Below are positions 1 to 64,000 of a stretch of 64,000 nucleotides of DNA, one piece after another. Made by a program: the position numbers and the translations under genes. The stretch lies in NCBI GenBank assembly GCA_015061685.1, contig SUWD01000011.1:4980-68979 (forward strand). Reading direction: 5' to 3'. Source of the DNA: Lentisphaerota bacterium. Its GTDB lineage: Bacteria > Verrucomicrobiota > Lentisphaeria > Victivallales > Victivallaceae. How positions within the stretch are numbered: position 1 is the first letter of the stretch; every line of letters starts with the position of its first letter. The notes beneath the pieces were generated by a model, which was not told where the DNA came from, searched no databases, and saw only the letters and a list, made by a program, of their open reading frames with translations.

Positions 1-158
1 CAATCTGCACTCTTGGCTTTATTTCTGGCTTGATTCAAGGCAGGAAGCAGTATCGCCGCAAGTATGGCGATGATGGCGATCACAACCAAAAGTTCGATAA
101 GAGTGAAATTGGTTCTGCGGAAAATCCTGACTGACCGGTTCTGTTTGCGTGTTGACAT
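1..158 (-). CDS. prepilin-type N-terminal cleavage/methylation domain protein (PVC-type pilin-like); only the N-terminal 52 codons are in the window
   Basis: My translation of the reverse complement from the ATG at 158-156 gives [52 protein letters not shown]. This is the class III signal / hydrophobic helix typical of type II secretion pseudopilin-like proteins. An AGGAG lies just upstream. It is absent from the ORF track because it runs off the edge. Confidence 0.75.
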
Positions 159-317
159 TTGTTGTCTCCTTTTTGTTGAAATTAGAACCAATTCTCAAAA
201 TTGGTTCTCCAGTTAATAACTCATTGTCTCATGCCTCAAGCCCATCTTGACGGCACTGTTTGAAAAACTTATTTTCCAGCACACCTCATGTTTCATAAAA
301 AATGCGTTTCCGGCATA

Positions 318-1715
318 TCAACAGACCGGTCTTCCTTTTTCCATAAGTTCATAAATAATATTTTTACAAACATCACGGGGATTTTCAGAATCAGGGATGT
401 CTTCCATAAAATCCCACAATTTCCTGCGGGAAAGAAAATCCTGAGCTTCAGCAGAAATACCCGGAAAGACCGCAACTTTTTGAGCCAGACAATTTTTTGC
501 GACTCCGTAGCCGATAAATAACGGATCCATCCGCATTTCATTGGCGAATGCAAAATCGATGTAGCAACGGCAATTGTCCAAGGACGGTTTCAGCATCATC
601 TCCCGGTAAAGACGATTTTGTTCCAGTAAAAACGGATCCCGGAAAAATTTATCCAGCGGCAGATCCGGATCCTGACAGAATACAGCCTGCCGGCTGCTTC
701 GAAGCCGGTATTCCAATTCAGTCATCTCATGATCGATTTCTTCTCCATTCAACGCATCGGCCAGGATTTCAAACATCGGTTCAAAATTGGCAAATCCCGG
801 TTCAAATGCTTCGTAGCATACCCCCTGCAGCTCTAATTCGCGATACAATCTTAAATCTTTCAGATAGGAATCAGTTCCATGTTGAAAAGTTCCGTAATAA
901 CTTTGCATCATCGCATTTTCATGGACATAAACTTTTCCGGGAAATGCCGCCCCCCACTCCCGCAGACGATTGGCATGGTAGCGGGAAATCGTTGCCGCAT
1001 CCGGAACAGTATGACCGGATGCATAACTCATATTACAGCTTGTACAAGTGTCTTCATCTGTATCCAGCGGGAAAGCCGGTGTCCGGAAAAAGGTATCATA
1101 CATGATATTATCCATCCGGCAAAACGGCATACGGTTTTCCGGGATATTGTACCGCATCACATAAACATCGGTTTCAAACTTCAAATCCGGCCGGATATCC
1201 TGCACCGCTTTGACAAAACGCTCCACAAAGGGCTGCCAGCGTTCATGTTCCGGCAGTCGGCGGCAGGATTCACATTCGCAGAACATGATCCCATCCGCCG
1301 CCCGCATGTGGACATGTTTGATTTGAGGCGGCAGAGAGAGCAGCCATTGCCGGGCCCCATACTCATAGGCTTCCAGACATTCCGCATGGGCGGCACAGGG
1401 ATAAGTCTCACACTCAAGCCGGCAGGTCCACGGAGTTCCATCTTCCTTTACGGCGAGCCATTGCGGTTTCCAATCGCAGTAAGAAAGAAATGTCCGCGGG
1501 CCGAAGGTCATCAGGATGATTTCAATTCCGCACGCTTCACATTCAGCAATGAGCAGATCCTGATAACGTTTCCAGCCGTAATCATAGTGAAGAATAAGGG
1601 TATTCAGCCGCAGTTTTTTCATCCGGCGGATAAATGTTCTCAACTGCTCCGGGCTGTGTCGGAGCAGACTTTCGCACATATTGAATCCTCTAATCGCAAA
1701 AGGAGTATAAGCCAT
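318..1715 (-). CDS. hypothetical protein (465 aa, Cys-rich, probably carbohydrate-related enzyme)
   Basis: Long ORF with an ATG preceded by GGAG. It is co-directional with, and 58 bp downstream of, the GH43 gene. I recognise no family with confidence. It contains a CECESC cluster. Confidence 0.7.
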   Translation of the reverse strand: MAYTPFAIRGFNMCESLLRHSPEQLRTFIRRMKKLRLNTLILHYDYGWKRYQDLLIAECEACGIEIILMTFGPRTFLSYCDWKPQWLAVKEDGTPWTCRLECETYPCAAHAECLEAYEYGARQWLLSLPPQIKHVHMRAADGIMFCECESCRRLPEHERWQPFVERFVKAVQDIRPDLKFETDVYVMRYNIPENRMPFCRMDNIMYDTFFRTPAFPLDTDEDTCTSCNMSYASGHTVPDAATISRYHANRLREWGAAFPGKVYVHENAMMQSYYGTFQHGTDSYLKDLRLYRELELQGVCYEAFEPGFANFEPMFEILADALNGEEIDHEMTELEYRLRSSRQAVFCQDPDLPLDKFFRDPFLLEQNRLYREMMLKPSLDNCRCYIDFAFANEMRMDPLFIGYGVAKNCLAQKVAVFPGISAEAQDFLSRRKLWDFMEDIPDSENPRDVCKNIIYELMEKGRPVC

Positions 1716-1773
1716 TTTTTATCTCCACTTTTGTTGATATTCCTGCCGCTGAATAAGCGGTTAAACTAAAAAA

Positions 1774-2829
1774 TTAAGTGATTTCCGATGGAGTTAACGA
1801 AAAATAAGGGGTATTCCACATTTCAAAACGATCATCCGAAGGAAATTGCAGTTCAAGCCAAAGATAACGGCTGTCAATGAAATTTTCCGGATTCCAACAA
1901 TCAAGCATGGCAAAATAACGCTCCCCAACTGAAAATACCGCCGAGCTTTGTGCCCCAAAGGTTGTTTCAGCACCATCACCCCGGGCAGGATTGCCAAATT
2001 CAAACCACGGCCCGGCAAGATTTTGTGCCGCTGCTCCGCGTGCCGCATTCGGATTCCAACCGGTACAGCCGGACATCAACAGAAAATACCAACCGTTACG
2101 CTTGAATAAAGCAGCTCCTTCATTCCAGGCATAGGGAAGAACCCTGAACCAGTACCCATCCCAATCCAGAAAGTCCGGGGTCAACCGGGCTATATGAAGT
2201 GTACTGTTATGTTCTGAACTGTAAATATGATATGCTGTGCCATCATCATCGACAAAAAGATTCATATCCCGGCACATTTGTCCTCCTGCGACGTCCCGTG
2301 CATAAATCGGATAGCGACGGGTTTTATCATTCTCTCCGTTGACAAATTCCGCTTCAGGAGGAATCAAGGAAGCATCACATACCGGAGCATTGGCGGGCCA
2401 TTTACCCGCATTAGCCCTCTTTGCACCCAGGAAATGGAAAGGACCTTGCGGCGAATCAGCCACAGCAAGACCACGCCGAGCCAGCGTATGATCCGCATCA
2501 GTAGAATGGAAATACATAACGAATTTTCCGGTGGCAGGACAATGTAAAACTTTGGGCCTTTCGATCCGGCATCCCCGGCAAATCGGACTGCCCGGATCAT
2601 CCGTTACTTTCAAAACGATCCCGAGATCGTGCCAGTGAATCAGGTCAGTGGAATAATAGGCATGGACACCGAGAAAAGCCAATCGCCCCTCCCAGCCTTC
2701 TGTTTTATGCTCCCCATACCAGTAGTAGCCGCCATCGAATGAAAGAATACCACCTCCATGAGCATTGATCACGTTAGATTTTTCATCCAGCCACACTGCT
2801 TTGTTCTGCCTTCCCGGAAAATCTGTCAT
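1774..2829 (-). CDS. glycoside hydrolase family 43 protein
   Basis: 351-aa ORF. The N-terminal AHGGGILSFDGGYYWYGEHK block and overall five-bladed-propeller-type sequence pattern are typical of GH43 (exo-galactanase/xylosidase-like) enzymes. Confidence 0.75.
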   Translation of the reverse strand: MTDFPGRQNKAVWLDEKSNVINAHGGGILSFDGGYYWYGEHKTEGWEGRLAFLGVHAYYSTDLIHWHDLGIVLKVTDDPGSPICRGCRIERPKVLHCPATGKFVMYFHSTDADHTLARRGLAVADSPQGPFHFLGAKRANAGKWPANAPVCDASLIPPEAEFVNGENDKTRRYPIYARDVAGGQMCRDMNLFVDDDGTAYHIYSSEHNSTLHIARLTPDFLDWDGYWFRVLPYAWNEGAALFKRNGWYFLLMSGCTGWNPNAARGAAAQNLAGPWFEFGNPARGDGAETTFGAQSSAVFSVGERYFAMLDCWNPENFIDSRYLWLELQFPSDDRFEMWNTPYFSLTPSEIT

Positions 2830-2884
2830 AATACCTGTAAAAATCCCGTTGAAATAAGTGATGGGATCACAGTGGAACCCATTT

Positions 2885-2900
2885 ACATTAACGTTAATGT
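2885..2900. promoter_or_regulatory. candidate LacI-family operator (perfect 16-bp palindrome ACATTAACGTTAATGT)
   Basis: The sequence is a perfect palindrome with the central CG typical of LacI/GalR operators. It lies in the divergent GH43 / lacI-type intergenic region. Confidence 0.6.
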
Positions 2901-2995
2901 TTTGTCTTTTTCTAAAATAGCATGAGAAACAGATTTTGTCAACATGCCCAACGCACTTTTTCTAAAAATTTTCTTGAAAACAGCAGTCGGCACCA

Positions 2996-3024
2996 TTGAC
3001 ATTAACGATAATATAATGTATATT
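2996..3024 (+). promoter_or_regulatory. sigma70-like promoter (TTGACA-17-TATATT) overlapping a second operator half-degenerate copy (2999-3014 ACATTAACGATAATAT)
   Basis: TTGACA at 2996-3001 and TATATT at 3019-3024 with a 17-nt spacer, 48 bp upstream of the regulator ATG. The spacer contains a 14/16 match to the 2885-2900 palindrome. Confidence 0.5.
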
Positions 3025-3071
3025 AGAGCAAAGACATATTAGGACAAATAACTGATAAGGTTTCAAATTTT

Positions 3072-4073
3072 ATGGCCGTGACTTTAAAAGATATCGCCGC
3101 CATGGTTGGCGTTTCAGTAAATACCGTTTCGCGTGCATTGAAAGATAAGCCGGACATCGGGCAAAAGACCTGCAGCCGGATCAAGGAAGCCGCCGCTGTC
3201 CTCGGCTATCGTCCTAACCTGAATGCCCGCAGTCTGGTGCTGAAAAAGACATTCACCATCGGCATCCTCGTTACCGAACCGGACAATCCAGTGCGGATCG
3301 AATTCTGCGAACGCCTCCGGGGTTATGCGGCAAACGACAATTACCGGTTGTTGAATATTTCATTGAGTTCTGATTGGCAAAAAAATGTGGAAGCTGTGGA
3401 AGATCTGCTCGCCCGCCGGGTGGATGCTCTGGTGATCGGTTATCTGTGGGGATTGATAAGTGAACAGGCCATCGGCCCGATCCTGCAGGAATGCCGGCAG
3501 GAGGGGATCCCGGTCGTGGTTTTCGGCGATCCGAAAACCGAACTTGCCGACTGCATCGAAATCGATTTCCGTGACAGTGCATTTCAGCTGACCTCCCACG
3601 CTATCCGACGCGGTTGCCGCGACATCGCCCTCTTTGTCCCGCCTGCCGAATTCGCCCGGGTGGAAGGTTACCGTCAGGCTATGATCGAACATGGACTTGA
3701 TGACCACATCAACGTGTGGCCATTGCACGGTTCCGGTTTTGCCGGTGCCGCCGCCTCATTGGAATCCTATCTGGATAAATTCCAAAAACCTCCCCGGTGC
3801 ATCATCGGATTCAATGACATCAGTGCCATCGGCATTATTTCGGCATTAAAAAAGCACGGTTACCGGGTTCCGGAAGATTGTGCGGTCGCCGGGGTTGATA
3901 ATATTTCCTACGGAGAACATTACGATCCGTCGCTTACTTCGATCGGTTTCGACAATGGCTATTTCGCTGAAACCGTCTGGAATCTGCTGAAAAAACGTAT
4001 GAATAAAACCGAAACCGGTCCAGCGAAACATTTGAAACTCCACCAGAAATTAGTTATCCGTCAATCGTGTTAA
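3072..4073 (+). CDS. LacI family transcriptional regulator
   Basis: N-terminal HTH VTLKDIAAMVGVSVNTVSRALKD, followed by a periplasmic-binding-protein-like sugar-binding fold. 333 aa. Confidence 0.9.
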   Translation: MAVTLKDIAAMVGVSVNTVSRALKDKPDIGQKTCSRIKEAAAVLGYRPNLNARSLVLKKTFTIGILVTEPDNPVRIEFCERLRGYAANDNYRLLNISLSSDWQKNVEAVEDLLARRVDALVIGYLWGLISEQAIGPILQECRQEGIPVVVFGDPKTELADCIEIDFRDSAFQLTSHAIRRGCRDIALFVPPAEFARVEGYRQAMIEHGLDDHINVWPLHGSGFAGAAASLESYLDKFQKPPRCIIGFNDISAIGIISALKKHGYRVPEDCAVAGVDNISYGEHYDPSLTSIGFDNGYFAETVWNLLKKRMNKTETGPAKHLKLHQKLVIRQSC

Positions 4074-4084
4074 GGTACAGCATT

Positions 4085-5266
4085 ATGATCATTCAAAAGC
4101 ATCTTCCAATTCAACGGGTCACGGATGGCCCCCGGCATCATTTTTTCGGTTATTTCGACAAATTCCCATGGGATAGATCCGGTCGTTATCTGTTGTCACA
4201 GGCGGTTGATTTCACTGCCAGACAGCCGCTTCCCGGCGAAACCGCCGAAATCGGCATGATCGACCTGCAGGATAAAAACCGTTTCATCCCGCTGGCTCGA
4301 ACCGACTCCTGGTGCTGGCAGCAGGGATGTATGCTTCAATGGTTGAATGATTCTGAAACCGAAATCATCTATAATGATCGGGAGGGCGATCATTTCGTTT
4401 CCCGTATTCTGGATGTGAAAAGCGGACAAACCCGCACGCTTTGCCGTCCGATTTACTGCTTGAGTCCGGATGGGAAATGGGCGTTGAGTTTGAATTTTTC
4501 CCGGCTGGATCGTGAACGCCCCGGCTACGGGTATCCCGGAGGCATTGATCCCTGGGAGAATACTCCCTGTCCTGAAGATGACGGACTTTGGCTGATCGAC
4601 CTTAAAAACAATACCGCCAAAATGATCATCAGCATGGCACGGATCACCGATCTTTATTACCGGTCGGATATGGAAAATACGCCGGGATGGTTCAATCACC
4701 TGTTGTTCAGTCCGGACAGTAAACGAATCGCCTTTTTCCATCGCTGGCGGTTATGGGCTGCGGATGGTTCACCGCGGCATGTGACCCACATGTTCACCGC
4801 AGATATCAATGGATCGAACATCTGGCCGCTGAATCTGGAAGAAATGAGTTCGCACTACACTTGGGTAAATCCGCAGCAGATCATCAATTTCTCCCAACGT
4901 TACGCGGGGGGATTTCAGTATTACCTTTACACAGACAAATCGCACCGGACGGAAGTTATCGCCAAAGATGTGTTTCCGGGCGACGGACACTGCTCCTACT
5001 CATCCGATGGCAAATGGATGTTGACCGACTGCTATCCGGTTGAAGATCATTGCCGGAAATTATTCCTGTATCATCTGGAAGATGGAAGAGCTTATGAAAT
5101 CGGCAGTTTCTACTCCGATCCGTCGTATCCGATCCCGACCCGCTGTGATCTGCATCCGAATTGGTCGCGTGATGACCGTCAGGTCTGCATTGATTCGATC
5201 CACGAAGGATCCCGGCAGATGTACATCATTGACGTAAGTGAGTTGACCCGTTCCGGGGAAAGGTGA
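4085..5266 (+). CDS. hypothetical beta-propeller protein (TolB-like / oligogalacturonide-lyase-like fold suspected)
   Basis: Long ORF immediately after the regulator. An alternative GTG start at 4067 overlaps the regulator stop. It has repeated SPDG/SxDGKW motifs typical of TolB-like propellers. Function not established. Confidence 0.65.
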   Translation: MIIQKHLPIQRVTDGPRHHFFGYFDKFPWDRSGRYLLSQAVDFTARQPLPGETAEIGMIDLQDKNRFIPLARTDSWCWQQGCMLQWLNDSETEIIYNDREGDHFVSRILDVKSGQTRTLCRPIYCLSPDGKWALSLNFSRLDRERPGYGYPGGIDPWENTPCPEDDGLWLIDLKNNTAKMIISMARITDLYYRSDMENTPGWFNHLLFSPDSKRIAFFHRWRLWAADGSPRHVTHMFTADINGSNIWPLNLEEMSSHYTWVNPQQIINFSQRYAGGFQYYLYTDKSHRTEVIAKDVFPGDGHCSYSSDGKWMLTDCYPVEDHCRKLFLYHLEDGRAYEIGSFYSDPSYPIPTRCDLHPNWSRDDRQVCIDSIHEGSRQMYIIDVSELTRSGER

Positions 5267-5319
5267 GGGAGGTACTCTGACGCTGACCGGTGCTGTAAAT
5301 GCAGTATATACTGCCGGAC

Positions 5320-7404
5320 TTATTTCCCGGCGGCATTGACGATCTGCTGTAAAACCACTTTGTAATATAAATTTCCCAGATGGCCGCCATTGGAAAACCA
5401 GGTGACTTTATCTTTCAGCACCTCATCCAGCCAAATCCGCTCCTCATCGGAACAGAGGAAGTCGTCAACATTGTGGAACACCCGGATTTTCGGCGAATTA
5501 CGCAAAGTGTCCTCGATCGACCGCAAATGAGAATCGGCAAGAAGTTTCTCTGTACTCTCTCCCGGATAGCAGGGGGTAAGCAATTTGTACGCATAATCCT
5601 CGAAACTCACCTTGTCCAATTCCTTATACAGCTCCATCCGGCTGCCCCACTCATACGCCGGGAATCCCTCAAAAGGATTCTCCCGGTGAGCGGTGAAAAG
5701 CATCTCCCGCATGGAAAGTTTCAAAAACATTCCGGCTACCACCTTTGCTGTTTCCTCATCCACCGGCGGAATGAATTCCCGGAACTTTTCAACCGGAGTA
5801 TTTTCATCGACATGCAGATAGTGCGGCATCAGCTTCAAAAGCATATTTCCGGCAACCGAAATCAGTTTTTCCCGCATCTCGCTCTTGCTCCACCCGGCAC
5901 TGCCGGCAACCAGTGAATCGATTTTACGCAATGCCGAACCCAGCGAAACCGGAGGATTCACCGCAATGAAGCAAGATGGATTCAAAACCGGATCTTTCTC
6001 TTCCATTTCCGCCAATTTCAAGGTCTGGATTCCCCCCATGCTGTAACCGCAGATCACTATTTCGGGGGCATTTATCCACTCTCTTTTTTTCAAATCTGCC
6101 AGAACTGCCACGATAGCCTCACGCACTCTTTTGGCATCATCCGGCAGATAACCGGGCAAACGGCAGTTGCCGTCGGCAACAATGAAATTCCAATTGAATG
6201 TGCTGTCCAGCGTCAGCACCATGTACCCGGCATTGTTGAATTGTTCGGCAAGAGCGACCAGCGTGGTGTTGTTGAGTGTACCGCCGATACCGGAAAGCAT
6301 GATCGCCAGTTTTTCCGGATGCGGCGGAGAATTTTCCGGCACTTCCGGAGCTTTCCAGAAACAGTACCGCAATCCCGGACGCTCCGGGACAAGCTCGACT
6401 TTTCTCCGGTATCCTTCCCGGAGAAAGTCGCTGTTGAATATGGACAGCGGCATGTACCACCAGTCCCGGTCTTTCTGCACATTGAAAAACATCACCCGCA
6501 AAGAATCAGTTTCACCGCTCCGGGCGAAGAAGTTGTCCAAAGGCACATAATTGCCGAAACGCAGAAATTCAGGTTTGCCTGCCGCACTCCATTTGACCGG
6601 ACTTTCAACAGTACCTTTCTTATTTCCCTCTGCTTCAGCTTGTTTTTTGTATTCATCAAGCTGCCGCATCGCCTCTTTGTAGAACCACATCCGCAGCTGC
6701 AGTTCCCGGCGGACAAGCATCAGCTGGCGGTAATTTTTATATGGATCGGCCGCACCATCCACGATTCCGGCGTAACCATCCTGTGCGATGGTCATGCGAT
6801 TGAGAAATGTCGCATAACCGGCATAAGGGATATAGGTCTTTATATCAAAAGCTGTGTCAAACAGCAAGCCGATATGATCCCTGCCATTCAGCGACGGTAC
6901 AAGCGGCAGCATAAACGTATGCCCCGGCCCGATACCCCAGGTGTTGAATGCCTGACCGAAATCAGCTTCAGCAGGCGGAATGTACCACCACGCCTGTGCC
7001 ACATCAAAAATTCCGGCAATACCCAAAGTGCTGTTGGCAAGGAAACGTACTGTTTCCGTCCCGGCGGCTTGCCATTGGGCCTGCAGCAGAGAACTCACCG
7101 CCCTGCCGGGATATTCAAGATTGACACATACATTGTGAAAGTGTTTGATGAATGGTCTCGGGAAAATCGAAGTATAAACCCTTGCCAACGGATCAGCTCC
7201 GTAGGTCATCAGGAAATCAGTACAACCGAACATCGCCCGGTTGAAGCCCTCCATCGGGTCTTCTCCTCCAAGCATTATCTCCACATCAGAGAGAGTCCAC
7301 GCTTCCGGATGCTCTTCCGGATAACGGTCATAGGGATGATGACAGCCGCTGACGACCAATATGGTGATCAGCAGGAGAAAAGACCTGATGAAAAAGGCTC
7401 TCAT
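5320..7404 (-). CDS. lipoprotein with N-terminal MlaA/VacJ-like domain fused to a C-terminal alpha/beta hydrolase
   Basis: Lipobox LVVSGC. N-terminal block EGFNRAMF...LANSTLGIAGIFDVA matches the VacJ/MlaA lipoprotein family. The C-terminal half carries the nucleophile-elbow motif GYSMGG. Confidence 0.75.
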   Translation of the reverse strand: MRAFFIRSFLLLITILVVSGCHHPYDRYPEEHPEAWTLSDVEIMLGGEDPMEGFNRAMFGCTDFLMTYGADPLARVYTSIFPRPFIKHFHNVCVNLEYPGRAVSSLLQAQWQAAGTETVRFLANSTLGIAGIFDVAQAWWYIPPAEADFGQAFNTWGIGPGHTFMLPLVPSLNGRDHIGLLFDTAFDIKTYIPYAGYATFLNRMTIAQDGYAGIVDGAADPYKNYRQLMLVRRELQLRMWFYKEAMRQLDEYKKQAEAEGNKKGTVESPVKWSAAGKPEFLRFGNYVPLDNFFARSGETDSLRVMFFNVQKDRDWWYMPLSIFNSDFLREGYRRKVELVPERPGLRYCFWKAPEVPENSPPHPEKLAIMLSGIGGTLNNTTLVALAEQFNNAGYMVLTLDSTFNWNFIVADGNCRLPGYLPDDAKRVREAIVAVLADLKKREWINAPEIVICGYSMGGIQTLKLAEMEEKDPVLNPSCFIAVNPPVSLGSALRKIDSLVAGSAGWSKSEMREKLISVAGNMLLKLMPHYLHVDENTPVEKFREFIPPVDEETAKVVAGMFLKLSMREMLFTAHRENPFEGFPAYEWGSRMELYKELDKVSFEDYAYKLLTPCYPGESTEKLLADSHLRSIEDTLRNSPKIRVFHNVDDFLCSDEERIWLDEVLKDKVTWFSNGGHLGNLYYKVVLQQIVNAAGK

Positions 7405-8348
7405 TTTCCCAATTCTCCGGCTGTTGAATCTTCGCCGTTACCGCTGTTCCAAACCGGTTCACTGCCTCTGACTTGCTGTTCAAGGAAACCGAATGCCGGT
7501 CCGGGAAGCAGATCGTGACCGCCCTCAAAAATTGTGACCCGGACAATTCCTGATTTCCGGCGGAAAAGCACTTTATTTTCTCCGTAACCCGGATCAACGC
7601 CTTCAAATTTGAGATGTTCCGGAACAGCTTCCTCTTTGACCATATAAACGATATCTTCCTGACTGATACGGTCTTCGGGAGCGGCGAGCAGATTGAATGC
7701 TTCCAAAGTATGTGCCACCGGGACGCTGCCGGTGTGTCCGTCATGGATTCCGGTGCCGACATCGACCACGACTTTACCGGCGGCGGATGCCAGATAAGTT
7801 ACCGGGGAACGGCGTTTTGCTTCGGTAAATGCTTCGACAGACTCCTCCGGATTGCCGCCGCATGCTTCGCGGATATCTTTCGCGTATCCGGCAGCTCCGG
7901 CATGAAAACTGAAATTGTGCCACTTCACCAGATCGGAGATCGGACACCATGACGATACTGCCGTCCACAATTCAGGACGCCGTGCCGCCAGCAGCAATGA
8001 AGCGTGACCGCCGCCGGAGCCGCCGGCAAGATAAATGCGTGATTCATCGACCGGGTAATTGGCTTTTACATAATCCACGGCACTTTCGATGTCGGAAACA
8101 ACAAAATCCGAACCGCAAGCTTCCGGCAGCCAGTTCGGTCCGCGGAACTTCGGAAAAATACAGTGCCAGTTGCGTTTCATGCTCCGGGAGAAGTAGTTGT
8201 CAGAATCCTGCTTGTGATCGTAACTCCACGTATGCAGAGCCACGATCAGCGGTCGGGGTTCATTCCCGGATGCCGGAGAAAACATCGCCGGCTGCATGGT
8301 ATTGTCGATTTTAGAGAGATAGGATATTTCCCGTACAGCTTCGCTCAT
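7401..8348 (-). CDS. alpha/beta hydrolase (S9 peptidase / esterase-like)
   Basis: 315 aa with a GGSGGG nucleophile elbow. Its 4-bp overlap (ATGA) with the downstream gene start implies co-translation. Confidence 0.75.
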   Translation of the reverse strand: MSEAVREISYLSKIDNTMQPAMFSPASGNEPRPLIVALHTWSYDHKQDSDNYFSRSMKRNWHCIFPKFRGPNWLPEACGSDFVVSDIESAVDYVKANYPVDESRIYLAGGSGGGHASLLLAARRPELWTAVSSWCPISDLVKWHNFSFHAGAAGYAKDIREACGGNPEESVEAFTEAKRRSPVTYLASAAGKVVVDVGTGIHDGHTGSVPVAHTLEAFNLLAAPEDRISQEDIVYMVKEEAVPEHLKFEGVDPGYGENKVLFRRKSGIVRVTIFEGGHDLLPGPAFGFLEQQVRGSEPVWNSGNGEDSTAGELGK

Positions 8349-8350
8349 TA

Positions 8351-9634
8351 TTATTCACCCTCTACATTGATTGTTTTCAATTCTCTATTCATAGCCCTGC
8401 CGATCGGAATCATCATCGGTACCATGAAAAGGAATATTATAACTTCAGTCCAGTAGATACCGCCGAGACCGAACCATTTGCCGACCGTGAAACTGACAAA
8501 GGAACATGCCACACCGCCAACGGTTGACAATGTACCGATCCACCCGAAAAATGTTCCACGCAATTCCGGACGGGTGATCTTGGTCAGCATCAACTGGAGG
8601 ATCGGCAGAATTCCGCCTGCGGCAAAATAGGCAAAGAAACGGGCGACCAGCAGTACTCCGATACCGGGAGCAAGGATCTGCACCGCCACACCCAAAGCAC
8701 TGGCGATCAATACCGGGATCAGCAATTTCCGGGGGATCATCCGGTCACAGAGCCACCCGATGGCTCCACCTGAAATCAAACCGCCGAGCGAGGCCACCGC
8801 ACTGGCAATACCGGTGAAAAATACCGGATCACCGCCAAACTCAAACCAGCCGAAAATATTCCAGTAGGTTTTGGTTCCTTTGCCCATGACATCCTCGACC
8901 AATTCAACCAGAAACGGTTCATCAATACGCCGGGCGATCCCCATGAAAAGCACCATCAGCAGAATACCGGTGACCGCCGGAGTGAGCAATTCCCGTACCG
9001 GACGGTTGACTTTTTCCAGTTTTTTGCGTTCGATTTTGGCATTGAAGTCCTCCTTGACCCAGAGCAGGACCATCAAACCGCTTATTGCGTAAACGACTCC
9101 GCAGCTGACAAAGGCGGTCGTAAAGCCGTAACGGGAAGCTATGACGCCGCCGATCAGGTAACCGAGCATGTGTCCGGAATAAAGAGCTGTACTCAAAATA
9201 CCCAGCACCAAACCGTGTTTTTCCTGCGGAGAGGTGGTAATTGCCAGAGTCTGTGCCGGATTGTAGGTTCCCGAAAAAAACGAACAGAAAAAGCGAACCA
9301 GCAGCAATACCCAGATATTAGGCGAAAATGCCAGCAGAGGATAAAAAATCGCTGCGGCAAAACTCGCCCGCAGCAGCATCAGTTTCCTGCCGAAACGGTC
9401 GGCAAGCATACCCCAGACGGTCATTGCCACTCCGAGGCTGACCATCCCGCAGAAGTAATACGCTGAGATAAACTGCAGACGCACTGCCTTGTCAACGATA
9501 CCGAGGTTGTACTCCATGACTTTGGGAATAAACGGCATACAACTGCCGAAGCCTGCCATTGATAAAAATTGGGAGAGCCAGATGAAAAACAGATTCTTTT
9601 TCCAATTAATGTTGGAATTCGCCGCCGCAGACAT
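8351..9634 (-). CDS. MFS transporter
   Basis: 12-TM-like hydrophobic profile with an LADRFGRK motif between TM2 and TM3. I chose the start at 9634 because of a GGAGG 5 nt upstream. The ORF track allows 9670. Confidence 0.85.
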   Translation of the reverse strand: MSAAANSNINWKKNLFFIWLSQFLSMAGFGSCMPFIPKVMEYNLGIVDKAVRLQFISAYYFCGMVSLGVAMTVWGMLADRFGRKLMLLRASFAAAIFYPLLAFSPNIWVLLLVRFFCSFFSGTYNPAQTLAITTSPQEKHGLVLGILSTALYSGHMLGYLIGGVIASRYGFTTAFVSCGVVYAISGLMVLLWVKEDFNAKIERKKLEKVNRPVRELLTPAVTGILLMVLFMGIARRIDEPFLVELVEDVMGKGTKTYWNIFGWFEFGGDPVFFTGIASAVASLGGLISGGAIGWLCDRMIPRKLLIPVLIASALGVAVQILAPGIGVLLVARFFAYFAAGGILPILQLMLTKITRPELRGTFFGWIGTLSTVGGVACSFVSFTVGKWFGLGGIYWTEVIIFLFMVPMMIPIGRAMNRELKTINVEGE

Positions 9635-9795
9635 AATTACCTCCAGTCCTTTCAGCATTTCCGGTGTCAAAATTCCGGGTATAAAGACTTAATATAGTCT
9701 TGAATCGTTTTTTTTGCAAATCTCCGCTTGTAAAATTCCGGATAAATGATTATATTACAGAATTGGAAAATATTAGTTTCGGAGAAAAAACTGCC

Positions 9796-11124
9796 ATGCC
9801 GCAAATGAATTGGAAAAATTTGCTTTCACCGCACCGGATCGGAACAGATGCACCGGGCAAGATCACCCCGGAAAGATCCCCTTTTCAACGGGATTTCGAC
9901 CGGATCGTTTTCAGCGGCAGTTTCCGGCGTTTGCAGGATAAAACGCAGGTATTCCCCCTTTCAGGAACCACCGACTGTCACACCCGGCTTACTCACAGTA
10001 TGGAGACCGGCAGTATCGCCCGCAGTCTGGGGACAGCCGCCGGGGTGTCCATCTGCCGCGATGCCGACACCGGAGGAGCCCATCCCAGTGATATCGGTGC
10101 TGCGGTTGCCGCAGCTGCTCTGGCTCACGACATCGGCAATCCTCCCATGGGCCACGCCGGAGAGGAAGCTATCCGCTATTGGTTTGAGAACTCCTCTGTC
10201 GGACAGGATATTGCAGCTTACATGAGCGACGCCGAGCGTGCTGATATAAGCAAATATGACGGCAATGCCCAGGGGTTCCGGGTGTTGACCCGTCTGGAGA
10301 TGCCTGACCGTCCCGGCGGGATGCAGTTGACCTGTGCCACACTGGGAACTTTTGCAAAATATCCGGGTTCTGCAAAAAGTGATTTGAAAAAGTGCGGATT
10401 TTTTCAGCAGGAAAAAGAGTTCTTCGCTGAAACTGCCGCGTCCTGCGGTATGATCCCGGATAAAAACGGGGAAAGCTGGAAACGGCATCCGTTGAGTTTT
10501 CTTCTGGAAGCCGCCGATGATATCGCCTATCTGACTGTTGACTTTGAGGATGCCCTGCGGCAGAATCTTATCGAATACTCCGAATTGGAATCGTATTTTC
10601 TTGATATCATTGATACGGAATCATCCCGTTCATACGTCAAGACATTGACCTCTTCCCGGAGGAAAGCAGAGTATCTCCGGGCACAGGCGATCGGTGTACT
10701 TGTCCGTTCTGCCGCCGATGAATTCATCAAAAATCATGAAGAACTGCTCAACGGCACCTGGAATACCCCGTTGACCGAAACGATCCCCCAGAAAGAGATC
10801 CTCAAAAAAATCCGTTCCCGCAGTGCCGAAAGCATATACAACCACCCGTCTGTTGCCGAAGTGGTCGGAGCCGGTTTTGAGCTGGTTATGGGTATGCTTG
10901 ATATATTCGTCCCCTGTGTCAATGAGACCGACCGGGAAAAATGCGGGGGCAAGGCCGCTTCAACCCGCAGCCGCAGGATTTCAGCCATGCTGCCGGAGAT
11001 CCTCCGCAACCCGGTACCGTCAAGTGCATATTACCGTCTGCTCGGTATTCTGGACTATATTTCCGGCATGACCGACCGTAACGCTGTTGCTTTATACCAG
11101 AAACTGAAAGGAATTTCACTGTGA
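9796..11124 (+). CDS. dgt: dGTPase-like HD-domain deoxynucleoside triphosphate triphosphohydrolase
   Basis: Motifs SPFQRDFDRIVFSGSFRRLQDKTQVFP, TRLTHSMETGSIARSLG and AHDIGNPPMGHAGE are characteristic of the Dgt/dGTPase family. The ATG at 9796 is the first Met before the conserved core. Confidence 0.85.
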   Translation: MPQMNWKNLLSPHRIGTDAPGKITPERSPFQRDFDRIVFSGSFRRLQDKTQVFPLSGTTDCHTRLTHSMETGSIARSLGTAAGVSICRDADTGGAHPSDIGAAVAAAALAHDIGNPPMGHAGEEAIRYWFENSSVGQDIAAYMSDAERADISKYDGNAQGFRVLTRLEMPDRPGGMQLTCATLGTFAKYPGSAKSDLKKCGFFQQEKEFFAETAASCGMIPDKNGESWKRHPLSFLLEAADDIAYLTVDFEDALRQNLIEYSELESYFLDIIDTESSRSYVKTLTSSRRKAEYLRAQAIGVLVRSAADEFIKNHEELLNGTWNTPLTETIPQKEILKKIRSRSAESIYNHPSVAEVVGAGFELVMGMLDIFVPCVNETDREKCGGKAASTRSRRISAMLPEILRNPVPSSAYYRLLGILDYISGMTDRNAVALYQKLKGISL

Positions 11125-12170
11125 GTATCCCCGTTAATGAATTCGCCGGTAAAACCATTGCCGGATGCGAACTGATCAAAGAACTCGGACGCGGAAGCAA
11201 TGGTATCGTTTACCTTGCCAATCAGAAAAAACTCAATCGTCCGGTGGCATGTAAAATCATGTTTCAGGATCTGCAGGATGATGATCCGGATTATCTGGAC
11301 AACATTCTGAGCGAAGCAAGAAATGCCGCAAAACTCTCGCATCCGAATATTATTCAGGCTCTTGACGCCGGAAATGAGGATGGAATAAAATACTTCATCA
11401 TGGAATATGTCGAAGGCAGTTCTCTGGAATACATCCGGACAAATACTCCGGAAATCATCTCCACCAAGTTCCTTGTCCGGATGGCGATCCAGCTTGCCAA
11501 TGCTCTGGATTACGCCTGGCAGGAACATCACATGATCCACGGTGATATCAAACCGGGAAATATTCTCATCGCCAGTAAAGAACAGAATCTAAAACTCGGT
11601 GACCTCGGTTTGGCACGTTCCGGCAGCTCCGTTGAAGAAGATGAAGAAGTTATGATAACTCCGCTCTATGCGGCTCCGGAAATCATCACCATGCAGAATA
11701 AAACTCCGGATCCCAAAAGCGATATTTACAGTTTCGGTGTGATGCTCTATGAGCTTGCCTGCGGCGTTGCTCCTTTCACCGGTTCTGCTGAAGAGTTGCT
11801 CGTACATCACCTCAATACCATCCCGCAGGCTCTGGCGGTCATGAATCCGGATATTGATCCTGATTTTGCAAAACTGGTAGATTCCATGCTTGCCAAAGAC
11901 CCGGGGCAGCGACCGGCTGACTGGAAAAAAGTCCGGGCGGCTTTGCAGGATATCTATTCCCGGCTTTTTCCGCAGACACCGGCGGCAAACAACATTGTTT
12001 CCACGGTTGTCAACGCAGAAAAAACGCAGGCAAAGAATACGTCATGGGGGATAGATACCCGGAAAAAGAATAAAACTCTGGAAAAAATGCCGTGGCTGAT
12101 ACCTGCCATTCTGATTTTGATAATTTTGGGAGCCCTTGCTTCCATAGCAATAAATTCAGGATTGATATAA
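11121..12170 (+). CDS. Ser/Thr protein kinase with C-terminal transmembrane anchor
   Basis: Hanks kinase motifs GRGSNGIVY, VACK, HGDIKPGNIL, DLGLA and APE, with a hydrophobic C-terminal helix. The GTG start overlaps the dGTPase stop (GTGA). Confidence 0.85.
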   Translation: MSIPVNEFAGKTIAGCELIKELGRGSNGIVYLANQKKLNRPVACKIMFQDLQDDDPDYLDNILSEARNAAKLSHPNIIQALDAGNEDGIKYFIMEYVEGSSLEYIRTNTPEIISTKFLVRMAIQLANALDYAWQEHHMIHGDIKPGNILIASKEQNLKLGDLGLARSGSSVEEDEEVMITPLYAAPEIITMQNKTPDPKSDIYSFGVMLYELACGVAPFTGSAEELLVHHLNTIPQALAVMNPDIDPDFAKLVDSMLAKDPGQRPADWKKVRAALQDIYSRLFPQTPAANNIVSTVVNAEKTQAKNTSWGIDTRKKNKTLEKMPWLIPAILILIILGALASIAINSGLI

Positions 12171-13016
12171 ATGAAGATCATTACCTTTGAAAAAATCAAA
12201 GATGCCGTATGTGAAATGTGCGGCAAAGCTGCCTGCGATCTGCCGCAGGATGTACTTGAGGCAATCAAAAATGCCGGTGAAAAAGAGACCTCTGCTTTGG
12301 GGAAAGACTTCTTTGAGCAGTATCTGAAAAATTCCGACATCGCCCGTACTGAAAGACTTCCTCTCTGTCAGGATACCGGATTTGCGGTATTTTTCATCCG
12401 TGCCGGTGTGGAAACGGCCATTGACCGCGGAACGGTCAGTGAAGCGGTCAATGCCGGAGTTAGAGAAGGTTATAAGAAATTCTTCCTCCGCAAATCAATC
12501 GTTGCCGATCCGCTTTTTGACCGCAAAAATACCTTTGACAATACTCCGGCGATAATCCATCTGGAACAAGTTCCCGGCGATCAGCTTCACATTATCCTCG
12601 CCCCCAAAGGCGGCGGTTCGGAGAATATGAGTGCTTTGAAAATGCTCAAACCCGCAGAAGGCAGAGCCGGTGTCGTTGATTTTGTTGTCAATGCCGTAGT
12701 TAATGCCGGAGGCAATCCATGCCCGCCGACCATTGTCGGTGTCGGTATCGGCGGAACAATGGAATATGCCGCATATATGGCAAAAAAAGCGTTGCTCCGT
12801 CCGGTGGGGAAAAATTCCGATGATCCCAGATATGCTGAATTGGAAGCTGAAATTCTGGAAAAGATCAATGCTTCCGGTGTCGGTCCGCAGGGACTTGGCG
12901 GAGATACCACCGCCCTTGCTGTCAATATCGAATTCCATCCCTGCCACCTTGCCAGTTTGCCGGTGGCGGTAAATCTCAACTGTCATGCCGCCCGTCACGC
13001 CGAGGTGATCTTATGA
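12171..13016 (+). CDS. Fe-S type fumarate/tartrate hydro-lyase, alpha subunit
   Basis: 281 aa with LCQDTGFAVFF and other class I fumarase N-terminal domain motifs. The ATG directly abuts the kinase stop. Confidence 0.85.
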   Translation: MKIITFEKIKDAVCEMCGKAACDLPQDVLEAIKNAGEKETSALGKDFFEQYLKNSDIARTERLPLCQDTGFAVFFIRAGVETAIDRGTVSEAVNAGVREGYKKFFLRKSIVADPLFDRKNTFDNTPAIIHLEQVPGDQLHIILAPKGGGSENMSALKMLKPAEGRAGVVDFVVNAVVNAGGNPCPPTIVGVGIGGTMEYAAYMAKKALLRPVGKNSDDPRYAELEAEILEKINASGVGPQGLGGDTTALAVNIEFHPCHLASLPVAVNLNCHAARHAEVIL

Positions 13017-13537
13017 AAAAAATCCTTCATACCCCGTTTACCCAAGCCGATATCATGGATTTGCACGCCGGAGATACGGTTCTGCTTTCCGGAATCGTTT
13101 ACACCGGACGGGATGCCGCTCACAAGCGGCTCTGTGCCTTGCTGGATAAAAATGAAGCTCTCCCGGTCGATCTCAATGGTCAGGCAATTTACTTCGTCGG
13201 CCCTTGTCCTGCTCCTCCGGGACGTCCCATCGGTTCGGCAGGTCCCACTACCAGCGGCCGGATGGATGCTTATTCGCCCCGGATCATTGCTGAATGCGGT
13301 CTGCGTGCCATGATCGGCAAAGGAAACCGGGCAGATTCTGTGAAAGATGCCATGCAGCAGTACGGCTGTGTATATTTTGCCGCCACCGGAGGTGCCGGAG
13401 CTTTGATTGCCAATTCCATTGTCAAAGCGGAAGTGATTGCCTTTGACGATCTCGGTCCGGAAGCGATTTACAAACTGGAGCTGGATTCTCTGCCGCTGGT
13501 CGTGGCGATTGATGCTCACGGAAAATCGCTTTATTGA
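13013..13537 (+). CDS. Fe-S type fumarate/tartrate hydro-lyase, beta subunit
   Basis: 174 aa with GxVYTGRDAAHKR and GPTTSGRMD motifs. It overlaps the alpha-subunit gene by 4 bp. Confidence 0.85.
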   Translation: MKKILHTPFTQADIMDLHAGDTVLLSGIVYTGRDAAHKRLCALLDKNEALPVDLNGQAIYFVGPCPAPPGRPIGSAGPTTSGRMDAYSPRIIAECGLRAMIGKGNRADSVKDAMQQYGCVYFAATGGAGALIANSIVKAEVIAFDDLGPEAIYKLELDSLPLVVAIDAHGKSLY

Positions 13538-14007
13538 TTTCCGGCTTTTTCAGGCAGCTGCATAAGTAATTCCCGGACACTCACACCGTCCGGGAATTTC
13601 ATTTCAGGAGCGATCTCTGCCATGGGTTCCAATACAAATGCCCGCAAATGGGCCCGGGGATGCGGCACAGTCAGACTGTCGGTAGATATTTTTTCGTTGC
13701 CGAAAAGGATTATATCACAATCCAGTATCCGGGATTCCCGGCTGCTGTGCTGTTTGGGTCTGCCGGCTTCAAGTTCGATTCTCTGACAAAGTTCAAGCAG
13801 GGCTTCCGGAGTACCGTCCCACGATCCGGTAAATGCCATATCCAGAAAATCCGGAGTTCCCGGTACACAATCAACTGCCGCCGAATGAAAAACGGAACTG
13901 CTTTTGATATTACTTACCCCGGATGCTGAAAATTTTTTCAACGCTTCAGCCATTGCGTTTCTGCTTCCCGGCAGATTTCCGCCAAGCATAATTGCTATTT
14001 GCTTCAT
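13531..14007 (-). CDS. folK: 2-amino-4-hydroxy-6-hydroxymethyldihydropteridine diphosphokinase
   Basis: 158 aa. The RILDCDIILFG...LTVPHPRAHLRAFVLEP motif is typical of HPPK. Its 3' end overlaps the convergent fumarase beta gene by 7 bp. Confidence 0.85.
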   Translation of the reverse strand: MKQIAIMLGGNLPGSRNAMAEALKKFSASGVSNIKSSSVFHSAAVDCVPGTPDFLDMAFTGSWDGTPEALLELCQRIELEAGRPKQHSSRESRILDCDIILFGNEKISTDSLTVPHPRAHLRAFVLEPMAEIAPEMKFPDGVSVRELLMQLPEKAGNQ

Positions 14008-14097
14008 AATTTTTTACATTTTCTGGAATTTTCAATATTTTTGTATTATATTATAAGGTATGCTATTAAATATGAATCTTTATAAGGTATTTTTCAA

Positions 14098-15066
14098 GTG
14101 TCAAATCTGTTAAAAGTTGTTTTTCTCGGTTCCGGTCCGATCGCGATACCGATTTTGCGGGCATTGGCGGCTGATCCGCGGATCGAATTGCAGGCTGTTA
14201 TTTCCCAGCTTGACCGTCCCGCCGGACGCAAAAGAGTGATGACTCCGACTCCGCTTACCGCCAGTGCCGAAGAAGCCGGACTTGAAGTTATCCGTGCCGC
14301 CGATGTCAATACTCCGGAATTTACCGGATATCTCGATTCATTGCAGCCGGATATGCTGTGTGTGGTCTCATTCGGGCAGATATTGAAGTCAACCATTCTT
14401 GCCGTACCTAAAGTATGTTGTGTAAATGTTCACGCTTCTTTACTGCCGCGTTACCGGGGAGCTTCCCCTATAACGCAAGCTCTGCTCAACCGGGACAGCG
14501 AAACCGGAGTATGCTTCATGCAAATGGAAAGAGGTTTGGATTCCGGACCGGTTTACCGCACCATACCGGTGAGACTCAAAGGCGTGGAATATGCTGATTC
14601 TCTTGAGATGACCCTCGGCGAAAAAGCTGCTGAATATGCCGCTGAAACTCTCTGTAAAATCGCCGATGGTTCACTTACTGCCCGGCCGCAGGATCCGGCA
14701 CTGGTCACTGTTTGCCGCAAAATTTCCAAGCGTGACGGCATGATCAACTGGCTGGACGATGCCAAAGATATCGAAGCTATGACCCGGGCATTTTTCCCGT
14801 GGCCGGGAGCTGCGGCAAAGTGCCGCAACTCTGCCGGAAAGGAGTTGAATATCTCCATTTGTTCGGCGAAATGCCTTACTGCCAGCCCTTTGCCTCCCGG
14901 TAAGTGTGCTGAAGTCTCCGGTAAACTCGTTGTCGGATGCGGCAAAAACAGTGCATTGGAAATCCATGAATTGATCCCTTCCGGCGGCAAACGTATGACC
15001 GCCGCCGCCTTCCGCAATGGAATGCGTGGCGAACTGCCGGAATTCATCCTTGAAGCGGAAATATAA
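14098..15066 (+). CDS. fmt: methionyl-tRNA formyltransferase
   Basis: VVFLGSGPIAIPIL N-terminus and NVHASLLPRYRGASPI motif. 322 aa. GTG start. Confidence 0.9.
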   Translation: MSNLLKVVFLGSGPIAIPILRALAADPRIELQAVISQLDRPAGRKRVMTPTPLTASAEEAGLEVIRAADVNTPEFTGYLDSLQPDMLCVVSFGQILKSTILAVPKVCCVNVHASLLPRYRGASPITQALLNRDSETGVCFMQMERGLDSGPVYRTIPVRLKGVEYADSLEMTLGEKAAEYAAETLCKIADGSLTARPQDPALVTVCRKISKRDGMINWLDDAKDIEAMTRAFFPWPGAAAKCRNSAGKELNISICSAKCLTASPLPPGKCAEVSGKLVVGCGKNSALEIHELIPSGGKRMTAAAFRNGMRGELPEFILEAEI

Positions 15067-15070
15067 TAAG

Positions 15071-16675
15071 ATGAGCAAAGAAATTATCCTCAACTGCGAA
15101 AAACTTGAACGCCGATTCGCATTGCTCAGCAACGGTAAACTTGAAGAATACAAGATCGAAAGGGATGATGATTCTCCCAAAGCCGGTGATATTTTTCTGG
15201 GCAGGATCATCAATCTTGACACCTCTTTGCAGGCGGCATTTATCGATATCGGAGCAAAAAAGAATGCTTTTCTCCATTTCAAAGAGATGCTTCCCGGAAA
15301 TTCTGAATTGGTAGAGCAGTACCGCTCCGATCTTGCGTCCAAAGAAAATGCCATAAGCACCAAACGGAAAAAACAGCCTTCCACCCCGGAAAATTCTCCG
15401 CTCAATGCCGAAGTTTCACGCCGGAAAAAGAAAATTACCATGGAGGATATCCCCAATATCTTCCATCCCGGCATGGAGATCCTCGTGCAGGTGGCTAAAG
15501 CCCCCATAAGCACCAAAGGAGCCAGAGTTACCACTGATATCACCATCCCCGGCAGATTCCTCGTGCTGATGCCTTACAGTGAACATATCGGATTATCTTC
15601 CCGGATCGAAGGCACTTCCGAAAGAGAGCGGTTGCGTAAAATCCTCGGACAGCTAGAACTCCCCGAAGGAATGGGCATGATTTGCCGCACCAACGGCGAA
15701 GGAAGAAAACATACCTTTTTCAAACGGGATCTGGAACTGCTCCTTGACTACTGGAAAAAAATCGAAAACGGCGTGGAAAGCCGGATCGCTCCCCAGAGAC
15801 TTTTTACCGAACCAAATCTTATCGACCGTACCGCAAGAGATTTCATGACCGATGAGATCGACGGTATCGTTGTCGATGATCCGGATGCCTGGAAGCATAT
15901 CAAAGATCTGCTCAAACGTGTCGGCGGCAGTAAACTTGCTTCCAAAGTCACCCGTTACAAAGGAGCCGCCCCCATTTTTGACTATTACCGGATCGACGAA
16001 CAGCTTACCACTGTTTTCCAGCGGGAGGTCAAACTCCCCGGCGGCGGTGCGATCGTCATTGATGAAACAGAAGCACTCATCGCTATCGACGTAAATACCG
16101 GCCACGGCAGAAAATTGACCGATCAACCGGAATTCATATTGAAAACCAACCTTGAAGCCGCCGAGGAGATCGCCAGACAGCTGCGTCTGCGTAATGTCGG
16201 CGGTCTGGTAGTTTTGGATTTTATTGACATGCAGTCCGCCGGAGACCGGGATGAACTTTACCGTTACATGAAAAAACTGGTCAAAGAAGACCGGGCAAAG
16301 ACCCAGGTTCTTCCGTTGAGCAAGCTCGGACTTATGGAAATGACCCGTCAGAGAGAACATGAAAGTATTCTCGATCAGGTCTATGACCCCTGTCCGTACT
16401 GCCGGGGAAGCGGCATGGTCAAATCCGCTTTGACCATGAGTGCGGAAATCCAACGCGAATTAAGTTCCGTTATGAAAGATAAAAAGTTCCGGGGCGTCGC
16501 ATTGCGGGTATTCATGCACCCCGATATCCTTGCCCGGCTCAAAGATGAAGATGCCCAGCTGCTCAGTGATCTTGAAAAAAAATATAAAAATGAACTCAGT
16601 TTCCGTGCCGACCCGTCACTGCATTATGAGGAATTCCGTCTGGTCGATGCAGAAACCGGCAATGATGTCAGGTGA
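15071..16675 (+). CDS. rng: Rne/Rng family ribonuclease (RNase G-like)
   Basis: S1 domain (GDIFLGRIINLDTSLQAAFIDIG) followed by the catalytic core (AIVIDETEALIAIDVNTG, GGLVVLDFIDM). The ATG at 15071 follows the fmt stop. Confidence 0.85.
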   Translation: MSKEIILNCEKLERRFALLSNGKLEEYKIERDDDSPKAGDIFLGRIINLDTSLQAAFIDIGAKKNAFLHFKEMLPGNSELVEQYRSDLASKENAISTKRKKQPSTPENSPLNAEVSRRKKKITMEDIPNIFHPGMEILVQVAKAPISTKGARVTTDITIPGRFLVLMPYSEHIGLSSRIEGTSERERLRKILGQLELPEGMGMICRTNGEGRKHTFFKRDLELLLDYWKKIENGVESRIAPQRLFTEPNLIDRTARDFMTDEIDGIVVDDPDAWKHIKDLLKRVGGSKLASKVTRYKGAAPIFDYYRIDEQLTTVFQREVKLPGGGAIVIDETEALIAIDVNTGHGRKLTDQPEFILKTNLEAAEEIARQLRLRNVGGLVVLDFIDMQSAGDRDELYRYMKKLVKEDRAKTQVLPLSKLGLMEMTRQREHESILDQVYDPCPYCRGSGMVKSALTMSAEIQRELSSVMKDKKFRGVALRVFMHPDILARLKDEDAQLLSDLEKKYKNELSFRADPSLHYEEFRLVDAETGNDVR

Positions 16676-16678
16676 ATT

Positions 16679-18154
16679 TTGAAATTTGACGAATACCATC
16701 CCTCGGAGATCCCTGCCAAACCCGGAGTGTATATGTTCCGTGACCGGTTCGGCAAGGTGATCTATGTGGGAAAGGCACGGGATCTGCGGCGGAGGCTGGG
16801 AAACTACTTCCAGCCGTCCCGCAAACGCACCGGAGATGCCAAGCTGCGTTCGCTGATAAATTCGATCAGCGAGTGGTCATATACTGTCGTCAAAAGCGAA
16901 GATGAGGCTTTGCTGCTGGAATCTCAACTGATAAAAAGTTACGCTCCGCATTACAATATCCTCATGCGGGATGACAAACGCTATTTGCTGCTCAAGGTCG
17001 ATCTCAATGAGAAATTCCCGACCATCTCCCTTGCCCGATTGAAAAAACCGGATAATGCCCGTTATTACGGACCGTTTCCGCACGGTACCGCCTTGAAAAC
17101 CACCCGGGAATTTCTGCTGTCGCACTTCGGCTTGCGTGGATGCAAAAGCAGTGAACCGGATATGGAGACCAGAAAGCACTGCTTGAAAAAACTGGTAAAA
17201 GACTGCTGTGCCCCCTGTACCGGTAACGTTTCTCCGGAGGAGTACCGGGAAAGATTGAATAATGCTCTGGCTGTCCTCGACGGAGATATTGCCCCCATAA
17301 AAGCTGCCATCCGGGAAAAAATGCTCAATGCTGCCAAAGAGAGCAAGTTTGAGGTCGCCGCCAGATACCGGGATGCGGCGGCTAATATCGAAGCTGTTTT
17401 CGGCAGACACAACCGCACTTTCCAGAATCCTTCGCTTCCCGATCAGCTTATGCCCCCCGGTGAAGCTGGAATATATGCACTTTCGCAAAGGCTCGGTTTG
17501 AAATCCATGCCCCGGAAAATCATCTGCTTTGATATTTCCAACATTCTCGGTACGCTTGCCGTTGCCAGTATGGTAACATTCACCGATGGCAGACCTGACC
17601 GGCAGGCTTACCGGAGATTCAGGATAAAAACCGTTACTCAAAGCAATGACTTTGCCATGATGTATGAAGCAGTTTCCCGGCACTTCGGCAGACTGCTTGC
17701 CGAAAAACGTCCGTTGCCGGATCTGTTGATGGCAGACGGCGGCAAAGGACAATTATCCAGTACCCTTGATGCTTTGATATCCGTAAATTGTCCGCCGCTG
17801 CCGGTGATCGCATTGGCGGAACGCAATGAAGAGATCTACATCCCCGGCCGATCCGATCCGATTGTTCTTGACCGGCACGATCCGGCATTGCGGTTACTGC
17901 AGTCGGTGCGGGATGAAGCTCACCGCTTCGCCATCACCTATCACCGGAAATTGCGGGAGAAGCGCATTCAAACCTCTCTGCTGGATGATATTGCCGGGGT
18001 GGGGGATATCCGCAAACGCCAGTTGCTCCGGGCATTCGGCTCATTGAAAAGCCTTGCCCGTGCCGATGCCGCTGAAATTTCCCTCCGGGTGCCGGGAATC
18101 GGGAGAAATGTCGCTCAAAAAATAGTTGATGTTTTGCAGAATATTGGAAACTGA
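16679..18154 (+). CDS. uvrC: excinuclease ABC subunit C
   Basis: GIY-YIG block PGVYMFRDRFGKVIYVGKARDLRRRLGNYF, UVR motif FEVAARYRDAAANIEAV and C-terminal HhH pair. This is a compact 491-aa form with a TTG start. Confidence 0.85.
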   Translation: MKFDEYHPSEIPAKPGVYMFRDRFGKVIYVGKARDLRRRLGNYFQPSRKRTGDAKLRSLINSISEWSYTVVKSEDEALLLESQLIKSYAPHYNILMRDDKRYLLLKVDLNEKFPTISLARLKKPDNARYYGPFPHGTALKTTREFLLSHFGLRGCKSSEPDMETRKHCLKKLVKDCCAPCTGNVSPEEYRERLNNALAVLDGDIAPIKAAIREKMLNAAKESKFEVAARYRDAAANIEAVFGRHNRTFQNPSLPDQLMPPGEAGIYALSQRLGLKSMPRKIICFDISNILGTLAVASMVTFTDGRPDRQAYRRFRIKTVTQSNDFAMMYEAVSRHFGRLLAEKRPLPDLLMADGGKGQLSSTLDALISVNCPPLPVIALAERNEEIYIPGRSDPIVLDRHDPALRLLQSVRDEAHRFAITYHRKLREKRIQTSLLDDIAGVGDIRKRQLLRAFGSLKSLARADAAEISLRVPGIGRNVAQKIVDVLQNIGN

Positions 18155-18179
18155 CCATGTAAAATGAAAGGTTTTTACT

Positions 18180-18848
18180 ATGATAAAAGTTGCTCAATGC
18201 TGGGATGACGGCGTACTCAACGATGAGAAAGTTGCCGAATTGTGCCGCAAATATGAAGCGAAAGCCACATTCAATCTCAATCCTGCCAACCATGTGGGAA
18301 ATAAGCGTCAGACCTCCGGCTGGACTTACCGGGATACCGGATATTGCCCCGGCCGCCTGGCATGGAATGAACTTACCAGTGTTTATGATGGTTTTGATGT
18401 GGCCTCTCACACCATGTGTCACTGCAATGCCGGTGTCGTGGATGACCGGGTTTTCCTGACCGAAGCTGTCGGAGCGAAAATGCTTCTGGAAGATATGTTC
18501 CAGAAAGCGTGTACCGGCTTTGCCTGGCCCTGCGGCAGATACACGCAAACGACCGCTGATCTGCTTTTGGCGGCGGGCTTCAGCTATGGACGCACGACCG
18601 AATATACTGATCGGGTAAGCAGTTTCAAGCACCCGATGATCCTCCACTCAAGCTGTCACTTTCAGGATCCGGATTTCTGGAAGATCTTTGAAACTGCCAA
18701 AACCACCGATCAGATATTCTATTTCTGGGGACACAGCTACGAGATGATGGACGATCCTGCTCTCTGGGCAGATTACGAGGACAAGCTGCGTAAACTGCAT
18801 GAGGATCCGGAAGTTTGCTGGATACCGACCACTGAATTGGTCAAATAA
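18180..18848 (+). CDS. polysaccharide deacetylase family protein
   Basis: 222 aa. The CWDDG...ATFNL N-terminus and the HTMCH and GHSYE motifs resemble the NodB/deacetylase-like fold. Confidence 0.65.
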   Translation: MIKVAQCWDDGVLNDEKVAELCRKYEAKATFNLNPANHVGNKRQTSGWTYRDTGYCPGRLAWNELTSVYDGFDVASHTMCHCNAGVVDDRVFLTEAVGAKMLLEDMFQKACTGFAWPCGRYTQTTADLLLAAGFSYGRTTEYTDRVSSFKHPMILHSSCHFQDPDFWKIFETAKTTDQIFYFWGHSYEMMDDPALWADYEDKLRKLHEDPEVCWIPTTELVK

Positions 18849-18876
18849 TCAATATTTCACACAATGGAGGGGAAAT

Positions 18877-19881
18877 ATGGCGTACAAATTTGAAGAAATT
18901 TTACAGCAGTTACAAAGGGAATTGCAGGCAGGGAAATATCCTGTCGGTTCCCGTTTCCCCTCGGCAAATGAGTTGGCTCTGCGGTTCAACATCAACCGTA
19001 CCACCGCCAATAAAATTTCTCTTGTTCTGCTGAATAATGGAATTCTCCGCCGGACAGGAAGCACCAGAGCCGGATTGACGGTTGCCGATCCGGCGTCTGC
19101 CGAACCGGTGATAAAAATCGCTCTTATCGGTTCGATAACCCACTCTTTTTTTGCAAAAATCGCCTCCGGATTTTTTGCTGCCGCTGCCAAAAACAATGTT
19201 TTGGTGATGCCTTTCAATCCGGAATTCAAACAGTTGGATTCTCTGTTGCGTAAACTTGAAAACAGCGGTTTCAAAGGCATCGGGACTTACTCTTTCGGCA
19301 AACTTGACACCACTTTGCCGGTGATTTATCTTGAACCGGATGAACTTGATCCGCCATTACCGTCAGTAGCCGGAGACACCCGGCAGGGAGGTCATAAAAT
19401 AATTGAAGCGATCAAAAATGCCGGACACAAAGAAATCGCCTTTTGTTTTGCCGATGTATTTTCTGATCCCCGCTCTGCCAGAATTCAAGGCATGACAGAA
19501 GCAGCATTGCAAGCCGGTTGGCATGATGTGGAAAAACGGATTTTCTGGTATCATCGGGGAGGTAATTCCGCATTGCGGGTACTGCGGGAGATGATTACGG
19601 CATATCCCGGTTTGACAGCGATAGCCACGGACAGTGATGACCGGGTTTTTCAGCTTATCCGGGCAGGAAAACAGCTCGGTGTGCCGATCCCGGAAAAAAT
19701 CACTCCTTTCGGTTTCGGTAATGTTGAGCAGATCCATCATATTTTCCACTTCCCGACCATTGAACAACATCCTTTTGATGTTGGTGTATGCGGCTGCGAA
19801 ACTCTGCTTGAGTTGATCCGTTCCGGGAACAGTGCTTCGGAGAAAAGCATAAAAATTGATGTGGAATTGCTCAACGTCTGA
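18877..19881 (+). CDS. GntR-type winged-HTH regulator fused to a LacI-like sugar-binding domain
   Basis: The N-terminus LPSANELALRFNINRTTANKISLVLLNNGIL is a GntR HTH. The remainder is periplasmic-binding-protein-like. The ATG at 18877 is preceded by GGAGGGG. Confidence 0.8.
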   Translation: MAYKFEEILQQLQRELQAGKYPVGSRFPSANELALRFNINRTTANKISLVLLNNGILRRTGSTRAGLTVADPASAEPVIKIALIGSITHSFFAKIASGFFAAAAKNNVLVMPFNPEFKQLDSLLRKLENSGFKGIGTYSFGKLDTTLPVIYLEPDELDPPLPSVAGDTRQGGHKIIEAIKNAGHKEIAFCFADVFSDPRSARIQGMTEAALQAGWHDVEKRIFWYHRGGNSALRVLREMITAYPGLTAIATDSDDRVFQLIRAGKQLGVPIPEKITPFGFGNVEQIHHIFHFPTIEQHPFDVGVCGCETLLELIRSGNSASEKSIKIDVELLNV

Positions 19882-19894
19882 ATAGTTTTTCTTA

Positions 19895-19911
19895 TATTGT
19901 ATCACACAATA
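19895..19911. promoter_or_regulatory. candidate GntR-type operator, copy 1 (TATTGTATCACACAATA)
   Basis: 17-mer with 6-bp inverted arms TATTGT/ACAATA. It is identical to the 17-mer at 19995-20011. It fits the GT-N-AC core described for GntR-family operators. Confidence 0.55.
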
Positions 19912-19938
19912 AAAAAGATTTTTTCTCTTTCGCTTCTA

Positions 19939-19967
19939 TTGATTTCGATCATAATAGGCTGTATATT
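19939..19967 (+). promoter_or_regulatory. sigma70-like promoter TTGATT-17-TATATT for the pilin-like/glycosidase operon
   Basis: Hexamers at 19939-19944 and 19962-19967 with a 17-nt spacer, positioned between the two identical operators. Confidence 0.45.
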
Positions 19968-19994
19968 AGTGCCTGTTCCGGCAAGCAAACAGCT

Positions 19995-20011
19995 TATTGT
20001 ATCACACAATA
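19995..20011. promoter_or_regulatory. candidate GntR-type operator, copy 2 (TATTGTATCACACAATA)
   Basis: Exact repeat of 19895-19911, offset by exactly 100 bp. It ends 2 nt before the AAGGAG RBS of the pilin-like gene. Confidence 0.55.
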
Positions 20012-20023
20012 GAAAGGAGAGCT

Positions 20024-20854
20024 ATGAAAAATCATCTTTGCAAAAAATTTTCCGGCAGAAAAGAGAAGCCCTCATGCTTCACTTTGATCGAACTATTGGT
20101 CGTCATCGCAATTATAGCCATTTTGGCGGCAATACTGCTTCCGGCACTCAATTCCGCCCGGGCAAGGGGGCAGTTGATCAGCTGTGCAAGTAATCTCAAA
20201 CAAATTGCCGGTGGTGTAATTTCTTACGGCATGGATTACGATGATTTCATGCTGCCGATGGACGGCAGACTCAGAAGTATGGGTGGAACCAAGCACAGGA
20301 CATGGGCTTATTATGCCAGAAGTTACTTCGGCGTAAATGTTTCCGATGCAGATGCCAATGCCGGGATTGATGGAACTAATGCCCCGTATAATGTCCCGGC
20401 TTCAGAGCGTTTCGGCATTATGCACTGTCCGGCATCAACCAGGGGGCAGGGGGTTCAGGGATTCACATATGTATCTTACGGTATGCCGCGATACGTTGTC
20501 GGCGGATACGATATTGCCACTGAAAAAGACTTCATCCGCTTGAGTAAATTCAACCACCTGAAAAGCCCGTCAACTAAAGCGTATCTGCTTGATTCCTCAT
20601 ACAACTATCCGGAAGATAATGTTCCTCCGACGTTGAGTGCCACTGATAACAGCCCGATTGAATACAGAGGATATTATTTTGTTAAGAATAACGGCATATA
20701 TATCAACCGGTCAAGACATAAGCAGAAAAGCAATGTGGCTTTTACCGACGGACATGTGGAAACCATGACGGAAAGCACCATGCGTACCCTTTACAAAGAC
20801 AACACCAGCGTTTACAAAACAGATTTCCTCGGTGATAAAAACATAAGAAAATAA
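20024..20854 (+). CDS. prepilin-type N-terminal cleavage/methylation domain protein (DUF1559-like, H-X9-DG C-terminus)
   Basis: N-terminus [32 protein letters not shown] and C-terminal VAFTDGHVE motif. The ATG at 20024 is preceded by AAGGAG. Confidence 0.85.
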
Positions 20855-20875
20855 ATTTTATACAGGAGCAATATC

Positions 20876-21343
20876 ATGAAAAAGATTCTCTCAATTTTCG
20901 TTGCTGTTTTCGCATTTACCGCCATTCTCTCTGCTGCACCTTCCATGAATGTTTCATTGGAGAAACAGTGCATCCAACCGGGTGAACCGCTGAAAATCAC
21001 CGTCCAATATCAACTTGGTCAGGATGAAAAGATCTCCTGTTATTATGTTCGCGGATTTGCGGCGGAGATGCCCAAGGCCGCCCAGGACAGCAATCTTTTC
21101 AATTGCCGGGTCAACAAAAAAGATCCCCGCTGGACAAATTATGATATCGTGAAACCGGTATTTTTCAAGATCACCCCTGAAGAACTTGCCAATGGCAAAA
21201 TCATCACCATTGATACAGCCAAACTTCCGGAAGGAGATTACAAACTGCGTTTCTACACCTCTTTTTACAACAGCGGAACAAAAAAATACAGTGACCTTTA
21301 CCGGTATCTGGTATTCTGTGTTGCAGCTTCCGGGGAAAAATGA
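20876..21343 (+). CDS. hypothetical secreted protein
   Basis: 155 aa with signal peptide MKKILSIFVAVFAFTAILSAAPS and an AGGAG RBS. It lies 21 bp after the pilin-like gene. Confidence 0.7.
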   Translation: MKKILSIFVAVFAFTAILSAAPSMNVSLEKQCIQPGEPLKITVQYQLGQDEKISCYYVRGFAAEMPKAAQDSNLFNCRVNKKDPRWTNYDIVKPVFFKITPEELANGKIITIDTAKLPEGDYKLRFYTSFYNSGTKKYSDLYRYLVFCVAASGEK

Positions 21344-21346
21344 TCT

Positions 21347-24319
21347 ATGAAGTTCCTTCCGTTTTTTGCGGCGGCGATAACAGCTTTTTCCGTTACTGCC
21401 GCTGACTTTGTTATCTCCCGAACCGGCAAAACTCCGGTGATTGACGGTAAATCTGATGATGCTGTATGGCAGAATCTGCCGTGGCAGGGGGAAAATTTCG
21501 TCCGTCTCGGAACTGCTGAAAAGGTTTCCGTACAAACCCGTTTCAAAAGTTGTCACAACAGTAAATACTGGTTTTTCCTGATCGAATGTTCCGAACCGGA
21601 TATCGGCAATTTGAAGCTCAAAAGTTCCGGCAGAGCCTATGCAAAAAACCGCTGGCAGGACGACTCTCTGGAGTTGACCTTTTCAGCTGATCCGGGCTTG
21701 CTCTCTCTGGTAAAATACTTTATCAATGCTTCCGGAGATGTTACAGTTTTTGATCTCAAAGACAAAAATCTTACTGCTCCGGCATATAATGCTGCTTTGA
21801 CCGTCCCGGCAGTAAAAACCGCTTCGGTGATCGGGAAAGATCATTGGACTTTGGAAACGGCGATTCCCTTTGCCGCCATTCCTTTTGCCGGCAGCAGCGA
21901 AGCAAAGTGGCGTTTTTGCATCGGCAGAAACCGTTATGCCGGAGGGAAAGAGGAATTGTCAACTCTGGCGATCCTCTCCCGGCCGCAACATCTTACTCCG
22001 CATGAATTTCCTTTCGCTCAACTGCAGGATTTTGACAAAGATAAATACAATATCAAATTTTCTGCCGGAGATCCGAAAGATTTTTCCCAGTCCAAAGACG
22101 GGTACTCTTTCAAACAGAAAATATCTGTTGTCAACCGTACCGGTTATTTCGCTCTGGTAAAAGTAAATACCAGACTGCTGTACCGCAACAAGCCGGCAGC
22201 TTCAGTGGAAAAGATTCTGGAACTGCCGCAGAATGGTTTCGGGTCAGCTGTACTTGATATTCCTTTCGCCGTCAATGGCAATTATGCCTTGGAACATACC
22301 GTTTCCAACCTCGCCGGAGTACCGCTTGCTTTTGCCCGGCAGGAGATCAAGGCCGCCTATATTCCCATTGAAACGACGGTCATCGCACCTCATTACCGGG
22401 ATTGCATTTTTGCCTCCCAGCCGGAAAAGCTTGTCCGTATTGCAGTAAAAAGCAAGGATGCCAAATGTGAAAATCTGACGGTTCAGATCACCGGAGAAAA
22501 AACTTTTCCTCCGGAAAAACTTGTTCTTGCCGGAGGTCAGGCTGAATTCAGCCGGGATTTCTCTCAATTCCCTGACGGCAGCTATTTCATAAATTTCACC
22601 GATCAGGCCGGACGGAGTGCCGTTGTCAGGATCCGCAAACTCCCCTATATGCGGGGCGAAGTGTGGATCAAACCCAATGGAACGATGATGGTTGACGGAA
22701 AACCTTTCATTCCCACCGGCTGGTTCCATATCACATATCCGACGGATAAAAAATACTTCAATACCAATATGGATTATATCCGTTTCTATCCGCCGGAAGC
22801 CAATCTGCCGTATCTTGACCGCTTCTGGGCCAAAGGAATGAAAAGTCTTCTGATGCCATACTCCGAAAAAAGCGGCTGGAGTTTGAAACTTTTTGCCTTT
22901 TCCGAAAGACGCGGAGAACTTTCCCGAATCCAGAGAGAGCATATTGTTGCTTTGGCAAAAGCAGTCCGGCATCACGAGGGATTGCTCGCCTATTACCTCG
23001 CCGATGAACCGGAAAATAACGATATGAATCCGGAGTGGTTTGCCGAAGTACGCAAAGTCCTTTTGGAATATGATCCCTATCACCCCTGTGTGATGCTCAA
23101 TCAGGACTTCAATGCCATAAAAAGATATATTGATTCAGCGGATATAACGTTTCCGGATTGTTATCCTAATTACGCAGAGGACGGCACCTCCCGCAAACCG
23201 ATCTGGCGTACTGCTGAATATGTGAAAAATGCGGTTTCGCTGCGTCCGACGTGGCTGGCTCCGCAGGCATTCTGCTGGAAACAGCCCGGAAAAAAATCCC
23301 GTCCGCCCACTTTGGATGAGATGCGGAATCAGGCGTGGCAGGGATTGATAAACGGCTGTAAAGGAGTGATTTTTTACAGTCATTACGATAACAGCCAGAT
23401 GTATTATCCGCTTATAATCGGTCCTGACTTTATCGCACAGGAAATTCAGGATGTGGCAAATCTCATTGCCGGAGATATTTGCAACAGCAAAATGAAATTC
23501 ACCGTAACTCCGGCAGATCCTTATTTCCAGTGTTCGCTTTTTGAGGCAGGCGGGGAAAAGATGATCGCTGCGGTCAATACGGCAAATGCAGTGCGTCGGG
23601 TTGACTTCTCCATACCGCAACTGGGGAACCGGACTCTTGCGATTTTGTCGGAAGATGGCGTTATCAATGTAAAAGACGGGAAATTCTCGGTGGAATTTCA
23701 ACCGCTGGAAACCCGGATATTCCTCACCGCAGCTCCGGAAGAAAGACATCAAACCGCCGCTCAAGTACGGAAAAATATCGCTGATTTGGAAGCCAGCCGG
23801 ATCAAACCGGGCAATCTCTTTGCTCTCGGCGGCAATTTGAGACAGGATATTGAGGAGATAACTCTGGGTAAACAACCCGGTAAATTGCGTTTTGCTCTTT
23901 CCAGTGATTCGCTTATCAATGACTACATCCACCGGGGAGTGGGTATCGGCTACTACCTTTTTGACGGAATTACCGGGGTGTATGCCAGCAGTAAACTGCA
24001 CTGGAAACCGGCCCGCAATGATGCGGAACCTGCCGTTTCAGTAACCTTGCCCCAAGCGGAAAAGATCGGATTCATCCGGCTCAATACTGTTTTGACTGAT
24101 GGGACTTCTCCGGTCAAATCCGGGGCAATCTACGCTGAAATCGACGGTAAAATGGTCAAATGTGCCGAATTCAAAAATGAATCAAACGAATGGATCGAAA
24201 TAAAATTCCCTGCTGTTTCCAGCAGTAAATGGCAAATCAAAATTACCGGATTCACGCCCAGAAAACCTCTGCTTTGTGAGATAGAGGCTTATGAATCAGC
24301 CGGAGAGAATAAACAATGA
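21347..24319 (+). CDS. large secreted multi-domain glycosidase-like protein (CBM9-like N-terminus, TIM-barrel-like core, discoidin/F5-8 type C-like C-terminus)
   Basis: 990 aa with a signal peptide. The DGKSDDAVWQNLPW motif is typical of CBM9/DOMON-like modules. LAYYLADEPE is a glycosidase-like block. The C-terminal segment ends in CEIEAY, as in discoidin domains. Domain calls are by eye only. Confidence 0.65.
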   Translation: MKFLPFFAAAITAFSVTAADFVISRTGKTPVIDGKSDDAVWQNLPWQGENFVRLGTAEKVSVQTRFKSCHNSKYWFFLIECSEPDIGNLKLKSSGRAYAKNRWQDDSLELTFSADPGLLSLVKYFINASGDVTVFDLKDKNLTAPAYNAALTVPAVKTASVIGKDHWTLETAIPFAAIPFAGSSEAKWRFCIGRNRYAGGKEELSTLAILSRPQHLTPHEFPFAQLQDFDKDKYNIKFSAGDPKDFSQSKDGYSFKQKISVVNRTGYFALVKVNTRLLYRNKPAASVEKILELPQNGFGSAVLDIPFAVNGNYALEHTVSNLAGVPLAFARQEIKAAYIPIETTVIAPHYRDCIFASQPEKLVRIAVKSKDAKCENLTVQITGEKTFPPEKLVLAGGQAEFSRDFSQFPDGSYFINFTDQAGRSAVVRIRKLPYMRGEVWIKPNGTMMVDGKPFIPTGWFHITYPTDKKYFNTNMDYIRFYPPEANLPYLDRFWAKGMKSLLMPYSEKSGWSLKLFAFSERRGELSRIQREHIVALAKAVRHHEGLLAYYLADEPENNDMNPEWFAEVRKVLLEYDPYHPCVMLNQDFNAIKRYIDSADITFPDCYPNYAEDGTSRKPIWRTAEYVKNAVSLRPTWLAPQAFCWKQPGKKSRPPTLDEMRNQAWQGLINGCKGVIFYSHYDNSQMYYPLIIGPDFIAQEIQDVANLIAGDICNSKMKFTVTPADPYFQCSLFEAGGEKMIAAVNTANAVRRVDFSIPQLGNRTLAILSEDGVINVKDGKFSVEFQPLETRIFLTAAPEERHQTAAQVRKNIADLEASRIKPGNLFALGGNLRQDIEEITLGKQPGKLRFALSSDSLINDYIHRGVGIGYYLFDGITGVYASSKLHWKPARNDAEPAVSVTLPQAEKIGFIRLNTVLTDGTSPVKSGAIYAEIDGKMVKCAEFKNESNEWIEIKFPAVSSSKWQIKITGFTPRKPLLCEIEAYESAGENKQ

Positions 24320-25605
24320 AAGAATTTAAAAAAGGCGATCACTCATGGTTCGTCCATGACCGCTTCGGGATGTTCATCCACTTCGGACTCTACTCCCTGC
24401 CGGCCAGACACGAGTGGATCCAGCGTTTTGAGGAGATATCTCCCGAAAATTATCAGAAGTATTTCAACAACTTCAATCCCGATCTTTTCGATGCTTCCGC
24501 ATGGGCAAAAGCCGCAAAAAATGCGGGGATGAAATATGTTATATTTACCACCAAACATCACGATGGTTTCTGTCTCTTTGATTCAGAATATACCGATTAC
24601 AAATGTACCAAAACTCCCTACGGCAAAGATATTCTCCGGCAGGTGGTCGATGCTTTCCGGCAGGAGGGGCTGCGGATCGGTCTTTACCACTCGCTGATCG
24701 ACTGGAATCACCGGGATTTCACCATTGACATTTATCATCCGCTTTGCAAACACCCGGATAAAGATAAGCTCAATGCCGGAAAAAATATGGCAAATTACCG
24801 GGAATATCTCCACCGGCAGACCCGGGAAATTTTAAGCAATTACGGTAAAATCGACATTTTATGGTATGATTTCTCCTATCCCGGGAGTGAGGGCGGCAAA
24901 GGTCATGAGGATTGGGATTCCCAAAATCTGGTAGAGCTTATCCGCTCCATCCAGCCTGAAATTTTACTTAACAACCGCCTTGATCTGCCCGGTTCAGGAG
25001 ATATAATCACGCCGGAGCAAAGCACTCCGGAGAATCCCATTGTCGATGAGTCCGGAAATCCGGTCGTTTGGGAAGGGTGTCAAACCTTTTCCGGCAGCTG
25101 GGGTTATCACCGGGATGAGATGACTTGGAAGTCCGAAAAACAGTGCATCGACATGCTCATCAATCACGTTTCCCGCAACGGCAATCTTTTGATGAATGTC
25201 GGTCCCAACGGCAGAGGGGAAATTGATTCCAGAGCGATGACGAGATTGGAACAATTCGGCAAATGGATGAAATATCACAGCGAATCAATTTACGCCTGTC
25301 AGGCAGCTCCGGCTGAATTCAAGGAGCCGCGGGATTGCCGTTACACCTGGAATCCGGAAACCCGTAAATTGTATTTGCACTTCATGAATTGGCCGTCCAA
25401 TTATCTGATCCTGCCGGATATGCAGGGGAGAATCGCTTATGCAAAATTCCTTCACGACCACAGTGAGGTGCAGTTTGCAGAAAACAATTCATCCGTTCTG
25501 CACGGCAATCTTGCAGTCAGAGCCCCGGCAAACAGCGTAACGCTCAAACTGCCGACCAATGCCCCGGAACCGGTTGTTCCGGTAATTGAATTGCAGATAA
25601 ATTAA
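24316..25605 (+). CDS. alpha-L-fucosidase (GH29)
   Basis: FGMFIHFGLYSLPA and KYVIFTTKHHDGFCLFDS are canonical GH29 motifs. It overlaps the upstream gene by 4 bp. Confidence 0.9.
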   Translation: MKEFKKGDHSWFVHDRFGMFIHFGLYSLPARHEWIQRFEEISPENYQKYFNNFNPDLFDASAWAKAAKNAGMKYVIFTTKHHDGFCLFDSEYTDYKCTKTPYGKDILRQVVDAFRQEGLRIGLYHSLIDWNHRDFTIDIYHPLCKHPDKDKLNAGKNMANYREYLHRQTREILSNYGKIDILWYDFSYPGSEGGKGHEDWDSQNLVELIRSIQPEILLNNRLDLPGSGDIITPEQSTPENPIVDESGNPVVWEGCQTFSGSWGYHRDEMTWKSEKQCIDMLINHVSRNGNLLMNVGPNGRGEIDSRAMTRLEQFGKWMKYHSESIYACQAAPAEFKEPRDCRYTWNPETRKLYLHFMNWPSNYLILPDMQGRIAYAKFLHDHSEVQFAENNSSVLHGNLAVRAPANSVTLKLPTNAPEPVVPVIELQIN

Positions 25606-25612
25606 AGAAATA

Positions 25613-25646
25613 TTTGCCCCCGGATTTCCGGGGGCAAACTTTTTTT
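25613..25646 (+). terminator. intrinsic terminator (possibly bidirectional)
   Basis: Perfect 11-bp stem TTTGCCCCCGG / CCGGGGGCAAA with an ATTT loop, followed by CTTTTTTT. It lies between the convergent fucosidase and glnN genes. Confidence 0.8.
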
Positions 25647-25721
25647 ACAGCACCGCCATCTTTCTGAAAATTGATACAAACCGGCAATGCTTTGTTTTTT
25701 TCGGGGGGGATAACAAGTTTA

Positions 25722-27860
25722 TCAGTAGATGAATAACATTTCCCGGTATTTGGGAAGCGGCCAGCGGGCATCATCGACCAGATACTCAAGAGCATCGACC
25801 GCCCGGCGGAGTCTTTCTACGGCAGAGAGAATTTCCGCAGGTTCGCCGCAGATAGCGATTTTCAGTTCATCGGCGGCGGCATTGAGTTCATCCAGAGACA
25901 GTCCGAGTCTGGCGGCATTGCTCTGCAAAGATTCTATCCCGTAAGTCAATTTTGCACTTTGAGCTTGAAGCAAAGTGGAACATACCCGGTTGAATTCATC
26001 GACTGCCGCCGGCTGGATCATACTGCGGGCGATTTCAAGGGCGATCCCGGCTTCGATACGGAGTTTCCGCAAATACTCCTCCAGCAGGATTTCGTGCCGG
26101 GAATCGAGTTCAGATTTGGAAAGGACACCGTATTTGATCAGCAAGTCCTGATTCTCCGGTACGAGCAGCGGTGAAATAGCTTCAATGGTACTGCGTAAAT
26201 TGGGCAGACCGCGTTTTTCAGCTTCAACGACCCACTCTTTGCTGTAATTATCGCCGTTGAAAATGATTCTTTTGTGCTTCTGAATGATCTGCTGAAGAAT
26301 TTTCTGCAGACCTTCATTGAATTTATCAGCCGGGACATTCTCCAATTGATCGGAGATGAAGTCGAATGATTCAGCCACGATGGTATTGATCATCATATTT
26401 ACCGCCGAACAGGATTGACCTGAACCGGGTGCACGAAATTCAAACTTGTTTCCGGTAAAAGCAAAGGGGCTGGTACGGTTGCGGTCAGTAGCATCCCGGG
26501 GGAGCGGCGGAAGCATATCAGCACCGATTTTCAAAGCACCGGGACGTGATTTCGCACCGGTTACGCTGCCGGTTTCGATCTGTTCAATAACTTCCGTGAG
26601 CTGATCTCCGAGGAAAATGGAGATGATAGCCGGGGGAGCTTCATTAGCACCGAGGCGGTGGTCATTTCCGGCTCCGGCGGTAACTGCACGCAAAAGATCG
26701 CTGTGCAGATCGACCGCCCGGATAACGGCACACAAGGTGGTCAGGAATATGGCATTGCGATGGGGGTCACTGCCGGGTTTAAGCAGACTCAAATCACCGT
26801 AATCCAGAGACCAGTTGCAGTGTTTACCTGAACCGTTGACGCCGAAAAACGGTTTTTCGTGCATGAGACAGACCAGATTGTGACGGTCGGCGACGACCCG
26901 GAGGACTTCCATAATGAGCATATTGTGATCGACGGCGAGGTTGAGTTCTTCAAATCTCGGAGCGATCTCAAACTGTGCCGGGGCAGCTTCATTGTGCCGG
27001 GTTTTAGCCGGGATGCCAAGTTTCCACAACTCTCTTTCCACTTCGGTCATAAAGGCGAGGATTCTGGGTTTGATCGAGCCGAAGTAGTGATCTTCCATCT
27101 GTTGATGTTTCGGCGGCGGGGCTCCGAAAAGGGTTCTTCCGGTCTGCATGAGATCGGGCCGCTGGAGATAGAAGTGCTTGTCGATGAGGAAATATTCCTG
27201 TTCGGCACCGAGCGTTACCATTACCCGTGCTTCGGTAAGACCGAAAAACTTCATCAGTCTGGTCGTGGAATTTTTTATTGCCTGAATTGAACGCAGCAGC
27301 GGAGTTTTCTTATCCAGAGCTTCGCCGGTGAAACTGCAGAAAGCTGTGGGGATACAGAGCGTTGCTCCGTTGCTGTGGCGTTTGATAAATGCCGGACTGG
27401 TCGGGTCCCAGGCGGTATAACCGCGTGCTTCAAAGGTACAACGCAGACCGCCGGAGGGGAAACTGGAAGCATCGGTTTCTCCTCCGATGAGGTTTTTGCC
27501 GGAGAATTCCATAAGTGCTTTGCCGTCGGCATCAAGCTCAAGGAAAGCATCATGTTTTTCTGCCGTACCGCCGTTGAGCGGCTGGAACCAGTGGGTGAAG
27601 TGGGTCGCCCCTCTTGCCAAAGCCCACTGCTTCATAGCCGAGGCGACATCTCCGGCAAGAGCCGGGTCAAGCGGTCTGCCGAAGTGTATGGTTTTCAGCA
27701 GAGCATCGATCACATCTCCGGAGAGATACTGTCGCATGACTTCGGTGGTGAAAACATCTTCTCCAAAGTCATTCATGGAAACGGCAACTCCCGGCATGGG
27801 GGCATTGCCGCACCGGACAGCGATCTCTTTTACCGCATTGGCACGGTTGTAATTGCTCAT
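25722..27860 (-). CDS. glnN: glutamine synthetase type III
   Basis: 712 aa, the length typical of GSIII. Conserved blocks include HFTHWFQPL, EQEYFLID and NGSGKHCNWS. Confidence 0.9.
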   Translation of the reverse strand: MSNYNRANAVKEIAVRCGNAPMPGVAVSMNDFGEDVFTTEVMRQYLSGDVIDALLKTIHFGRPLDPALAGDVASAMKQWALARGATHFTHWFQPLNGGTAEKHDAFLELDADGKALMEFSGKNLIGGETDASSFPSGGLRCTFEARGYTAWDPTSPAFIKRHSNGATLCIPTAFCSFTGEALDKKTPLLRSIQAIKNSTTRLMKFFGLTEARVMVTLGAEQEYFLIDKHFYLQRPDLMQTGRTLFGAPPPKHQQMEDHYFGSIKPRILAFMTEVERELWKLGIPAKTRHNEAAPAQFEIAPRFEELNLAVDHNMLIMEVLRVVADRHNLVCLMHEKPFFGVNGSGKHCNWSLDYGDLSLLKPGSDPHRNAIFLTTLCAVIRAVDLHSDLLRAVTAGAGNDHRLGANEAPPAIISIFLGDQLTEVIEQIETGSVTGAKSRPGALKIGADMLPPLPRDATDRNRTSPFAFTGNKFEFRAPGSGQSCSAVNMMINTIVAESFDFISDQLENVPADKFNEGLQKILQQIIQKHKRIIFNGDNYSKEWVVEAEKRGLPNLRSTIEAISPLLVPENQDLLIKYGVLSKSELDSRHEILLEEYLRKLRIEAGIALEIARSMIQPAAVDEFNRVCSTLLQAQSAKLTYGIESLQSNAARLGLSLDELNAAADELKIAICGEPAEILSAVERLRRAVDALEYLVDDARWPLPKYREMLFIY

Positions 27861-27898
27861 TGCTCTACCCTTTCTGTTGCAAAAGCTGTTATCTTTAT

Positions 27899-27927
27899 AA
27901 TATAACAGAGAAAAACGTTTTTCGCAA
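27899..27927 (-). promoter_or_regulatory. sigma70-like promoter TTGCGA-17-TATATT upstream of glnN, overlapped by inverted repeat CTGTTAT-N9-ATAACAG (27886-27908)
   Basis: Reverse-complement hexamers at 27922-27927 and 27899-27904 with a 17-nt spacer. A 7-bp-arm inverted repeat covers the -10 box. Confidence 0.4.
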
Positions 27928-27931
27928 GTTT

Positions 27932-28267
27932 TTACGCCCTGAAAATATCATAAACCTCATTGACTGCCGTTGCGGAAAGGATTTTTTTGGTATTGTCTTT
28001 CCGGTTGAGCAAAGAAGCTGCGGCGGCGAGACACTCAATATGCGGGGCATTGGCATTTGCCGGGCTTAAACAGAGAATGAAAATTTGCGTTTTCTGTCCA
28101 TCCATGGAGTCAAAGCAGTAACCATCTTTTTTGATACCGACAGCAATGGTCAATTCGGATACCGCTGTGGTACGGCAATGCGGTATGGCTATACCGTTTT
28201 GAATACAGGTTGAGGCGATATTTTTTTGCGGTATTTCCGGGGAAAATCCAACAGTAAGCAGAAGCAA
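27932..28267 (-). CDS. short PTS EIIA type-2 (PtsN/EIIA-Ntr-like) domain protein, N-terminally shortened
   Basis: The phosphorylation-site context GIAIPHCR and the C-terminal EIIA-2 fold sequence are present. The ORF is only 111 codons, starts at TTG, and is closed by an in-frame stop 24 nt upstream. Confidence 0.6.
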   Translation of the reverse strand: MLLLTVGFSPEIPQKNIASTCIQNGIAIPHCRTTAVSELTIAVGIKKDGYCFDSMDGQKTQIFILCLSPANANAPHIECLAAAASLLNRKDNTKKILSATAVNEVYDIFRA

Positions 28268-28318
28268 AAATACAGACGATTCAGAAGAAATTTACGGTCA
28301 GACATTCTTCCCCTCCGA

Positions 28319-29899
28319 TCAACTGCGGAACCATGACCAGAAACGCATAGCTGCAACGGTCAGGAAAAATGCCGGATAGGGGATCTGTTTACGCTGTAAC
28401 CAGAATGCCAGAAACGCTCCGGCGGCTATCCCCAGAAAACGCACCGGTTCAACTTCGTAATCCCGTTTGCCGCATAATTCACCATCCAAAGCGGCAAAGG
28501 AGAATCCTCCGGTAAAGAGGCAGAAAAGAGCCGCACTCCACCAGTTGAACCAGACTCCACACAAACCGGTCAAAGAGAGCAATCCGGTGAGCCATATTAC
28601 CCGGTGCGGCGTTTTCCCGGTCACCGGACGGCGGAATATCCACATCAATGCAAAAGCGGCAATAAGAGTATTAAATCCGGTAAAAGCCGGTATTCCGGAA
28701 AAAATCACCGGTACGGTCAGAGCAATCAGCATGGTGTAACCGGCACAGTTGAGCATTATCCGCCAGTTTTCCGTGCCGGGACGTTTGGCACGGATGATCC
28801 AGAGGACAAATAAGAGTACCATTGCGGCGGCTCCGGAGATCAGATGCCGCATGATATTCTTTTGGACCGGGAGTTGAAAAACAAGTTCATTACTGACAAA
28901 ACCGGTCAGCATCCCGGCAAGGGCTCCGGGCAGGGGGGCATTATCCCGGACATTTTGAAAGTGCCGGGCAAGCTGATCGTCCATTTTTACCGGATCAAGC
29001 TCCAGTTTTCTTCCGGGTGAAGAGGCGGCATATTGTCCGTTTGATCCCGGGAGGATGTGCCATGATTCATCGGGGAGCAATTCGCAGAAGTTCTTCGGCA
29101 TGACCAGTACGCCGCCGGGGAGCAATGCTCTGCGTAATGCGGCGGCCCCGTTGTCCCCGGTATCGGGGAGACCGGCGACGATTATAAGGGAACTTTGCGG
29201 TGGTACGGTGCCGGGTAATTCCGGCATGATATACATTTTGCCGGCGAGGATCAATTCTCTTTCGCAGGCGGCGTGGTCAGCTTTATTTCCACCGACAAAA
29301 ACGATTTTGAGCGGTTCATTTTCAATGGAGTTGTCCGGCACGAGGGCGAATGCGGAAATCACAGTTCCGGTATCTATTCTGGCAGGTGGTTCAGAGGGAT
29401 TTTGAAACGGCAGGGCACTGTAAATGTAAAAGGCGGCAAATATGGTCAATTCTATTGTCCGGTACCATGAAACTGATATCCCGGCATAGATCATGGTCAA
29501 TGAGGCGAGAATCACCGGGAGGTAAGGAATTATATATATTCCAGCCAAAACCGCACCGATGACCAATCCGCCGCAAAAAGTACGGGAGGTTTGCCATGAG
29601 AGGGATAATTCTTCATTGCTGCCATACCAGAAACCGAAGATCAGCGGCAGTAAAATCGACCGCAGATCAGATGGTTCCAACAGCAGTATGATCCCGGCAA
29701 GCAATGCAGCAAGAGTTGTCTGCCACTCAAAAGGCAGTTTTCTGATGATCCATATTCCGGCACCGGCAAGCAGGGCATTGACGGCAAAGAACCACCACTC
29801 CGGGCAGGAGAGCAATTCGGTGATCCAGAGATCACCCCAAAAGATACCCAGAGCAAAAAGGAGAATTCCGGAAAGATGTTCTTTGAGTTTGGCAGTCAT
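28319..29899 (-). CDS. polytopic membrane protein with a central soluble, spermidine-synthase/methyltransferase-like segment
   Basis: Multiple TM helices flank a roughly 150-aa soluble insert (KIVFVGGN...GGVLVMP). I preferred the ATG at 29899, which has GGAG 7 nt upstream, over the GTG at 29920. Confidence 0.6.
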   Translation of the reverse strand: MTAKLKEHLSGILLFALGIFWGDLWITELLSCPEWWFFAVNALLAGAGIWIIRKLPFEWQTTLAALLAGIILLLEPSDLRSILLPLIFGFWYGSNEELSLSWQTSRTFCGGLVIGAVLAGIYIIPYLPVILASLTMIYAGISVSWYRTIELTIFAAFYIYSALPFQNPSEPPARIDTGTVISAFALVPDNSIENEPLKIVFVGGNKADHAACERELILAGKMYIMPELPGTVPPQSSLIIVAGLPDTGDNGAAALRRALLPGGVLVMPKNFCELLPDESWHILPGSNGQYAASSPGRKLELDPVKMDDQLARHFQNVRDNAPLPGALAGMLTGFVSNELVFQLPVQKNIMRHLISGAAAMVLLFVLWIIRAKRPGTENWRIMLNCAGYTMLIALTVPVIFSGIPAFTGFNTLIAAFALMWIFRRPVTGKTPHRVIWLTGLLSLTGLCGVWFNWWSAALFCLFTGGFSFAALDGELCGKRDYEVEPVRFLGIAAGAFLAFWLQRKQIPYPAFFLTVAAMRFWSWFRS

Positions 29900-29952
29900 A
29901 AATATCTCCGGGAGAGGCACATTTTTTCATGCTCTCTCCCGGAGGGTCTTTC

Positions 29953-31200
29953 TTACTTTTCGGGAGCTTCGATTTTGTCGAATCCGGTGTAGGGCCGCAG
30001 CACTTCCGGAATGATGACGGAGCCGTCTTTCTGCTGATAGGTTTCCAGAATGCAGATCAGCATACGGTCAGTCGCGGCGGTGGCACTGATGGTATGGACG
30101 AAACCACGCTGATCACCGTCTTTGAACCGGATATTGAGCCGGCGGCTCTGGAATTCGGTCAAATTGGTGTTGCTGGTAACTTCACGGTAACCGCCGAAAC
30201 TGGGGAAATAGGCTTCAATATCATACTTCTTGTATCCGGGGGCACCGAGATCGCCGACGCAGACATTGACCACGTGGTAGGGCAGACCGAGAGCCTGGAG
30301 GAGGGCTTCTTCATTTTCCAGACAGAATTCATGATATTTGGGGGATTCTTCGGGTTTGCAGAAAACGATCTGCTCAACTTTGTGGAATTGATGCACCCGG
30401 AAGATACCTTTGGATGCTCTGCCGTAGCTTCCAGCTTCGGTACGGAAGCAGGGGGTGTAGGCGGTGTAACAGAGCGGCAGTTTGGCACCGTCGAGGACAT
30501 CATCGGCGTGATAACCGACCAGGGTCTGTTCGCTGGTTCCGATCAAAGCGAGATCTTCGCCGGAAATATTGTAGGTCTGGTCAGCGAAAAAAGGCAGATA
30601 ACCGGTACCGAAAAGGGTACGTTCTTTGGCAAGACAGGGGGTCATGAAGACGGTGAAACCTCTTTCGGCGAGGAATTTCTGCACCCAGAAAAAGAATGCC
30701 TGGGCGAGCATGGCTCCTTTGCCTTTCCAGTAGTAAAAACCGGTCTGGGCGACTTTTGAACCGCGGGCGATATCGAGAATATCGAGAGTTTCGCCGAGCT
30801 GCTGGTGATCTTTGATCTCAAAATCGAATTCACGGATGGTTCCGACTTTGCGGATCTCCACGTTGCCGGTATCATCGGTGCCGTCCGGGACATCGGGGGC
30901 AAGGAGGTTGGGCATACGGATAAGCACCTGCCGGATTCTCTCCTGGAGTTCGTCAAATTTGCTCTCTTTTTCGCCGAGCTGGAGTTTGATTTGTTTTACT
31001 TGTTCTCTGGCGGCGGGATCTTTGGCACACTCTTTACTCAAGCGGTTGCGTTCACCCCGGAGGGCTTCAATATCGTTGGAAAGGGTACGGCAGTCCGCAT
31101 CGAGTTTGATCAGACCGTCGATATCGATGGGATAACCGCGACGGATGCAGTTTTGACGGACCATTTCCGCATTTTCGCGGATGATTTTAATATCGATCAT
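29953..31200 (-). CDS. serS: serine--tRNA ligase
   Basis: N-terminal coiled-coil MIDIKIIREN... plus class II motifs (TSEQTLVGYH, FRTEAGSYG, GDLGAPGYKKYDIEAYFP). Confidence 0.92.
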   Translation of the reverse strand: MIDIKIIRENAEMVRQNCIRRGYPIDIDGLIKLDADCRTLSNDIEALRGERNRLSKECAKDPAAREQVKQIKLQLGEKESKFDELQERIRQVLIRMPNLLAPDVPDGTDDTGNVEIRKVGTIREFDFEIKDHQQLGETLDILDIARGSKVAQTGFYYWKGKGAMLAQAFFFWVQKFLAERGFTVFMTPCLAKERTLFGTGYLPFFADQTYNISGEDLALIGTSEQTLVGYHADDVLDGAKLPLCYTAYTPCFRTEAGSYGRASKGIFRVHQFHKVEQIVFCKPEESPKYHEFCLENEEALLQALGLPYHVVNVCVGDLGAPGYKKYDIEAYFPSFGGYREVTSNTNLTEFQSRRLNIRFKDGDQRGFVHTISATAATDRMLICILETYQQKDGSVIIPEVLRPYTGFDKIEAPEK

Positions 31201-31221
31201 TTTTCAAAATCCTTAATTGTT

Positions 31222-32940
31222 TCAGAATTGGGGCATGGGGAAGTTTGCCATGAAAGCCTTGACTTCTTCGCCGATGGCGGCGAGGGCGGCGTCATCATCT
31301 TTGGCGGCGACGGCACGGTCGATGAATTCAGCGACTTTGACCATATCCGCTTCTTTGAGACCGCGGGTGGTGATCGCCGGGGTACCGATACGGATACCGC
31401 TGGTAACGAAAGGTTTTTCGGGATCAAAGGGGATCATGTTTTTGTTTGCGGTGATCCGGGCTTTATCCAGAGCATTGGCGACCTCTTTACCGGTGGCGTG
31501 TTTGGGACGCAGGTCGATAAGGGAGAGGTGGTTGTCGGTACCGCCGGAGACGATGCGGAAGCCGCGTGCGGCAAGTTCCTCAGCGAGTTTGGCGGAGTTG
31601 AGTTTCACCTGATGCTGATAGGCTTTGAATTCATCTTTGAGAGCTTCGCCGAAGCAGACAGCTTTGGCGGCGATGACGTGTTCCAGAGGACCACCCTGCA
31701 GACCGGGGAATACAGCGGAATTGATCGCTTTGATATACTGTTCTTTGCAGAGGATAAGACCGCCGCGGGGGCCGCGGAGAGTTTTGTGGGTGGTGGTGGT
31801 CACGACATCGGCATAGGGAACCGGGGAGGGGTGTTCTCCGGCGGCGACCAGACCGGCGATGTGAGCCATATCGACAAAGAGGATGGCACCGACTTTGTCG
31901 GCGATTTCACGCAGACGGGGGAAGTCGATGATCCGGGGGTAGGCACTGGCACCGGCGAGGATCATTTTGGGTTTGCATTCGAGGGCGAGTTTTTCAACTT
32001 CGTCGTAATCGATCTGTTCGGTTTCGGCACTGACGCCGTAGGGGACCATGTTGTAAAGTTTACCGGAGAAGTTGAGCGGATGACCGTGGGTGAGGTGACC
32101 GCCGTGATCCAGACTCATGGCAAGCACGGTATCACCGGGCTGGCACAATGCGGTATAAACGGCCTGATTGGCACCGCTTCCGGAGTGGGGTTGGACGTTG
32201 GCAGCTTCGGCGCCGAAAAGTTTTTTGGCACGTTCGATGGCGAGAGTTTCGACTTCGTCGATGAATTCGCAGCCGTTGTAGTAGCGTTTGCCGGAGTAAC
32301 CCTCGGCATATTTGTTGGTCAGCACAGACCCCTGGGCGGCACGTACGGCGCAGCTGGCGAAATTTTCGCTGGCGATCAATTCGATACCGTCATTCTGTCT
32401 GGCGGCTTCGCGGTCGATCATAGCGGCGAGTTCCGGATCGGCATCGCGCAGAGCGGCGATATCGTCGTAGGAAGTTTTTTCCAGTTTGGTCAACCGCCGG
32501 GTATGACGGGCATCACCGCTGTAATCGGTAGCGAGCCAGAGGGTGATATACTCTTTCATCTCCTCCAGGGAGAGGTTGTCACCGCTGAGGACGAGACAGT
32601 TGGAGCAGTTGTGCTGACGGCTGGAGACCACATTTTTCTGCGTATGGCAGAGGGCGGCACGGACGCCGTGGTAACGGTTGGCGGCGATGCTGACACCGAT
32701 ACCGGAACGGCAGAAAAGGATAGCGGCATCGGCGTTGCCCATGGCGATTGCTTTGGCGGCGGGGACGGCGAAATCGGGGTAATCATCTTCCGGGTCGAGA
32801 GCGAAAGCTCCGCAATCCACTACATTGTGACCGAGTTCTTTGAGGAATGCGGCGATGGCATTTTTGGACTCAAAAGCTCCGTGATCGGCTCCGAGGGTGA
32901 TCGTCAACTTGCGATTGGCGATATCAGTGATCTCTTTCAT
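31222..32940 (-). CDS. glyA: fusion protein: RpiB/LacAB-type sugar-phosphate isomerase domain + serine hydroxymethyltransferase
   Basis: Residues 1 to about 150 ([12 protein letters not shown]...[16 protein letters not shown]) are RpiB-like. The rest ([39 protein letters not shown]) is canonical SHMT. It is one uninterrupted ORF. I chose the ATG at 32940. Confidence 0.85.
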
Positions 32941-32979
32941 TGATTTTTCCTTTCTTTGCGAGGAAATATTCCTCATTGG

Positions 32980-33453
32980 TTATTTATTGTTCAAAAAGTT
33001 TATCCAATTTTCCAAATTCTGTTTGATTTCGCAGAATGTTCTGCGGTAAACTGCGATATTCTGCCCGAAAGGGTCGGAAATACCGCAACTGCCGGAAAAT
33101 TCCGTCAATGTCCGGCATTTTCCGGCAAATTCTCCATAACGCATCTGCAATTCAGCCAGATGAGATGCTGTCATGGCGATCACCAGATGACTATTCTCCA
33201 TCAGTTCATACGTTACGCTTTGTGAACGGAAAGAACTTCCGTCGATGCCGTTTTCCTCAAGCACCGCCAGAGAATTTTCGCTCATAGCTTCGCCGTCAAA
33301 AGCGTAAAGTCCGGCAGAAAGTGCATGAAAAGAGTTTTCCCCAGTCAGGCTGTTGAAAAGATATTCAGCCATCGGACTGCGGCAGGTATTGCCGGTGCAG
33401 ACAAAAAGGATCTGCACTTTACTCCTTTCGGGCAATGAATTTCCGCCATTCAT
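32980..33453 (-). CDS. low-molecular-weight protein-tyrosine phosphatase / arsenate-reductase-fold protein
   Basis: The CX5R(S) P-loop is present in ILFVCTGNTCRSPMAE. I chose the ATG at 33453, which is preceded by GGAG, because the longer track ORF would overlap the upstream gene. Confidence 0.8.
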   Translation of the reverse strand: MNGGNSLPERSKVQILFVCTGNTCRSPMAEYLFNSLTGENSFHALSAGLYAFDGEAMSENSLAVLEENGIDGSSFRSQSVTYELMENSHLVIAMTASHLAELQMRYGEFAGKCRTLTEFSGSCGISDPFGQNIAVYRRTFCEIKQNLENWINFLNNK

Positions 33454-33466
33454 ATAATATATCTCC

Positions 33467-34867
33467 TCAATAGCCGGATTCCAAACAGGAAATCCCTTCT
33501 CTCCAGCGGGAACAGCGTACTTTTTTGACAAAAATACACTCAGTGCCGGTAATTTCGCATCTGCCGTCCTCTTTAACCGCTCCGCACGGACCGTTTTCCA
33601 GCCGTTTCGGACAGTTGGCTATGCAGATGAAGTTATTCTGCGGCAGGGTGCATTTATCGCAATGCTGACAATTTGCCAGCAGTTTTTTCAACAGGAAATC
33701 CCTGCCGGGCCGCTGTTTATCGGCTTTGGAAAAGAAAAATCGTTTCAGATGATAGGAGAATTTCTCTTTCCATGATATTTCCGCTTCACCGGGATCATTG
33801 ATCTGCGGCGGTTCATCAAAGGGGTAGGGCCGCCGCAGAACCCGGTCGTAGAGGTGATAACAGGCGGGACCGCCGCTCATTTCGGCACTTGCCTGATGGA
33901 TATTGTACTCATCCAGCCAGTGTTCAAAAGAGCGGAATTCCTGCAATGCCGCCCGGATGCGGGAAGCGAGGATCTGTGCTTTGCCGGGGAAGTCAACTCC
34001 GGAAATCTGTACTCCGCTGTATCCCATCAAGCGGCATCCGGCACTTTGCAGTTCTATTCTGCGGTATTGGGCGGCCTCAAATTGGGCTTTGCTGCCGCTT
34101 AATTCCTGTTCCAGAAGTTTGCAGAAAGCCGGAGACATTCTCACGCCGGGGAGTTTGCCGGCGACGATTTTTTCCGCCTTATCCGGGGTGAGCAAGGTCA
34201 GGTGGGCGATCATCGGCAGGAAAAATGAACCTTTGGTCATGAACCATGCCAGAGTCTGATTTTGGAGCATATCCCAACCGCTTTGGGAAACGACGAATTG
34301 GGCTCCGGCGGCAAGTTTGTCGGCAAGAGCATTGTAAGAAGCAAAGACCGTGTTATGGTCGTAATGAAAGGGATTGAATTGCACTCCGGAGAAAAATTTT
34401 TCTTCCCGGTTGGCGATGATTTTCAGCTGTGATATACTGCTGCAGAAATTTCTTGCCCGGCACTCACGCAGGGATATTTCAGGAGCATTTCCGGAGACGG
34501 AAACGAGGTTTGCAGTTCCGGCATTGGCGGCGATATTGAGCTGTTCATTGATCTCATCGGCAGATCTTCCGCTCCCGGAGAGGTAGAATAAGTTGCGGTT
34601 ACGCAGATTTTCCGGCATTGCAGAAGCGATTTCGGCGGCACTCCACGATGATCCGTAAATATCGGTGATAGCCAGACCTCCGCAAAGATCTTCCTGCTTG
34701 GCCATCATTTCGGCAAGCGGCATGATCCTTTCCACGGCAGCCTCTCTGGAACGCTCATTTTCCGGCGGGGTACATTCGGCAAGGAAAACAAATTTTCCGT
34801 CATCGAGGGCATTTTTCAGCGGATTACAGTTTTGTTTGAGCGGCATGTCGAGTTGAAAATCATTCAT
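33467..34867 (-). CDS. methylenetetrahydrofolate reductase-like protein with C-terminal Cys-rich MetV-type (MTHFR_C) domain
   Basis: The N-terminal FLAECTPP...LAITD pattern resembles MetF. The C-terminal CQHCDKC...CPKRLENGPCG motif resembles the MetV zinc-ribbon domain. Confidence 0.6.
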   Translation of the reverse strand: MNDFQLDMPLKQNCNPLKNALDDGKFVFLAECTPPENERSREAAVERIMPLAEMMAKQEDLCGGLAITDIYGSSWSAAEIASAMPENLRNRNLFYLSGSGRSADEINEQLNIAANAGTANLVSVSGNAPEISLRECRARNFCSSISQLKIIANREEKFFSGVQFNPFHYDHNTVFASYNALADKLAAGAQFVVSQSGWDMLQNQTLAWFMTKGSFFLPMIAHLTLLTPDKAEKIVAGKLPGVRMSPAFCKLLEQELSGSKAQFEAAQYRRIELQSAGCRLMGYSGVQISGVDFPGKAQILASRIRAALQEFRSFEHWLDEYNIHQASAEMSGGPACYHLYDRVLRRPYPFDEPPQINDPGEAEISWKEKFSYHLKRFFFSKADKQRPGRDFLLKKLLANCQHCDKCTLPQNNFICIANCPKRLENGPCGAVKEDGRCEITGTECIFVKKVRCSRWREGISCLESGY

Positions 34868-35892
34868 TTTGCGATCTCCGGTCGTTTGCGGTCAGCGATA
34901 AAAAATATTGCTCCGGTCAGATTGAAAAATACCAGTATGATTGTTGCCATTATCTGTGCGGCAGCGGCGGCTTCCGGTGAATATCCGGCAACATTGAGCA
35001 GGGCGACGGTCACGGCATCCCTTGCTCCGATACCGCCGGGGAAAAGCGGCAGCAGACCGGCGATATTGCCGATGACAACAGCCGGCAGTACCGTGATTAT
35101 GTTGACGGAAGCTCCTGCGGCATTGAGTAAAAGAGCCAGTGAAAGAGCCGGGGCGAGGTGGATGGCAAAAGTTGTGACCACGATCCAAAAAATAATTTTT
35201 TTCTTTTCGCCGGTGTAAATATCGACCGCATTGAGAATACGGGTCACTTTGCCGCTGCTCTTTTTGTCGGCAAAAGTCAAAACAGTTTTTACACCGGGAA
35301 GTTTTTCCAGTTTCCGGTGGATGAAAACCAGACACCCGGCGGCAGTTCCGGCGGCACATACTCCGGCGAGAAGCCACCAGAGGAACATCCCAGCCGGGGC
35401 ATTGGGAAAATCCGGGAATTTCACTGCCGCAAAAAGGCTGCGGCTGTACAGCAGCAGGATCAGTGCAGTCAGAAAAAGAGAGATCATTCCGATGATCCTG
35501 TCCATAAGGATGGAAAAGATCCCTTCGGTACGGCTGCCGTTTTTCAGGTGTCCGGAGAGAGCGGCCATTTTTATCACATCACCGCCGATGGCTCCGCCGG
35601 GGATCACCAGAGAGAAAAATATTCCCTGCATGGTCAGCGAAAATGCCTTGCCGCAGGAGAGATCTATACCCAGCGGTGCCGCCAGACAACGCCACCGCAA
35701 ACTGGCGACGGCTGTTGAAAATACTGAAAGGCAGAAAACCGGGATCAGCAGAAGATAATCGAATCCGGCAAAGACGGCACTCAAACTTCCTGCATACCGG
35801 CAGTAAAGCCACCGGATGACAGCGGCGGCGATACCGGTTTTGAGGATCATCCGGATGAGACCGGATATATTTTTACCTTTTTTTTCTGCCAT
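34864..35892 (-). CDS. flippase-like / lysylphosphatidylglycerol-synthase TM-region family membrane protein (UPF0104)
   Basis: Polytopic membrane protein with an IPGGAIGGDVIKM motif. I chose the ATG at 35892. It overlaps the downstream gene by 4 bp. Confidence 0.7.
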   Translation of the reverse strand: MAEKKGKNISGLIRMILKTGIAAAVIRWLYCRYAGSLSAVFAGFDYLLLIPVFCLSVFSTAVASLRWRCLAAPLGIDLSCGKAFSLTMQGIFFSLVIPGGAIGGDVIKMAALSGHLKNGSRTEGIFSILMDRIIGMISLFLTALILLLYSRSLFAAVKFPDFPNAPAGMFLWWLLAGVCAAGTAAGCLVFIHRKLEKLPGVKTVLTFADKKSSGKVTRILNAVDIYTGEKKKIIFWIVVTTFAIHLAPALSLALLLNAAGASVNIITVLPAVVIGNIAGLLPLFPGGIGARDAVTVALLNVAGYSPEAAAAAQIMATIILVFFNLTGAIFFIADRKRPEIAK

Positions 35893-36048
35893 ATTCAATA
35901 TCTCTTGATTGCAGTAAAACAATATAACGATCATATAATATATATGTGAAATATGATTTTCTCAAGTCTTTACAGATCGGATTTGACAAAATTATTGTCA
36001 TGGTGTATATTACCGGATATCGTTGAACAACTCAAAAGGGAGGAATGG

Positions 36049-37470
36049 ATGAAAAAGTTACTTTGGATGTCGGGGCTGCTGTTGTTTTTATGCGGCTGTG
36101 TTTCAGAGGAAAAAGTGAATGATTACTCCTATGTTTCCACATGGGCGAAAGAGGAGTGGTCGGCCTGGCACGGCAAAATGGTGCTTAAAAAGCCGGCAGA
36201 TGCCGAAAGAGCTGAAAAAAATCTTGCGGTATTTGTCCGCGGGCTGGAGCTTTTTGCCCCCTACATTCTTGAGGAATATAAAGTTCTTGACCGGGAACTG
36301 CAGTTGGAGCCGGGAACTTCTTTGAAACGCAATATCTACGGTGTGGATATGACCAAAACCCCCGTTCCCCACGAGTGTACCAGCTGGATCATCATGCCGG
36401 AGCTTGTCGGCGGTAAACAGCTTATTCTCCACAAAAACCGTGATTCCAGCAGCCGTTATCTTACTGCCATCCGCGGAGCTGTCCCCGGTAAATATACCTG
36501 GTTCGGCAATGGTAATTTCGGCACTTACGCTCCTACCAGCGGTATCAATGAAAAAGCTCTGGTTGTCGCCATGAACAGCGGTGCCAGAACCAAAGAAACC
36601 GGCGAGTACGGTCTTTACACTTCTTTGATGGCTCGAATTTTTCTGGAAAATTGTGCCACTGTCGATGAAGCGATCAATATGCTTGGAAAAATGATGGAGG
36701 CAGGGGTTTACAATCACGGAAAAAATACCGGTTCGATCTGGTTTTTTGCTGACCGCAACGGCGGCTGTGTGGTCGAACAGAGTGCCAAACACATGTATGT
36801 TGACCGGCTTACCTCCGGATTGGGGGTCAGAGGCAATCACTGGACATCGGCGGCGATGCTGCCTTACTCCACCAGCACTCCTTCCGAGGAGATGGACAAT
36901 GCCATCCGGGAATATCATGTGCAGGATTCGCTGATCCAGCAGTCTTACAACAAAAACGGCATCATCACTATGGCGGATATCGCAAGAACCTGCCGGATCA
37001 AGGATTACCCCAAATACAACAATCTCTATCCTCTCTGCGGTAAATTCACCAATGTTGCTTCCACCTTTGTAATTGATCTGGAATACCCCGAAGAATTGAG
37101 CTATTTTTCCAGTACCTTCGGACCGCCGCGTCATGGTATATTCATTCCGGTGCCTTTGACGCTGGACAATTTGCCGCAGGAGATGCGTAACGGAGCTTGG
37201 AGCAATGAGGCATTTGTCCGCAAGAATGCAAATAAGGAGCCGGATCAGGACAAGCTTGCCGCATTTGAGGCTGAATTGCTCACCCGGCATCAGCAGGCGA
37301 TGGAAAAAGCCCGTAAAATCCTTCAGGACAGCGGAGATAAAGCTGAAGCAGCGGCAATATTGAAAAATGCCTTTGAGGAGAATTTCAAAGCTGCCAAGGC
37401 ATTTGTTTTCACCTATCCGGAAAAAGCGGCTGCTCCGGAAGTTGAAAAAAGTGTTCTGTCACATCTTTGA
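36049..37470 (+). CDS. lipoprotein, Ntn-hydrolase (C45 / acyl-CoA:6-APA acyltransferase-like) family
   Basis: Lipobox LLLFLCGC after the ATG at 36049 (GGGAGG RBS). A candidate nucleophile sits in HECTSWII. Confidence 0.6.
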   Translation: MKKLLWMSGLLLFLCGCVSEEKVNDYSYVSTWAKEEWSAWHGKMVLKKPADAERAEKNLAVFVRGLELFAPYILEEYKVLDRELQLEPGTSLKRNIYGVDMTKTPVPHECTSWIIMPELVGGKQLILHKNRDSSSRYLTAIRGAVPGKYTWFGNGNFGTYAPTSGINEKALVVAMNSGARTKETGEYGLYTSLMARIFLENCATVDEAINMLGKMMEAGVYNHGKNTGSIWFFADRNGGCVVEQSAKHMYVDRLTSGLGVRGNHWTSAAMLPYSTSTPSEEMDNAIREYHVQDSLIQQSYNKNGIITMADIARTCRIKDYPKYNNLYPLCGKFTNVASTFVIDLEYPEELSYFSSTFGPPRHGIFIPVPLTLDNLPQEMRNGAWSNEAFVRKNANKEPDQDKLAAFEAELLTRHQQAMEKARKILQDSGDKAEAAAILKNAFEENFKAAKAFVFTYPEKAAAPEVEKSVLSHL

Positions 37471-37488
37471 TCGATAAAGATTTGTTCT

Positions 37489-37528
37489 TCCGGTGGATGT
37501 CAGGTTATTCACCGGAGGTTTTTATTTG
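37489..37528 (+). terminator. probable intrinsic terminator
   Basis: 7-bp stem TCCGGTG / CACCGGA with a 14-nt loop, then GGTTTTTATTTG. It begins 19 bp after the stop codon of the upstream gene. Confidence 0.45.
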
Positions 37529-37555
37529 TCAAAATCATACAGGAGAAAACAGAGA

Positions 37556-37948
37556 ATGAAAATTGCAGTAACTTGTGATAATGGTATGGTATTCCAGCAC
37601 TTCGGACACACTCCGGGATTTGCTCTTTTCGAGGTCGAAAATGGTGTGATAACCGGGGAAAAGGAGATATCCTCCGGGGATTCCGGACATGGGGCTCTGG
37701 CGACTTTGCTTGCTTCGGAAAAGGTCGATATGCTCATTTGCGGCGGGATCGGCGGCGGTGCGGTCAATGCTTTGGATAATGCCGGGATCAAAGTTGTCGG
37801 AGGAGCCTCCGGAGAAGTGAAAAGCGTGGTTGAAGCATACTTAAAGGGTTCTTTGCAGCTCCGGGCGGATTTTCACTGTAACCATCATCACCATGAGGGC
37901 GGGCATAATTGCGGCAGTCACTCCTGCGGCAGTAATTCCTGCCATTGA
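37556..37948 (+). CDS. NifB/NifX-family (dinitrogenase Fe-Mo cofactor biosynthesis-like) small protein with His/Cys-rich tail
   Basis: MKIAVTCDNGMVFQHFGHTPGFALFEV...ICGGIGGGA is typical of this family. The C-terminal tail is HCNHHHHEGGHNCGSHSCGSNSCH. Confidence 0.75.
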   Translation: MKIAVTCDNGMVFQHFGHTPGFALFEVENGVITGEKEISSGDSGHGALATLLASEKVDMLICGGIGGGAVNALDNAGIKVVGGASGEVKSVVEAYLKGSLQLRADFHCNHHHHEGGHNCGSHSCGSNSCH

Positions 37949-37957
37949 CCATTACTT

Positions 37958-38008
37958 AAACAGGGCAGTTGCAAAACCCCGCAGAGGTAAGCAACGCCCT
38001 GTTTTTTT
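37958..38008. terminator. intrinsic terminator between convergent genes
   Basis: Outer stem AAACAGGGC / GCCCTGTTT encloses an inner stem GTTGC / GCAAC, followed by T7. An A-rich run on the other side may serve the creD-like gene. Confidence 0.6.
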
Positions 38009-38016
38009 ATTTTCTG

Positions 38017-39228
38017 TCAGGCGTTTTCTTTGGGGGTTTTCCGGTTGATTTTTCCGGTGAGCAGCATGAGTACGCCCAGGATGACTGCCAGGACGATGGT
38101 TCCGGTGAGCAGAGCGAGTTCTTCCATCCGCAGGAGCTGGAAATTCAGCAGATAACTGGCGGCAAATACAATTCCCATTAAAACCGCCGGCAGGAGTTTA
38201 TTCATAAACATCCGGGCATACATGGTGACCATGACGACAATGACTGCTGCACTGATAAGGAATCCGGCAGTAAAACCGAGTTGTTCCGAAATGGCAAGTA
38301 CCATGAGGTAAAAAAGTACCGGGGCTCCGGCGGCGATCAAATATTGCAGCGGATGGATATCGACTTTGGAAATCAATTCTCCTGCCAGGAGAGTGAAGAA
38401 AAATACGATCAGGAAAAATGTAGCATAGGAAAACGTTCTTTCCAATTGCTGATAAGTTCCGGCGGCGATGTGCAGATTGACTCCGGTCTCACTGTTTTCG
38501 GAGTTGAATTCTCCGATATTCCACAAGGCGGTAAATCCATCGGCATTGATGGAACGGGTTTCCGGGAGGATATCGCCGATGAATGCCGGGCTGTCCCATG
38601 AACCGGAAATTTCAATTTTATTGCTGACACCTGACGGCAGAATTTTGAAATTTCCGCATCCCCGGAGTTTGAGGGTAATTTCGCATTGCGATTTTCCTTC
38701 CGGCAGCGGGAAAGAGAGAGAATCATCATTTTTGTTAAGTTTTACCGGCTTGCCGTTTACAGAAACATCTGCATTTTGAATACCTTTCAGATCACCGATC
38801 ATTATTTTGCAGACGGAATCTTTATCCTTTTCATATCCGGCAGAAATTTTCACATTGGCAGTATAAACCGGCACCTGATAAATGCCCCGGTAACGGACTT
38901 CAGGGATCAATTCAGCCGTTGCGGAGAAATTTTCTGCATCGGAAATGCTGATCGTTTTTTCACCGCCCCAGCTTTGAGCGAACTCCTGCTGTACCTGATG
39001 GAAATTTTTCTGTCTTTCATTGGCAAGGTCTTTGATCAGATACAGCGGGATCTGAAAGATGATCAGTGCTGTGACGATGATCGTGATTTTGGAGATCCAT
39101 TTTTTCTGTTTTTCGGTAATATCAATGTTTGACTGCATACAATTTTGAGGCGGGATCAGTTGTGCCTGATATACCGGTTGTTCATTCCGCAGTTCTTGCG
39201 GTGCCGGTTGTGAATTGTTGTTTTCCAT
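38017..39228 (-). CDS. creD: cell envelope integrity protein CreD family
   Basis: 403 aa. An N-terminal TM is followed by LIKDLANERQ, a large periplasmic part and five C-terminal TM helices, the typical CreD layout. Confidence 0.7.
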   Translation of the reverse strand: MENNNSQPAPQELRNEQPVYQAQLIPPQNCMQSNIDITEKQKKWISKITIIVTALIIFQIPLYLIKDLANERQKNFHQVQQEFAQSWGGEKTISISDAENFSATAELIPEVRYRGIYQVPVYTANVKISAGYEKDKDSVCKIMIGDLKGIQNADVSVNGKPVKLNKNDDSLSFPLPEGKSQCEITLKLRGCGNFKILPSGVSNKIEISGSWDSPAFIGDILPETRSINADGFTALWNIGEFNSENSETGVNLHIAAGTYQQLERTFSYATFFLIVFFFTLLAGELISKVDIHPLQYLIAAGAPVLFYLMVLAISEQLGFTAGFLISAAVIVVMVTMYARMFMNKLLPAVLMGIVFAASYLLNFQLLRMEELALLTGTIVLAVILGVLMLLTGKINRKTPKENA

Positions 39229-39390
39229 GAGAAAATGCTCCTCTCTGTTTATCGTTTGCTACTCTGGATCCTGTGAAAAACTCATTTCTTTCACGCCGCT
39301 GTATAAAATACCCTTCGGCCTTGGACATTTTGTGTCCATGTAAATAAAAAAAAACGGAAAATATTTTATCTGTCCCGTCAAATGCCGGAG

Positions 39391-39975
39391 TTATTTGTCA
39401 TCTGAATTTTTGGCAGGGAAGCAAACGAGGATAAAAATACCATTCATGGTGAAAACCAGACCGAAACCGAAAAAGAGCAAAGCGGCGATGACGACGCCAT
39501 TGACCAGCGGTTTGTGTTCGGTGAATTGGGCATGGATGCAGGTCATTGCTTCGGCATTGGCATTCAGAAGCTTCTGGGAAGTGGTAATGGACTGGGTCAT
39601 GCCCTGCGTGGTATCATTGATAGCCTTGATATTCTCCTGAATGAACTCCCGGAAGTCGATCACATACTGGCTGTAATCGCCGAGATATTTTTCCAGAACA
39701 GCAGGCATATTGGGGATTTTTTTACCGAGCTTGTTGAGGGATTCAGACTGTTTGGCGAGGGCTTGCGAGGTCAATTCAGAGGTTTTCAGAGCTGAATTCA
39801 TGGTGTTTGCAGTCTGCTGTGAAAGTTCTGCGGTGTGCTGCAGAGTCTGTTCCAAAGAAGCTTGGGTTTGTTTACAGCGGGGCAGGGTAAAGAGCAGGAC
39901 AACTCCGATGACGATCATCAAAGTACCGAGGGTGAATTGGGCGATTATCATGCCGTTGCGGAATTTGCGGTTCAT
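39391..39975 (-). CDS. hypothetical membrane protein with central coiled-coil-like Q/T/S-rich segment
   Basis: I chose the ATG at 39975, which is preceded by AGGAG. The longer 268-aa track ORF extends into the repeat element and is not credible. There are two terminal TM helices. Confidence 0.65.
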   Translation of the reverse strand: MNRKFRNGMIIAQFTLGTLMIVIGVVLLFTLPRCKQTQASLEQTLQHTAELSQQTANTMNSALKTSELTSQALAKQSESLNKLGKKIPNMPAVLEKYLGDYSQYVIDFREFIQENIKAINDTTQGMTQSITTSQKLLNANAEAMTCIHAQFTEHKPLVNGVVIAALLFFGFGLVFTMNGIFILVCFPAKNSDDK

Positions 39976-40088
39976 TTCAAGTCTCCTTTTTTGAAGTGGT
40001 TGTATAATATATTTTATACCGGCTGATTTAATATACCACCGCTTATCCCACATGCAAAATACGTTAACGAAAAAAGTTGTTTTTTTTT

Positions 40089-40642
40089 GATAATGTCCCA
40101 AATTTTGTGAAACCCGTAACAGGAGCTTATAAACAAACATTTTTGTTAACGTATAAAACATATCACATAAGTTGTGATTTGTCAACCCGGCAAACACGGG
40201 TTCGATGCGACCGGCTTGTCAGGGCGTAGCTTTATGCGGAGACTGATGGATGCAGTGTGAGGCAAGGTCGCGGGCAAATCAAGGCGGATTAGCAGGATCC
40301 GTCTTCGTTCCACTACGCCGGGACAAGGTGTACTATCCGTACATGACTGAACATAAAATCAAAGACTGCCTTACTCGCAGTCATGAGTACGGCATAAGCC
40401 GCACGGAATGGCGGAGAGCGAGGAGTGGCAACGGTAACGTTGCCACGGACAGCGTAAGCGAGGCCTCCGGAAAATCGACTGCAACCGCCGAGGGCGAAGC
40501 CCGAGCGGCGAGGCCGCTCTCCCGCGGCCGCAGGGAGATTTTTTGGAGAAGAAAGAGATTGCCCGCAATGCACCGCCGCCTTGTCACGGCGTAGTGCAAC
40601 GGAGACGGAAGGAAAGATTTCTCACAAAAAATAAGACAATAA
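40089..40642. mobile_element. non-autonomous MITE-like element, long copy (554 bp)
   Basis: It shares about 94-95% identical 5' (about 126 nt) and 3' (about 55 nt) parts plus internal blocks with 58718-58999. It is flanked by T8 direct repeats (40081-40088 and 40643-40650). The ends are imperfect inverted repeats. There is no conserved ORF. Confidence 0.7.
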
Positions 40643-40760
40643 TTTTTTTTAAAGCTGACGACAATCCGGTTTGAAAATATCAGGCTTTAATGCTATAGTA
40701 GGAGAAATGCCGTAAAAGGTGTATTTTTATGTATTTTCAGCAGAAGAAAGAGGTTGTTCC

Positions 40761-42068
40761 ATGTATAATATAAAGGATTTTCTGTCGTCGGAGCAGAGCG
40801 TTTGCCGGGTAACAGAGGTTTTTCAATCACTGATCGACCGCTGTGCAAAGGATAATGGCGGTACGATCGAAGTACCTGCCGGTACTTATCCGGTGGGCGG
40901 TTTGGAGTTGTGCGACAATATCCGGATCATACTTGATGCCGGAGCGGTATTGCAGGGCAGTTGTGATTTGGCGGATTATCCGCTGCATGACACGGTCAAT
41001 GATTATCCTTTTGACGAAGGACAGGACGGGGTGCGAGCGATATTTTTTGCCCGCAACCGGAAAAATATCACCATTGAAGGACCGGGCAAAATCTGCGGCG
41101 GCGGCAAAGGATTTGATGATTGCGGCACCCGGCGTGCCCGTCCGAGAAATATTCTTTTTGCCGGATGTGAAAATGTATTTATCCGTAATCTGACACTGGA
41201 GGAATCCGGATTCTGGAATCAGCACTATCTGCAGTGCCGTTGTGTCCGTCTGGACGGGGTGAAAGTTTACAGCCTTTACGGTACGAATAACGATGGTATA
41301 GATATCGACTCCTGCTGTGACGTGATAATCCGCAACTGCCGAATCGATTCCCAGGATGATGCGATCTGCCTGAAAAGCAGTACCTTTGCACCCTGCGAAA
41401 ATATTCTGGTGGCGGACTGCATAACCTCGACCCACGCCAGCCACTTCAAACTCGGCACCGAATCCCACGGCGGTTTCCGCAATATCCGTGCGGTGAATCT
41501 GCTCATGCGTCCGAGTCCTCTGGCGGTAAGCACCCACGTTGGCGGCGGCGACCGCCGGGGGGCATCCGGAATCAGTCTGGGGGCGGTTGACGGAGCGTTT
41601 ATAGAGAATATTGTGGTGGAAAATGTCACTATGGATGGAGTCCGGGTACCGTTTTTTCTGCGTCACGGTGACAATGCCCGCTCTTATCCGGGGATGCCTG
41701 CCTCCGGGCCGGAATTTGTACGCGGGGTTACGTTGCGTCGGATAACGGCTTACGGGGCATCGACGCAGGGGTGCTACATGATCGGTCTGCCGGATGTACC
41801 GATGCAGGATGTGACATTGGAAGATTGCCGATTTGAATTTGAGGGCGGGGCACCTGCCCGGTGGGCAGGTATTTCGGTTCCTGATGATCGTAAGATCCAT
41901 TGTGACATGGAGTCATTCGGCACGTTGAGTGCTTACGGAGTATTTGCCCGTTACATAGACGGGCTTACGCTCCGGAATGTTGAATTTTCCGCCATAGCTC
42001 CTGAAGCCCGTCCGGCACTGCGTTACGAGTATTGCAGTGACGTGACTTTTGACGGAGTAAAAGGGTGA
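40761..42068 (+). CDS. right-handed beta-helix glycoside hydrolase family 28-like protein (pectate-lyase-fold)
   Basis: N-terminal GGTIEVPAGTYPVGGLEL, and NDGIDIDSCCDVIIRNCRIDSQDDAICLKS, are typical of GH28-type catalytic repeats. No signal peptide seen. Confidence 0.75.
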   Translation: MYNIKDFLSSEQSVCRVTEVFQSLIDRCAKDNGGTIEVPAGTYPVGGLELCDNIRIILDAGAVLQGSCDLADYPLHDTVNDYPFDEGQDGVRAIFFARNRKNITIEGPGKICGGGKGFDDCGTRRARPRNILFAGCENVFIRNLTLEESGFWNQHYLQCRCVRLDGVKVYSLYGTNNDGIDIDSCCDVIIRNCRIDSQDDAICLKSSTFAPCENILVADCITSTHASHFKLGTESHGGFRNIRAVNLLMRPSPLAVSTHVGGGDRRGASGISLGAVDGAFIENIVVENVTMDGVRVPFFLRHGDNARSYPGMPASGPEFVRGVTLRRITAYGASTQGCYMIGLPDVPMQDVTLEDCRFEFEGGAPARWAGISVPDDRKIHCDMESFGTLSAYGVFARYIDGLTLRNVEFSAIAPEARPALRYEYCSDVTFDGVKG

Positions 42069-42087
42069 ATTTCCGGTGGAGGAGATC

Positions 42088-43263
42088 ATGGCTCCGGTAA
42101 AATTGATTTTTGCTTCTGACTTTGCCCCGATACGGCACTTCGCACCGTTGATGAAAGATTCTCCGGCGGCAGTGTACGGCGATTTGCTTGACCGTTTGAA
42201 AAAAGCTGATTATGCGATAGTCAATCTGGAATCTCCTCTTGCCTGTCCGTCAGGTAAATTCATCGCCAAAAGCGGGGCGGCTTTTTCCGGGGAAGTCGAA
42301 CATATTTCCTCTCTTGCTGCCGGGAACTTCAAAGCGGCGGTCATGGCAAACAACCACACCTTTGACTGCGGTTACGATGGTTTTGACATCAGCAGGAAAC
42401 TGTTGATATCAAACGGTATAAGTGTTGTCGGTGCCGGTGATGATCTTTCTGAAGCAAGAAAGCCGCTTGCCATTGAGGTAAATGGTGTGAAAATCGCCCT
42501 TTTTGCCATCTCCGAGGGTGAAGATATGCTGGGAGCAACTGAAAAATCCCCCGGAGTACGCCCGTGGGAAGTTGATTTTCTGGCACAGCAGATCCGGGAC
42601 GCCCGCAAAGATTTTGATGTGATCCTGATTTCGGCACACTGCGGCTTGGAATACCAGCCGTACCCATCATATTATGTCTATGAAGCCTTTGAAAAATTTT
42701 CTTCCGCCGGAGCGGATATGATTATCGGTCACCATCCGCATGTGCCGCAGGGAATGACATTTTTCGGCAAGACTCCGGCATATTTCAGTCTGGGCAATTT
42801 TGTTTTTTACCAGCCTTTGCCGCTCTTTCACCGCAAGACCGGTTACTTTCTGGAATTCGAGGTTGACCGCAGCGGTCTGATTTCCCATAAGGAAGTGCCT
42901 TACCGGATCGGGGATGATGCCCTGCATCTGCTTGCCGGGGCTGAAAAGAGTGAATTTGAGCATCTGTTTGCCAAGCTTTCAGCACCGCTGAAAACTGGAG
43001 AGGGGGCATTGCAGGCATGGCATGCGGTTTTGGCATACAATGGAATTGCCGGATTTGAGAATGAATTGAAAAAAATTCTTGATACCATGCACAATGACCC
43101 GGTCAAGGGTGCGGCAATGCTCCGCAACCGGGTGAGCTGTATGCAGCATAATACTCAGTGGATCGACGGGATGAGCCGGATAATGACCGGGGAGATCTCC
43201 TCGGCTCCGGCAGAATTGATTTCAATGGTTGAAGAATTTATGACCAGAGTTATTGAAAAATGA
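42088..43263 (+). CDS. CapA (PGA_cap) family metallophosphatase-fold protein
   Basis: The VNLESPL, MANNHTFDCGYDG, SAHCGLEY and GHHPHVPQG motifs match the CapA/PgsA family. The ATG at 42088 is preceded by GGAGGAG. Confidence 0.75.
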   Translation: MAPVKLIFASDFAPIRHFAPLMKDSPAAVYGDLLDRLKKADYAIVNLESPLACPSGKFIAKSGAAFSGEVEHISSLAAGNFKAAVMANNHTFDCGYDGFDISRKLLISNGISVVGAGDDLSEARKPLAIEVNGVKIALFAISEGEDMLGATEKSPGVRPWEVDFLAQQIRDARKDFDVILISAHCGLEYQPYPSYYVYEAFEKFSSAGADMIIGHHPHVPQGMTFFGKTPAYFSLGNFVFYQPLPLFHRKTGYFLEFEVDRSGLISHKEVPYRIGDDALHLLAGAEKSEFEHLFAKLSAPLKTGEGALQAWHAVLAYNGIAGFENELKKILDTMHNDPVKGAAMLRNRVSCMQHNTQWIDGMSRIMTGEISSAPAELISMVEEFMTRVIEK

Positions 43264-44108
43264 AAAGAGTTATAGTGTGTGATTCCGGTCTTGGCGGATT
43301 GAATGTCGCTGCCGGATTTTTTGCTTCTCCGGGAGGTGTTTCCGGGGAAAAGTGCGAGGTGATCTACTTTAATGCTTATCCGGAAAAGGGTTCCGGATTC
43401 AATACTCTGCCGGATGAGCGGTCACAGGAAGAACTTTTCCGGGTGATTCTGGAGAGTATGAAAAAGTATTCTCCGGATCTCTGTCTGATCGCCTGCAATA
43501 CCTTGTCCATTGTGTACGACCGTTTGGCAAAGTGGTATCAGCCGCCGTTTCCGGTAAGGGGAATAGTTGATGCCGCCGTTGAGGCGATGGCGGAGAAACT
43601 TGCTGCTGATCCGGATGATTCGCTTTTGATCCTCGGAACTAAAACGACAGTGGAATCAGGTGTTTACGCTTCGGCTCTTATTGATCGCGGTTTTGCTGAA
43701 AAGCGGATAAAATCTCTGGCGTGTCCCGGGCTGGCGACCTTGCTTGAATCCGATCCGGCTGCTGCTGAAGTTGCAGAAAAATTATCATATTATGCCGTTG
43801 AAGCAGTGAAAAAATTCCCCGGTATCAGAGGGAAACTTTATTTGGCATTCTGCTGTACGCACTTTGCCTTTGCCAGAGATTTGTGGATCGAAAAATTTTC
43901 CCGGCACTTCCCGGAAGGTATCGGCGTGATCGACCCCAATCAGGTGCTGGCTGGGAAATGCGGTTTTCAGGCGGAGAAATTCAGTTACTTATCAAGGATC
44001 GATTTCTTTCCGGGAGCCAGAGAGAATATGAGCAGATATTTTTCGGTTCCGGCTCCGGCGATAGCGGAGGCGTTGCTTCAGGCAGAGGCGGACTCCGGAC
44101 TTTTTTGA
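43260..44108 (+). CDS. Asp/Glu racemase family protein (glutamate racemase-like)
   Basis: VCDSGLGGLNV, ACNTLS and CCTHF motifs are present, giving two catalytic Cys contexts as in MurI. It overlaps the CapA stop by 4 bp. Confidence 0.7.
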   Translation: MKRVIVCDSGLGGLNVAAGFFASPGGVSGEKCEVIYFNAYPEKGSGFNTLPDERSQEELFRVILESMKKYSPDLCLIACNTLSIVYDRLAKWYQPPFPVRGIVDAAVEAMAEKLAADPDDSLLILGTKTTVESGVYASALIDRGFAEKRIKSLACPGLATLLESDPAAAEVAEKLSYYAVEAVKKFPGIRGKLYLAFCCTHFAFARDLWIEKFSRHFPEGIGVIDPNQVLAGKCGFQAEKFSYLSRIDFFPGARENMSRYFSVPAPAIAEALLQAEADSGLF

Positions 44109-44136
44109 ACGATCAATTTTCATGGAGAATTATTCA

Positions 44137-45117
44137 ATGGATAAAAAATGTGTGGTTTTGTTGACCGGTGCCGGTGGAGATGCCCAGGGCTGGGGAAACA
44201 TGCAGGTTACTCAAGCGGTAAAAGAAGCGGTCATTGCCAATGGTTTTGATTGCCGGATAGTGGAAGCGGAAAACAAGGAAGATATGCTTGCCGGTCTCAA
44301 TGCCGGTAAGTGTGATATTGTCTGGAGTGCTTTGTATTTCTTTACCGGCAGAGAAGATATCATCGGCATACCGCCGGATGCGGTCTGGGTCGCTGATGTC
44401 CTTGATGAACTTAAGATCCCTTATATCGGTCCATCGGCACAGACCATGAAAAATCTGATCGGCAAATTTGACACTCATGAAATTCTTGCCTCTGCCAAAG
44501 TGAGAGTACCCCGTCATGTGCTTTGTCCTCCGTCGGAATCCTGTGAGGTCGATTTCTTTCCGGCTTTTGTGAAACCAAATGGCGAATCACGTTCAGTCGG
44601 CATCAACGAAAACAGCGTGGTTGAGGATGCTGAAGCGTTGAAAAAACAGATCGCATTTATCCATAATGATCTGCAGCAGGCGGCTTTGATCGAGGAGTAT
44701 CTCCCCGGCAGAGAATATACAGTACTGGTTCTGGGCAACGGAGCAAAAAGGGAAATTCTTCCCGGCAGAGTCACTGTTGCTCCGGAACATTACGGCAAAT
44801 ATCCGGTATTACGCAGTGATCTGCGTGGAGTGGGTCTGACGCATGTTTCACTTCCCGACGATCATCAGGAGGAAGCTGTGGAGTTGGCAAATGCCGCCTG
44901 TGATGCTTTGGGATGCGATGACCATGTCCGTATCGACATGCGTGAAGGCATTGACGGTAAACTCCGGATCATGGAGGTAAATGGTATTCCCGGATTGAAG
45001 CCGGTAAAAAGCTGGAGTCCGCAAATCTATACGCTTTATCATCCGGATACCGATCCATATCCGGCATTGATCGGCAAAATCGTATCCTGTGCATTGGAGA
45101 GAGCTTATGGCAAATGA
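44137..45117 (+). CDS. ATP-grasp ligase, D-alanine--D-alanine ligase-like paralogue
   Basis: ATP-grasp layout (FVKPNGESRSVGI, LIEEYLPGREYTV, RIDMR...IMEVNGIPGL), but it lacks the canonical Ddl N-terminal GGxSxEHxVS block. I chose the ATG at 44137 (GGAGA 8 nt upstream); an alternative ATG is at 44122. Confidence 0.7.
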   Translation: MDKKCVVLLTGAGGDAQGWGNMQVTQAVKEAVIANGFDCRIVEAENKEDMLAGLNAGKCDIVWSALYFFTGREDIIGIPPDAVWVADVLDELKIPYIGPSAQTMKNLIGKFDTHEILASAKVRVPRHVLCPPSESCEVDFFPAFVKPNGESRSVGINENSVVEDAEALKKQIAFIHNDLQQAALIEEYLPGREYTVLVLGNGAKREILPGRVTVAPEHYGKYPVLRSDLRGVGLTHVSLPDDHQEEAVELANAACDALGCDDHVRIDMREGIDGKLRIMEVNGIPGLKPVKSWSPQIYTLYHPDTDPYPALIGKIVSCALERAYGK

Positions 45118-45832
45118 TCTGAATCGTCCGCCGGTAATATTGCTGAATATGGCTGTTGATGTGGTCAATAAATGGGAGAGCGAAATTATTTTCAGCAATT
45201 ATGTCAGCATGGTCAGTGATGCCGGAGCGGTTCCTGTCTGTATGCCGTCGATCGAAAAAGAGCAGAATATTGAAACATTGCTGGATATTGCCGATGGAGT
45301 TTTGCTCATTGGCGGCAAAGATTATCATCCGTCATATTATGCTCAATCTCCGCATCCGGAGACGGATCTGGCGAGGAAACGGCCGCATTGTGACATTGCT
45401 TTCGGGGAAGCACTTATGCGGCGGGAAGTGCCGGTTCTGGGGATTTGTGCCGGATGCCAGCTTTTGAATATCGTCAATGGCGGCGGATTGATCCAGCATT
45501 TGCCCGGTGCAGAGAATACTCATCGCGGCGGGTTGTTTCACCAAATGGAGGTCATCAAAGAGGGTTTCTACTCCAAAGCGTTGGGTTTGAAGCTGAATGA
45601 CCGGATCACGGTAAACAGTTTTCACCATCAGGCAGTTGATCCGTCGAAACTTGGCAGAGGTCTGCAAATAACCGCATTGGCGTATGACGGTACGGTTGAA
45701 GTAATTGAGGGGATCGATCCCGGCAGGATGATAATTGGAGTCCAATACCATCCGGAAAGAATGCCCGATAAGATGTCCGGTCTTTTCAGTATGCTTAAAA
45801 CCGAAGCGGAAAAGTATCATAACTCCCGTTGA
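45107..45832 (+). CDS. class I glutamine amidotransferase-like / peptidase C26 gamma-glutamyl hydrolase family protein
   Basis: GICAGCQLLN nucleophile motif and VQYHPE His-Glu motif. The start overlaps the ATP-grasp gene end. Confidence 0.8.
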   Translation: MANDLNRPPVILLNMAVDVVNKWESEIIFSNYVSMVSDAGAVPVCMPSIEKEQNIETLLDIADGVLLIGGKDYHPSYYAQSPHPETDLARKRPHCDIAFGEALMRREVPVLGICAGCQLLNIVNGGGLIQHLPGAENTHRGGLFHQMEVIKEGFYSKALGLKLNDRITVNSFHHQAVDPSKLGRGLQITALAYDGTVEVIEGIDPGRMIIGVQYHPERMPDKMSGLFSMLKTEAEKYHNSR

Positions 45833-45837
45833 AAAGC

Positions 45838-45899
45838 AAAAAAGACAGGGCTGTTGCTTACCTGTGTCAAGGTTTGGCAGCAGCAGCTGTCTTTTTCTG
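45838..45899. terminator. bidirectional intrinsic terminator
   Basis: Imperfect long stem AAGACAGGGCTGTTGC ... GCAGCAGCTGTCTT, flanked by an A-run on the left and TTTTTCT on the right. It lies between convergent genes. Confidence 0.55.
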
Positions 45900-45911
45900 T
45901 TGAAGTGACGG

Positions 45912-46490
45912 TTATTCAGCCATTGGCGGGAAAGTGCTTTTTTCCGGCAGGCAGTTGAGTTTATCGAAGTCGAATCCCAATTCATCGGCAAGTTTACGCC
46001 AGCGTTCTTCCATTTCATCCAGATAGAGCCACGGCTGCCATCCGAGTTTCAGGTAAGTTTTTACTGCTGCTTTGCGGAAGTCATCGGTCAGCAGAGAAAA
46101 GGATCTGTATCCCTGCCTGTAGAGCCGGTGCATGGCGGCAACACTGACAGATCTTCCCAGATGGAAGCCTTGTTTTTCCGGGTTGGTCATCACCCAGCCC
46201 AAAACCCCGACGTGTGGCAACTCCGGCATATCGGTTGTTTCGGCACAGGCGGCGGCAACGAAATTACCGGTGGCTTTTTCCACGATGACCAGCATTCCGC
46301 CGTCGAGGACTTTATTGCGGAAAGCAGCCAGTCTTTCTTCATCCCAGGTACTGAAGTTGACCGATGCCCGCAGAGCATTATATTCAGCTAATTCGCTGTC
46401 TGACACGGTGCGGATCTCAAAACCGTCAGCCAGATTGATTTCGGGCAGAGCGGTTTTTTCGGCATTGAAGATCATTTTTAATTGAGCCAT
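45912..46490 (-). CDS. GNAT family N-acetyltransferase
   Basis: 192 aa with a GVLGWVMTNPEKQGFHLGRSV acetyl-CoA-binding-type motif. Confidence 0.75.
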   Translation of the reverse strand: MAQLKMIFNAEKTALPEINLADGFEIRTVSDSELAEYNALRASVNFSTWDEERLAAFRNKVLDGGMLVIVEKATGNFVAAACAETTDMPELPHVGVLGWVMTNPEKQGFHLGRSVSVAAMHRLYRQGYRSFSLLTDDFRKAAVKTYLKLGWQPWLYLDEMEERWRKLADELGFDFDKLNCLPEKSTFPPMAE

Positions 46491-46503
46491 AACAGTAAAA
46501 TCC

Positions 46504-48030
46504 TTATTTTGAGAGCAGCTGTTGAGTTTTTTCCAGAAGTTTATCTTTTAAAACATTTTCCTCATCGTTGATTTCCGGTTCAGCGAGGGTCATCATGCTC
46601 TGCAATGCTCCGGCGGCGGGGGAATCCGGATAAGCATCGATCATTTCCTGAGCCTGTTTACGGAGCTGATACAATTCCGGCAGACAGTCGATGGCTTCTT
46701 TCAGAAACTGAATTACTTTGAGTTTTCCATCGGCATCAGCGATTTGCGGATAAAGTTTTGCACCGTCAACGGCCTGCCGCAAAATGACAGATTTCTTTTC
46801 CATGACGGACATGACTTTATTGAAATTTCCGGAAATGGCGGTATCATGTCCATCGGGGAAAATCCGGTCGGGTTCAAAAATTCTGGTCATGGAGAAGTTG
46901 TCATTGCGATACTTATCCCGGATAACCGGATCCCGGAAGTCGGGGATCACCTGAGTTTCGCCCTGATTTTCGGTACTGCGAACAGCCATGATACCGGCGA
47001 GAGTTACATCGCAGGCATCGTAGATATTCCACGGGCCGGCTTCTCCGGTGAGGATTTCTCTCGCGAAATAGTATAGTTCCCAGAAGTCTCCACCGCCATG
47101 ACCGGTGGTATCGGCAAATTCTCCCAATTCCGGCCACTGCGGTTCAATGAGAGTTTGGGTGGATTCTCCGCCGGCACCGAAACGGATATGCAAGCCGTGT
47201 TTGCCCAGGGATTCTGCGGAAGCCCGGGTTCCCCAGATCCGTTTTCCGGTGTGATAATTTCCGGTGGTTGCACCGCAGAGGTTACGCATGATACCCCCGT
47301 TGCTCATTTGAATAAGAGAGGGGCATGGTTTTGCCATTCCGCTGCCGGGGATGAAACCGGGCAGGGCGATTTTTTCCGGGAAAGCGGTGATTTTTTCCGG
47401 CCGCAAACCGGTGATTTTCATCAGAGGACCGAGGGAATGGGTGCAGTAGTAGTGGAAATCGAGATATGATCTCCAGTTGTGAGCGGCATAACCGGGTTCG
47501 ACCGGGGGGTATCCGAGCATGTTGTAGCAGTAGCAAAGAGAACGGCACTCATGGAGATATTCAAACTCGCCATACTGGAAATCTCCGAAAAATCCCTCCT
47601 GCCAGAGTTTGGCAAGATACATATTTTCTTTGGAAAAAGGATAGTTTTCCAAAAGGTGATAAACTTTTTTGCTTTTTTCCACTGCTTCGACGACTTTCAC
47701 ACCTTCAGCGGGGGTGAAAAAAGAGGTTACTTCACACATAACGTGCTTTCCGGCTTCCAGGGACCGGATGGTATGATCGGCGTGGGAAGTGAAATATGTG
47801 GCAATCAAAACGGCATCAATATCTTCTCTGGCGAGAAATTCGTTTTCGTCATCGGTTACGAAAGCTGTCGGGCAATTTTTTTTGAATCTTTCCCGCATGA
47901 TGCTGTTGGTGTCACATCCGGCCACCACATCGATATTCAGGGCGTCGGCGGCTTGGACGAAACTGCTTCCTCTGCCCAGTCCCCAGATACCCAAACGGAT
48001 TTTTTTATCGGTATCAAAGATTTTTCCCAT
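46504..48030 (-). CDS. Gfo/Idh/MocA family oxidoreductase (long form)
   Basis: N-terminal Rossmann motif IRLGIWGLGRGSSF and an EVTSF/EKP-like region. It has a roughly 120-aa C-terminal extension. Confidence 0.75.
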   Translation of the reverse strand: MGKIFDTDKKIRLGIWGLGRGSSFVQAADALNIDVVAGCDTNSIMRERFKKNCPTAFVTDDENEFLAREDIDAVLIATYFTSHADHTIRSLEAGKHVMCEVTSFFTPAEGVKVVEAVEKSKKVYHLLENYPFSKENMYLAKLWQEGFFGDFQYGEFEYLHECRSLCYCYNMLGYPPVEPGYAAHNWRSYLDFHYYCTHSLGPLMKITGLRPEKITAFPEKIALPGFIPGSGMAKPCPSLIQMSNGGIMRNLCGATTGNYHTGKRIWGTRASAESLGKHGLHIRFGAGGESTQTLIEPQWPELGEFADTTGHGGGDFWELYYFAREILTGEAGPWNIYDACDVTLAGIMAVRSTENQGETQVIPDFRDPVIRDKYRNDNFSMTRIFEPDRIFPDGHDTAISGNFNKVMSVMEKKSVILRQAVDGAKLYPQIADADGKLKVIQFLKEAIDCLPELYQLRKQAQEMIDAYPDSPAAGALQSMMTLAEPEINDEENVLKDKLLEKTQQLLSK

Positions 48031-48174
48031 GCTGTCCTCCTGCTTGTGAAATGTGTTGATTTCCGGATCACAGGATAATAAACATCACCTTATTACAAAA
48101 ATCAAATATTGCGACGGGGGGTTTTATGGATATTTTTTATAGCTTTGGAACGTGTATTATAAAAAAAGAACATT

Positions 48175-48981
48175 TTACAGCTTGATATTCTTTCGTAATT
48201 GAGCCGGAGTCAATCCGCACTGTTTTTTGACGAAAGAATTGAGATGGGTAACGTTGTTCATCCCGGCGGCATCAGCAATTTCTTTCAGACTCAACCGGGC
48301 ATCAGACATCAATTCCTGAATTTTTGAAAAACGTTTTCTGGCACGGTATTCTGCCGGGGTGGTATGGTAAGCCTGATGAAAGAGCCGTCTTAAATGGACC
48401 GGGGAAAATGGAAAATCAGCCATGATCTTATTGAGAGAGTATGTGAAATTCACATCTCCATCAATGGCTTGTTTCATTCCGGAAGCCGCCGGATGGATTT
48501 TTTCCGGCAGAGAATCGGAGGAGTGCCTGACAAATTCGGACAGGATTGATTGTGCCAGTAATTCTCCGGCTTTGGCATCCGCAGGCAATGCAGAAGCGGT
48601 AAGTTCAGTGACCTGACGGAAAATTTTCCGCATGAGAGCTGAATTTTCCTCATTCAGAGTGATCGTCCGGGGGATGGCGAGGCAGAAATCATCAAGGAAC
48701 AATTCATTGCTGGTTGTTTGCGGATTCCAATGCAGATTATCTATTTGGCAGACGATGACGTAATTTTCCCGATTCTCATTGAAAGCAAAATCAATGGTGA
48801 ATCCTTTTGGCAGTAAAAAGAGCGAATTTTCGGTTATCTTTCCGGCATCCTGTCCATCCGGAAAGGAGATATTCATCTTTTCCAATCCGGAGACTACCAT
48901 TCCCAGAAAGACGCATTGTGTGGTTTGGCAAAAAGATTGTTTTCTGGTAAATATTCCGGCACTGGTAATTTTTATACGCAT
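48175..48981 (-). CDS. AraC family transcriptional regulator
   Basis: C-terminal double HTH (LKEIADAAGMNNVTHLNSFVKKQCGLTPAQLR) with an N-terminal cupin-like sensor. Confidence 0.85.
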   Translation of the reverse strand: MRIKITSAGIFTRKQSFCQTTQCVFLGMVVSGLEKMNISFPDGQDAGKITENSLFLLPKGFTIDFAFNENRENYVIVCQIDNLHWNPQTTSNELFLDDFCLAIPRTITLNEENSALMRKIFRQVTELTASALPADAKAGELLAQSILSEFVRHSSDSLPEKIHPAASGMKQAIDGDVNFTYSLNKIMADFPFSPVHLRRLFHQAYHTTPAEYRARKRFSKIQELMSDARLSLKEIADAAGMNNVTHLNSFVKKQCGLTPAQLRKNIKL

Positions 48982-49025
48982 TTTTTTATTGTCTGTATCC
49001 GGGATCGGGCAGTTTCACTTTCCGG

Positions 49026-49628
49026 TTATGCCGCTGGAGTTTGGGAGTTTGCCCAGTAGAGAAAACTGAGCAGAGTGATAAGTCCGACAAGGGCTCCGAT
49101 CAGAAAGAAAGTGCCAAAGGGAAAATCTTTATCCGGATTGATTTTCTTGTAGAGGAAATTCAATCCGAAAGCTCCACCCAGACAACCTCCGCCGATACTG
49201 GCAAAAGTTCCCATTATCGCTCCGACTGCATAACGCAGAACAGCTGTTGTCATGTCATCGAATAACTGGGAAATGCCGTAGAGAACACCTAAAATCGCCG
49301 CAAAGACCAGAAAGAAACAGCCGGCGGCAGAAAAAAGGATGCACGGGATGCTGAAAAACCAGTATAATGAATCGTAGAGTTTTCTTTTGTTGAAGTCCTG
49401 TACCGCCAGAGCCACTTCCTGATCGAAGGAAAGTTCCTGGGGGGCAAACGGGGTCTGGCAGGCGGCACAAGCCGGGACTCCGGGATGGTTCGGGGTGTTG
49501 CATGCCGGGCAGATCTGTGCGGCGGCGGCATTGAAAGCATTATTGCAGTAAGAGCAGGTCAGTGGTTGATTCTGATATTCATCACCGATATTGTACATCG
49601 CTCCGCAGTGCGGACAAAGTGTTACCAT
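49026..49628 (-). CDS. double zinc-ribbon membrane protein (hypothetical)
   Basis: I chose the ATG at 49628, which is preceded by GGAG. The N-terminus carries CPHCG...CSYC and CPAC...CAAC ribbons. The C-terminal half has Gly-rich TM helices. Confidence 0.65.
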   Translation of the reverse strand: MVTLCPHCGAMYNIGDEYQNQPLTCSYCNNAFNAAAAQICPACNTPNHPGVPACAACQTPFAPQELSFDQEVALAVQDFNKRKLYDSLYWFFSIPCILFSAAGCFFLVFAAILGVLYGISQLFDDMTTAVLRYAVGAIMGTFASIGGGCLGGAFGLNFLYKKINPDKDFPFGTFFLIGALVGLITLLSFLYWANSQTPAA

Positions 49629-49937
49629 TGATTGTCTCCGTTGATTCAAATTACGGCGTTGTATCTGTATAATGTCAGGATTTAATTTAGCCCAATCGGG
49701 AAAAAATGCAAGCAGAATGTGTAAAAAATGCCGGATTTTTATCCCGTAATTGGTGATTAAAGGAAGATCATGACCGTTTTGACAAGGTGTTTTTTGTATA
49801 TGCGGCAATCGGAATGAAAAGAATTCTGTGAAAAAACAGTCTTTGTGCCATGCGATTATTGTATTGCAGAAAAACAAGGAGGGCGTTGCTTGCCTATGCA
49901 AAGTTTTTGCGGCACTTTCTCGCCGCTGCCGGCAGAT

Positions 49938-50627
49938 TTACCGCCGTGTTACTTTGCAGTTTTTCGGGAAAGCATCTTCTCCGACAGTGCAGTTCCGGGG
50001 GATGCTGACACTGGTCAAGCCGCCGCCGAAAAGCGTAAGAAATGCTCTGTCTCCAATGGAAGTAACACTGTCCGGGATGATAACACTGGTCAGATTGACA
50101 CATCCGTAAAACGCCCACTCCCCGATGGAAGTAACACTGTCCGGGATGGTAACACTGGTCAGATTGACGCATCCGGAAAACGCCCAGTTATCGATTTTTG
50201 TGACACAGGAGGGAATGGTTACTGAACTGATCTCTTTATTGGAACAGGAATCCAGAGTTTTGTTGTCTTTGCTGAAAGTTATCCCCTGTTCTTTGGCAGT
50301 TTTCAGTTCTTTCCGTTCATTGTAATTTGAAATGGCAAACGGCAGAATAATTCCCAGCACAATCAGAAAAGCGATACATGCTCCGGCAATGATCCATACT
50401 TTTGGGTTGTTTTTTCCGGTCTGTTGCGGGGACGGGACAGCCGGATTGCCGCAGGGATTATTATAAACTCCCGGTGTCGGCGGAGGAGGTGGCTGGATCG
50501 GGAGCGGGTTTGTGCCGCAAACAAATTTTTGCTGACACAAAGGACATTGCAATTCGATTCCGCTGTACCGGTTGTCAAAAGAAAGTTGTCCCTGACAATG
50601 AGGACAATAGATCATCTGTTCCGCCAT
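49938..50627 (-). CDS. zinc-ribbon / transmembrane / BspA-type leucine-rich-repeat protein
   Basis: N-terminal CPHCQG...CPLCQ ribbon, then a Pro-rich linker, one TM helix and 23-residue repeats of the form SVTIPDSVTSIGEWAFxGCxNLT. Confidence 0.75.
   Translation of the reverse strand: MAEQMIYCPHCQGQLSFDNRYSGIELQCPLCQQKFVCGTNPLPIQPPPPPTPGVYNNPCGNPAVPSPQQTGKNNPKVWIIAGACIAFLIVLGIILPFAISNYNERKELKTAKEQGITFSKDNKTLDSCSNKEISSVTIPSCVTKIDNWAFSGCVNLTSVTIPDSVTSIGEWAFYGCVNLTSVIIPDSVTSIGDRAFLTLFGGGLTSVSIPRNCTVGEDAFPKNCKVTRR
50056..50193. repeat. two tandem 69-bp units (about 90% identical) encoding LRR modules
   Basis: ATGGAAGTAACACTGTCCGGGATG(A/G)TAACACTGGTCAGATTGAC... occurs at 50056 and again at 50125. 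The period is 69 bp, or 23 codons. Confidence 0.8.
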
Positions 50628-50718
50628 TTTTTATCTCCCTGTTTGTGTTGATTGGAATTCAAAAGAGATAATATATCATAAGTTTTTTTTTTTCAAGCAC
50701 TTGTGCATTTTGTTGTAT

Positions 50719-50757
50719 AAAAAAAGAAAACCTGCTGCCGTAACGATTGGCAGCAGG
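50719..50757 (-). terminator. intrinsic terminator of the 50820-51161 gene
   Basis: Perfect 9-bp stem CCTGCTGCC / GGCAGCAGG with a 9-nt loop. On the minus strand it is followed by TTTTCTTTTTTT. Confidence 0.7.
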
Positions 50758-50819
50758 GAGGTCGTGTCTCCGGGAAAGGGCTTTTCCCGCGGCACTTCCA
50801 TGCGGCGGAGGGTGGAAAA

Positions 50820-51161
50820 TTATTTGTTTTCCTGTGCTTCACCGGCATTGTTTTCCGGCGTCATCTGATGCTGACGGCGGAAATGTTTCCTGCCCGGATG
50901 GCGGTGGTGGTGTTTCCACTCCTGAGGCGGCTCAAAATCCGGGCGTCCGGGACACATTTCGCCGGAAGCGAAAGAGCAATTTTGAGTTTGTTTCGGACAA
51001 CCGCCTTTGAAACAGCAGATCGCCATGGCGATACCGTGATAAAGCAGAACCACGATGATTGCGGTCAGCAGAGAGATGACAAAGGTGCGGGCGTCGCCGG
51101 ACAGTTTTGCTTTTTTCGGGGTGTTTTCAACCGGCTGAACAACGGGATCCTGATCTTCCAT
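50820..51161 (-). CDS. small single-pass membrane protein with Cys- and His-rich C-terminal tail (hypothetical)
   Basis: 113 aa with one TM helix (FVISLLTAIIVVLLYHGIAMAI), followed by CCFKGGCP...C...C and HHHRHPGRKHFRRQH. It has its own terminator. Confidence 0.55.
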   Translation of the reverse strand: MEDQDPVVQPVENTPKKAKLSGDARTFVISLLTAIIVVLLYHGIAMAICCFKGGCPKQTQNCSFASGEMCPGRPDFEPPQEWKHHHRHPGRKHFRRQHQMTPENNAGEAQENK

Positions 51162-51558
51162 TTTTTCCTGTCTCCTGTTTTTTTTCTGTCGATCTTCCTG
51201 CGGATCAAACTGATCCTCGCTCCGGAATCTTCTTTCCGGGCATCCCGGAAGCTCTCCGGAAATCCTGTTACACTCCTATAACGTATGAAATCGTCAAAAA
51301 ATTTTTATTTCATTTTGATTTTTTTTGTCCCGGTATTATATTATCAAACATAATAGGAGGCAATTTCAAAACTCCTCAAAAATTCTTAAAAATCATCGCT
51401 GCGATCTTAAAGCGGAGCGTTTCCGGTGGTTATTTATTCAATAGCCACGCTCAAACTACCGCTTTGATCTCATCAACGCTGATTTTTCAATCTCTTTTTG
51501 AATCAGTTTTGAAATTGCCTCAACAGAAATTTTATTTTTGACAATTGGAGGGATTTTT

Positions 51559-52977
51559 ATGTGTGAAAATTTGAAAAATGCCATTATTGCCGCCGGTCAG
51601 GAACACTTGCTGCGTTTTATTGATGAACTTTCTCCGGTGGAGAAAGCTGCTTATATTGAACAACTTACTGCTGTTGATTGGCAGCAGATCCCTTCTCTTG
51701 CTGCTGAATATGTCCTCAAACGTCCGGAAGTTTCCATCCCCGATGATCTTACTCCGGCTCAATTTTTTCCTCTGCTTGCCAAAGATGAGGCGATGAGCGA
51801 ATTATATGCCAAAGCCGATGCCAAAGGTGTTGAATTGCTCCGGGCCGGCAAAGTCTGCTGCCTGACCGTTGCCGGAGGGCAGGGGACCCGTCTGGGCTTT
51901 GACGGCCCCAAAGGCACTTATCCCATCGGGCCGGTTTCCGGGAGAACTTTGTTTGAATATTTTGCCGGTTCCATCAGCCGTGCTTCGGAAAAGTACGGCA
52001 AAACTATCAACTGGTACATCATGACCAGTCCGATCAACCGTGAGGCGACGGAAAAATATTTTGAAACGGCAAACTTTTTCGGTTTGCCCCGGGAGAGTGT
52101 ATTTTTCTTCACGCAGGGGACGATGCCGGCATTCGGTCTTGACGGCAAATTGCTTATGAGCGGCAAGGGTTCGCTGGCTCTTTCTCCGGACGGTCACGGC
52201 GGCACGCTGCTTGCTTTGCGTAAATCCGGAGCTTTGGACAAGATGATTGCCGACGGCAATGAATACATCTCCTATTTTCAGGTGGACAATCCTCTGGTTC
52301 CGGTGGTCGATCCCCGCTTTATCGGGCTTCACGCTCTGGAAAACTCCCTGATGAGTGCGATCATGTTGAGCAAGACCAATCCGAAAGAAAAGCTGGGTAA
52401 TTTCTGTGTCTCGCAGGGTCGCACGATGATAATTGAGTACAGCGATCTGCCGGATGAATTGGCGGAAAAACGCAATGCTGACGGCAGTTTGTCTTTTGTT
52501 GCCGGCAGTCCGGCGATCCATGTGATTTCCCGCAGTTTTGTGGAATCTCTTACCTCCGGCGGCACGCTCCGTCTGCCGTGGCACCGGGCGGATAAGAAGA
52601 TCCCGTACCTCGATGCCGCAGGTGAACTTCAGCAGCCGTCGGAACCCAATGGGGTCAAATTGGAATCTTTCATTTTTGACGCCCTTCCTCTTGCGGAAAA
52701 GGTGATGATCCTTGAGGGTGACCGGGCGGAAGTTTTCGCACCGACGAAAAATGCCACCGGTGTTGATTCAGCGGAGAGCTGCCGGGAGATGATCACTGCC
52801 CGCAATGCCCGCCGTCTGGCCCTCGGAGGCGTGGAGATCCCCCGCAAAGCCGATGGAACTGTTGATGCGGTAATAGAAATATCTCCTTTTATGGTATTGG
52901 ATGATGCCGATGCGGTTGCTCTGGTTGCGGAGAATGGCTTGAAAAAGCTTTTTGCCGGTGAAAAGGTGGCGTTATGA
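51559..52977 (+). CDS. UDPGP-family (UAP1-type) UDP-N-acetylhexosamine / UDP-sugar pyrophosphorylase
   Basis: LTVAGGQGTRLGFDGPKGTYPI and the SPDGHGG and YFQVDNPL motifs are typical of eukaryote-type UDP-sugar pyrophosphorylases. Confidence 0.8.
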   Translation: MCENLKNAIIAAGQEHLLRFIDELSPVEKAAYIEQLTAVDWQQIPSLAAEYVLKRPEVSIPDDLTPAQFFPLLAKDEAMSELYAKADAKGVELLRAGKVCCLTVAGGQGTRLGFDGPKGTYPIGPVSGRTLFEYFAGSISRASEKYGKTINWYIMTSPINREATEKYFETANFFGLPRESVFFFTQGTMPAFGLDGKLLMSGKGSLALSPDGHGGTLLALRKSGALDKMIADGNEYISYFQVDNPLVPVVDPRFIGLHALENSLMSAIMLSKTNPKEKLGNFCVSQGRTMIIEYSDLPDELAEKRNADGSLSFVAGSPAIHVISRSFVESLTSGGTLRLPWHRADKKIPYLDAAGELQQPSEPNGVKLESFIFDALPLAEKVMILEGDRAEVFAPTKNATGVDSAESCREMITARNARRLALGGVEIPRKADGTVDAVIEISPFMVLDDADAVALVAENGLKKLFAGEKVAL

Positions 52978-54197
52978 GCGGCTTTTCACCGGAAAACAGT
53001 GATGAATTTGCCGCTTCCCGGCCCAATACCATCCGTTATGCGGCAGGTTTGCTGCTGATGACGATGATATTGGCGGCATTCGGATTGACGATGCTCTATT
53101 CAGCCAGCAGCAGTGATGTTGCGGCGGCGGCGGCATTTTTCCGCAGTCAGTTGTTGTGGATCGGGGTCGGAAGTTTTCTGTCGGTATCGGTCTTTTTCTG
53201 CGGTTACGAATTTTTCTGCAAAAAAAGTCTGTTGTGGATCGGCGGTTGTGCACTGCTGTTGATCTGGGCGAGATTTTCCCGGGAGATCAACGGGGCACAC
53301 CGGTGGATCATTCTTGGGAGTTTCCGTTTGCAGCCGTCGGAATTGGCAAAGATCGCAGTGGCATTATTTGTAGCAAATTACTGTTCGGAGTATTTGCGTA
53401 CATTCAATGATTTTCTCCGGTTGAAAAACAGTATCTGGGGTATCGGGGCGGTTGTCGGCGGCATTGTCGGCTTGATTTTCTGGGGAGATGACATGGGAAC
53501 ATCGGTGCTGGTTGCGGCGATGGCATTCTGTGCGATGTATGTCGGCAATTTGCGGTTGCGTTATTTCATTATCCCGGTGGTTCTGCTGCCGCTGGTGGTT
53601 GCTTACATCAAATATTTCGACCCGATGCGTTGGGGGCGGATGACTATTTTTCTGGATCCGGAGAAGTATCAGCGTGCCGGAGGGTATCAGTTGTGGAATT
53701 CCCTTATGGCTCTGGGGTCGGGATCGTGGCACGGACTGGGGTTGACCGACAGCCGGCTCAAAGCGAACTATCTTCCTGAAGCTCACACCGACTTTATCAT
53801 TGCCATAATCGGAGAGGAATTGGGATTTATCGGAGTGATGACGGTGATAGTCTGTTATATTCTCTGGGGGTATTTTGCATTCCGGATCGTTATGACCGCC
53901 CGCAACCGAATGGGTATGCTGCTTGGTTGTGCCCTGACCTTGGGAGTGATGTTTCAGGCGATAATCAATCTTGGCGTGGTATCCGGGATGTTTCCGACCA
54001 AAGGGATGCCGGCACCATTTATCAGTTACGGCGGCAGCAATATGGTTTGTTCGCTGGTTGCGGTGGGATTTCTGGTTTCTGTGGCGGTGGATGCGTGGGA
54101 ACCGGGATATCCGCGGAAAATATTTACTCAAATTCTGCGTTGGCTGAAACTGGATTTTTCTTCAGCTGAAAATGATGAAGTGGAGAGTGACAATTAA
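52974..54197 (+). CDS. ftsW: FtsW/RodA/SpoVE (SEDS) family peptidoglycan glycosyltransferase
   Basis: Ten-TM SEDS profile with QPSELAKI, LPEAHTDFI and PFISYGGS motifs. I called it FtsW because murG follows directly. Confidence 0.85.
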   Translation: MSGFSPENSDEFAASRPNTIRYAAGLLLMTMILAAFGLTMLYSASSSDVAAAAAFFRSQLLWIGVGSFLSVSVFFCGYEFFCKKSLLWIGGCALLLIWARFSREINGAHRWIILGSFRLQPSELAKIAVALFVANYCSEYLRTFNDFLRLKNSIWGIGAVVGGIVGLIFWGDDMGTSVLVAAMAFCAMYVGNLRLRYFIIPVVLLPLVVAYIKYFDPMRWGRMTIFLDPEKYQRAGGYQLWNSLMALGSGSWHGLGLTDSRLKANYLPEAHTDFIIAIIGEELGFIGVMTVIVCYILWGYFAFRIVMTARNRMGMLLGCALTLGVMFQAIINLGVVSGMFPTKGMPAPFISYGGSNMVCSLVAVGFLVSVAVDAWEPGYPRKIFTQILRWLKLDFSSAENDEVESDN

Positions 54198-54198
54198 G

Positions 54199-55308
54199 AT
54201 GGTGAAATTAAAGAAACTTGCGGTCTGCTGCGGTGGAACCGGCGGACATTTTTTCCCGGGGTTGAGTATTGCCCGGGTATTTAAAGAGCAGGGCGGAGAA
54301 GTTCTGCTGCTGCTTTCGGGCATCCACGCTGTTGAACAGTGTAAAATTGCCGAATCGGCAGGTGTTCCTGCGTTGGCTTTGCCGGAGATGCCGCATTACA
54401 GCAAGCATCCTATCCGCTTTGTGCTGGGCTTTTTAAGGGGCTGTATTCAGGCGGAAAAGGCGTTGAAAAAGTTTTCTCCGCAGGCGATGCTGGCCATGGG
54501 ATCATTTGCCGCATTGCCGGTGGTACGGGCGGCGGTGAAGTGCCGGATACCGTTATTTCTGCATGACGGCAATGCCCGTATCGGCAAAGCGAACCGTTTT
54601 TTCAGCCGCTGGGCGAAATTTATGGGCAGTGCTTTCCCGGCGGTCAATTCAGATGCCTGCCGTTGTCCGGTGGAGGCGGTCGGTATGCCTTTGCGTCCGG
54701 AATTGGACAAACTTGCGAAATTGGAAAAAACAGCAGCTCTGGATGCGGTAAACCGGGAATTCGGCAGTGATTTTTCGACGGAATATCCCTTGATCCTGAT
54801 TACCGGCGGCAGTCTGGGAGCAGCAGTATTCAATACGGTTCTGCCGCAGGCGTTTACCCGTATCGGCACCGGATTTCAGGTCGTCCACCTTACCGGCAGG
54901 GGCAAACTTGCGGAAGCTGAAAAAATTTACCGGGGAGCGAAATTTCCCTATCTGCTCCGGGAATCGACCGGAAAAATGGGCGAATTACTGGCGGCATCCG
55001 ATCTGGTATTCAGCCGGTCAGGCGGCAGTACTGCTGCGGAACTGGCACTTTTCGGTAAACCTTCGGTCTTGATACCTTATCCTTTTGCCGCCGAGGGGCA
55101 TCAGCTGGATAATGCCCGCTATTTTGAATCCGGCGATGGTGCCGTGGTTGTCGAAAATCCGGATTTGACCGTGGAAAATGCGGAGAAACTGCTCCTTGAT
55201 TATCTCAATGATCCGGCAAAGTGGCAGAAGCAGGGGGATAACATGTATCAGCTTGCCCGGAAGGGGGCGGCAAATATAATGCTGACTAAAATCGACGGAA
55301 TGATTTGA
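54199..55308 (+). CDS. murG: undecaprenyldiphospho-muramoylpentapeptide beta-N-acetylglucosaminyltransferase
   Basis: GGTGGHFFPG N-terminal motif, and C-terminal SRSGGSTAAEL and GHQLDNA motifs. Confidence 0.9.
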   Translation: MVKLKKLAVCCGGTGGHFFPGLSIARVFKEQGGEVLLLLSGIHAVEQCKIAESAGVPALALPEMPHYSKHPIRFVLGFLRGCIQAEKALKKFSPQAMLAMGSFAALPVVRAAVKCRIPLFLHDGNARIGKANRFFSRWAKFMGSAFPAVNSDACRCPVEAVGMPLRPELDKLAKLEKTAALDAVNREFGSDFSTEYPLILITGGSLGAAVFNTVLPQAFTRIGTGFQVVHLTGRGKLAEAEKIYRGAKFPYLLRESTGKMGELLAASDLVFSRSGGSTAAELALFGKPSVLIPYPFAAEGHQLDNARYFESGDGAVVVENPDLTVENAEKLLLDYLNDPAKWQKQGDNMYQLARKGAANIMLTKIDGMI

Positions 55309-55367
55309 AATTTCCTGATAGTGGTGATATAGTATTCACCGGTAACGTGTCGACGGGGAGAATACAG

Positions 55368-55742
55368 ATGAATAACAGTATAATGGCAGTTCTGGCAGTT
55401 TCGTGCATGATGTTTGCCATGCCGTACCGGGCAAAGGCGATAGATCCGATCACGATGGCGATTTTGGCTCCGGTGGCTTTGAAAGTCGCCGAGGCGGCGA
55501 AACCTTATGTGATCCGTTCACTGGTAGGTACCGGCAAAGGGGTTTTGAAGATCGGCAAATCAGCTTTGGAGATACTCTATCTGCCCCTCGGGATCGGTGA
55601 AATCACGATCGGACTGCCCTTTAACAAGGGGCGGAAAGGTTTGAAGCATATTATCCGGGGCGGCGTGATAGCTCCGGCGAAATTAGTGGTAAATGTTTTA
55701 CTGCTGCCGGTTTATATGACCGGTGCAAAAATCAATATATGA
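55368..55742 (+). CDS. small secreted/membrane hypothetical protein
   Basis: The ATG at 55368 is preceded by GGGGAG. Signal-like N-terminus MNNSIMAVLAVSCMMFAMPYRAKA. 124 aa. Confidence 0.55.
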   Translation: MNNSIMAVLAVSCMMFAMPYRAKAIDPITMAILAPVALKVAEAAKPYVIRSLVGTGKGVLKIGKSALEILYLPLGIGEITIGLPFNKGRKGLKHIIRGGVIAPAKLVVNVLLLPVYMTGAKINI

Positions 55743-56155
55743 AGCAACACAATTCGGATATTTATAATTCGCTGCCGCTTCGTCGTCCTGGAGTCCGGCG
55801 TAATCGGTACAAGATGCTGGAGATGTGGTACGGCAGAGATCGGGCGATGACTGAGATTTCAGCTCATACTGCTCAGCCGACGCCGATCGATGAACTTCTG
55901 GATGGTGTTCTGGAGCGGATAAAACGCCCTGAAAACGGAACTTTGATCCGTTTGCGTTCCGAGTGGGGGAAGATCGTCGGAGCGATGCTGGAGAGATTTT
56001 GTGAAGCAGAGTCTCTCCGTGACGGAGTGCTTGTGTTGAAAGTCAGGCACAGTGCTTTGCTGGTGGAATTGCGTCCGTCATGCGACCTGATCTGCCGCAA
56101 AGTCAATTCCGTCCTCGGTGCAGAGGTCTGCAAAGAGGTGAGACTCTGTACCTGA
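55739..56155 (+). CDS. DUF721 (DciA-like) domain protein
   Basis: The pattern LRSEWGKIVG...GVLVLKVRHSALLVELR is typical of DUF721. It overlaps the upstream ORF by 4 bp. Confidence 0.65.
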   Translation: MKQHNSDIYNSLPLRRPGVRRNRYKMLEMWYGRDRAMTEISAHTAQPTPIDELLDGVLERIKRPENGTLIRLRSEWGKIVGAMLERFCEAESLRDGVLVLKVRHSALLVELRPSCDLICRKVNSVLGAEVCKEVRLCT

Positions 56156-56164
56156 TTTTTTCAG

Positions 56165-56223
56165 TGTGAAAAAAAATCACAAATTTTGATAAAAAATCAC
56201 AAACTGATTTGAAAAATCGCAGT
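56165..56223. promoter_or_regulatory. three 20-bp-phased repeats (AAAAAATCACAAA x2 exact, GAAAAATCGCAGT degenerate): candidate DeoR operator array
   Basis: The repeats start at 56171, 56191 and 56211. Each overlaps a short inverted repeat (TGTGA-N7-TCACA, TGAT-N5-ATCA, GATTT-N2-AAATC). The array is upstream of the DeoR gene. Confidence 0.5.
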
Positions 56224-56237
56224 ACCGTTACTATATT
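56209..56237 (+). promoter_or_regulatory. sigma70-like promoter TTGAAA-17-TATATT
   Basis: Hexamers at 56209-56214 and 56232-56237 with a 17-nt spacer, 50 bp upstream of the DeoR ATG. It overlaps the third repeat. Confidence 0.45.
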
Positions 56238-56286
56238 ATACGGTGAACAAATCAGGGTGCAATTGTATTTAGGAGTTTTCCGTATC

Positions 56287-57033
56287 ATGACGGAAAGACG
56301 TGAAGCGATACTTAAGTATATAGAACTTAAAGGCGAAGTTTCCATCGGGGAATTGGCGTCTCACTTCGGCTCCTGGTCAGAGATGACTCTCCGCCGTGAT
56401 CTGGCGGCTCTGGAACAGATGCACAAAATCATTCTCACCCGCGGCGGAGCCCGCAGTATTCCCTCCCGTTACGGTCTGCACGAAGACATTTACAGTGCCA
56501 GAGAGCAGCTCAATGATGCGGCGAAGCAGTTGATCGCTTCCAAAGCGGTATCATTGGTTGAGCCGGATACGGGGATATTCATTGATTCCGGGACGACCGC
56601 CATGGCATTGGCGAGAATACTTCCTGACTGTCATCTTGCGGTGATTACAGCCGCTCCCAATATTGCTCTGGAGATCGCCATGCGCAAGGCGAAACCATCC
56701 GTGATCATGCTTGGCGGTACTCTCTGCCGGGATGAAATTGCAGTTGCCGATCCGGAAGTGCTTACCCACCTTGAGCATATGAATATCGACACAGCTTTCA
56801 TGGCGGCGTCCGGATACGATGACAAGGGCGGATTTACCGTCGGCAGTCAATTGGGGGCTCTGCTCAAAAGAGCGGTGGTCAAACGGGCCCGCAAAGTGGT
56901 TATGATGCTGGATTCTTCCAAGATCGGCACACTGCTTCCTTTCACCTTTGCCAGGATGGAGGATGTGGATGTGCTGGTGGGAGATGGTAATTTTTCTGAA
57001 AGTATAATAAATCAATCATCTGAAATCTTGTAA
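56287..57033 (+). CDS. DeoR/GlpR family transcriptional regulator
   Basis: N-terminal RREAILKYIELKGEVSIGELASHFGSWSEMTLRRDL HTH, and a C-terminal sugar-phosphate-sensor domain (IFIDSGTT, FMAASG). Confidence 0.88.
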   Translation: MTERREAILKYIELKGEVSIGELASHFGSWSEMTLRRDLAALEQMHKIILTRGGARSIPSRYGLHEDIYSAREQLNDAAKQLIASKAVSLVEPDTGIFIDSGTTAMALARILPDCHLAVITAAPNIALEIAMRKAKPSVIMLGGTLCRDEIAVADPEVLTHLEHMNIDTAFMAASGYDDKGGFTVGSQLGALLKRAVVKRARKVVMMLDSSKIGTLLPFTFARMEDVDVLVGDGNFSESIINQSSEIL

Positions 57034-57058
57034 ACCATTAAAACAGGAGAAAGTTACA

Positions 57059-58711
57059 ATGGCAGATTTTATTTTGATGCCCCAGATGGGTGTTTCCGAG
57101 GAAAGTGCGTTGCTTTCCGAGTGGAAAGTCAAAGAGGGAGATGTTATCAAACTCGAACAGCCGATTTTCGGACTTGAGACCGGCAAATCCTCCTTTGAAG
57201 AACTGGCGAAGTATGAAGGTACTTTGCTGAAGATCCTCGTTCCCGCCGGTGAAGAAGTTGCCGTCGGTGCCCCGGTTGCTGTTATCGGTAAACCCGGTGA
57301 ATCTTATGAACTTCCCGGTGCCGCCGGTGCTGCAGCCCCTGCCGCTGCCCCTGCTGCCGAAGCTGCTCCGGCACCTGCCGCTGCCCCCGCCGCCGCTCCT
57401 GCCGCCGCTGCTTGCGACAACAAGGATGTGAATTTCATTCTGATGCCCCAGATGGGTGTTTCCGAGGAGAGTGCGTTGCTTTCCGAGTGGAAAGTCAAAG
57501 AGGGCGATGTCATCAAACTTGAACAGCCGATTTTCGGACTTGAAACCGGTAAATCCTCCTTTGAAGAACTGGCGAAGTACGAAGGTACTCTGCTGAAGAT
57601 CCTCGTTCCCGCCGGTGAAGAAGTTGCCGTCGGTGCCCCGGTTGCTGTTATCGGTAAACCCGGTGCTGTTTTCTCTGTTCCCGGTGCCGCCGCACCTGCC
57701 GCTCCCGCCGCTCCGGCTCCGGCTGCCGAAGTTGCCGCCGCTCCGGTTGCTGCTGCTCCTGCTGCCGCCGCCCCGGCTGCTGCCGGTGCTGAAGTTCTTG
57801 CTTCACCCCGTGCCAAAAAACTTGCCGCTGAATTGGGTCTGGACATTTCCAAAGCCATTCCGACCGGTCCGGAAAGCCGCATTATTGAGCGTGATGTGAA
57901 AACTTTGAAAGCCACCGCCCCGGCTGCCGCCGCTGCTCCTGCTGCCGAAGTTGCCGCCGCCGCTGTTGCTGAAACTGCTCCGGCAGTTGCCGCCGCAGCC
58001 GAAGTTGCAGCCGCTCCGGAATACACCGAGGAAAAAATCTCCCGCATCCGCAAAGTTATCGCCGATAACATGCACAAATCTCTGGCGGATATGGCACAGC
58101 TTACCCTCAACCGTACTTTCGATGCCACTGCGATCCTTGAGATGCGCAAGCAGATGAAAAACGCTCCGGAACTGGGTCTGGACAAAGTTACCATCAACGA
58201 CCTCGTTCTCTTTGCCGTTGCCAAAACTCTGGTTGAATTCCCCGACATCAATGCCAACTTCATCGGAGACAAGATGCGTCGTTTCACCCACGCCCAGCTC
58301 GGTGTGGCGATCGACACTCCCAAAGGTCTGCTGGTTCCGGTACTGCGTGATGCCGACACCATGAGCCTCAAGGCGATCTCCGCCAAAGTCAAAGAGTATG
58401 CAAATGCCTGCAAAGACGGTTCACTTGGAGCTGACAAACTTTCCGGCGGCAGTTTCACTGTCACCAACCTGGGCAATCTTGGTATTGAGAGCTTCACTCC
58501 GATCATCAATCCGCCCCAGACAGCCATCCTCGGTGTTTGCGGTACGACGCTCCGTCCCCGTCAGAAAGCCGATGGTTCTGTTGAATTCTATCAGGCAATG
58601 GGCTTGTCACTGACCTTTGACCACCGAGTGGTTGACGGTGCTCCGGCGGCGAAATTCCTCAAAGCTGTTGCTGACAAACTTGAGAAATTCAATTTGATTC
58701 TTGCACTTTAA
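57059..58711 (+). CDS. dihydrolipoamide acyltransferase (E2) with two lipoyl domains
   Basis: Two lipoyl domains, each with the ETGKSS lipoyl-lysine context, separated by Ala/Pro linkers. It also has a PSBD (ASPRAKKLAAELGLD) and a catalytic domain with DHRVVDGA. Confidence 0.92.
   Translation: MADFILMPQMGVSEESALLSEWKVKEGDVIKLEQPIFGLETGKSSFEELAKYEGTLLKILVPAGEEVAVGAPVAVIGKPGESYELPGAAGAAAPAAAPAAEAAPAPAAAPAAAPAAAACDNKDVNFILMPQMGVSEESALLSEWKVKEGDVIKLEQPIFGLETGKSSFEELAKYEGTLLKILVPAGEEVAVGAPVAVIGKPGAVFSVPGAAAPAAPAAPAPAAEVAAAPVAAAPAAAAPAAAGAEVLASPRAKKLAAELGLDISKAIPTGPESRIIERDVKTLKATAPAAAAAPAAEVAAAAVAETAPAVAAAAEVAAAPEYTEEKISRIRKVIADNMHKSLADMAQLTLNRTFDATAILEMRKQMKNAPELGLDKVTINDLVLFAVAKTLVEFPDINANFIGDKMRRFTHAQLGVAIDTPKGLLVPVLRDADTMSLKAISAKVKEYANACKDGSLGADKLSGGSFTVTNLGNLGIESFTPIINPPQTAILGVCGTTLRPRQKADGSVEFYQAMGLSLTFDHRVVDGAPAAKFLKAVADKLEKFNLILAL
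57075..57665. repeat. in-frame tandem duplication of the lipoyl-domain coding segment (225-bp copies at 57075-57299 and 57441-57665, offset 366 bp)
   Basis: The two 225-bp segments differ at 8 positions, and all 8 changes are synonymous by my alignment. The encoded 75 residues are identical. Confidence 0.85.
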
Positions 58712-58717
58712 TCAATA

Positions 58718-58999
58718 GATAACGTCCCAAATTTTGTGAAACCCGTAACAGGAGCTTATAAACAAACATTTTTGTTAACGAGTGAAACATATCACATAAG
58801 TTGTGATTTGTCAATCCGGCAAGCACGGGTTCGATCCAACCGGTGGATGCAGTGTGAGGCAAGGTCGCAGGCATTTCAAGGCGGATGAGCAGGAGAGTAC
58901 TGAACGTACATGACTGCGAAAACGTCCGCAGATTTGCCGGGAAATTGCCCGCAATGCACCGCCGCAGGAAAGATTTTTCACAAAAAATGAGACAATAAC
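58718..58999. mobile_element. non-autonomous MITE-like element, short copy (282 bp)
   Basis: It is homologous to 40089-40642. It is flanked by the exact 8-bp direct repeat AATCAATA (58710-58717 and 59000-59007). The terminal 24 nt are imperfect inverted repeats (18/24). It lies between the E2 stop and the lpdA start. Confidence 0.75.
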
Positions 59000-59028
59000 A
59001 ATCAATAAACATACACAGGTGAATTATC

Positions 59029-60396
59029 ATGGTTTATGATGTTCTGGTCATCGGCGGCGGACCCGCCGGTTACAAAGCGGCTGAACGTGCCGGACACAAA
59101 GGAATGAGCGTCTGTCTTTTTGAAGGACGCTCACTGGGCGGTGTTTGTCTTAATGAAGGCTGTGTGCCGACCAAAACTCTGCTCTATTCTGCGAAAATTT
59201 TTGATTATGCCAACGGCGGCGGTGAACACTATGGCGTTACCGTTTCCGGTGCGAAAATCGATCACGCCAAAGTCGTTGCCCGCAAGGACAAAGTGGTGAA
59301 AACCCTCGTTTCCGGCGTGGCGATGCAGATGAAAGGTGCCAAAGTCAATGTGGTCAAGGCCAATGCCAAAGTTGTCGGCAAAGATGCTGCCGGTATCACG
59401 GTTGAAGCCAACGGTGAGAAATTCACCGGCAAAAAGCTGATTATTGCTTCCGGTTCAGTTGCGGCAGTTCCCCCGATTCCGGGTCTGCGTGAAGCGGTTG
59501 CTTCCGGTGATGCTCTGACCAACCGTGAGATCCTTGCTCTGACTGAAGCTCCGAAAAAGCTGATTGTTCTGGGCGGTGGTGTCATCGGACTGGAAATGGC
59601 TTCCTACTTCAACAGCATCGGTACTGAAGTTGTGGTCGTGGAAATGATGGATCGCATCGGCGGACCCACTGATATTGAAATGTCTGAAATGCTCCGCGGC
59701 ATCTATGAAAAACGCGGTGTCAAATTCATGCTTAAGACCAAAGCGGTCGCAGTCAACGGCAGTAAACTTTCCGTTGAAAATGCTGACGGCAAATCTGAAC
59801 TTGCCGCCGACAAGATCCTCGTCGCCATCGGCCGCCGTGCCAATACCGCCGACATGGGTTATGAGAATATCGGTCTGTATATGGAGCGTGGAGCCATCAA
59901 GACCGACGATGAGATGAAAACCAATGTTTCCGACGTTTTCGCCGTGGGCGATGTCAACGGCAAATCCATGCTTGCCCACACTGCTTACCGTGAAGCTGAA
60001 GTTGCGGTCAATGTGATTGCCGGTGAAAAAGATACGATGGATTACAGTGCCATTCCGGCGGTGATCTACACCAATCCTGAAGTTTCCAGCGTCGGTGAAA
60101 CTGAAGAGACTGCCAAGCAGAAAGGTCTCAAATACCGGGTTGTCAAAATGCCGCTGCTTTTCAGCGGCCGTTACATTGCGGAGAATGAGGGCGGCAACGG
60201 CTTCATCAAAATGATTCTTGATCAGGATGATATTCTCATCGGAGCCTGCATCATCGGCAACCCCGGATCTGAAATGATTTTCGGTCTGGCGATGGCGATC
60301 ACCCGCAAACTCAACTGTGCCGAGATCAGCAAAGTGGTCTTCCCGCACCCGACGGTCGGTGAAGTTTTCCGCGAAGCGGCACTCAATGAAGCATAA
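59029..60396 (+). CDS. lpdA: dihydrolipoyl dehydrogenase (E3)
   Basis: FAD motif VIGGGPAGY, redox-active disulfide GGVCLNEGCVPTK, NAD motif VLGGGVIGLE and C-terminal HPT motif. Confidence 0.92.
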   Translation: MVYDVLVIGGGPAGYKAAERAGHKGMSVCLFEGRSLGGVCLNEGCVPTKTLLYSAKIFDYANGGGEHYGVTVSGAKIDHAKVVARKDKVVKTLVSGVAMQMKGAKVNVVKANAKVVGKDAAGITVEANGEKFTGKKLIIASGSVAAVPPIPGLREAVASGDALTNREILALTEAPKKLIVLGGGVIGLEMASYFNSIGTEVVVVEMMDRIGGPTDIEMSEMLRGIYEKRGVKFMLKTKAVAVNGSKLSVENADGKSELAADKILVAIGRRANTADMGYENIGLYMERGAIKTDDEMKTNVSDVFAVGDVNGKSMLAHTAYREAEVAVNVIAGEKDTMDYSAIPAVIYTNPEVSSVGETEETAKQKGLKYRVVKMPLLFSGRYIAENEGGNGFIKMILDQDDILIGACIIGNPGSEMIFGLAMAITRKLNCAEISKVVFPHPTVGEVFREAALNEA

Positions 60397-60432
60397 TCAA
60401 CACTTTCAACCTAACATAAAGGAAAAAGAAAA

Positions 60433-62904
60433 ATGCCTAAAAGTCAATTTATTGACCCCAAAGCAGTCCGCAAAAGCGGGGTCCTCGATCTGGGCAAGAT
60501 CGAACTGAACCAGTACAAGAAAACCTTTGCCGAGGAGAAAAAGATTTTCGGTAAAGACAACTTGCTGGGCATCTACCAGGATATGCAGTTTATCCGTGAA
60601 TTTGAGACGATGCTTTTCCAGGTGCGTACTCAGAAACACTACAACGGCATCGACTACCTCTACACCGGTCCGGCTCACCTCTACACCGGTGAGGAAGCCC
60701 AGGCTGTCGGTATGGCGTATTCTCTTACCCATGACGACATGATCTTCGGATCCCACCGCAGCCACGGTGAAGTGCTTGCCAAAGGCTTCAACGCCATCCG
60801 CAACCTGCCGGAAAAAGAATTGCAGGATATCATGGAAGGCTTCTTCGGCGGCGATCTGCTCCGTGTCGTTGAGAAACACAACAAGAGCGGCAATATCCGT
60901 GACCTTGCACTGGATTACCTGCTTTACGGCTTCATGGCGGAACTTTTCGGCCGTGCCAATGGTTTCACCCGCGGTCTGGGTAACTCCATGCACGTCTTCT
61001 TCCTGCCTTTCGGTATCTATCCGAATAACGCCATCGTCGGTGGATCTGCCGGTATTTCCGCCGGTGCCGCCCTCTATAAAAAGGTCAACAAGAAACCCGG
61101 TATTGTCGTCTGCAACTGCGGTGACGGTGCCATGGGCCGCGGCCCGGTCTGGGAAGCTCTGAACTTTGCTTCCATGGACCAGTATTTCAAACTCTGGGAT
61201 GACGAACACAAAGGCGGTTTGCCGGTGATCTTCCACTGTATCAACAACGGATACGGCATGGGTGGTCAGACCTGCGGCGAAACCATGGCTTACGAAATTG
61301 CAGCCCGTATCGGTGCCGGTGTCCGTCCCGACCGTCTGCATGCTGAACGTGTTGACGGCTACGATCCGCTGGCTGTTATCGATGCTTTCAAACGCAAACG
61401 TGAAATTCTTGAAAACCGTCAGGGTCCGGTCTTCCTGGAAACCATGACCTACCGTTACGTCGGTCACAGTGCCACTGACAGCTCCAGCTACCGTACTCAG
61501 GAAGAGATCGAAGCATGGAGAGAGCAGGATTCCATCGCTGCATTCCGTGCCAAACTGGTCAAGGGCAAAATCGAGAGCGACAGCACCTTTGATGACTTCA
61601 ATGCTGACATCAAAGAACGCATTACCCGCATCATGAAACTTGCCATTGACGAGCAGGTTTCTCCGCGTATCGATCCTGCCAACGAGCCGGATGCCATGCG
61701 TAAATACATGCTTTCCAACGAACATGTTGAAAAATTCGACGACCGCAAACCGGAAGTCACCATGCCGCTGGAAGAGAATGCCAACCTCAAAAAGATCAAA
61801 ACCAAAAAACGTTTCGGTTTCGACGAGAACGGCAAAGAAGTTTCCAAGCTGATGGCGTACAACATGCGTGATGCTCTGTTTGAAGCTATCATCAACAAAT
61901 TCTACACCGATCCGACCCTGATCGCCTTTGGTGAAGACAACCGTGACTGGGGCGGTGCCTACGGCGTTTACCGCGGCCTGACTGAAGCGATCCCCTATCA
62001 CCGCTTCTTCAATGCTCCGATTTCTGAAAGTGCCATTGTTGCTGCGGCTTGCGGTTATGCTCTTTGCGGCGGCCGTGCCATTCCGGAACTGATGTACTGC
62101 GACTTCCTCGGCTGTGCCGGTGACGAAGTTTTCAACCAGCTGGCCAAATGGCAGGCTATGTCTGCCGGTGTGCTGAAAATGCCGGTTGTTCTGCGAGTTT
62201 CCGTCGGTGCCAAATATGGTGCCCAGCATGCTCAGGACTGGACCAGTCTCTGTGCCCACATTCCGGGTCTGAAAGTCTGCTTCCCTGCCACTCCGTACGA
62301 TGCCAAAGGTCTGATGAATGCCGCTTTGAGCGGAACCGACCCGGTCATCTTCTTCGAGAGCCAGAAGCTGTATGACACCAGCGAACAATTCCATGTCGGC
62401 GGCGTTCCGGAAGAATACTATGAAATTGAGATCGGTGAACCCGATGTCAAACGTACCGGCAGCGATCTGACGATCCTCTCCATCGGTGCCACCCTCTATC
62501 CGGCAGTTGCCGCTGCCAAAGAGATGAGTGAGAAATACGGTGTTGAAGCAGAGATCATCGACGCCCGCAGTCTGGTGCCTTTCAACTACGACAAGCTGAT
62601 TGAGTCTGTCAAAAAGACCGGCCGTCTGCTGTTGATCTCCGACGCTTGCGAACGCGGCAGCTTCCTCAACGATGTCGCTGCCAACGTCACCCGTATGGCG
62701 TTTGATTATCTGGATGCACCTCCGGTCGTGGTCGGTGCCCCGAACAGCATTTCTCCCTGCCCGGAACTGGAACAGTTCTACTATCCGCAGGCCTCCTGGA
62801 TCCTCGATGCAGTCAACGAAGCGATCCTGCCGCTGCCGGGTTATACCTCCAAAATGAACTTCACCCGCATGGAAAAACTGCGCCGTGCCAAATTGGGAAT
62901 CTGA
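60433..62904 (+). CDS. 2-oxoacid dehydrogenase E1 component, fused alpha-beta subunits (TPP-dependent)
   Basis: The N-terminal half carries E1-alpha motifs (GSHRSHGE, the TPP-binding GDGAMGRGPVWEALNFA). The C-terminal half is E1-beta/transketolase-like (FGEDNRDWGGAYGV, NAPISESAIV). It is a single 823-aa ORF. Confidence 0.88.
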   Translation: MPKSQFIDPKAVRKSGVLDLGKIELNQYKKTFAEEKKIFGKDNLLGIYQDMQFIREFETMLFQVRTQKHYNGIDYLYTGPAHLYTGEEAQAVGMAYSLTHDDMIFGSHRSHGEVLAKGFNAIRNLPEKELQDIMEGFFGGDLLRVVEKHNKSGNIRDLALDYLLYGFMAELFGRANGFTRGLGNSMHVFFLPFGIYPNNAIVGGSAGISAGAALYKKVNKKPGIVVCNCGDGAMGRGPVWEALNFASMDQYFKLWDDEHKGGLPVIFHCINNGYGMGGQTCGETMAYEIAARIGAGVRPDRLHAERVDGYDPLAVIDAFKRKREILENRQGPVFLETMTYRYVGHSATDSSSYRTQEEIEAWREQDSIAAFRAKLVKGKIESDSTFDDFNADIKERITRIMKLAIDEQVSPRIDPANEPDAMRKYMLSNEHVEKFDDRKPEVTMPLEENANLKKIKTKKRFGFDENGKEVSKLMAYNMRDALFEAIINKFYTDPTLIAFGEDNRDWGGAYGVYRGLTEAIPYHRFFNAPISESAIVAAACGYALCGGRAIPELMYCDFLGCAGDEVFNQLAKWQAMSAGVLKMPVVLRVSVGAKYGAQHAQDWTSLCAHIPGLKVCFPATPYDAKGLMNAALSGTDPVIFFESQKLYDTSEQFHVGGVPEEYYEIEIGEPDVKRTGSDLTILSIGATLYPAVAAAKEMSEKYGVEAEIIDARSLVPFNYDKLIESVKKTGRLLLISDACERGSFLNDVAANVTRMAFDYLDAPPVVVGAPNSISPCPELEQFYYPQASWILDAVNEAILPLPGYTSKMNFTRMEKLRRAKLGI

Positions 62905-62907
62905 CCT

Positions 62908-64000
62908 ATGAAAACTACCGCTGTAAGACTTTACGGCAAAGAAGATCTCCGGCTTGAAACTTTTGACCTGCCGGAGATCTCCGACTCCGAAATTCTCGCT
63001 AAAATCACCAGTGACAGTATCTGTATGTCCAGTTTCAAAGCTGCCGAGCAGGGAGCTGCCCACAAGCGTGTTCCGGATGATGTTGCGGAAAATCCGATCA
63101 TCATCGGTCACGAATTTTGCGGTGAGATCGTTCAGGTCGGTGCCAAATGGCAGGATCAATTCAAAGCCGGTCAGCGTTTTGCCATCCAGCCGGCGATGAA
63201 CTACAAAGGATCTCTTGCTGCTCCGGGTTACTCCTACAAATACATTGGCGGAGATGCGACCTACATCATCATTCCGGAAGAAGTGATGCTTACCGGCTGT
63301 CTGCTGCCCTACAATGGCGAAGCATTCTTCTACGGTTCTGTTGCCGAACCGGTCTCCTGTGTTATTGGAGCATTCCATGCCCAGTACCACACGACCAACG
63401 GCAGCTATGAACACAAGATGGGTATTGTCGAGGGTGGTAAAATGGCTATTCTTGCCGGTGTCGGTCCGATGGGACTGGGAGCGGTTGATTATGCCATTCA
63501 CGGTCCCCGCCGCCCGAAACTGCTGGTGGTTACGGATATTGACGATGACCGTCTTGCCCGTGCTGCGAGTTTGTACACGGTTGAAGATGCCAAAGCCAAC
63601 GGAGTTGAGCTGGTTTATCTCAACACCGGCAATGGTGATCCGGTCGCCAGGATGATGGAAATTTCCGGCAACACCGGTTATGATGATGTCATGTGCTTTG
63701 CTCCGGTGCGTCCGGTGGTTGAGCAGGGCGACAAGATTCTGGGCAAAGACGGCTGTCTGAATTTCTTTGCCGGTCCTTTGGATCCGCAGTTCAAAGCTGA
63801 ATTCAACTTCTACAATGTTCACTATGCTTCGACCCATATTGTCGGTACTTCCGGCGGAAACACCGATGACATGAAAGAAGCTCTGTCCCTTATGGAACAG
63901 GGCAAGATCAACCCGGCTTGTATGATCACCCACGTCGGCGGTATGGATGCGGTCATTGAGACCACTCTCAATCTGCCCAAGATCAAAGGCGGTAAAAAGC
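62908..64000 (+). CDS. zinc-dependent MDR-family alcohol/polyol dehydrogenase (sorbose-1-P reductase/butanediol dehydrogenase-like), 3' end outside window
   Basis: My translation from the ATG at 62908 gives MKTTAVRLYGKEDLRLETFDLPEISDSEILAKITSDSICMSSFKA...IIGHEFCGEIVQVG...GVGPMGLGAVDY. The frame is open to the window end. It is not listed in the ORF track because it has no stop. Confidence 0.8.
   Translation, partial: MKTTAVRLYGKEDLRLETFDLPEISDSEILAKITSDSICMSSFKAAEQGAAHKRVPDDVAENPIIIGHEFCGEIVQVGAKWQDQFKAGQRFAIQPAMNYKGSLAAPGYSYKYIGGDATYIIIPEEVMLTGCLLPYNGEAFFYGSVAEPVSCVIGAFHAQYHTTNGSYEHKMGIVEGGKMAILAGVGPMGLGAVDYAIHGPRRPKLLVVTDIDDDRLARAASLYTVEDAKANGVELVYLNTGNGDPVARMMEISGNTGYDDVMCFAPVRPVVEQGDKILGKDGCLNFFAGPLDPQFKAEFNFYNVHYASTHIVGTSGGNTDDMKEALSLMEQGKINPACMITHVGGMDAVIETTLNLPKIKGGKK

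Follow-up and report, generated by a model that had tools for sequence, protein, structure and literature searches.

The window, a 64-kb stretch of DNA from a Lentisphaerota bacterium, carries two copies of one short element that, judged by its ends and its target-site duplication, is very probably a non-autonomous MITE of the IS256 family. Elements of this kind are known, and the present one is a new, well-documented example from an uncultured gut Lentisphaerota. An earlier reading of the window from its letters alone (the sequence-only reading) had described a two-copy MITE-like element with no recognisable family. The two regions (copies A and B; Table 1) are indeed collinear, non-coding copies of one element, and two is the correct number within the window, where blastn (word size 7) and nhmmer detected no third copy; overall, however, the element occupies dozens of sites or more. 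The statement on family no longer holds, as the termini bear an IS256-family signature.

A repeat search of the window aligned 126 nt at 94% identity (40089-40214 with 58718-58843), as had been claimed for the first part of the element, and a further 56 nt at 89% (40242-40297 with 58839-58894). The cores and 3' tails are alignable as well. The claim that the last ~55 nt are ~95% identical stands once a 30-nt insertion in copy A (40580-40609) is removed, leaving aligned segments of 33 nt at 94% and 25 nt at 96%, but not for an uninterrupted tail. An nhmmer model of the element matches copy B over its full length (E = 1.8e-99) and copy A at model positions 1-199 and 222-281. The exact 8-mers reported on either side of each copy are present. 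The imperfect terminal inverted repeats are real too, matching at 18/24 positions over ~24-26 nt and kept at both ends of all complete copies, although the left repeat originally quoted belongs to copy B only, position 6 being a T in copy A. A T run makes the right boundary of copy A ambiguous by 1 nt; register with the other copies places the end at 40643, where a T replaces the terminal C. The T8 pair flanking copy A is a homopolymer and thus weak by itself, and it agrees with the 8-bp duplications of the other copies.

Table 1 Features of the element in the window, and target-site duplications of further complete copies on related contigs (contig named in the position column)
Feature	Position	Strand	Description
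Left target-site duplication, copy A	40081..40088	.	TTTTTTTT; homopolymer in a T9 run
MITE copy A	40089..40642	+	554 nt (555 if the end is 40643); canonical ~281 nt plus four insertions
Left terminal inverted repeat, copy A	40089..40114	+	GATAATGTCCCAAATTTTGTGAAACC; top IS256-end matrix score
Predicted sigma-70-like site, copy A	40157..40185	-	TTGACA-17-TATGTT with TG, outward from the left end
Palindromic module 1, copy A	40215..40246	+	CTTGTCAGGGCGTAG...GGAGACTGA; canonical copies lack it
Palindromic module 2, copy A	40298..40327	-	30-nt module, reversed; pairs with module 3 in the predicted fold
GC-rich, hairpin-rich segment, copy A	40350..40556	+	207 nt in place of 26 canonical nt; 3' hairpin, then a T run
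Palindromic module 3, copy A	40580..40609	+	inserted ~30-nt palindromic module
Right terminal inverted repeat, copy A	40617..40643	-	degraded relative to copy B
Right target-site duplication, copy A	40643..40650	.	TTTTTTTT
Left target-site duplication, copy B	58710..58717	.	AATCAATA; overlaps the E2 stop codon
MITE copy B	58718..58999	+	282 nt, canonical form; in the E2-lpd spacer of a 2-oxoacid dehydrogenase operon
Left terminal inverted repeat, copy B	58718..58743	+	second-best IS256-end matrix score
Predicted sigma-70-like site, copy B	58786..58814	-	identical outward TTGACA-17-TATGTT
Core palindrome, copy B	58831..58973	.	long, imperfect, ~55 pairs; arms invariant in all canonical copies
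Right terminal inverted repeat, copy B	58974..58999	-	reverse complement GTTATTGTCTCATTTTTTGTGAAAAA
Right target-site duplication, copy B	59000..59007	.	AATCAATA
Element termini			GATAATGTCCC...GAGACAATAAC
Target-site duplication	L029 6538-6819		AATTAATA
Target-site duplication	L029 10067-10349		TATAGTTT
Target-site duplication	L031 7827-8106		CAGAGTTT
Target-site duplication	L025 2144-2424		TAAAAATG
Target-site duplication	L023 3007-3229		6/8 matching

Copy A lies between a minus-strand gene for a 194-aa protein and a gene for a GH28 glycosidase, and copy B between the E2 and E3 (lpd) genes of the dehydrogenase operon. That both window copies sit directly upstream of same-strand genes could suggest an immobile, ancestral cis-regulatory region or a chance repeat. 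We give this next to no credence: the two downstream genes, GH28 and lpd, are unrelated to each other, copies with differing duplications occur at many unrelated loci, and relatives show the empty site. Indeed, the search for an empty target site that the sequence-only reading had proposed succeeded in the closest relatives. In the two lineages with the closest lpd proteins (91% and 89% identity), the E2-lpd gap measures 24 and 18 nt in 8/8 contigs; the closer lineage reads TAATCCATAAAT, and the window with the element and one duplicate taken out reads TAATCAATAAAC, a spacer of ~27 nt. The two sister species carry a single target copy, AATCCATA, at the copy B site. The element is thus absent from the orthologous position in these relatives; its presence there in distant relatives is what the earlier reading had named as arguing for an ancestral regulatory region. 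No copy was detected by nhmmer in the sister-species loci, of which ~35-40 kb of unique sequence was sampled. Copy B is therefore a clean before-and-after case of insertion into an operon spacer, polymorphic between species.

The 8-bp duplications recur beyond the window. Among seven complete copies, six carry a perfect 8-bp duplication that is AT-rich and specific to its site (Table 1), and independent copies thus bear out the target duplications claimed for the window pair. The transposition had been called recent, which is true in relative terms, the copies differing by about 6-10%. One junction is of another sort: a copy at L025 2120-2430 (L025c) has a 16-nt duplication, TAAAAATGAATACTGT, which overlaps the first bases of the element itself and takes in the start and first codons of the MFS transporter gene that follows; it is not accounted for by a simple 8-bp stagger.

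Further copies, which the earlier reading had also suggested looking for, proved numerous. Open reading frames (ORFs) that happen to cross the element were used as search handles. The 114-aa ORF of copy A (40250-40594), which does end after 13 codons in copy B as had been stated, led to 4 protein clusters, which contain, among others, two proteins from a Lentisphaerota MAG at NCBI. A 113-aa minus-strand ORF across copy B led to 27 more clusters, one of them from a second MAG, annotated Lentisphaeria. None of these 31 clusters has a Pfam domain, and the ORFs across the element vary between copies and have no capacity to encode a transposase. In total, at least 25 insertion sites were found in related metagenome contigs and the two MAGs. 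DNA-level inspection covered at least 11 copies from separate sites, and the element-crossing ORFs, which diverge in sequence exactly where they exit the element, revealed a minimum of 20 other flanks. The contigs reached via these proteins (L023-L034) hold complete and truncated copies, two copies in tandem, a 66-nt mini-element and a solo core. With the copy that led to each locus left out, there are ~10 copies or fragments in roughly 150 kb, which suggests of the order of a hundred copies, or more, in each genome, a rough figure pooled over several strains. Genome and metagenome contigs searched with a 19-20-mer from the left arm (the element's most variable spacer) yielded chance matches only (L001-L004), the viral contigs scanned gave only three chance matches in AT-rich phage DNA (L043-L045), and blastn against plasmids and phages gave no match.

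Metagenome contigs that encode identical lpd or GH28 proteins very often start within the element, which marks it as a repeat that breaks assemblies. Copy B is present in all 10 of the listed contigs encoding the identical lpd. Where contigs with different flanks meet at the element, some may be assembly chimeras. The copy at L028 2173-2844 has the left flank and most of copy A (window 40089-40642) in identical form and a partly duplicated hairpin-rich segment, while its right flank comes from a different locus, at the 3' end of PEPCK, and carries no matching duplication; either copies have recombined here or the assembly is chimeric.

Several other arrangements were observed. At L023 9747-10555, and also in L025, L026 and L027, two element copies lie head to tail with only a T6 spacer between them, and the first copy of the L023 pair has a variant right end (...TTTCTCTCCAAAAAAC). 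In L025, T9 lies between a 3' element fragment and a full copy. L023 10581-11351, downstream of the tandem pair, encodes a 256-aa protein with His-Asn and Asn-Ala-Thr repeats and no Pfam match. Several contigs end inside this gene, which looks like a second strain-variable, assembly-breaking repeat. We considered it as cargo or a transposase and dropped the idea: it has no transposase features and occurs at one locus, where the differing upstream flanks joined at the repeat are probably a product of assembly. In L029, complete inverted copies at 6538-6819 and 10067-10349 flank a single gene for a 1051-aa protein in the manner of a composite transposon; their 8-bp duplications differ, and the two were thus inserted independently. 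A solo core palindrome with neither arm lies at L024 2097-2240, and isolated pieces, comprising a 66-nt mini-element with both tips, left-arm pieces and a solo right tail, lie at L024 9266-9320, 347-399 and 7360-7440 and at L031 9327-9360.

The assignment to the IS256 family comes from the ends and the target duplication. The left end of the element, GATAATGTCCCAAATTTTGTGAAA, resembles the inverted repeat of IS256: an ungapped comparison with the IS256 left repeat gives 17/26 identical positions, as many as the two ends of IS256 share with each other. The IS256 end used here is 100% identical to a pTEF1 sequence ~100 nt upstream of the annotated IS256 transposase, and the same end serves as the inverted repeat of IS256/Tn4001 (PMC4045577). 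For a quantitative comparison, 15 diverse IS256-family elements were collected from plasmids (transposases 25-87% identical), and the termini were located by the elements' own inverted repeats in nine of them, giving 18 ends; seven of these nine elements have a perfect 8-bp duplication and one a 7/8 match. A position weight matrix built from the 18 IS256-family ends only was then scored against every 26-mer of the window on both strands (127,950 positions). The best site of all was 40089 (21.1 bits) and the second best 58718 (18.6 bits), which are the left ends of copies A and B in exact register. The matrix and the duplications, independently, thus give the same first bases for both copies. 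For scale, genuine family ends score 14-24 bits, the ends of a held-out IS256-family element, ISPsy17 (sequence from PMC3189936), score 19.9 and 13.3 bits, and the best unrelated site in the window scores 13.6 bits. The right ends match the family matrix only moderately, that of copy B ranking 7 at 11.4 bits and that of copy A, which is degraded, ranking 144 at 4.05 bits if the element ends at 40643.

IS256-family elements are described as having bipartite ends with a subterminal TGTAAA, AT-rich 8-bp duplications, and copy-out/paste-in transposition via circles (PMC7780238, PMC3189936). The element has imperfect repeats of ~26 nt, in which a terminal block (TGTCCCA) and a subterminal block of the TGTAAA type (TTGTGAAA) stand in register at IS256-family positions, and several copies carry an exact TGTAAA. 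Its 8-bp duplications, within the 8-9 bp of the family, fall in AT-rich targets. The end layout is common to IS256, ISCth4, ISPsy17, ISEc58, ISEf1 and ISRm3, with G at position 1, TGTC(C)CA at ~6-12 and a TGTG/TGTAAA block at ~18-24, and these elements and ours share ~26-nt imperfect inverted repeats and AT-rich 8-bp duplications. By contrast, our element has no transposase gene, spans 281 nt rather than 1.3-1.5 kb, and has an interior of its own, made up of a 143-nt imperfect palindrome and an asymmetric 113-nt left arm.

The sequence-only reading had noted that neither copy contains or neighbours a transposase, and the genes scanned agree. No transposase was found among 40 window ORFs (10 neighbours of the copies and 30 upstream of 37,948) or in the Pfam tables of overlapping contigs that cover most of the remaining window, and tblastn of 468 kb and the gene tables of related loci revealed no IS256-family transposase gene. 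An autonomous partner, the existence of which we infer, is thus hypothetical and may have been lost. The lack of a cognate transposase in the 468 kb, together with the modest matrix score of the right ends and a quantitative end comparison that covers the IS256 family alone, leaves a slim chance that the element is a MITE of another family that duplicates 8 bp (for example ISL3, IS1595, IS66 or IS6) and that its likeness to IS256 is convergent. This would have to be squared with left ends that take the top two of 127,950 places for an IS256-only matrix in a register set independently by the duplications, with two conserved blocks that are both at IS256-family positions, and with AT-rich 8-bp targets that fit the published behaviour of IS256 and ISCth4 (PMC7780238).

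If the element does belong to the IS256 family, its transposition pathway would, by analogy with published work on IS256 and ISCth4, run as follows. A transposase would bind the bipartite ends, at a terminal TGTC(C/T)CA (positions 6-12) and the subterminal TTGTGAAA (positions 17-24). The element would be copied out as a circle, which would be pasted in at a cut staggered by 8 bp in an AT-rich target; repair of this cut would yield the 8-bp duplication. Every event would add one copy, which would explain why copies are many. Copy B is the canonical ~281-nt form placed in the ~27-nt E2-lpd spacer, and copy A is a canonical element grown by three ~30-nt palindromic modules and the 207-nt hairpin-rich segment.

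The canonical element is ~281 nt long (280-283 nt) with copies 90-93% identical, and variants range from 223 to 672 nt. It begins with a left inverted repeat of 26 nt, which is followed by an AT-rich, asymmetric left arm that extends to position 113 and contains two small hairpins, a 143-nt imperfect palindrome, and a short tail with the right inverted repeat. The ~30-nt palindromic module of copy A (CTTGTCnnGGCGTAG...GAGACnGA) occurs three times there, in both orientations and with no flanking duplication. It was seen solely within element copies, and its presence varies between contigs of apparently one locus; module 2, for instance, is in L023 and missing from L025 and L026 at what is apparently the same locus. 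The 207-nt segment is shared with copies in L023, L025 and L026, is present ~1.5 times in tandem in L028, and has no match in Rfam. Two ideas on the element, a tRNA-derived or SINE-like origin (from the stretch GGGTTCGATCC) and an invertible promoter, were dropped since its anatomy is accounted for by the 8-bp duplications together with the IS256-type ends.

The interior of the element raises the possibility of a function beyond transposition. Parts of the inverted repeats are less well conserved than internal segments, namely a hairpin (ATCACA/TGTGAT) and the core palindrome's arms, a pattern not predicted for a purely selfish MITE. The predicted sigma-70-like site, which in copy A overlaps this hairpin, lies where the left arm is best conserved and is nearly invariant across copies. 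It could be a working promoter, and it could equally be an extra transposase-binding region, since this stretch repeats the TTGTGA motif seen in the inverted repeats. A plus-strand candidate picked by eye (TTGTGA-17-TATAAA) fails the promoter-scan criteria. An element of mobile origin may have been co-opted and now serve as a portable cassette, regulatory or RNA in nature, whose left arm provides an outward promoter and whose long hairpin processes or stabilises transcripts, with selection keeping it at some sites. Consistent with this are the minus-strand TTGACA-17-TATGTT with TG conserved in both copies, the invariant internal blocks with hairpin stems kept and loops varying, the very stable plus-strand folds of the two copies (z = -7.4 and -8.2), the location of most copies <150 nt from a start codon, and the fixation of copy B within an operon.

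Other data speak against co-option. Shuffled controls fold far less well than either strand (z = -5 to -10), and the two strands fold about equally well, as palindromic DNA should. Compensatory changes were found in 0/80 predicted pairs, which provides no evidence for a selected RNA structure, although covariation is uninformative among copies that are 90-93% identical. Rfam gave no match at or above the gathering score in the window and two tRNAs only in 90 kb of related loci, and E-value scans of both copies gave chance-level matches only; the housekeeping RNA family that the sequence-only reading had raised as a refuting outcome was therefore not encountered. The orientation bias is not significant (~10 sites), and the conserved blocks could be extra transposase-binding sites. 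We regard co-option as unlikely. A compound version, in which the left arm would hold an outward promoter, the 143-nt hairpin would act on RNA and the ~30-nt module would be a second-order mobile unit that makes no target duplication, appears to us just as unlikely. Were the promoter and the RNA-acting hairpin real, insertions would rewire the expression of nearby genes or make it more stable, the 2-oxoacid dehydrogenase operon being among those affected.

The hairpins also invite comparison with repeats that move as single-stranded DNA, either an IS200/IS605-derived palindrome with a guide-RNA scaffold or a REP/BIME-like unit mobilised by a Y1 transposase. The element is hairpin-rich, some of its loops are of the C-GAA-G or C-GAG-G type that is stable in DNA, its ~30-nt palindromic modules occur in both orientations, and mosaic variants exist. 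Repeats of the IS200/IS605 and REP/RAYT types, however, have neither terminal inverted repeats nor target duplications and insert beside a fixed short motif, whereas inverted repeats and variable 8-bp duplications are clear in 6/7 copies. No TnpA, TnpB or RAYT gene is nearby, and no HEARO or omega-RNA-type match was obtained from Rfam. Such an origin is highly improbable, and an IS256-type MITE is the reading we retain.

As a MITE, the element resembles MITEPsy1, MITEAba12, Correia/NEMIS of Neisseria and RUP of pneumococcus, all of which are small and non-coding, with inverted repeats, target duplications, many intergenic copies and strong folds. RUP and Correia duplicate TA. MITEPsy1 is IS5-like and has a 4-nt duplication, unlike the IS256 type and 8 bp of our element, which, unlike the other MITEs, has so far been sampled in one gut Lentisphaerota lineage only. 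In their modular variation, copy A and the L028 and L023 copies recall the mosaic repeats BOX of pneumococcus, BIME, RIME and enlarged ERIC variants, in which short palindromic modules are gained or lost at fixed internal positions. These are not known to have terminal inverted repeats with target duplications, and the element thus differs from them in showing modular variation within a bona fide transposon frame. Bacterial MITEs may contain sequences that resemble promoters, and they interrupt short-read assemblies (PMC3189936, PMC3184786).

The element leaves the current understanding of transposition unchanged. It is of interest as a non-autonomous IS256-type element that underwent a burst in the PVC superphylum, a group with few described mobile elements, and for its practical effects. 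In this Lentisphaerota lineage it breaks up metagenome assemblies, many contigs ending within it and some probably misjoined across it, and it yields dozens of spurious 'hypothetical proteins' in public databases. It can also serve as a marker for strain typing. Gene starts beside element copies are unreliable, as frames run on into the element: the frame of the 194-aa gene (window 39391-40197, minus strand) continues upstream without a stop across the left arm of copy A, so that a 268-aa ORF starting at GTG results, and in L029 another gene call begins inside the element.

Other features of the window were noted. The E2 gene contains an internal tandem duplication of 366 bp (57066-57299, 57432-57665; 96% identical) that encodes a second lipoyl domain and Ala/Pro linkers. 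An otherwise matching E2 in L010 has 428 aa versus 550, exactly one unit fewer, and thus either the number of lipoyl domains is strain-variable or the repeat collapsed in assembly. On the minus strand at 50040-50177, a 69-nt tandem repeat of two units (87% identity) lies within an ORF at the position of an LRR_5 protein called in L015. Finally, the HPPK, formyltransferase and RNase E/G genes at 13531-16675 correspond to L039 1978-5136, and the distance from them to the dehydrogenase operon is ~5 kb in the sister species versus ~40 kb in the window, indicating that the region was rearranged between these lineages.

Follow-up and report, generated by a model that had tools for sequence, protein, structure and literature searches.

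The bcr1 repeats of the Bacillus cereus group are MITE-like sequences of ~155 bp in which compensatory changes keep a structure at the level of the RNA, a structure that has decayed in some copies (PMC3184786). The ERIC elements, or IRU, are imperfect palindromes of ~127 bp that are intergenic, co-transcribed, and either affect the RNA level or are constrained at it; one BOX element of Streptococcus pneumoniae carries motifs of the riboswitch type (T-box) (PMC3184786 for both). For the Lentisphaerae, a narrow literature search brought up a single RNA motif, Acido-Lenti-1 (RF01687; PMC2864571). The window analysed here, i.e. the whole 64-kb stretch of DNA, has two repeats that can be compared with these families: copy A (40089-40642) and copy B (about 58718-58999). 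We interpret copy A as one insertion of a non-autonomous MITE of ~280 nt whose hairpin core, named R, was broken open by repeat modules, the largest of which is a structured element named X. We give this reading a probability of about three in four. The hosts of the MITE family are Victivallaceae (Lentisphaerae) of the gut.

We first describe the ends of the element and their target sites. The terminal inverted repeats are imperfect and ~24 nt long. They are located at 40089-40112 and about 40619-40642 in copy A, and in copy B GATAAYGTCCCAAATTTTGTGAAA and the reverse-complemented right end agree at 18 of 24 positions. The same repeats (end motif G(G/A/T)TAATGTCCCAAATTTTGTGAAA) were seen again at both element ends in five other loci (L021, L023, L025, L028 and L029). 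Perfect 8-bp target-site duplications flank all nine complete copies, which come from at least six genomes, and no two of them are alike: TTTTTTTT around copy A (40081-40088, matching the T8 run at 40643-40650), AATCAATA around copy B (58710-58717 and 59000-59007, an exact duplication), and ATTTTTTG, CATCCATA, AAATAAAA, AATTTTTT, GATGAATA, AAGGAGTT and TGAAAAAA around the seven others. These duplications show that the element transposes. Its length ranges from 163 to 554 nt, it has no transposase gene, and its sole ORF is spurious. Given the terminal inverted repeats and the 8-bp duplications, the MITE is presumably moved by a transposase acting in trans. We found no autonomous parent IS, i.e. 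no terminal-repeat pair around a transposase gene, in the ~470 kb of loci, and no orthologous site empty of the MITE among the sequences retrieved (without copy B, the junction between E2 and lpdA is expected to read ...CTTTAATCAATAAACATACAC...). The family is multi-copy, with two copies in the 64 kb of the window and several loci per MAG. As expected of a multi-copy repeat, metagenome contigs break within copy A and within copy B; hence, membership in the family explains why assemblies of Victivallaceae genomes break at these repeats. Both repeats of the window, and many intergenic regions of gut Victivallaceae, can now be labelled as members of a MITE family with defined ends and a defined target duplication.

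Copies A (40089-40642) and B (58718-58998) share a core of ~281 nt with about 93% identity in a gap-tolerant pairwise alignment (MAFFT misaligned the 3' half of this pair and the 3' domain of X, and custom alignment and parsing were used instead). The backbone consists of a leader (40089-40214, plus strand), whose 126 nt are common to copy B with 94% identity, and a tail (40610-40642, plus strand) with 94% identity to 58966-58998 of copy B. A short backbone lacking R and having the same leader as copy A was found in L023 (3819-3982). The leader contains a palindrome, ATCACA-N5-TGTGAT (40162-40178), and a promoter-like site on the minus strand, TTGACA-17-TG-TATGTT (40185 to 40157). A candidate plus-strand site, TTGTGA-17-TATAAA, was also read directly in the leader of copy A, and the likely promoter of the downstream GH28 gene (40671-40699) is positioned beyond the element. 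The occurrence of GGTTCGAT in the leader prompted us to consider a tRNA-like or tmRNA origin, which was rejected as ARAGORN found none. Copy B with its flanks (58710-59007, plus strand) is a canonical MITE between the E2 and lpdA genes, and its R unit (about 58841-58966) is intact (124 bits, E = 1e-33 with the R model).

Copy A has four blocks that copy B lacks, as the preliminary description had noted and the pairwise alignment confirmed: 40215-40246, 40298-40327, about 40350-40554 (in place of 27 nt of copy B) and 40580-40609. Three of these are copies of a 30-nt unit. U30a (40215-40246, plus strand) interrupts the closing helix of R, 3 nt into its 5' strand; the inverted U30b (40298-40327, minus strand) lies at the R junction GGA/GTGTAC, and U30c (40580-40609, plus strand) 1 nt past the closing helix. 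The fourth block holds the X module (40350-40548, plus strand). What is left of R lies between the blocks, always on the plus strand: the 5' arm (40247-40297, aligned with 58844-58894 of copy B and with columns 12-63 of the R alignment), a remnant of the apical hairpin, GTGTAC-TATCC-GTACATGACTG (40328-40349, equivalent to 58895-58916 of copy B and to helix 6 of R), and the 3' arm of the outer helix, GAGATTGCCCGCAATGCACCGCCGC (40555-40579, 96% identity to 58941-58965 of copy B). We also considered that A and B could be the template/variable pair of a DGR, and discarded this because inspection of the alignment showed that their differences are not adenine-specific.

R is the usual cargo of the MITE, a rod-shaped hairpin of ~120 nt. 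The preliminary description had proposed collecting homologues and testing them for covariation, and doing so revealed covariation in both R and X. Among 27 R units, typically 114-119 nt long, compensatory changes were found at 20 of the 37 predicted pairs. The partners pair in 96.7% of the cells, versus 32-43% for slid partners, and none of 500 shuffles reached the observed covariation. G.U pairs make up about 9% of the cells, which indicates that the pairing is specific to one strand (the plus strand). Strand-specific pairing would also be compatible with single-stranded DNA. R and its upstream gene are on the same strand in 19 of 26 cases, and copy B sits within an operon, that of E2-lpdA. 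R is also found in tandem arrays without terminal repeats. Copy A is no longer detected by the R model, and the inner helices of its R unit have lost their 3' strands (27 nt in copy B). The insertion of X has destroyed the R fold in this copy.

The GC-rich insert of ~200 nt in copy A is a copy of X, a conserved two-domain element that resembles a structured RNA. In the window, an A-rich leader (40350-40368) precedes a 5' rod domain (40369-40423) and a branched 3' domain with a closing helix at about 40466-40482 / 40532-40547. This copy scores 80.8 bits (E = 2e-17) against the model of the X 5' domain and is its only match in the window. We found X in 31 metagenomic loci, plus viral contigs (for the latter, a first pattern of the X head had no match and a second one gave matches). 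The architecture of the MFE folds is identical in 20 of 20 complete copies, including that of the window, and covariation of the helices extends over more than 20 distinct homologues, supporting the earlier suggestion that the insert behaves as structured RNA. In the 5' rod, 95-98% of the cells are paired, versus 31-61% for slid partners. For example, a rod helix occurs in five versions (GGCAU/AUGCC, GAUAU/AUAUC, GUCAU/AUGAC, GUUCC/GGAAC and GUUGU/AUAAC), the apical hairpin P2 occurs as CGGC/GCCG, CACCGC/GCGGUG, CGACGC/GCGUCG or CGGCGC/GCGCCG, and the closing helix varies in sequence between types while its fold is unchanged. The covariation is concentrated in a few pairs and much of the 5' domain does not vary, in part as a consequence of search patterns that fixed its sequence. 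A pseudoknot was also considered for the covarying dinucleotides of X; a nested rod is favoured by the MFE folds and by a change from U-A to C-G in L067.

Several small hairpins that had been noticed in this region were confirmed and could be placed in the element. GGC-ATAA-GCC (40391-40400) is a helix of the X family, and CATGACTG (40342-40349) and CAGTCATG (40377-40384) are complementary over 8 bp. The 9-bp GTAA hairpin (40425-40446) and GC-GTAA-GC (40452-40459) are both within an optional block of 40 nt (40424-40463, plus strand) that lies between 6-nt direct repeats GCGAGG (40418-40423 and 40458-40463). This block is absent from L034 and L030(-), partly found in L020, and present in the translations P0001 and P0002. 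An Rfam scan, suggested along with the preliminary description, identified no family for either element: in Rfam 15, R had no match at the gathering threshold in the window, in both copies or in the loci rich in R and X (permissive scans returned noise), and X had none in the window or in these loci at gathering or permissive thresholds. Weak matches to HgcC and RAGATH-28 did not recur. Hence, R and X are two structured elements supported by covariation and lacking from Rfam. They may act as RNA when co-transcribed, and by analogy with bcr1, ERIC and BOX they are likely to be folding, processing or protein-binding modules.

The preliminary description had favoured a single structured ncRNA of ~400 nt, beginning at about 40140 and ending with the T6 at 40544, with a terminator/antiterminator switch made by CTCTCC, GGAGAG and GGGAGA. 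The density of structure is indeed far above chance: the RNA of 40200-40625 has a folding energy of -188.5 kcal/mol (z = -6.8 versus dinucleotide shuffles), and the long 40298/40609 helix is present in both the MFE and the centroid structures. The plus-strand TTGTGA-17-TATAAA of the leader and the RNA-type covariation of R and X also point in this direction. Yet, the blocks can be separated from one another, assorting as independent modules from copy to copy and coming in other orders: L034 has X and neither the 30-nt unit nor the 40-nt block, L017, L016 and L030 have only the internal unit, and P0001 has X joined to the tail and misses the 3' unit. The paired arms were said to be gained and lost together, but in three other genomes the internal arm is found at the same site of R without a complementary partner within about 500 nt (a 15-nt complement in coding-like sequence of L016 was set aside as a chance match). 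In copy A, the arms and the closing helix of R cross one another, and the R fold is in any case destroyed by X. The elements of the switch are where they had been placed, i.e. TCTCCC at 40518-40523, GGGAGA at 40533-40538, T6 at 40539-40544 and GGAGAG at 40413-40418, but their pairing differs from the one proposed. Throughout the X copies, the closing helix has the U-run as its 3' strand, pairs it with GGAAA, and continues with 4 further G-C pairs (GGGG/GGAG), which argues against an intrinsic terminator; a scan for a consensus plus-strand terminator found none, with a loop limit of 8 when the loop here is of 9. A compensatory change backs the hairpin GGCCGC/GCGGCC (GGCGGC/GCCGCC in L030), not TCTCCC/GGGAGA, and other types of X do not conserve the TCTCCC loop. 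As for the antiterminator, GGAGAG, paired with CUC, is an invariant part of the X rod, and CUCUCC is a non-conserved hairpin loop specific to window-type X. A single ncRNA is thus improbable. So, to an even greater extent, is a small protein encoded by the insert, which we regard as practically negligible. Gene callers predict such an ORF (40250-40594, 114 aa), it is open, and there are similar predicted proteins in the database. However, there are only 4 such matches, all of which are translations of sibling copies of the repeat with different starts and ends, the indels between copies (40 nt and 1 nt) are not multiples of 3, the variation is compensatory in helices, and the ORF spans module junctions to end in the 3' 30-nt unit.

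The remaining alternatives concern the 30-nt unit. Its pattern, GGCGTAG-N(4-9)-CGRAGAC, has three matches in the 64-kb window, all within copy A (0.01 expected by chance), among which is 40215-40246, rightly described earlier as a third copy of the unit that copy B lacks. The arms 40298-40328 and 40579-40609 are complementary over 31 nt at 90%, as had been reported, with 28 Watson-Crick pairs, one G.U and two mismatches (C.C and G.A). This unit could be a small palindromic repeat spread genome-wide like REP, possibly moved by a RAYT, in which case copy A would have received three unrelated insertions. Its sharp ends, its conserved GTAG, its presence in both orientations and the similar units in the distant contig L062 (two copies), and possibly in L025, fit such a repeat. 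Nevertheless, we think this unlikely: the window has no unit outside copy A, and across the ~470 kb of related sequence every unit lies within R or adjoins X. Neither of its strands folds better than shuffles (z from -0.85 to +1.46), so that, of the earlier suggestion of nested insertions of a small palindromic repeat, the nested insertions stand as the general picture and the palindromic repeat does not. Furthermore, the same internal site is filled in four genomes, i.e. here and in L017 (1803-1830), L030(-) (149-176) and, in a degenerate form, L016 (about 1680-1709), which argues for inheritance rather than repeated insertion, and the closest relative of U30c is the U30b of its own copy (27 of 30 identical to the reverse complement). 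U30b and U30c could also be the 31-bp inverted repeats of an inverton, a segment of ~250 bp flipped by a site-specific recombinase upstream of the GH28 operon. This would suit the divergent promoter region in which the inverted repeats lie, their match at 28 of 31 positions with a spacing of 250 bp, and the breaks within the segment of assemblies from several metagenomes. But these breaks are at 40434-40483 (k-1 before 40579), as produced by a sibling copy identical to about 40579 and diverging at 40580, not by the fork of an inverted repeat. All five contigs (five of five) have the orientation of the window and none the opposite, the internal unit stands alone in other genomes, and the Pfam families of the neighbouring genes (GH28, PGA_cap, racemase, ligase, peptidase and others; CreD) include no recombinase. 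We regard an inverton as very improbable, more so than either the single ncRNA or the REP-like repeat.

We therefore return to the MITE broken open by modules. The presence or absence of the blocks among copies is modular: beyond the cases given above, neither copy B nor any other R unit has U30a, U30c is absent from L034 and from the sibling P0001, and the long helix is present in copy A alone. In the lineage of copy A, R would have been broken open by further repeat modules. U30b would have been placed at a fixed internal site of R common to three other genomes, a copy of X would have taken the place of the 3' strands in the inner helices, a 40-nt hairpin block bounded by a 6-nt duplication would have arisen within X, and two more 30-nt units, of opposite orientation, would have been added at the two edges of R. 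Independent events are unlikely to have put two units at the exact edges of R, and a single event may be involved. The order of these events is the one we infer from the comparison of copies, and the modules were probably reshuffled by recombination between the many copies. The 31-bp complementarity is then a by-product of the inverted local duplication of the 30-nt unit, not a conserved helix. Since it dominates the predicted thermodynamics of copy A, this helix could still matter locally. More generally, a long stable helix seen in a lone copy may stem from the shuffling of repeats, and homologues are needed to distinguish it from conserved helices.

X has a wider distribution than the MITE. 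Independently of R, distant GC-rich bacteria and the packaging modules of phages also carry it: it lies beside terminase genes and, immediately before tRNAs, in spacers of rRNA operons, and it forms tandem arrays. We rejected a link of X with tRNAs in general, as adjacency to tRNAs is confined to the two cases in rRNA operons. X also lies outside R in L020 and L030(+). Tentatively, X could represent a new class of structured RNA with a function, captured by the MITE and spread through Victivallaceae genomes, R being a second, lineage-specific RNA spread in the same way; we see this as possible rather than probable. Under this hypothesis, its hosts would be GC-rich bacteria of the gut and the environment, probably of the PVC group, and their phages, and candidate roles include a protein-binding RNA, a processing signal and a self-cleaving RNA. 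Its conservation across distant hosts, in phage packaging modules and in rRNA operons, makes X a concrete candidate for experimental study.

How do these elements compare with the known ones? Acido-Lenti-1 (RF01687) matches neither R nor X, even in permissive Rfam scans. The REP and BIME of Enterobacteria and Pseudomonas resemble the 30-nt units in being short, extragenic, present in both orientations and part of mosaics with other motifs, and REPs are targeted by elements of the IS110 family, just as the X copy of L053 is interrupted by an IS110-like element. Unlike REPs, the 30-nt unit is neither a G+C-rich palindrome nor abundant, and no RAYT gene was seen. ERIC is, like R, an imperfect palindrome of about 120-127 nt. 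Wilson and Sharp reportedly described in 2006 longer ERIC variants that arose from insertions at fixed internal sites, which resemble the insertions of U30b and X in copy A. There is no homology between the two, and ERIC is a palindrome in its entirety, whereas R is a cargo between separate terminal repeats that also occurs in tandem arrays. The closest functional analogue of the backbone and R is bcr1, also an interspersed non-autonomous repeat with short flanking direct repeats and a compensated structure. It differs by its host, from an unrelated phylum, by the lack of sequence similarity, by its 5-bp direct repeats and its cruciform of two stem-loops (here, an 8-bp duplication and one long rod), and by having been shown to be transcribed. 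No nested foreign modules are known in bcr1, unlike in copy A. In this respect the better parallel is BOX, a modular mosaic with a variable number of modules, equally non-autonomous and thought to be mobilised in trans. Its modules (boxA, boxB and boxC), host and sequences differ from those described here, and X, for its part, is itself multi-copy. Still, the T-box motifs in BOX provide a precedent for a repeat that carries a structured RNA module.

Copies A (40089-40642) and B (58718-58998), which share about 281 nt at about 93% identity in a gap-tolerant alignment, are copies of a MITE. In our set of nine complete elements, drawn from the window and five MAGs, all nine are flanked by perfect 8-bp direct repeats, no two alike (AATCAATA at 58710-58717 and 59000-59007 for copy B, T8 for copy A). 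The element ends are imperfect inverted repeats (GATAAYGTCCCAAATTTTGTGAAA versus TTTCACAAAAAATGAGACAATAAC). A search of species-representative genomes for a conserved 21-mer of the core retrieved 18 loci, all in MAGs of gut Lentisphaerae/Victivallaceae and at most six per MAG. Window-identical metagenome contigs encoding the flanking genes terminate within copy A and within copy B, as expected of assemblers at a multi-copy repeat. Among the retrieved loci (L numbers), L023 holds a 163-nt MITE backbone (3819-3982) that keeps the two terminal repeats and the leader, i.e. the left backbone, but lacks the R core, the usual cargo; no clear target duplication was seen around this short copy. At L021 4258-4560 the MITE interrupts a terminator-like hairpin (AAACGGATGATTTTTTG / AAAATCATCCGTTT), having inserted in its loop, and at L028 3950-4240 its target duplication, AAGGAGTT, is a doubled ribosome-binding site just 5' of a start codon.

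A conserved promoter-like site in the leader, TTGACA-17-TG-TATGTT, is directed outward from the left end (minus strand of the window, 40157-40185 and 58786-58814; about 3880-3915 in L023). The palindrome ATCACA-N5-TGTGAT sits in its spacer. In copy A the site faces the gene at 39391-39975(-); the short copy of L023 has it facing a gene that begins 12 nt from the element. The window has other, separate repeats. The E2 acyltransferase gene beside copy B contains a 234-nt internal duplication of a lipoyl domain (57066-57299 and 57432-57665, 96% identical), and its linker repeats are rich in Ala/Pro. In a metagenome variant (L006 1439-2725) E2 has 428 aa versus 550 aa, apparently a copy-number polymorphism of the domain. 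Two tandem repeats of 69 nt at 50040-50177 share 87% identity.

By BLAST, the true repeated unit, here called R, is the stretch of the element that runs from TGGATGCAGTGTGAGG to GCAATGCRCCRCCG; it measures 114-119 nt in 25 of 27 units. Aligned, 23 standard units form a long, imperfect hairpin with 37 pairs, in which 96.7% of cells are paired versus 32-43% with slid partners. The preliminary description had proposed a search for covariation among homologues, and R provides it: compensatory changes occur in 20 of the 37 pairs, and none of 500 shuffles reached the observed value. One inner helix, for example, reads GCCAAAUC/GAUUUGGC or GUGUUUUGC/GCAAGGCGC depending on the lineage. G.U pairs make up about 9% of cells, hence the pairing works on the plus strand only. 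R lies on the same strand as its upstream gene in 19 of 26 cases, a modest bias in which tandem units are not independent. An R covariance model matches the Victivallaceae loci only, and within the window it detects copy B and misses copy A, because R is too disrupted there. Some R units are in tandem and lack MITE ends. In MAG SIG92 they form head-to-tail arrays with a period of about 126 nt (L018 5385-6293; L022 671-3277), so R also spreads by tandem duplication.

The GC-rich insert of copy A is one copy of a widespread element, X. A metagenome scan with its conserved head found 31 loci and 36 copies, and a second search pattern added copies in viral contigs. All 20 distinct complete copies, the window copy included, share a two-domain fold: a 54-nt rod (CCUU.CUC...GGCAU..GU.CGGC-loop-GCCG.AC...AUGCC...GAG.GGGG) and a branched domain with a long closing helix (CCCC-GG-AAAG... 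with ...CUUU-UU-GGGG). Covariation extends to X. The rod helix occurs as GGCAU/AUGCC, GAUAU/AUAUC, GUCAU/AUGAC, GUUCC/GGAAC and GUUGU/AUAAC (GUCAU/AUGGC, with one wobble, in the window), the apical hairpin P2 and the closing helix likewise vary in sequence while keeping their pairing, and 95-98% of cells are paired versus 31-61% with slid partners. The window has exactly one X (rod 40369-40423, 80.8 bits, E 2e-17). The Rfam scan suggested earlier was run and matched no family, for X or for the window and its repeat copies, where ARAGORN also had no match. In a narrow literature search for Lentisphaerae RNA motifs, Acido-Lenti-1 alone turned up, and it is a different RNA.

X occupies varied settings. 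In L030(-) it is embedded in R, whereas the copies of L020 and L030(+) lie outside R; it also forms tandem arrays. It sits in phage packaging modules, directly 5' of terminase large-subunit genes (L035 8888-9018; L069 1031-1160), where its terminal GGGG is positioned like a ribosome-binding site. In L067 (4926-5989) it lies directly 3' of a terminase small-subunit gene, and 1.1 kb holds three copies. In the 16S-23S spacer at L064 462-812 one copy lies 4-5 nt 5' of each tRNA (tRNA-Ala, tRNA-Ile), and one copy precedes tRNA-Ile-23S-5S at L052 3230-3360; being inside rRNA operons, X must be transcribed there. At L053 (about 96-400) an insertion encoding the N-terminus of an IS110-like transposase (MSNVAQKWYVGMDVS...) interrupts one X copy after GGAAAGAT. 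Repeated sequences are known targets of IS110-family elements. Short hairpin repeat modules, CGCCGACCGAACGTCGGCTTCGGCAGG and GGCACCCTGCCGGTCGGGGTG, accompany X in distant GC-rich contigs (L062 590-660, minus strand; L036 1900-1960; X flanks in L037-L057), which suggests that BIME-like mosaics exist there too. X itself may merit attention.

Four blocks are indeed extra in copy A: 40215-40246, 40298-40327, about 40350-40554 (in place of 27 nt of B) and 40580-40609. The first, second and fourth are the 30-nt units U30a, U30b (inverted) and U30c, of which U30a and U30c lie at the two edges of R. The window contains three matches to their motif, GGCGTAG-N(4-9)-CGRAGAC, all of them in copy A, against a chance expectation of 0.01. 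The arms 40298-40328 and 40579-40609 are 90% complementary over 31 nt, and the RNA fold of 40200-40625 (z = -6.8) contains the long helix in both MFE and centroid structures. The idea that these arms are gained and lost together fails. The U30b site in R (GGA|GTGTAC) is also occupied in L017, L030(-) and, by a degenerate unit, L016, and in none of them does a complementary arm lie within about 500 nt; the MITE copy L034 has X at copy A's junction and none of the three units; in the translated sibling P0001, X and the R 3' arm run straight into the tail, the right backbone; and assembly breaks at 40434-40483, k-1 before 40579, point to a sibling diverging exactly at the start of U30c. The arms were thus not inherited together. 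U30c matches the reverse complement of copy A's own U30b at 27 of 30 positions, closer than to U30b of other species, which suggests that it arose by local inverted duplication. That the unit arms reflect an invertible segment we regard as very improbable. A REP-like repeat is also unlikely: across related sequence totalling about 470 kb the unit was found only inside R or beside X (the latter in the distant L062), and no self-fold was found for it.

The small hairpins of the preliminary description were all recovered, and the family gives them a context. GGC-ATAA-GCC (40391-40400) forms the apex of the X rod, a hairpin that is conserved and covaries. A 40-nt block (40424-40463) between 6-nt GCGAGG repeats, missing in L034 and L030(-) and partial in L020, contains both the 9-bp GTAA hairpin and GC-GTAA-GC. 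The proposed 8-bp stem holds as complementarity between CAGTCATG and CATGACTG of R, limited to window-type copies (A, L034, P0001, P0002); CAGTCATG (40377-40384) is itself part of the X rod, in the GUCAU/AUGGC helix. The putative intrinsic terminator does not survive comparison. Its T6 is the 3' strand of the X closing helix (about 40466-40482 / 40532-40547) and the GGAG that follows pairs as well, so T6 is not a free terminator tail; a compensatory change (GGCGGC/GCCGCC in L030) supports a GGCCGC-UCUCCC-GCGGCC hairpin, not TCTCCC/GGGAGA. As GGAGAG is invariant rod sequence and CUCUCC a non-conserved loop, the antiterminator pairing likewise finds no comparative support.

Copy A is thus layered: the backbone; the R cargo; U30b in R; X, in place of 27 nt of R; the 40-nt block in X; and the outer U30a and U30c. 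The earlier picture of nested insertion is right in outline. Subsets of the layers differ from copy to copy, and recombination among many copies would be expected to yield such different subsets. Of the known repeats, three come nearest (PMC3184786): bcr1 is MITE-like with compensatory changes that preserve its RNA fold, ERIC is an imperfect palindrome of about 127 nt acting on mRNA, and BOX is modular with T-box motifs in one copy. The element of copies A and B, with functions that we infer, joins repeats of this type in a little-studied phylum.

Follow-up and report, generated by a model that had tools for sequence, protein, structure and literature searches.

A Lentisphaeria operon joining a CapA-like protein, a MurI-like racemase and a Ddl-derived ligase: a possible cytoplasmic D-glutamate module

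What does a protein of the CapA/PGA_cap family do in an operon that carries none of the usual poly-gamma-glutamate synthesis partners of that family? The question is raised by a locus of a Lentisphaerota bacterium (GCA_015061685.1, SUWD01000011.1:4980-68979) within the window, the whole stretch of 64,000 nucleotides that was analysed, which an initial annotation made from sequence alone had read as a self-contained module for making and trimming a D-Glu-containing peptide or polymer. Five ORFs were found at 40761-45832, all on the plus strand and exactly where that annotation had placed them, and from the first gene to the last, neighbours are separated by 19 bp, overlap by 4 bp, are separated by 28 bp and overlap by 11 bp (Table 1). 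The five genes are confirmed as real, co-directional and tightly spaced, as had been claimed, and are bracketed by promoter-like and terminator-like sites.

Table 1. Features of the operon and its flanks (positions counted from the first nucleotide of the window; domain calls from Pfam and NCBIfam models).
Feature	Position	Strand	Evidence or remark
Promoter-like site, TTGAAA-17-TATAGT with TG	40671..40699	+	Consensus match only; downstream of MITE, upstream of first gene
GH28 beta-helix glycosidase	40761..42068	+	Glyco_hydro_28, 50 bits
CapA/PGA_cap-family metalloenzyme, MslH-like	42088..43263	+	PGA_cap, 176 bits
Divergent MurI-like racemase	43260..44108	+	Asp_Glu_race; TIGR00067 64.9 bits, cut-off 146.65
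Ddl-derived ATP-grasp ligase	44137..45117	+	Dala_Dala_lig_C; best Ddl model 88.6 bits, cut-off 243
Peptidase_C26, class-I GATase fold	45107..45832	+	159 bits
Terminator-like hairpin and T-run after last gene	45876..45891	+	Consensus match only
GNAT	45912-46490	convergent to operon	Domain search

The surroundings are likewise as described initially: a multi-copy MITE lies immediately upstream, ending near position 40650, where read depth rises and contigs break, and the GNAT gene is convergent just downstream. A hydrophobicity scan of the five proteins gave a maximum KD(19) of 1.52 or less (1.06 for the CapA-like protein, which has the PGA_cap domain and no membrane anchor), with no stretch resembling a signal peptide or a membrane anchor; this includes the GH28 protein, as already claimed, and all five are predicted to be soluble. 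DNA of this locus is present in animal gut metagenomes.

The order CapA-racemase-ligase-C26 is conserved in 10 related genomes, while in six further genomes the CapA-like and racemase genes are adjacent and the ligase lies elsewhere; ligase and racemase co-occur in 19 of 19 relatives. Linkage of the CapA-like, racemase and ligase genes was found at about 30 loci, spread over Lentisphaeria, Desulfobacterota, Acidobacteriota, Bacillota and Leptospirales, with one Kiritimatiellia locus holding the racemase and ligase only, and half of the genus is without the gene set. The conserved core is thus formed, across several phyla, of the CapA-like protein, the MurI-like racemase and the Ddl-like ATP-grasp ligase. 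Of the CapA, ATP-grasp and C26 trio singled out initially, the existence of a conserved set holds, but its membership has to be revised, the racemase belonging to the core and the C26 gene being variable. The proposal of a non-canonical CapA-centred set without CapB or CapC is borne out: in the window's genome (93.75% complete) neither TIGR04012 (PgsB/CapB) nor PF14102 (CapC/PgsC) found a match, and both models matched their controls in Bacillus subtilis. Nor did we find a published description of this module in the literature searched, in agreement with its having been noted as an undescribed system.

In 16 relatives, no GH28 gene was found at a distance of up to about 7 kb from the cassette, and the one at the window locus is kept in strains about 98% identical from independent gut metagenomes. 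It is probably co-transcribed here but lies outside the conserved module; the GH28 and GNAT genes are local passengers, not conserved neighbours.

The C26 protein far exceeds the Pfam gathering threshold of 20.5 bits, has the Cys-His-Glu triad, and aligns to Lin1909 at its nucleophile motif GICAGCQ and at HPE; its score against the PuuD equivalog is 61.5 bits (cut-off 266). In 10 related genomes its gene lies beside that of the ligase; in one the order is C26-racemase-ligase. Elsewhere the same place is taken by an FGase-family, class-I GATase or isochorismatase-family enzyme, and some module loci have no adjacent hydrolase. C26 is therefore the lineage-specific (Lentisphaeria) occupant of a variable amidohydrolase slot, whose occupants have been swapped non-orthologously. 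Two of the four families (C26 and FGase) are named for enzymes acting on glutamyl amides, the isochorismatase and class-I GATase families not being glutamate-specific. The operons of Desulfobacterota and Leptospirales carry, upstream, a class IV aminotransferase together with an alanine racemase and, downstream, the FGase-family hydrolase, and such neighbours point to D-Glu.

The AF2 model of the ligase (pLDDT 94) has Ddl as its top Foldseek match (E 1e-22, TM 0.75), and its sequence falls below the cut-off of every Ddl model (68 bits against 245.65 for TIGR01205). It has the ATP-grasp fold and keeps K146, E186/E193, R265, D267, E280 and N282, the equivalents of Ddl Lys, Glu, Arg255, Asp257, Glu270 and Asn272 being conserved; residues on the nucleophile side (R265, and L-Y after PG) are also Ddl-like. 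The D-Ala1 site, read by aligning the protein to five canonical Ddl sequences, has Q17 for Glu15, R/E for Ser150 and W63-S64 for the HG motif (Glu15 and Ser150 in E. coli Ddl numbering), in line with the missing canonical N-terminal motif remarked upon in the initial annotation; the subfamily has N-terminal QGWG and VWS[SA]LY motifs instead. These substitutions point to a distinct Ddl-derived subfamily with a remodelled acyl-donor (D-Ala1) pocket, which would make it a natural case of a Ddl scaffold whose first substrate site has been retargeted. It is not the housekeeping Ddl, since the window's genome encodes a separate canonical Ddl (268 bits) within a MurB-Ddl fusion and also has MurD and Alr; a canonical Ddl is also found in five of the five other module carriers tested.

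A supply of D-glutamate is essential for peptidoglycan synthesis and is a drug target. The routes described for it are only MurI, Dat and MurD2/MurL (PMC5808125). The module racemase keeps the DSGxGG, ACNT, GTxTT and CCTH motifs, and thus both of the catalytic Cys motifs previously attributed to it; ACNT, CCTH and DSGLGG are conserved in an alignment of 17 module racemases with 7 canonical MurI. It scores 64-65 bits against TIGR00067, under the cut-off, and the GDTARxPYG motif of MurI is changed to NAWPExxRGYN. It is probably a glutamate racemase, but its substrate could differ from free glutamate, because the PYG substrate loop of MurI is replaced. A profile search found it to be the only MurI-like gene in the window's genome (93.75% complete), where canonical MurI, Dat and DapF gave no match, leaving it as the sole recognisable source of D-Glu. 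The possibility that these are the genome's only murI and ddl genes, which had been raised at the outset, thus applies to the racemase and not to the ligase.

Canonical MurI is found in 0 of 20 module carriers against 14 of 41 non-carriers in this order, and in 1 of 12 carriers against 99 of 139 non-carriers in Desulfobacterales, both being raw counts that ignore kinship. In two phyla a widespread enzyme set goes with a lack of MurI, and the module racemase appears to stand in for the usual cell-wall glutamate racemase. As it is the sole MurI-like gene here, and carriers lack canonical MurI in two phyla, it probably also serves peptidoglycan. However, MurI, the module and Dat are all missing from 27 of 61 relatives, among them near-closed genomes (1 and 4 contigs), so that another D-Glu route must exist in this order and the module must be dispensable there.

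The closest PDB sequence to the CapA-like protein is MslH, which is also the top Foldseek match of its AF2 model (pLDDT 95; E 1e-21, TM 0.63-0.67), well ahead of the 5'-nucleotidases (E 1e-9). MslH is a Ca(II)-dependent lasso-peptide epimerase (PDB 8GQ9) that works only at the C-terminal position of a peptide; its catalytic dyads are His88/Asp91 and His295/Asp11, and its Ca(II) ligands Glu44, Asn87, His259 and His261 (PMC10406935). Seven of the eight catalytic or metal residues are kept here, including both dyads (H90/D93 and H218/D11) and, at the Ca(II)-ligand positions, E48, N89 and H184; His261 is replaced by G186, and two residues further along lies an invariant E188. D11, E48, N89, H90, D93, H184 and H218 show no variation among 19 homologues. 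The protein scores 77 bits against the MslH model NF038314 (cut-off 700), and no lasso-peptide precursor or cyclase genes were found among the neighbours of its gene. Sequence and modelled fold together make it a candidate epimerase of the C-terminal residue of a peptide.

We consider the operon to be the form taken in Lentisphaeria by a cytoplasmic, horizontally mobile D-glutamate module comprising a racemase, a ligase, an epimerase and an amidase, a reading to which we give a probability of roughly 0.5; the operon probably makes and breaks down a small D-Glu-containing peptide. The MurI-like enzyme would convert L-Glu to D-Glu, as suggested by its two-Cys site and by the displacement of canonical MurI in carriers, and in the window's genome would then likely also be the D-Glu source for MurD. 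The ligase, whose ATP and catalytic residues are conserved, would form an acyl-phosphate and couple D-Glu into a small amide, the leading candidate for the product being a gamma-D-glutamyl dipeptide or short gamma-D-Glu oligomer and the alternative a D-Glu/D-Ala dipeptide. Judging from the MslH dyads, the CapA-like enzyme would act on the C-terminal residue of this product, most likely epimerising it, and the amidohydrolase (the C26 gamma-glutamyl hydrolase here, FGase-family, class-I GATase or isochorismatase-family elsewhere) would cut the glutamyl amide for turnover; the GH28 protein would be a co-transcribed passenger. The initial interpretation is partly supported, its conserved enzyme set being borne out but not C26 as a core member. 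Against the D-glutamate module count the Gly at the His261 position, the replaced PYG loop of the racemase, the MurI counts that ignore kinship, the two slot families that are not glutamate-specific and the 27 relatives mentioned above, as well as the apparent redundancy of a peptide epimerase in a module that has a free-Glu racemase.

A possible but doubtful variant is a soluble poly- or oligo-gamma-glutamate-type synthetase independent of PgsBCA, in which the ligase would build gamma-D-glutamyl peptides in the cytoplasm, the CapA/MslH-type enzyme would set the stereochemistry of the chain end, and the racemase would have displaced MurI in several phyla. This reading, if true, would give the first functional handle on the part that CapA/PgsA plays in making capsules; a soluble CapA homologue in a defined four-enzyme operon would offer an easy in vitro system for the proposed epimerase function. 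The recurrence of ligase, epimerase-like enzyme and amidohydrolase together, the hydrolase being swapped non-orthologously, would also suit an ATP-driven, irreversible stereoinversion of Glu or Ala (L to D or D to L), in which the ligase N-acylates the amino acid, the MslH-type enzyme inverts the C-terminal residue, the only one MslH works on, and a stereospecific amidase releases it. Such a scheme would explain an otherwise futile make-and-break cycle and the carriers without MurI, and has a precedent in the N-succinylamino-acid racemase (NSAR) pathway (Sakai et al. 2006, as cited in PMC12006748), but we find it unlikely, as the module always has its own two-Cys racemase, which would do the same job without ATP, and some loci have no adjacent hydrolase.

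Three other readings seem less probable still. Remodelling of the peptidoglycan stem, with the ligase making a D-Glu depsi- or dipeptide or adding D-Glu to the precursor while the hydrolase removes the competing normal intermediate, would mirror VanT/VanC/VanXY in its racemase, Ddl-family ligase and hydrolase, and would fit the Ddl-like nucleophile side of the ligase; this is improbable given that an M15 D,D-dipeptidase, a two-component regulator and an extra MurF-like gene are all absent nearby, here and in related loci, that glutamyl amides, not D-Ala-D-Ala, are what enzymes of the C26 and FGase families attack, and that carriers are diderm anaerobes of many phyla. We are equally sceptical of the salvage or catabolism, in gut and sediment habitats, of exogenous D-Glu peptides such as gamma-glutamyl compounds or pieces of peptidoglycan, with hydrolase and racemase feeding L-Glu to metabolism: C26, FGase and racemase would all fit breakdown, cell-wall debris abounds in the habitat, the DNA occurs in animal gut metagenomes, and GH28 adjoins the module in this genome, but the most conserved partner is an ATP-consuming ligase, no transporter is conserved beside the module at the window locus or related loci, and the Alr and Dat partners point to D-amino-acid supply. 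It is very improbable that the operon supplies peptidoglycan precursors in the ordinary way, through a divergent MurI and an additional Ddl. The sole MurI-like gene, the anticorrelation with canonical MurI and the nearness of the ligase to Ddl in sequence and fold would favour it; against it stand the canonical Ddl of this genome and of all five other carriers tested, the low score of the ligase (Table 1) and its Gln for Glu15 and Arg/Glu for Ser150, the absence of the set from half of the genus, and the lack of any role for CapA and the amidase in precursor synthesis.

Compared with known systems, the CapA-like protein is closest to MslH in sequence and fold, sharing its two His/Asp dyads and three of its four metal ligands, but the two are only 18% identical over the Foldseek alignment and differ at His261 (Gly here) and in the C-terminal domain, which is a different, helical one in the CapA-like protein. 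With Ddl and the Van-type ligase clusters (VanA/VanC with the VanT racemase and VanX/VanXY) the module ligase shares the fold and the ATP, Mg and transition-state residues, and its operon the logic of racemase, ligase and hydrolase; it differs by two insertions and by the changes of Glu15, Ser150 and HG given above, and neither an M15 dipeptidase (VanX/VanXY) nor a VanRS regulator was found by it, here or in related loci. Like PgsBCA/CapBCA, the module has a PGA_cap protein, a link to D-Glu supply (its racemase, and in other phyla Alr plus Dat as well) and a gamma-glutamyl hydrolase as partner, but PgsBCA/CapBCA use a Mur-ligase-type ligase, whereas the module has an ATP-grasp enzyme, a soluble CapA-like protein without anchor and no export component. 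The NSAR pathway of irreversible D-to-L conversion (Sakai et al. 2006) and the Puu gamma-glutamylation pathway (PuuA...PuuD) follow the same logic, an acyl or glutamyl group being attached, the conjugate transformed and the group removed by a hydrolase, which in the Puu pathway is a C26 enzyme (PuuD) as in the module; all enzyme families of the two pathways other than C26 differ, and the likeness would be one of possible workings and not of membership.

The CapA-like protein, the MurI-like racemase and the Ddl-like ATP-grasp ligase form the core of a conserved, soluble and mobile operon, completed by a variable amidohydrolase. In the window, the five open reading frames of the initial annotation were recovered exactly where it had placed them, all on the same strand: the first and second are 19 bp apart, the second and third overlap by 4 bp, the third and fourth are 28 bp apart, and the last two overlap by 11 bp. 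No signal-peptide-like or membrane-anchor-like stretch was found in any of the five proteins.

Features of the operon locus and its flanks, in window coordinates
Feature	Position	Assignment
Promoter-like site	40671-40699	5' flank of the five-gene set
Gene 1 (+)	40761-42068	GH28 (Pfam, NCBIfam)
Gene 2 (+)	42088-43263	PGA_cap, 176 bits (Pfam/NCBIfam)
Gene 3 (+)	43260-44108	Asp_Glu_race; glutamate-racemase model 65 bits vs cut-off 146.65
Gene 4 (+)	44137-45117	Dala_Dala_lig_C; best Ddl model 88.6 bits vs cut-off 243
Gene 5 (+)	45107-45832	Peptidase_C26, 159 bits
Terminator-like hairpin	45876-45891	3' flank of the five-gene set
GNAT gene (convergent)	45912-46490	

Within a 2.94 Mb MAG that is 93.75% complete, the window is contig C55. 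Homologues are labelled Lentisphaeria or Victivallaceae, the window's DNA is found in metagenomes of animal faeces and gut, and the whole stretch from GH28 to GNAT is collinear, at ~98% identity, in independent gut metagenomes from 2021 and 2024. In one gut metatranscriptome library, contigs from a 93-99% identical relative cover parts of the GH28, CapA, ligase and C26 genes and, for the racemase gene, its first ~70 bases; they bridge the GH28/CapA and CapA/racemase junctions. They suggest only weakly that the operon is transcribed, since DNA carry-over is a possible source. Upstream, the contig depth summed over 40000-40662 is, in four metagenomes, ~10- to 250-fold above that of the operon and contigs break at ~40619, which fits a multi-copy IS256-type MITE.

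The ATP-grasp gene is present in 19 of 60 genomes of the same order, 18 of these being among the 36 of the same genus, and it is accompanied by the racemase in every one of the 19. Ten retain the order CapA-racemase-ATP-grasp-C26. GH28 and GNAT are never found beside this cassette in those ten genomes and, the neighbourhoods being devoid of homologues, both are ruled out as module members. One further relative has the order C26-racemase-ATP-grasp, with CapA on a different contig, and six ('unlinked') have CapA and racemase adjacent (47% and 38% identity) and the ligase (60% identity) adjoining unrelated genes. The CapA-racemase pair of these genomes (L044:9476-13552 in the relative G018; equivalent loci L045-L048) is preceded on the same strand by genes for RNase R, a DUF2059 protein, a DUF362 ferredoxin-domain protein and a ureidoglycolate-lyase-like cupin. 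PGA_cap-family paralogues are numerous in this genus (as many as 7 matches in a genome, with 25-40% identity; e.g. L051:7566-8744 and L052:5756-6913), and one of them is flanked by a DUF4838/CBM9 protein and a sodium:solute symporter, which suggests further, glycan-related roles for soluble CapA-like enzymes.

Beyond the order, a search of 1.8 billion representative proteins delimits the module ligase as a distinct subfamily of ~25 full-length clusters (34-57% identity, 180-366 bits), after which ordinary Ddl-like proteins follow at ~90-140 bits. When one genome was scanned for each species, members of at least 45% identity were found in Desulfobacterota, Acidobacteriota, Bacillota/Eubacteriales, Leptospirales, Kiritimatiellia and Lentisphaeria, and genes for a CapA-like protein and a racemase adjoin the ligase in ~30 of ~37 loci; the Kiritimatiellia locus has racemase and ligase only. 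The trio of CapA, ATP-grasp ligase and C26 marked out by the initial annotation is not the conserved unit: the first two are linked, with the racemase, across phyla, and C26 is a lineage-specific occupant of a variable slot. This slot, after the ligase or beside CapA, is filled by a hydrolase whose family differs by lineage: Lentisphaeria have C26, Desulfobacterota and Leptospirales an FGase-family enzyme, one Terriglobia locus a class-I GATase and Desulfotignum an isochorismatase-family hydrolase. In Desulfobacterota and Leptospirales the operon reads class IV aminotransferase, alanine racemase (405 bits), CapA, racemase, ligase, FGase-family amidohydrolase.

A maximum-likelihood tree built on the ligase groups the six 'unlinked' Lentisphaeria sequences with other phyla (support 100/96) and separates them from the C26-cassette clade; within it, Eubacteriales and Aminicenantales sequences are nested among those of Acidobacteriota. 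The module is therefore horizontally mobile. The ligases of L065 and L090, on contigs labelled Eubacteriales and Aminicenantales, pair with full support (100/100) among Acidobacteriota sequences, pointing to recent transfer or mis-binning. More distant relatives (~30% identity) occur in Ignavibacteria, Bacteroidota and Desulfuromonadales (L098-L133) as pairs of ATP-grasp units, adjacent or fused, of 560-790 aa, an arrangement distinct from the module and also unnamed.

Catalytic residues are intact in all module enzymes. The ligase model (pLDDT 94) matches Ddl structures (E 1e-22, TM 0.75), and an alignment with five canonical Ddl sequences shows the ATP and catalytic residues retained. By this alignment, the acyl-donor site is remodelled, because Gln stands in for the Glu of the EHEVS motif (QGWG), WS for HG, and Arg or Glu for the first Ser of GSS, with two insertions besides; the nucleophile side is still Ddl-like, and the region of Ddl Lys215/Tyr216 aligns ambiguously. 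The racemase retains DSGxGG, ACNT, GTxTT and CCTH, with NAWPExxRGYN in place of the GDTARxPYG loop of MurI. Module racemases share a C-terminal (D/N)PxLF motif, at most 10 residues from the end of the protein (window 44060-44108 and homologues), which canonical MurI lacks and which may serve in docking; the idea that it is a terminal tail on which the ligase or epimerase acts is ruled out, as 2-10 residues follow the motif in most lineages. The C26 protein has its nucleophile Cys and His-Glu motifs.

By sequence, the closest solved structure to the CapA-like protein is MslH, a Ca(II)-dependent epimerase of the C-terminal residue of a peptide (PMC10406935), whose authors proposed CapA as the epimerase of poly-gamma-glutamate synthesis (PMC8179263). 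The model (pLDDT 95) has MslH as its top match (E 1e-21, TM 0.63-0.67), followed by 5'-nucleotidases at 1e-9. Equivalents of MslH Asp11, Glu44, Asn87, His88, Asp91, His259 and His295 are invariant in 19 homologues; Gly takes the place of His261 and is followed, two residues on, by an invariant Glu.

The window's genome has MurD and Alr; CapB and CapC, noted initially as missing from the operon, also have no match in the genome as a whole (PgsB and CapC searched). Separate housekeeping genes, a point raised at the same time, are half present: a canonical Ddl exists (268 bits) as a 690-aa MurB-Ddl fusion (L002:556-2628, on contig C59 of the same genome, G000; MurB model at residues 13-297, Ddl model at 315-612), and no canonical MurI is matched in this 93.75% complete genome. 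As canonical Ddl is also found in all five tested carriers from other phyla, the module ligase is accessory. The module anticorrelates with canonical MurI, which is found in 0/20 carriers against 14/41 non-carriers of this order (Fisher p 0.002, uncorrected for ancestry) and in 1/12 against 99/139 among 151 sampled Desulfobacterales genomes (Fisher p 3e-5, likewise uncorrected). This displacement of MurI argues that the module racemase makes D-Glu. Since 27 of 61 relatives lack MurI, module and Dat alike (two of them near-closed, with 1 and 4 contigs) and so show no recognisable source of D-Glu, another D-Glu route also exists in this order. Dat is ruled out, with no match above cut-off in any of the 61 relatives and none in the window's genome, where the sole class IV aminotransferase is IlvE (429 bits). 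DapF moonlights as a D-Glu source in Chlamydia; it is excluded here, as DapF is unmatched in the window's genome. The MurD2/MurL route is set aside, MurL being an unrelated ATP-dependent family without known conserved domains.

We infer that the racemase would supply D-Glu and that the ligase would join it into a small amide, whose C-terminal residue the CapA-like enzyme would epimerise and which the hydrolase would turn over. A product of the gamma-Glu-Glu type would suit C26 (gamma-glutamyl donor) and FGase (N-acyl-Glu) alike, and also the Alr and Dat D-Glu supply genes and the CapA link. A D-Glu/D-Ala dipeptide is an equally open choice of product, as is a module that ligates, epimerises and hydrolyses to achieve stereoinversion, by the logic of the N-succinylamino-acid racemase pathway. 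The initial impression that the gene set is not a described system stands, the literature searched having given no paper on it; its known kin would be the Ddl/Van-type ligase clusters and the glutamyl chemistry linked to CapA.
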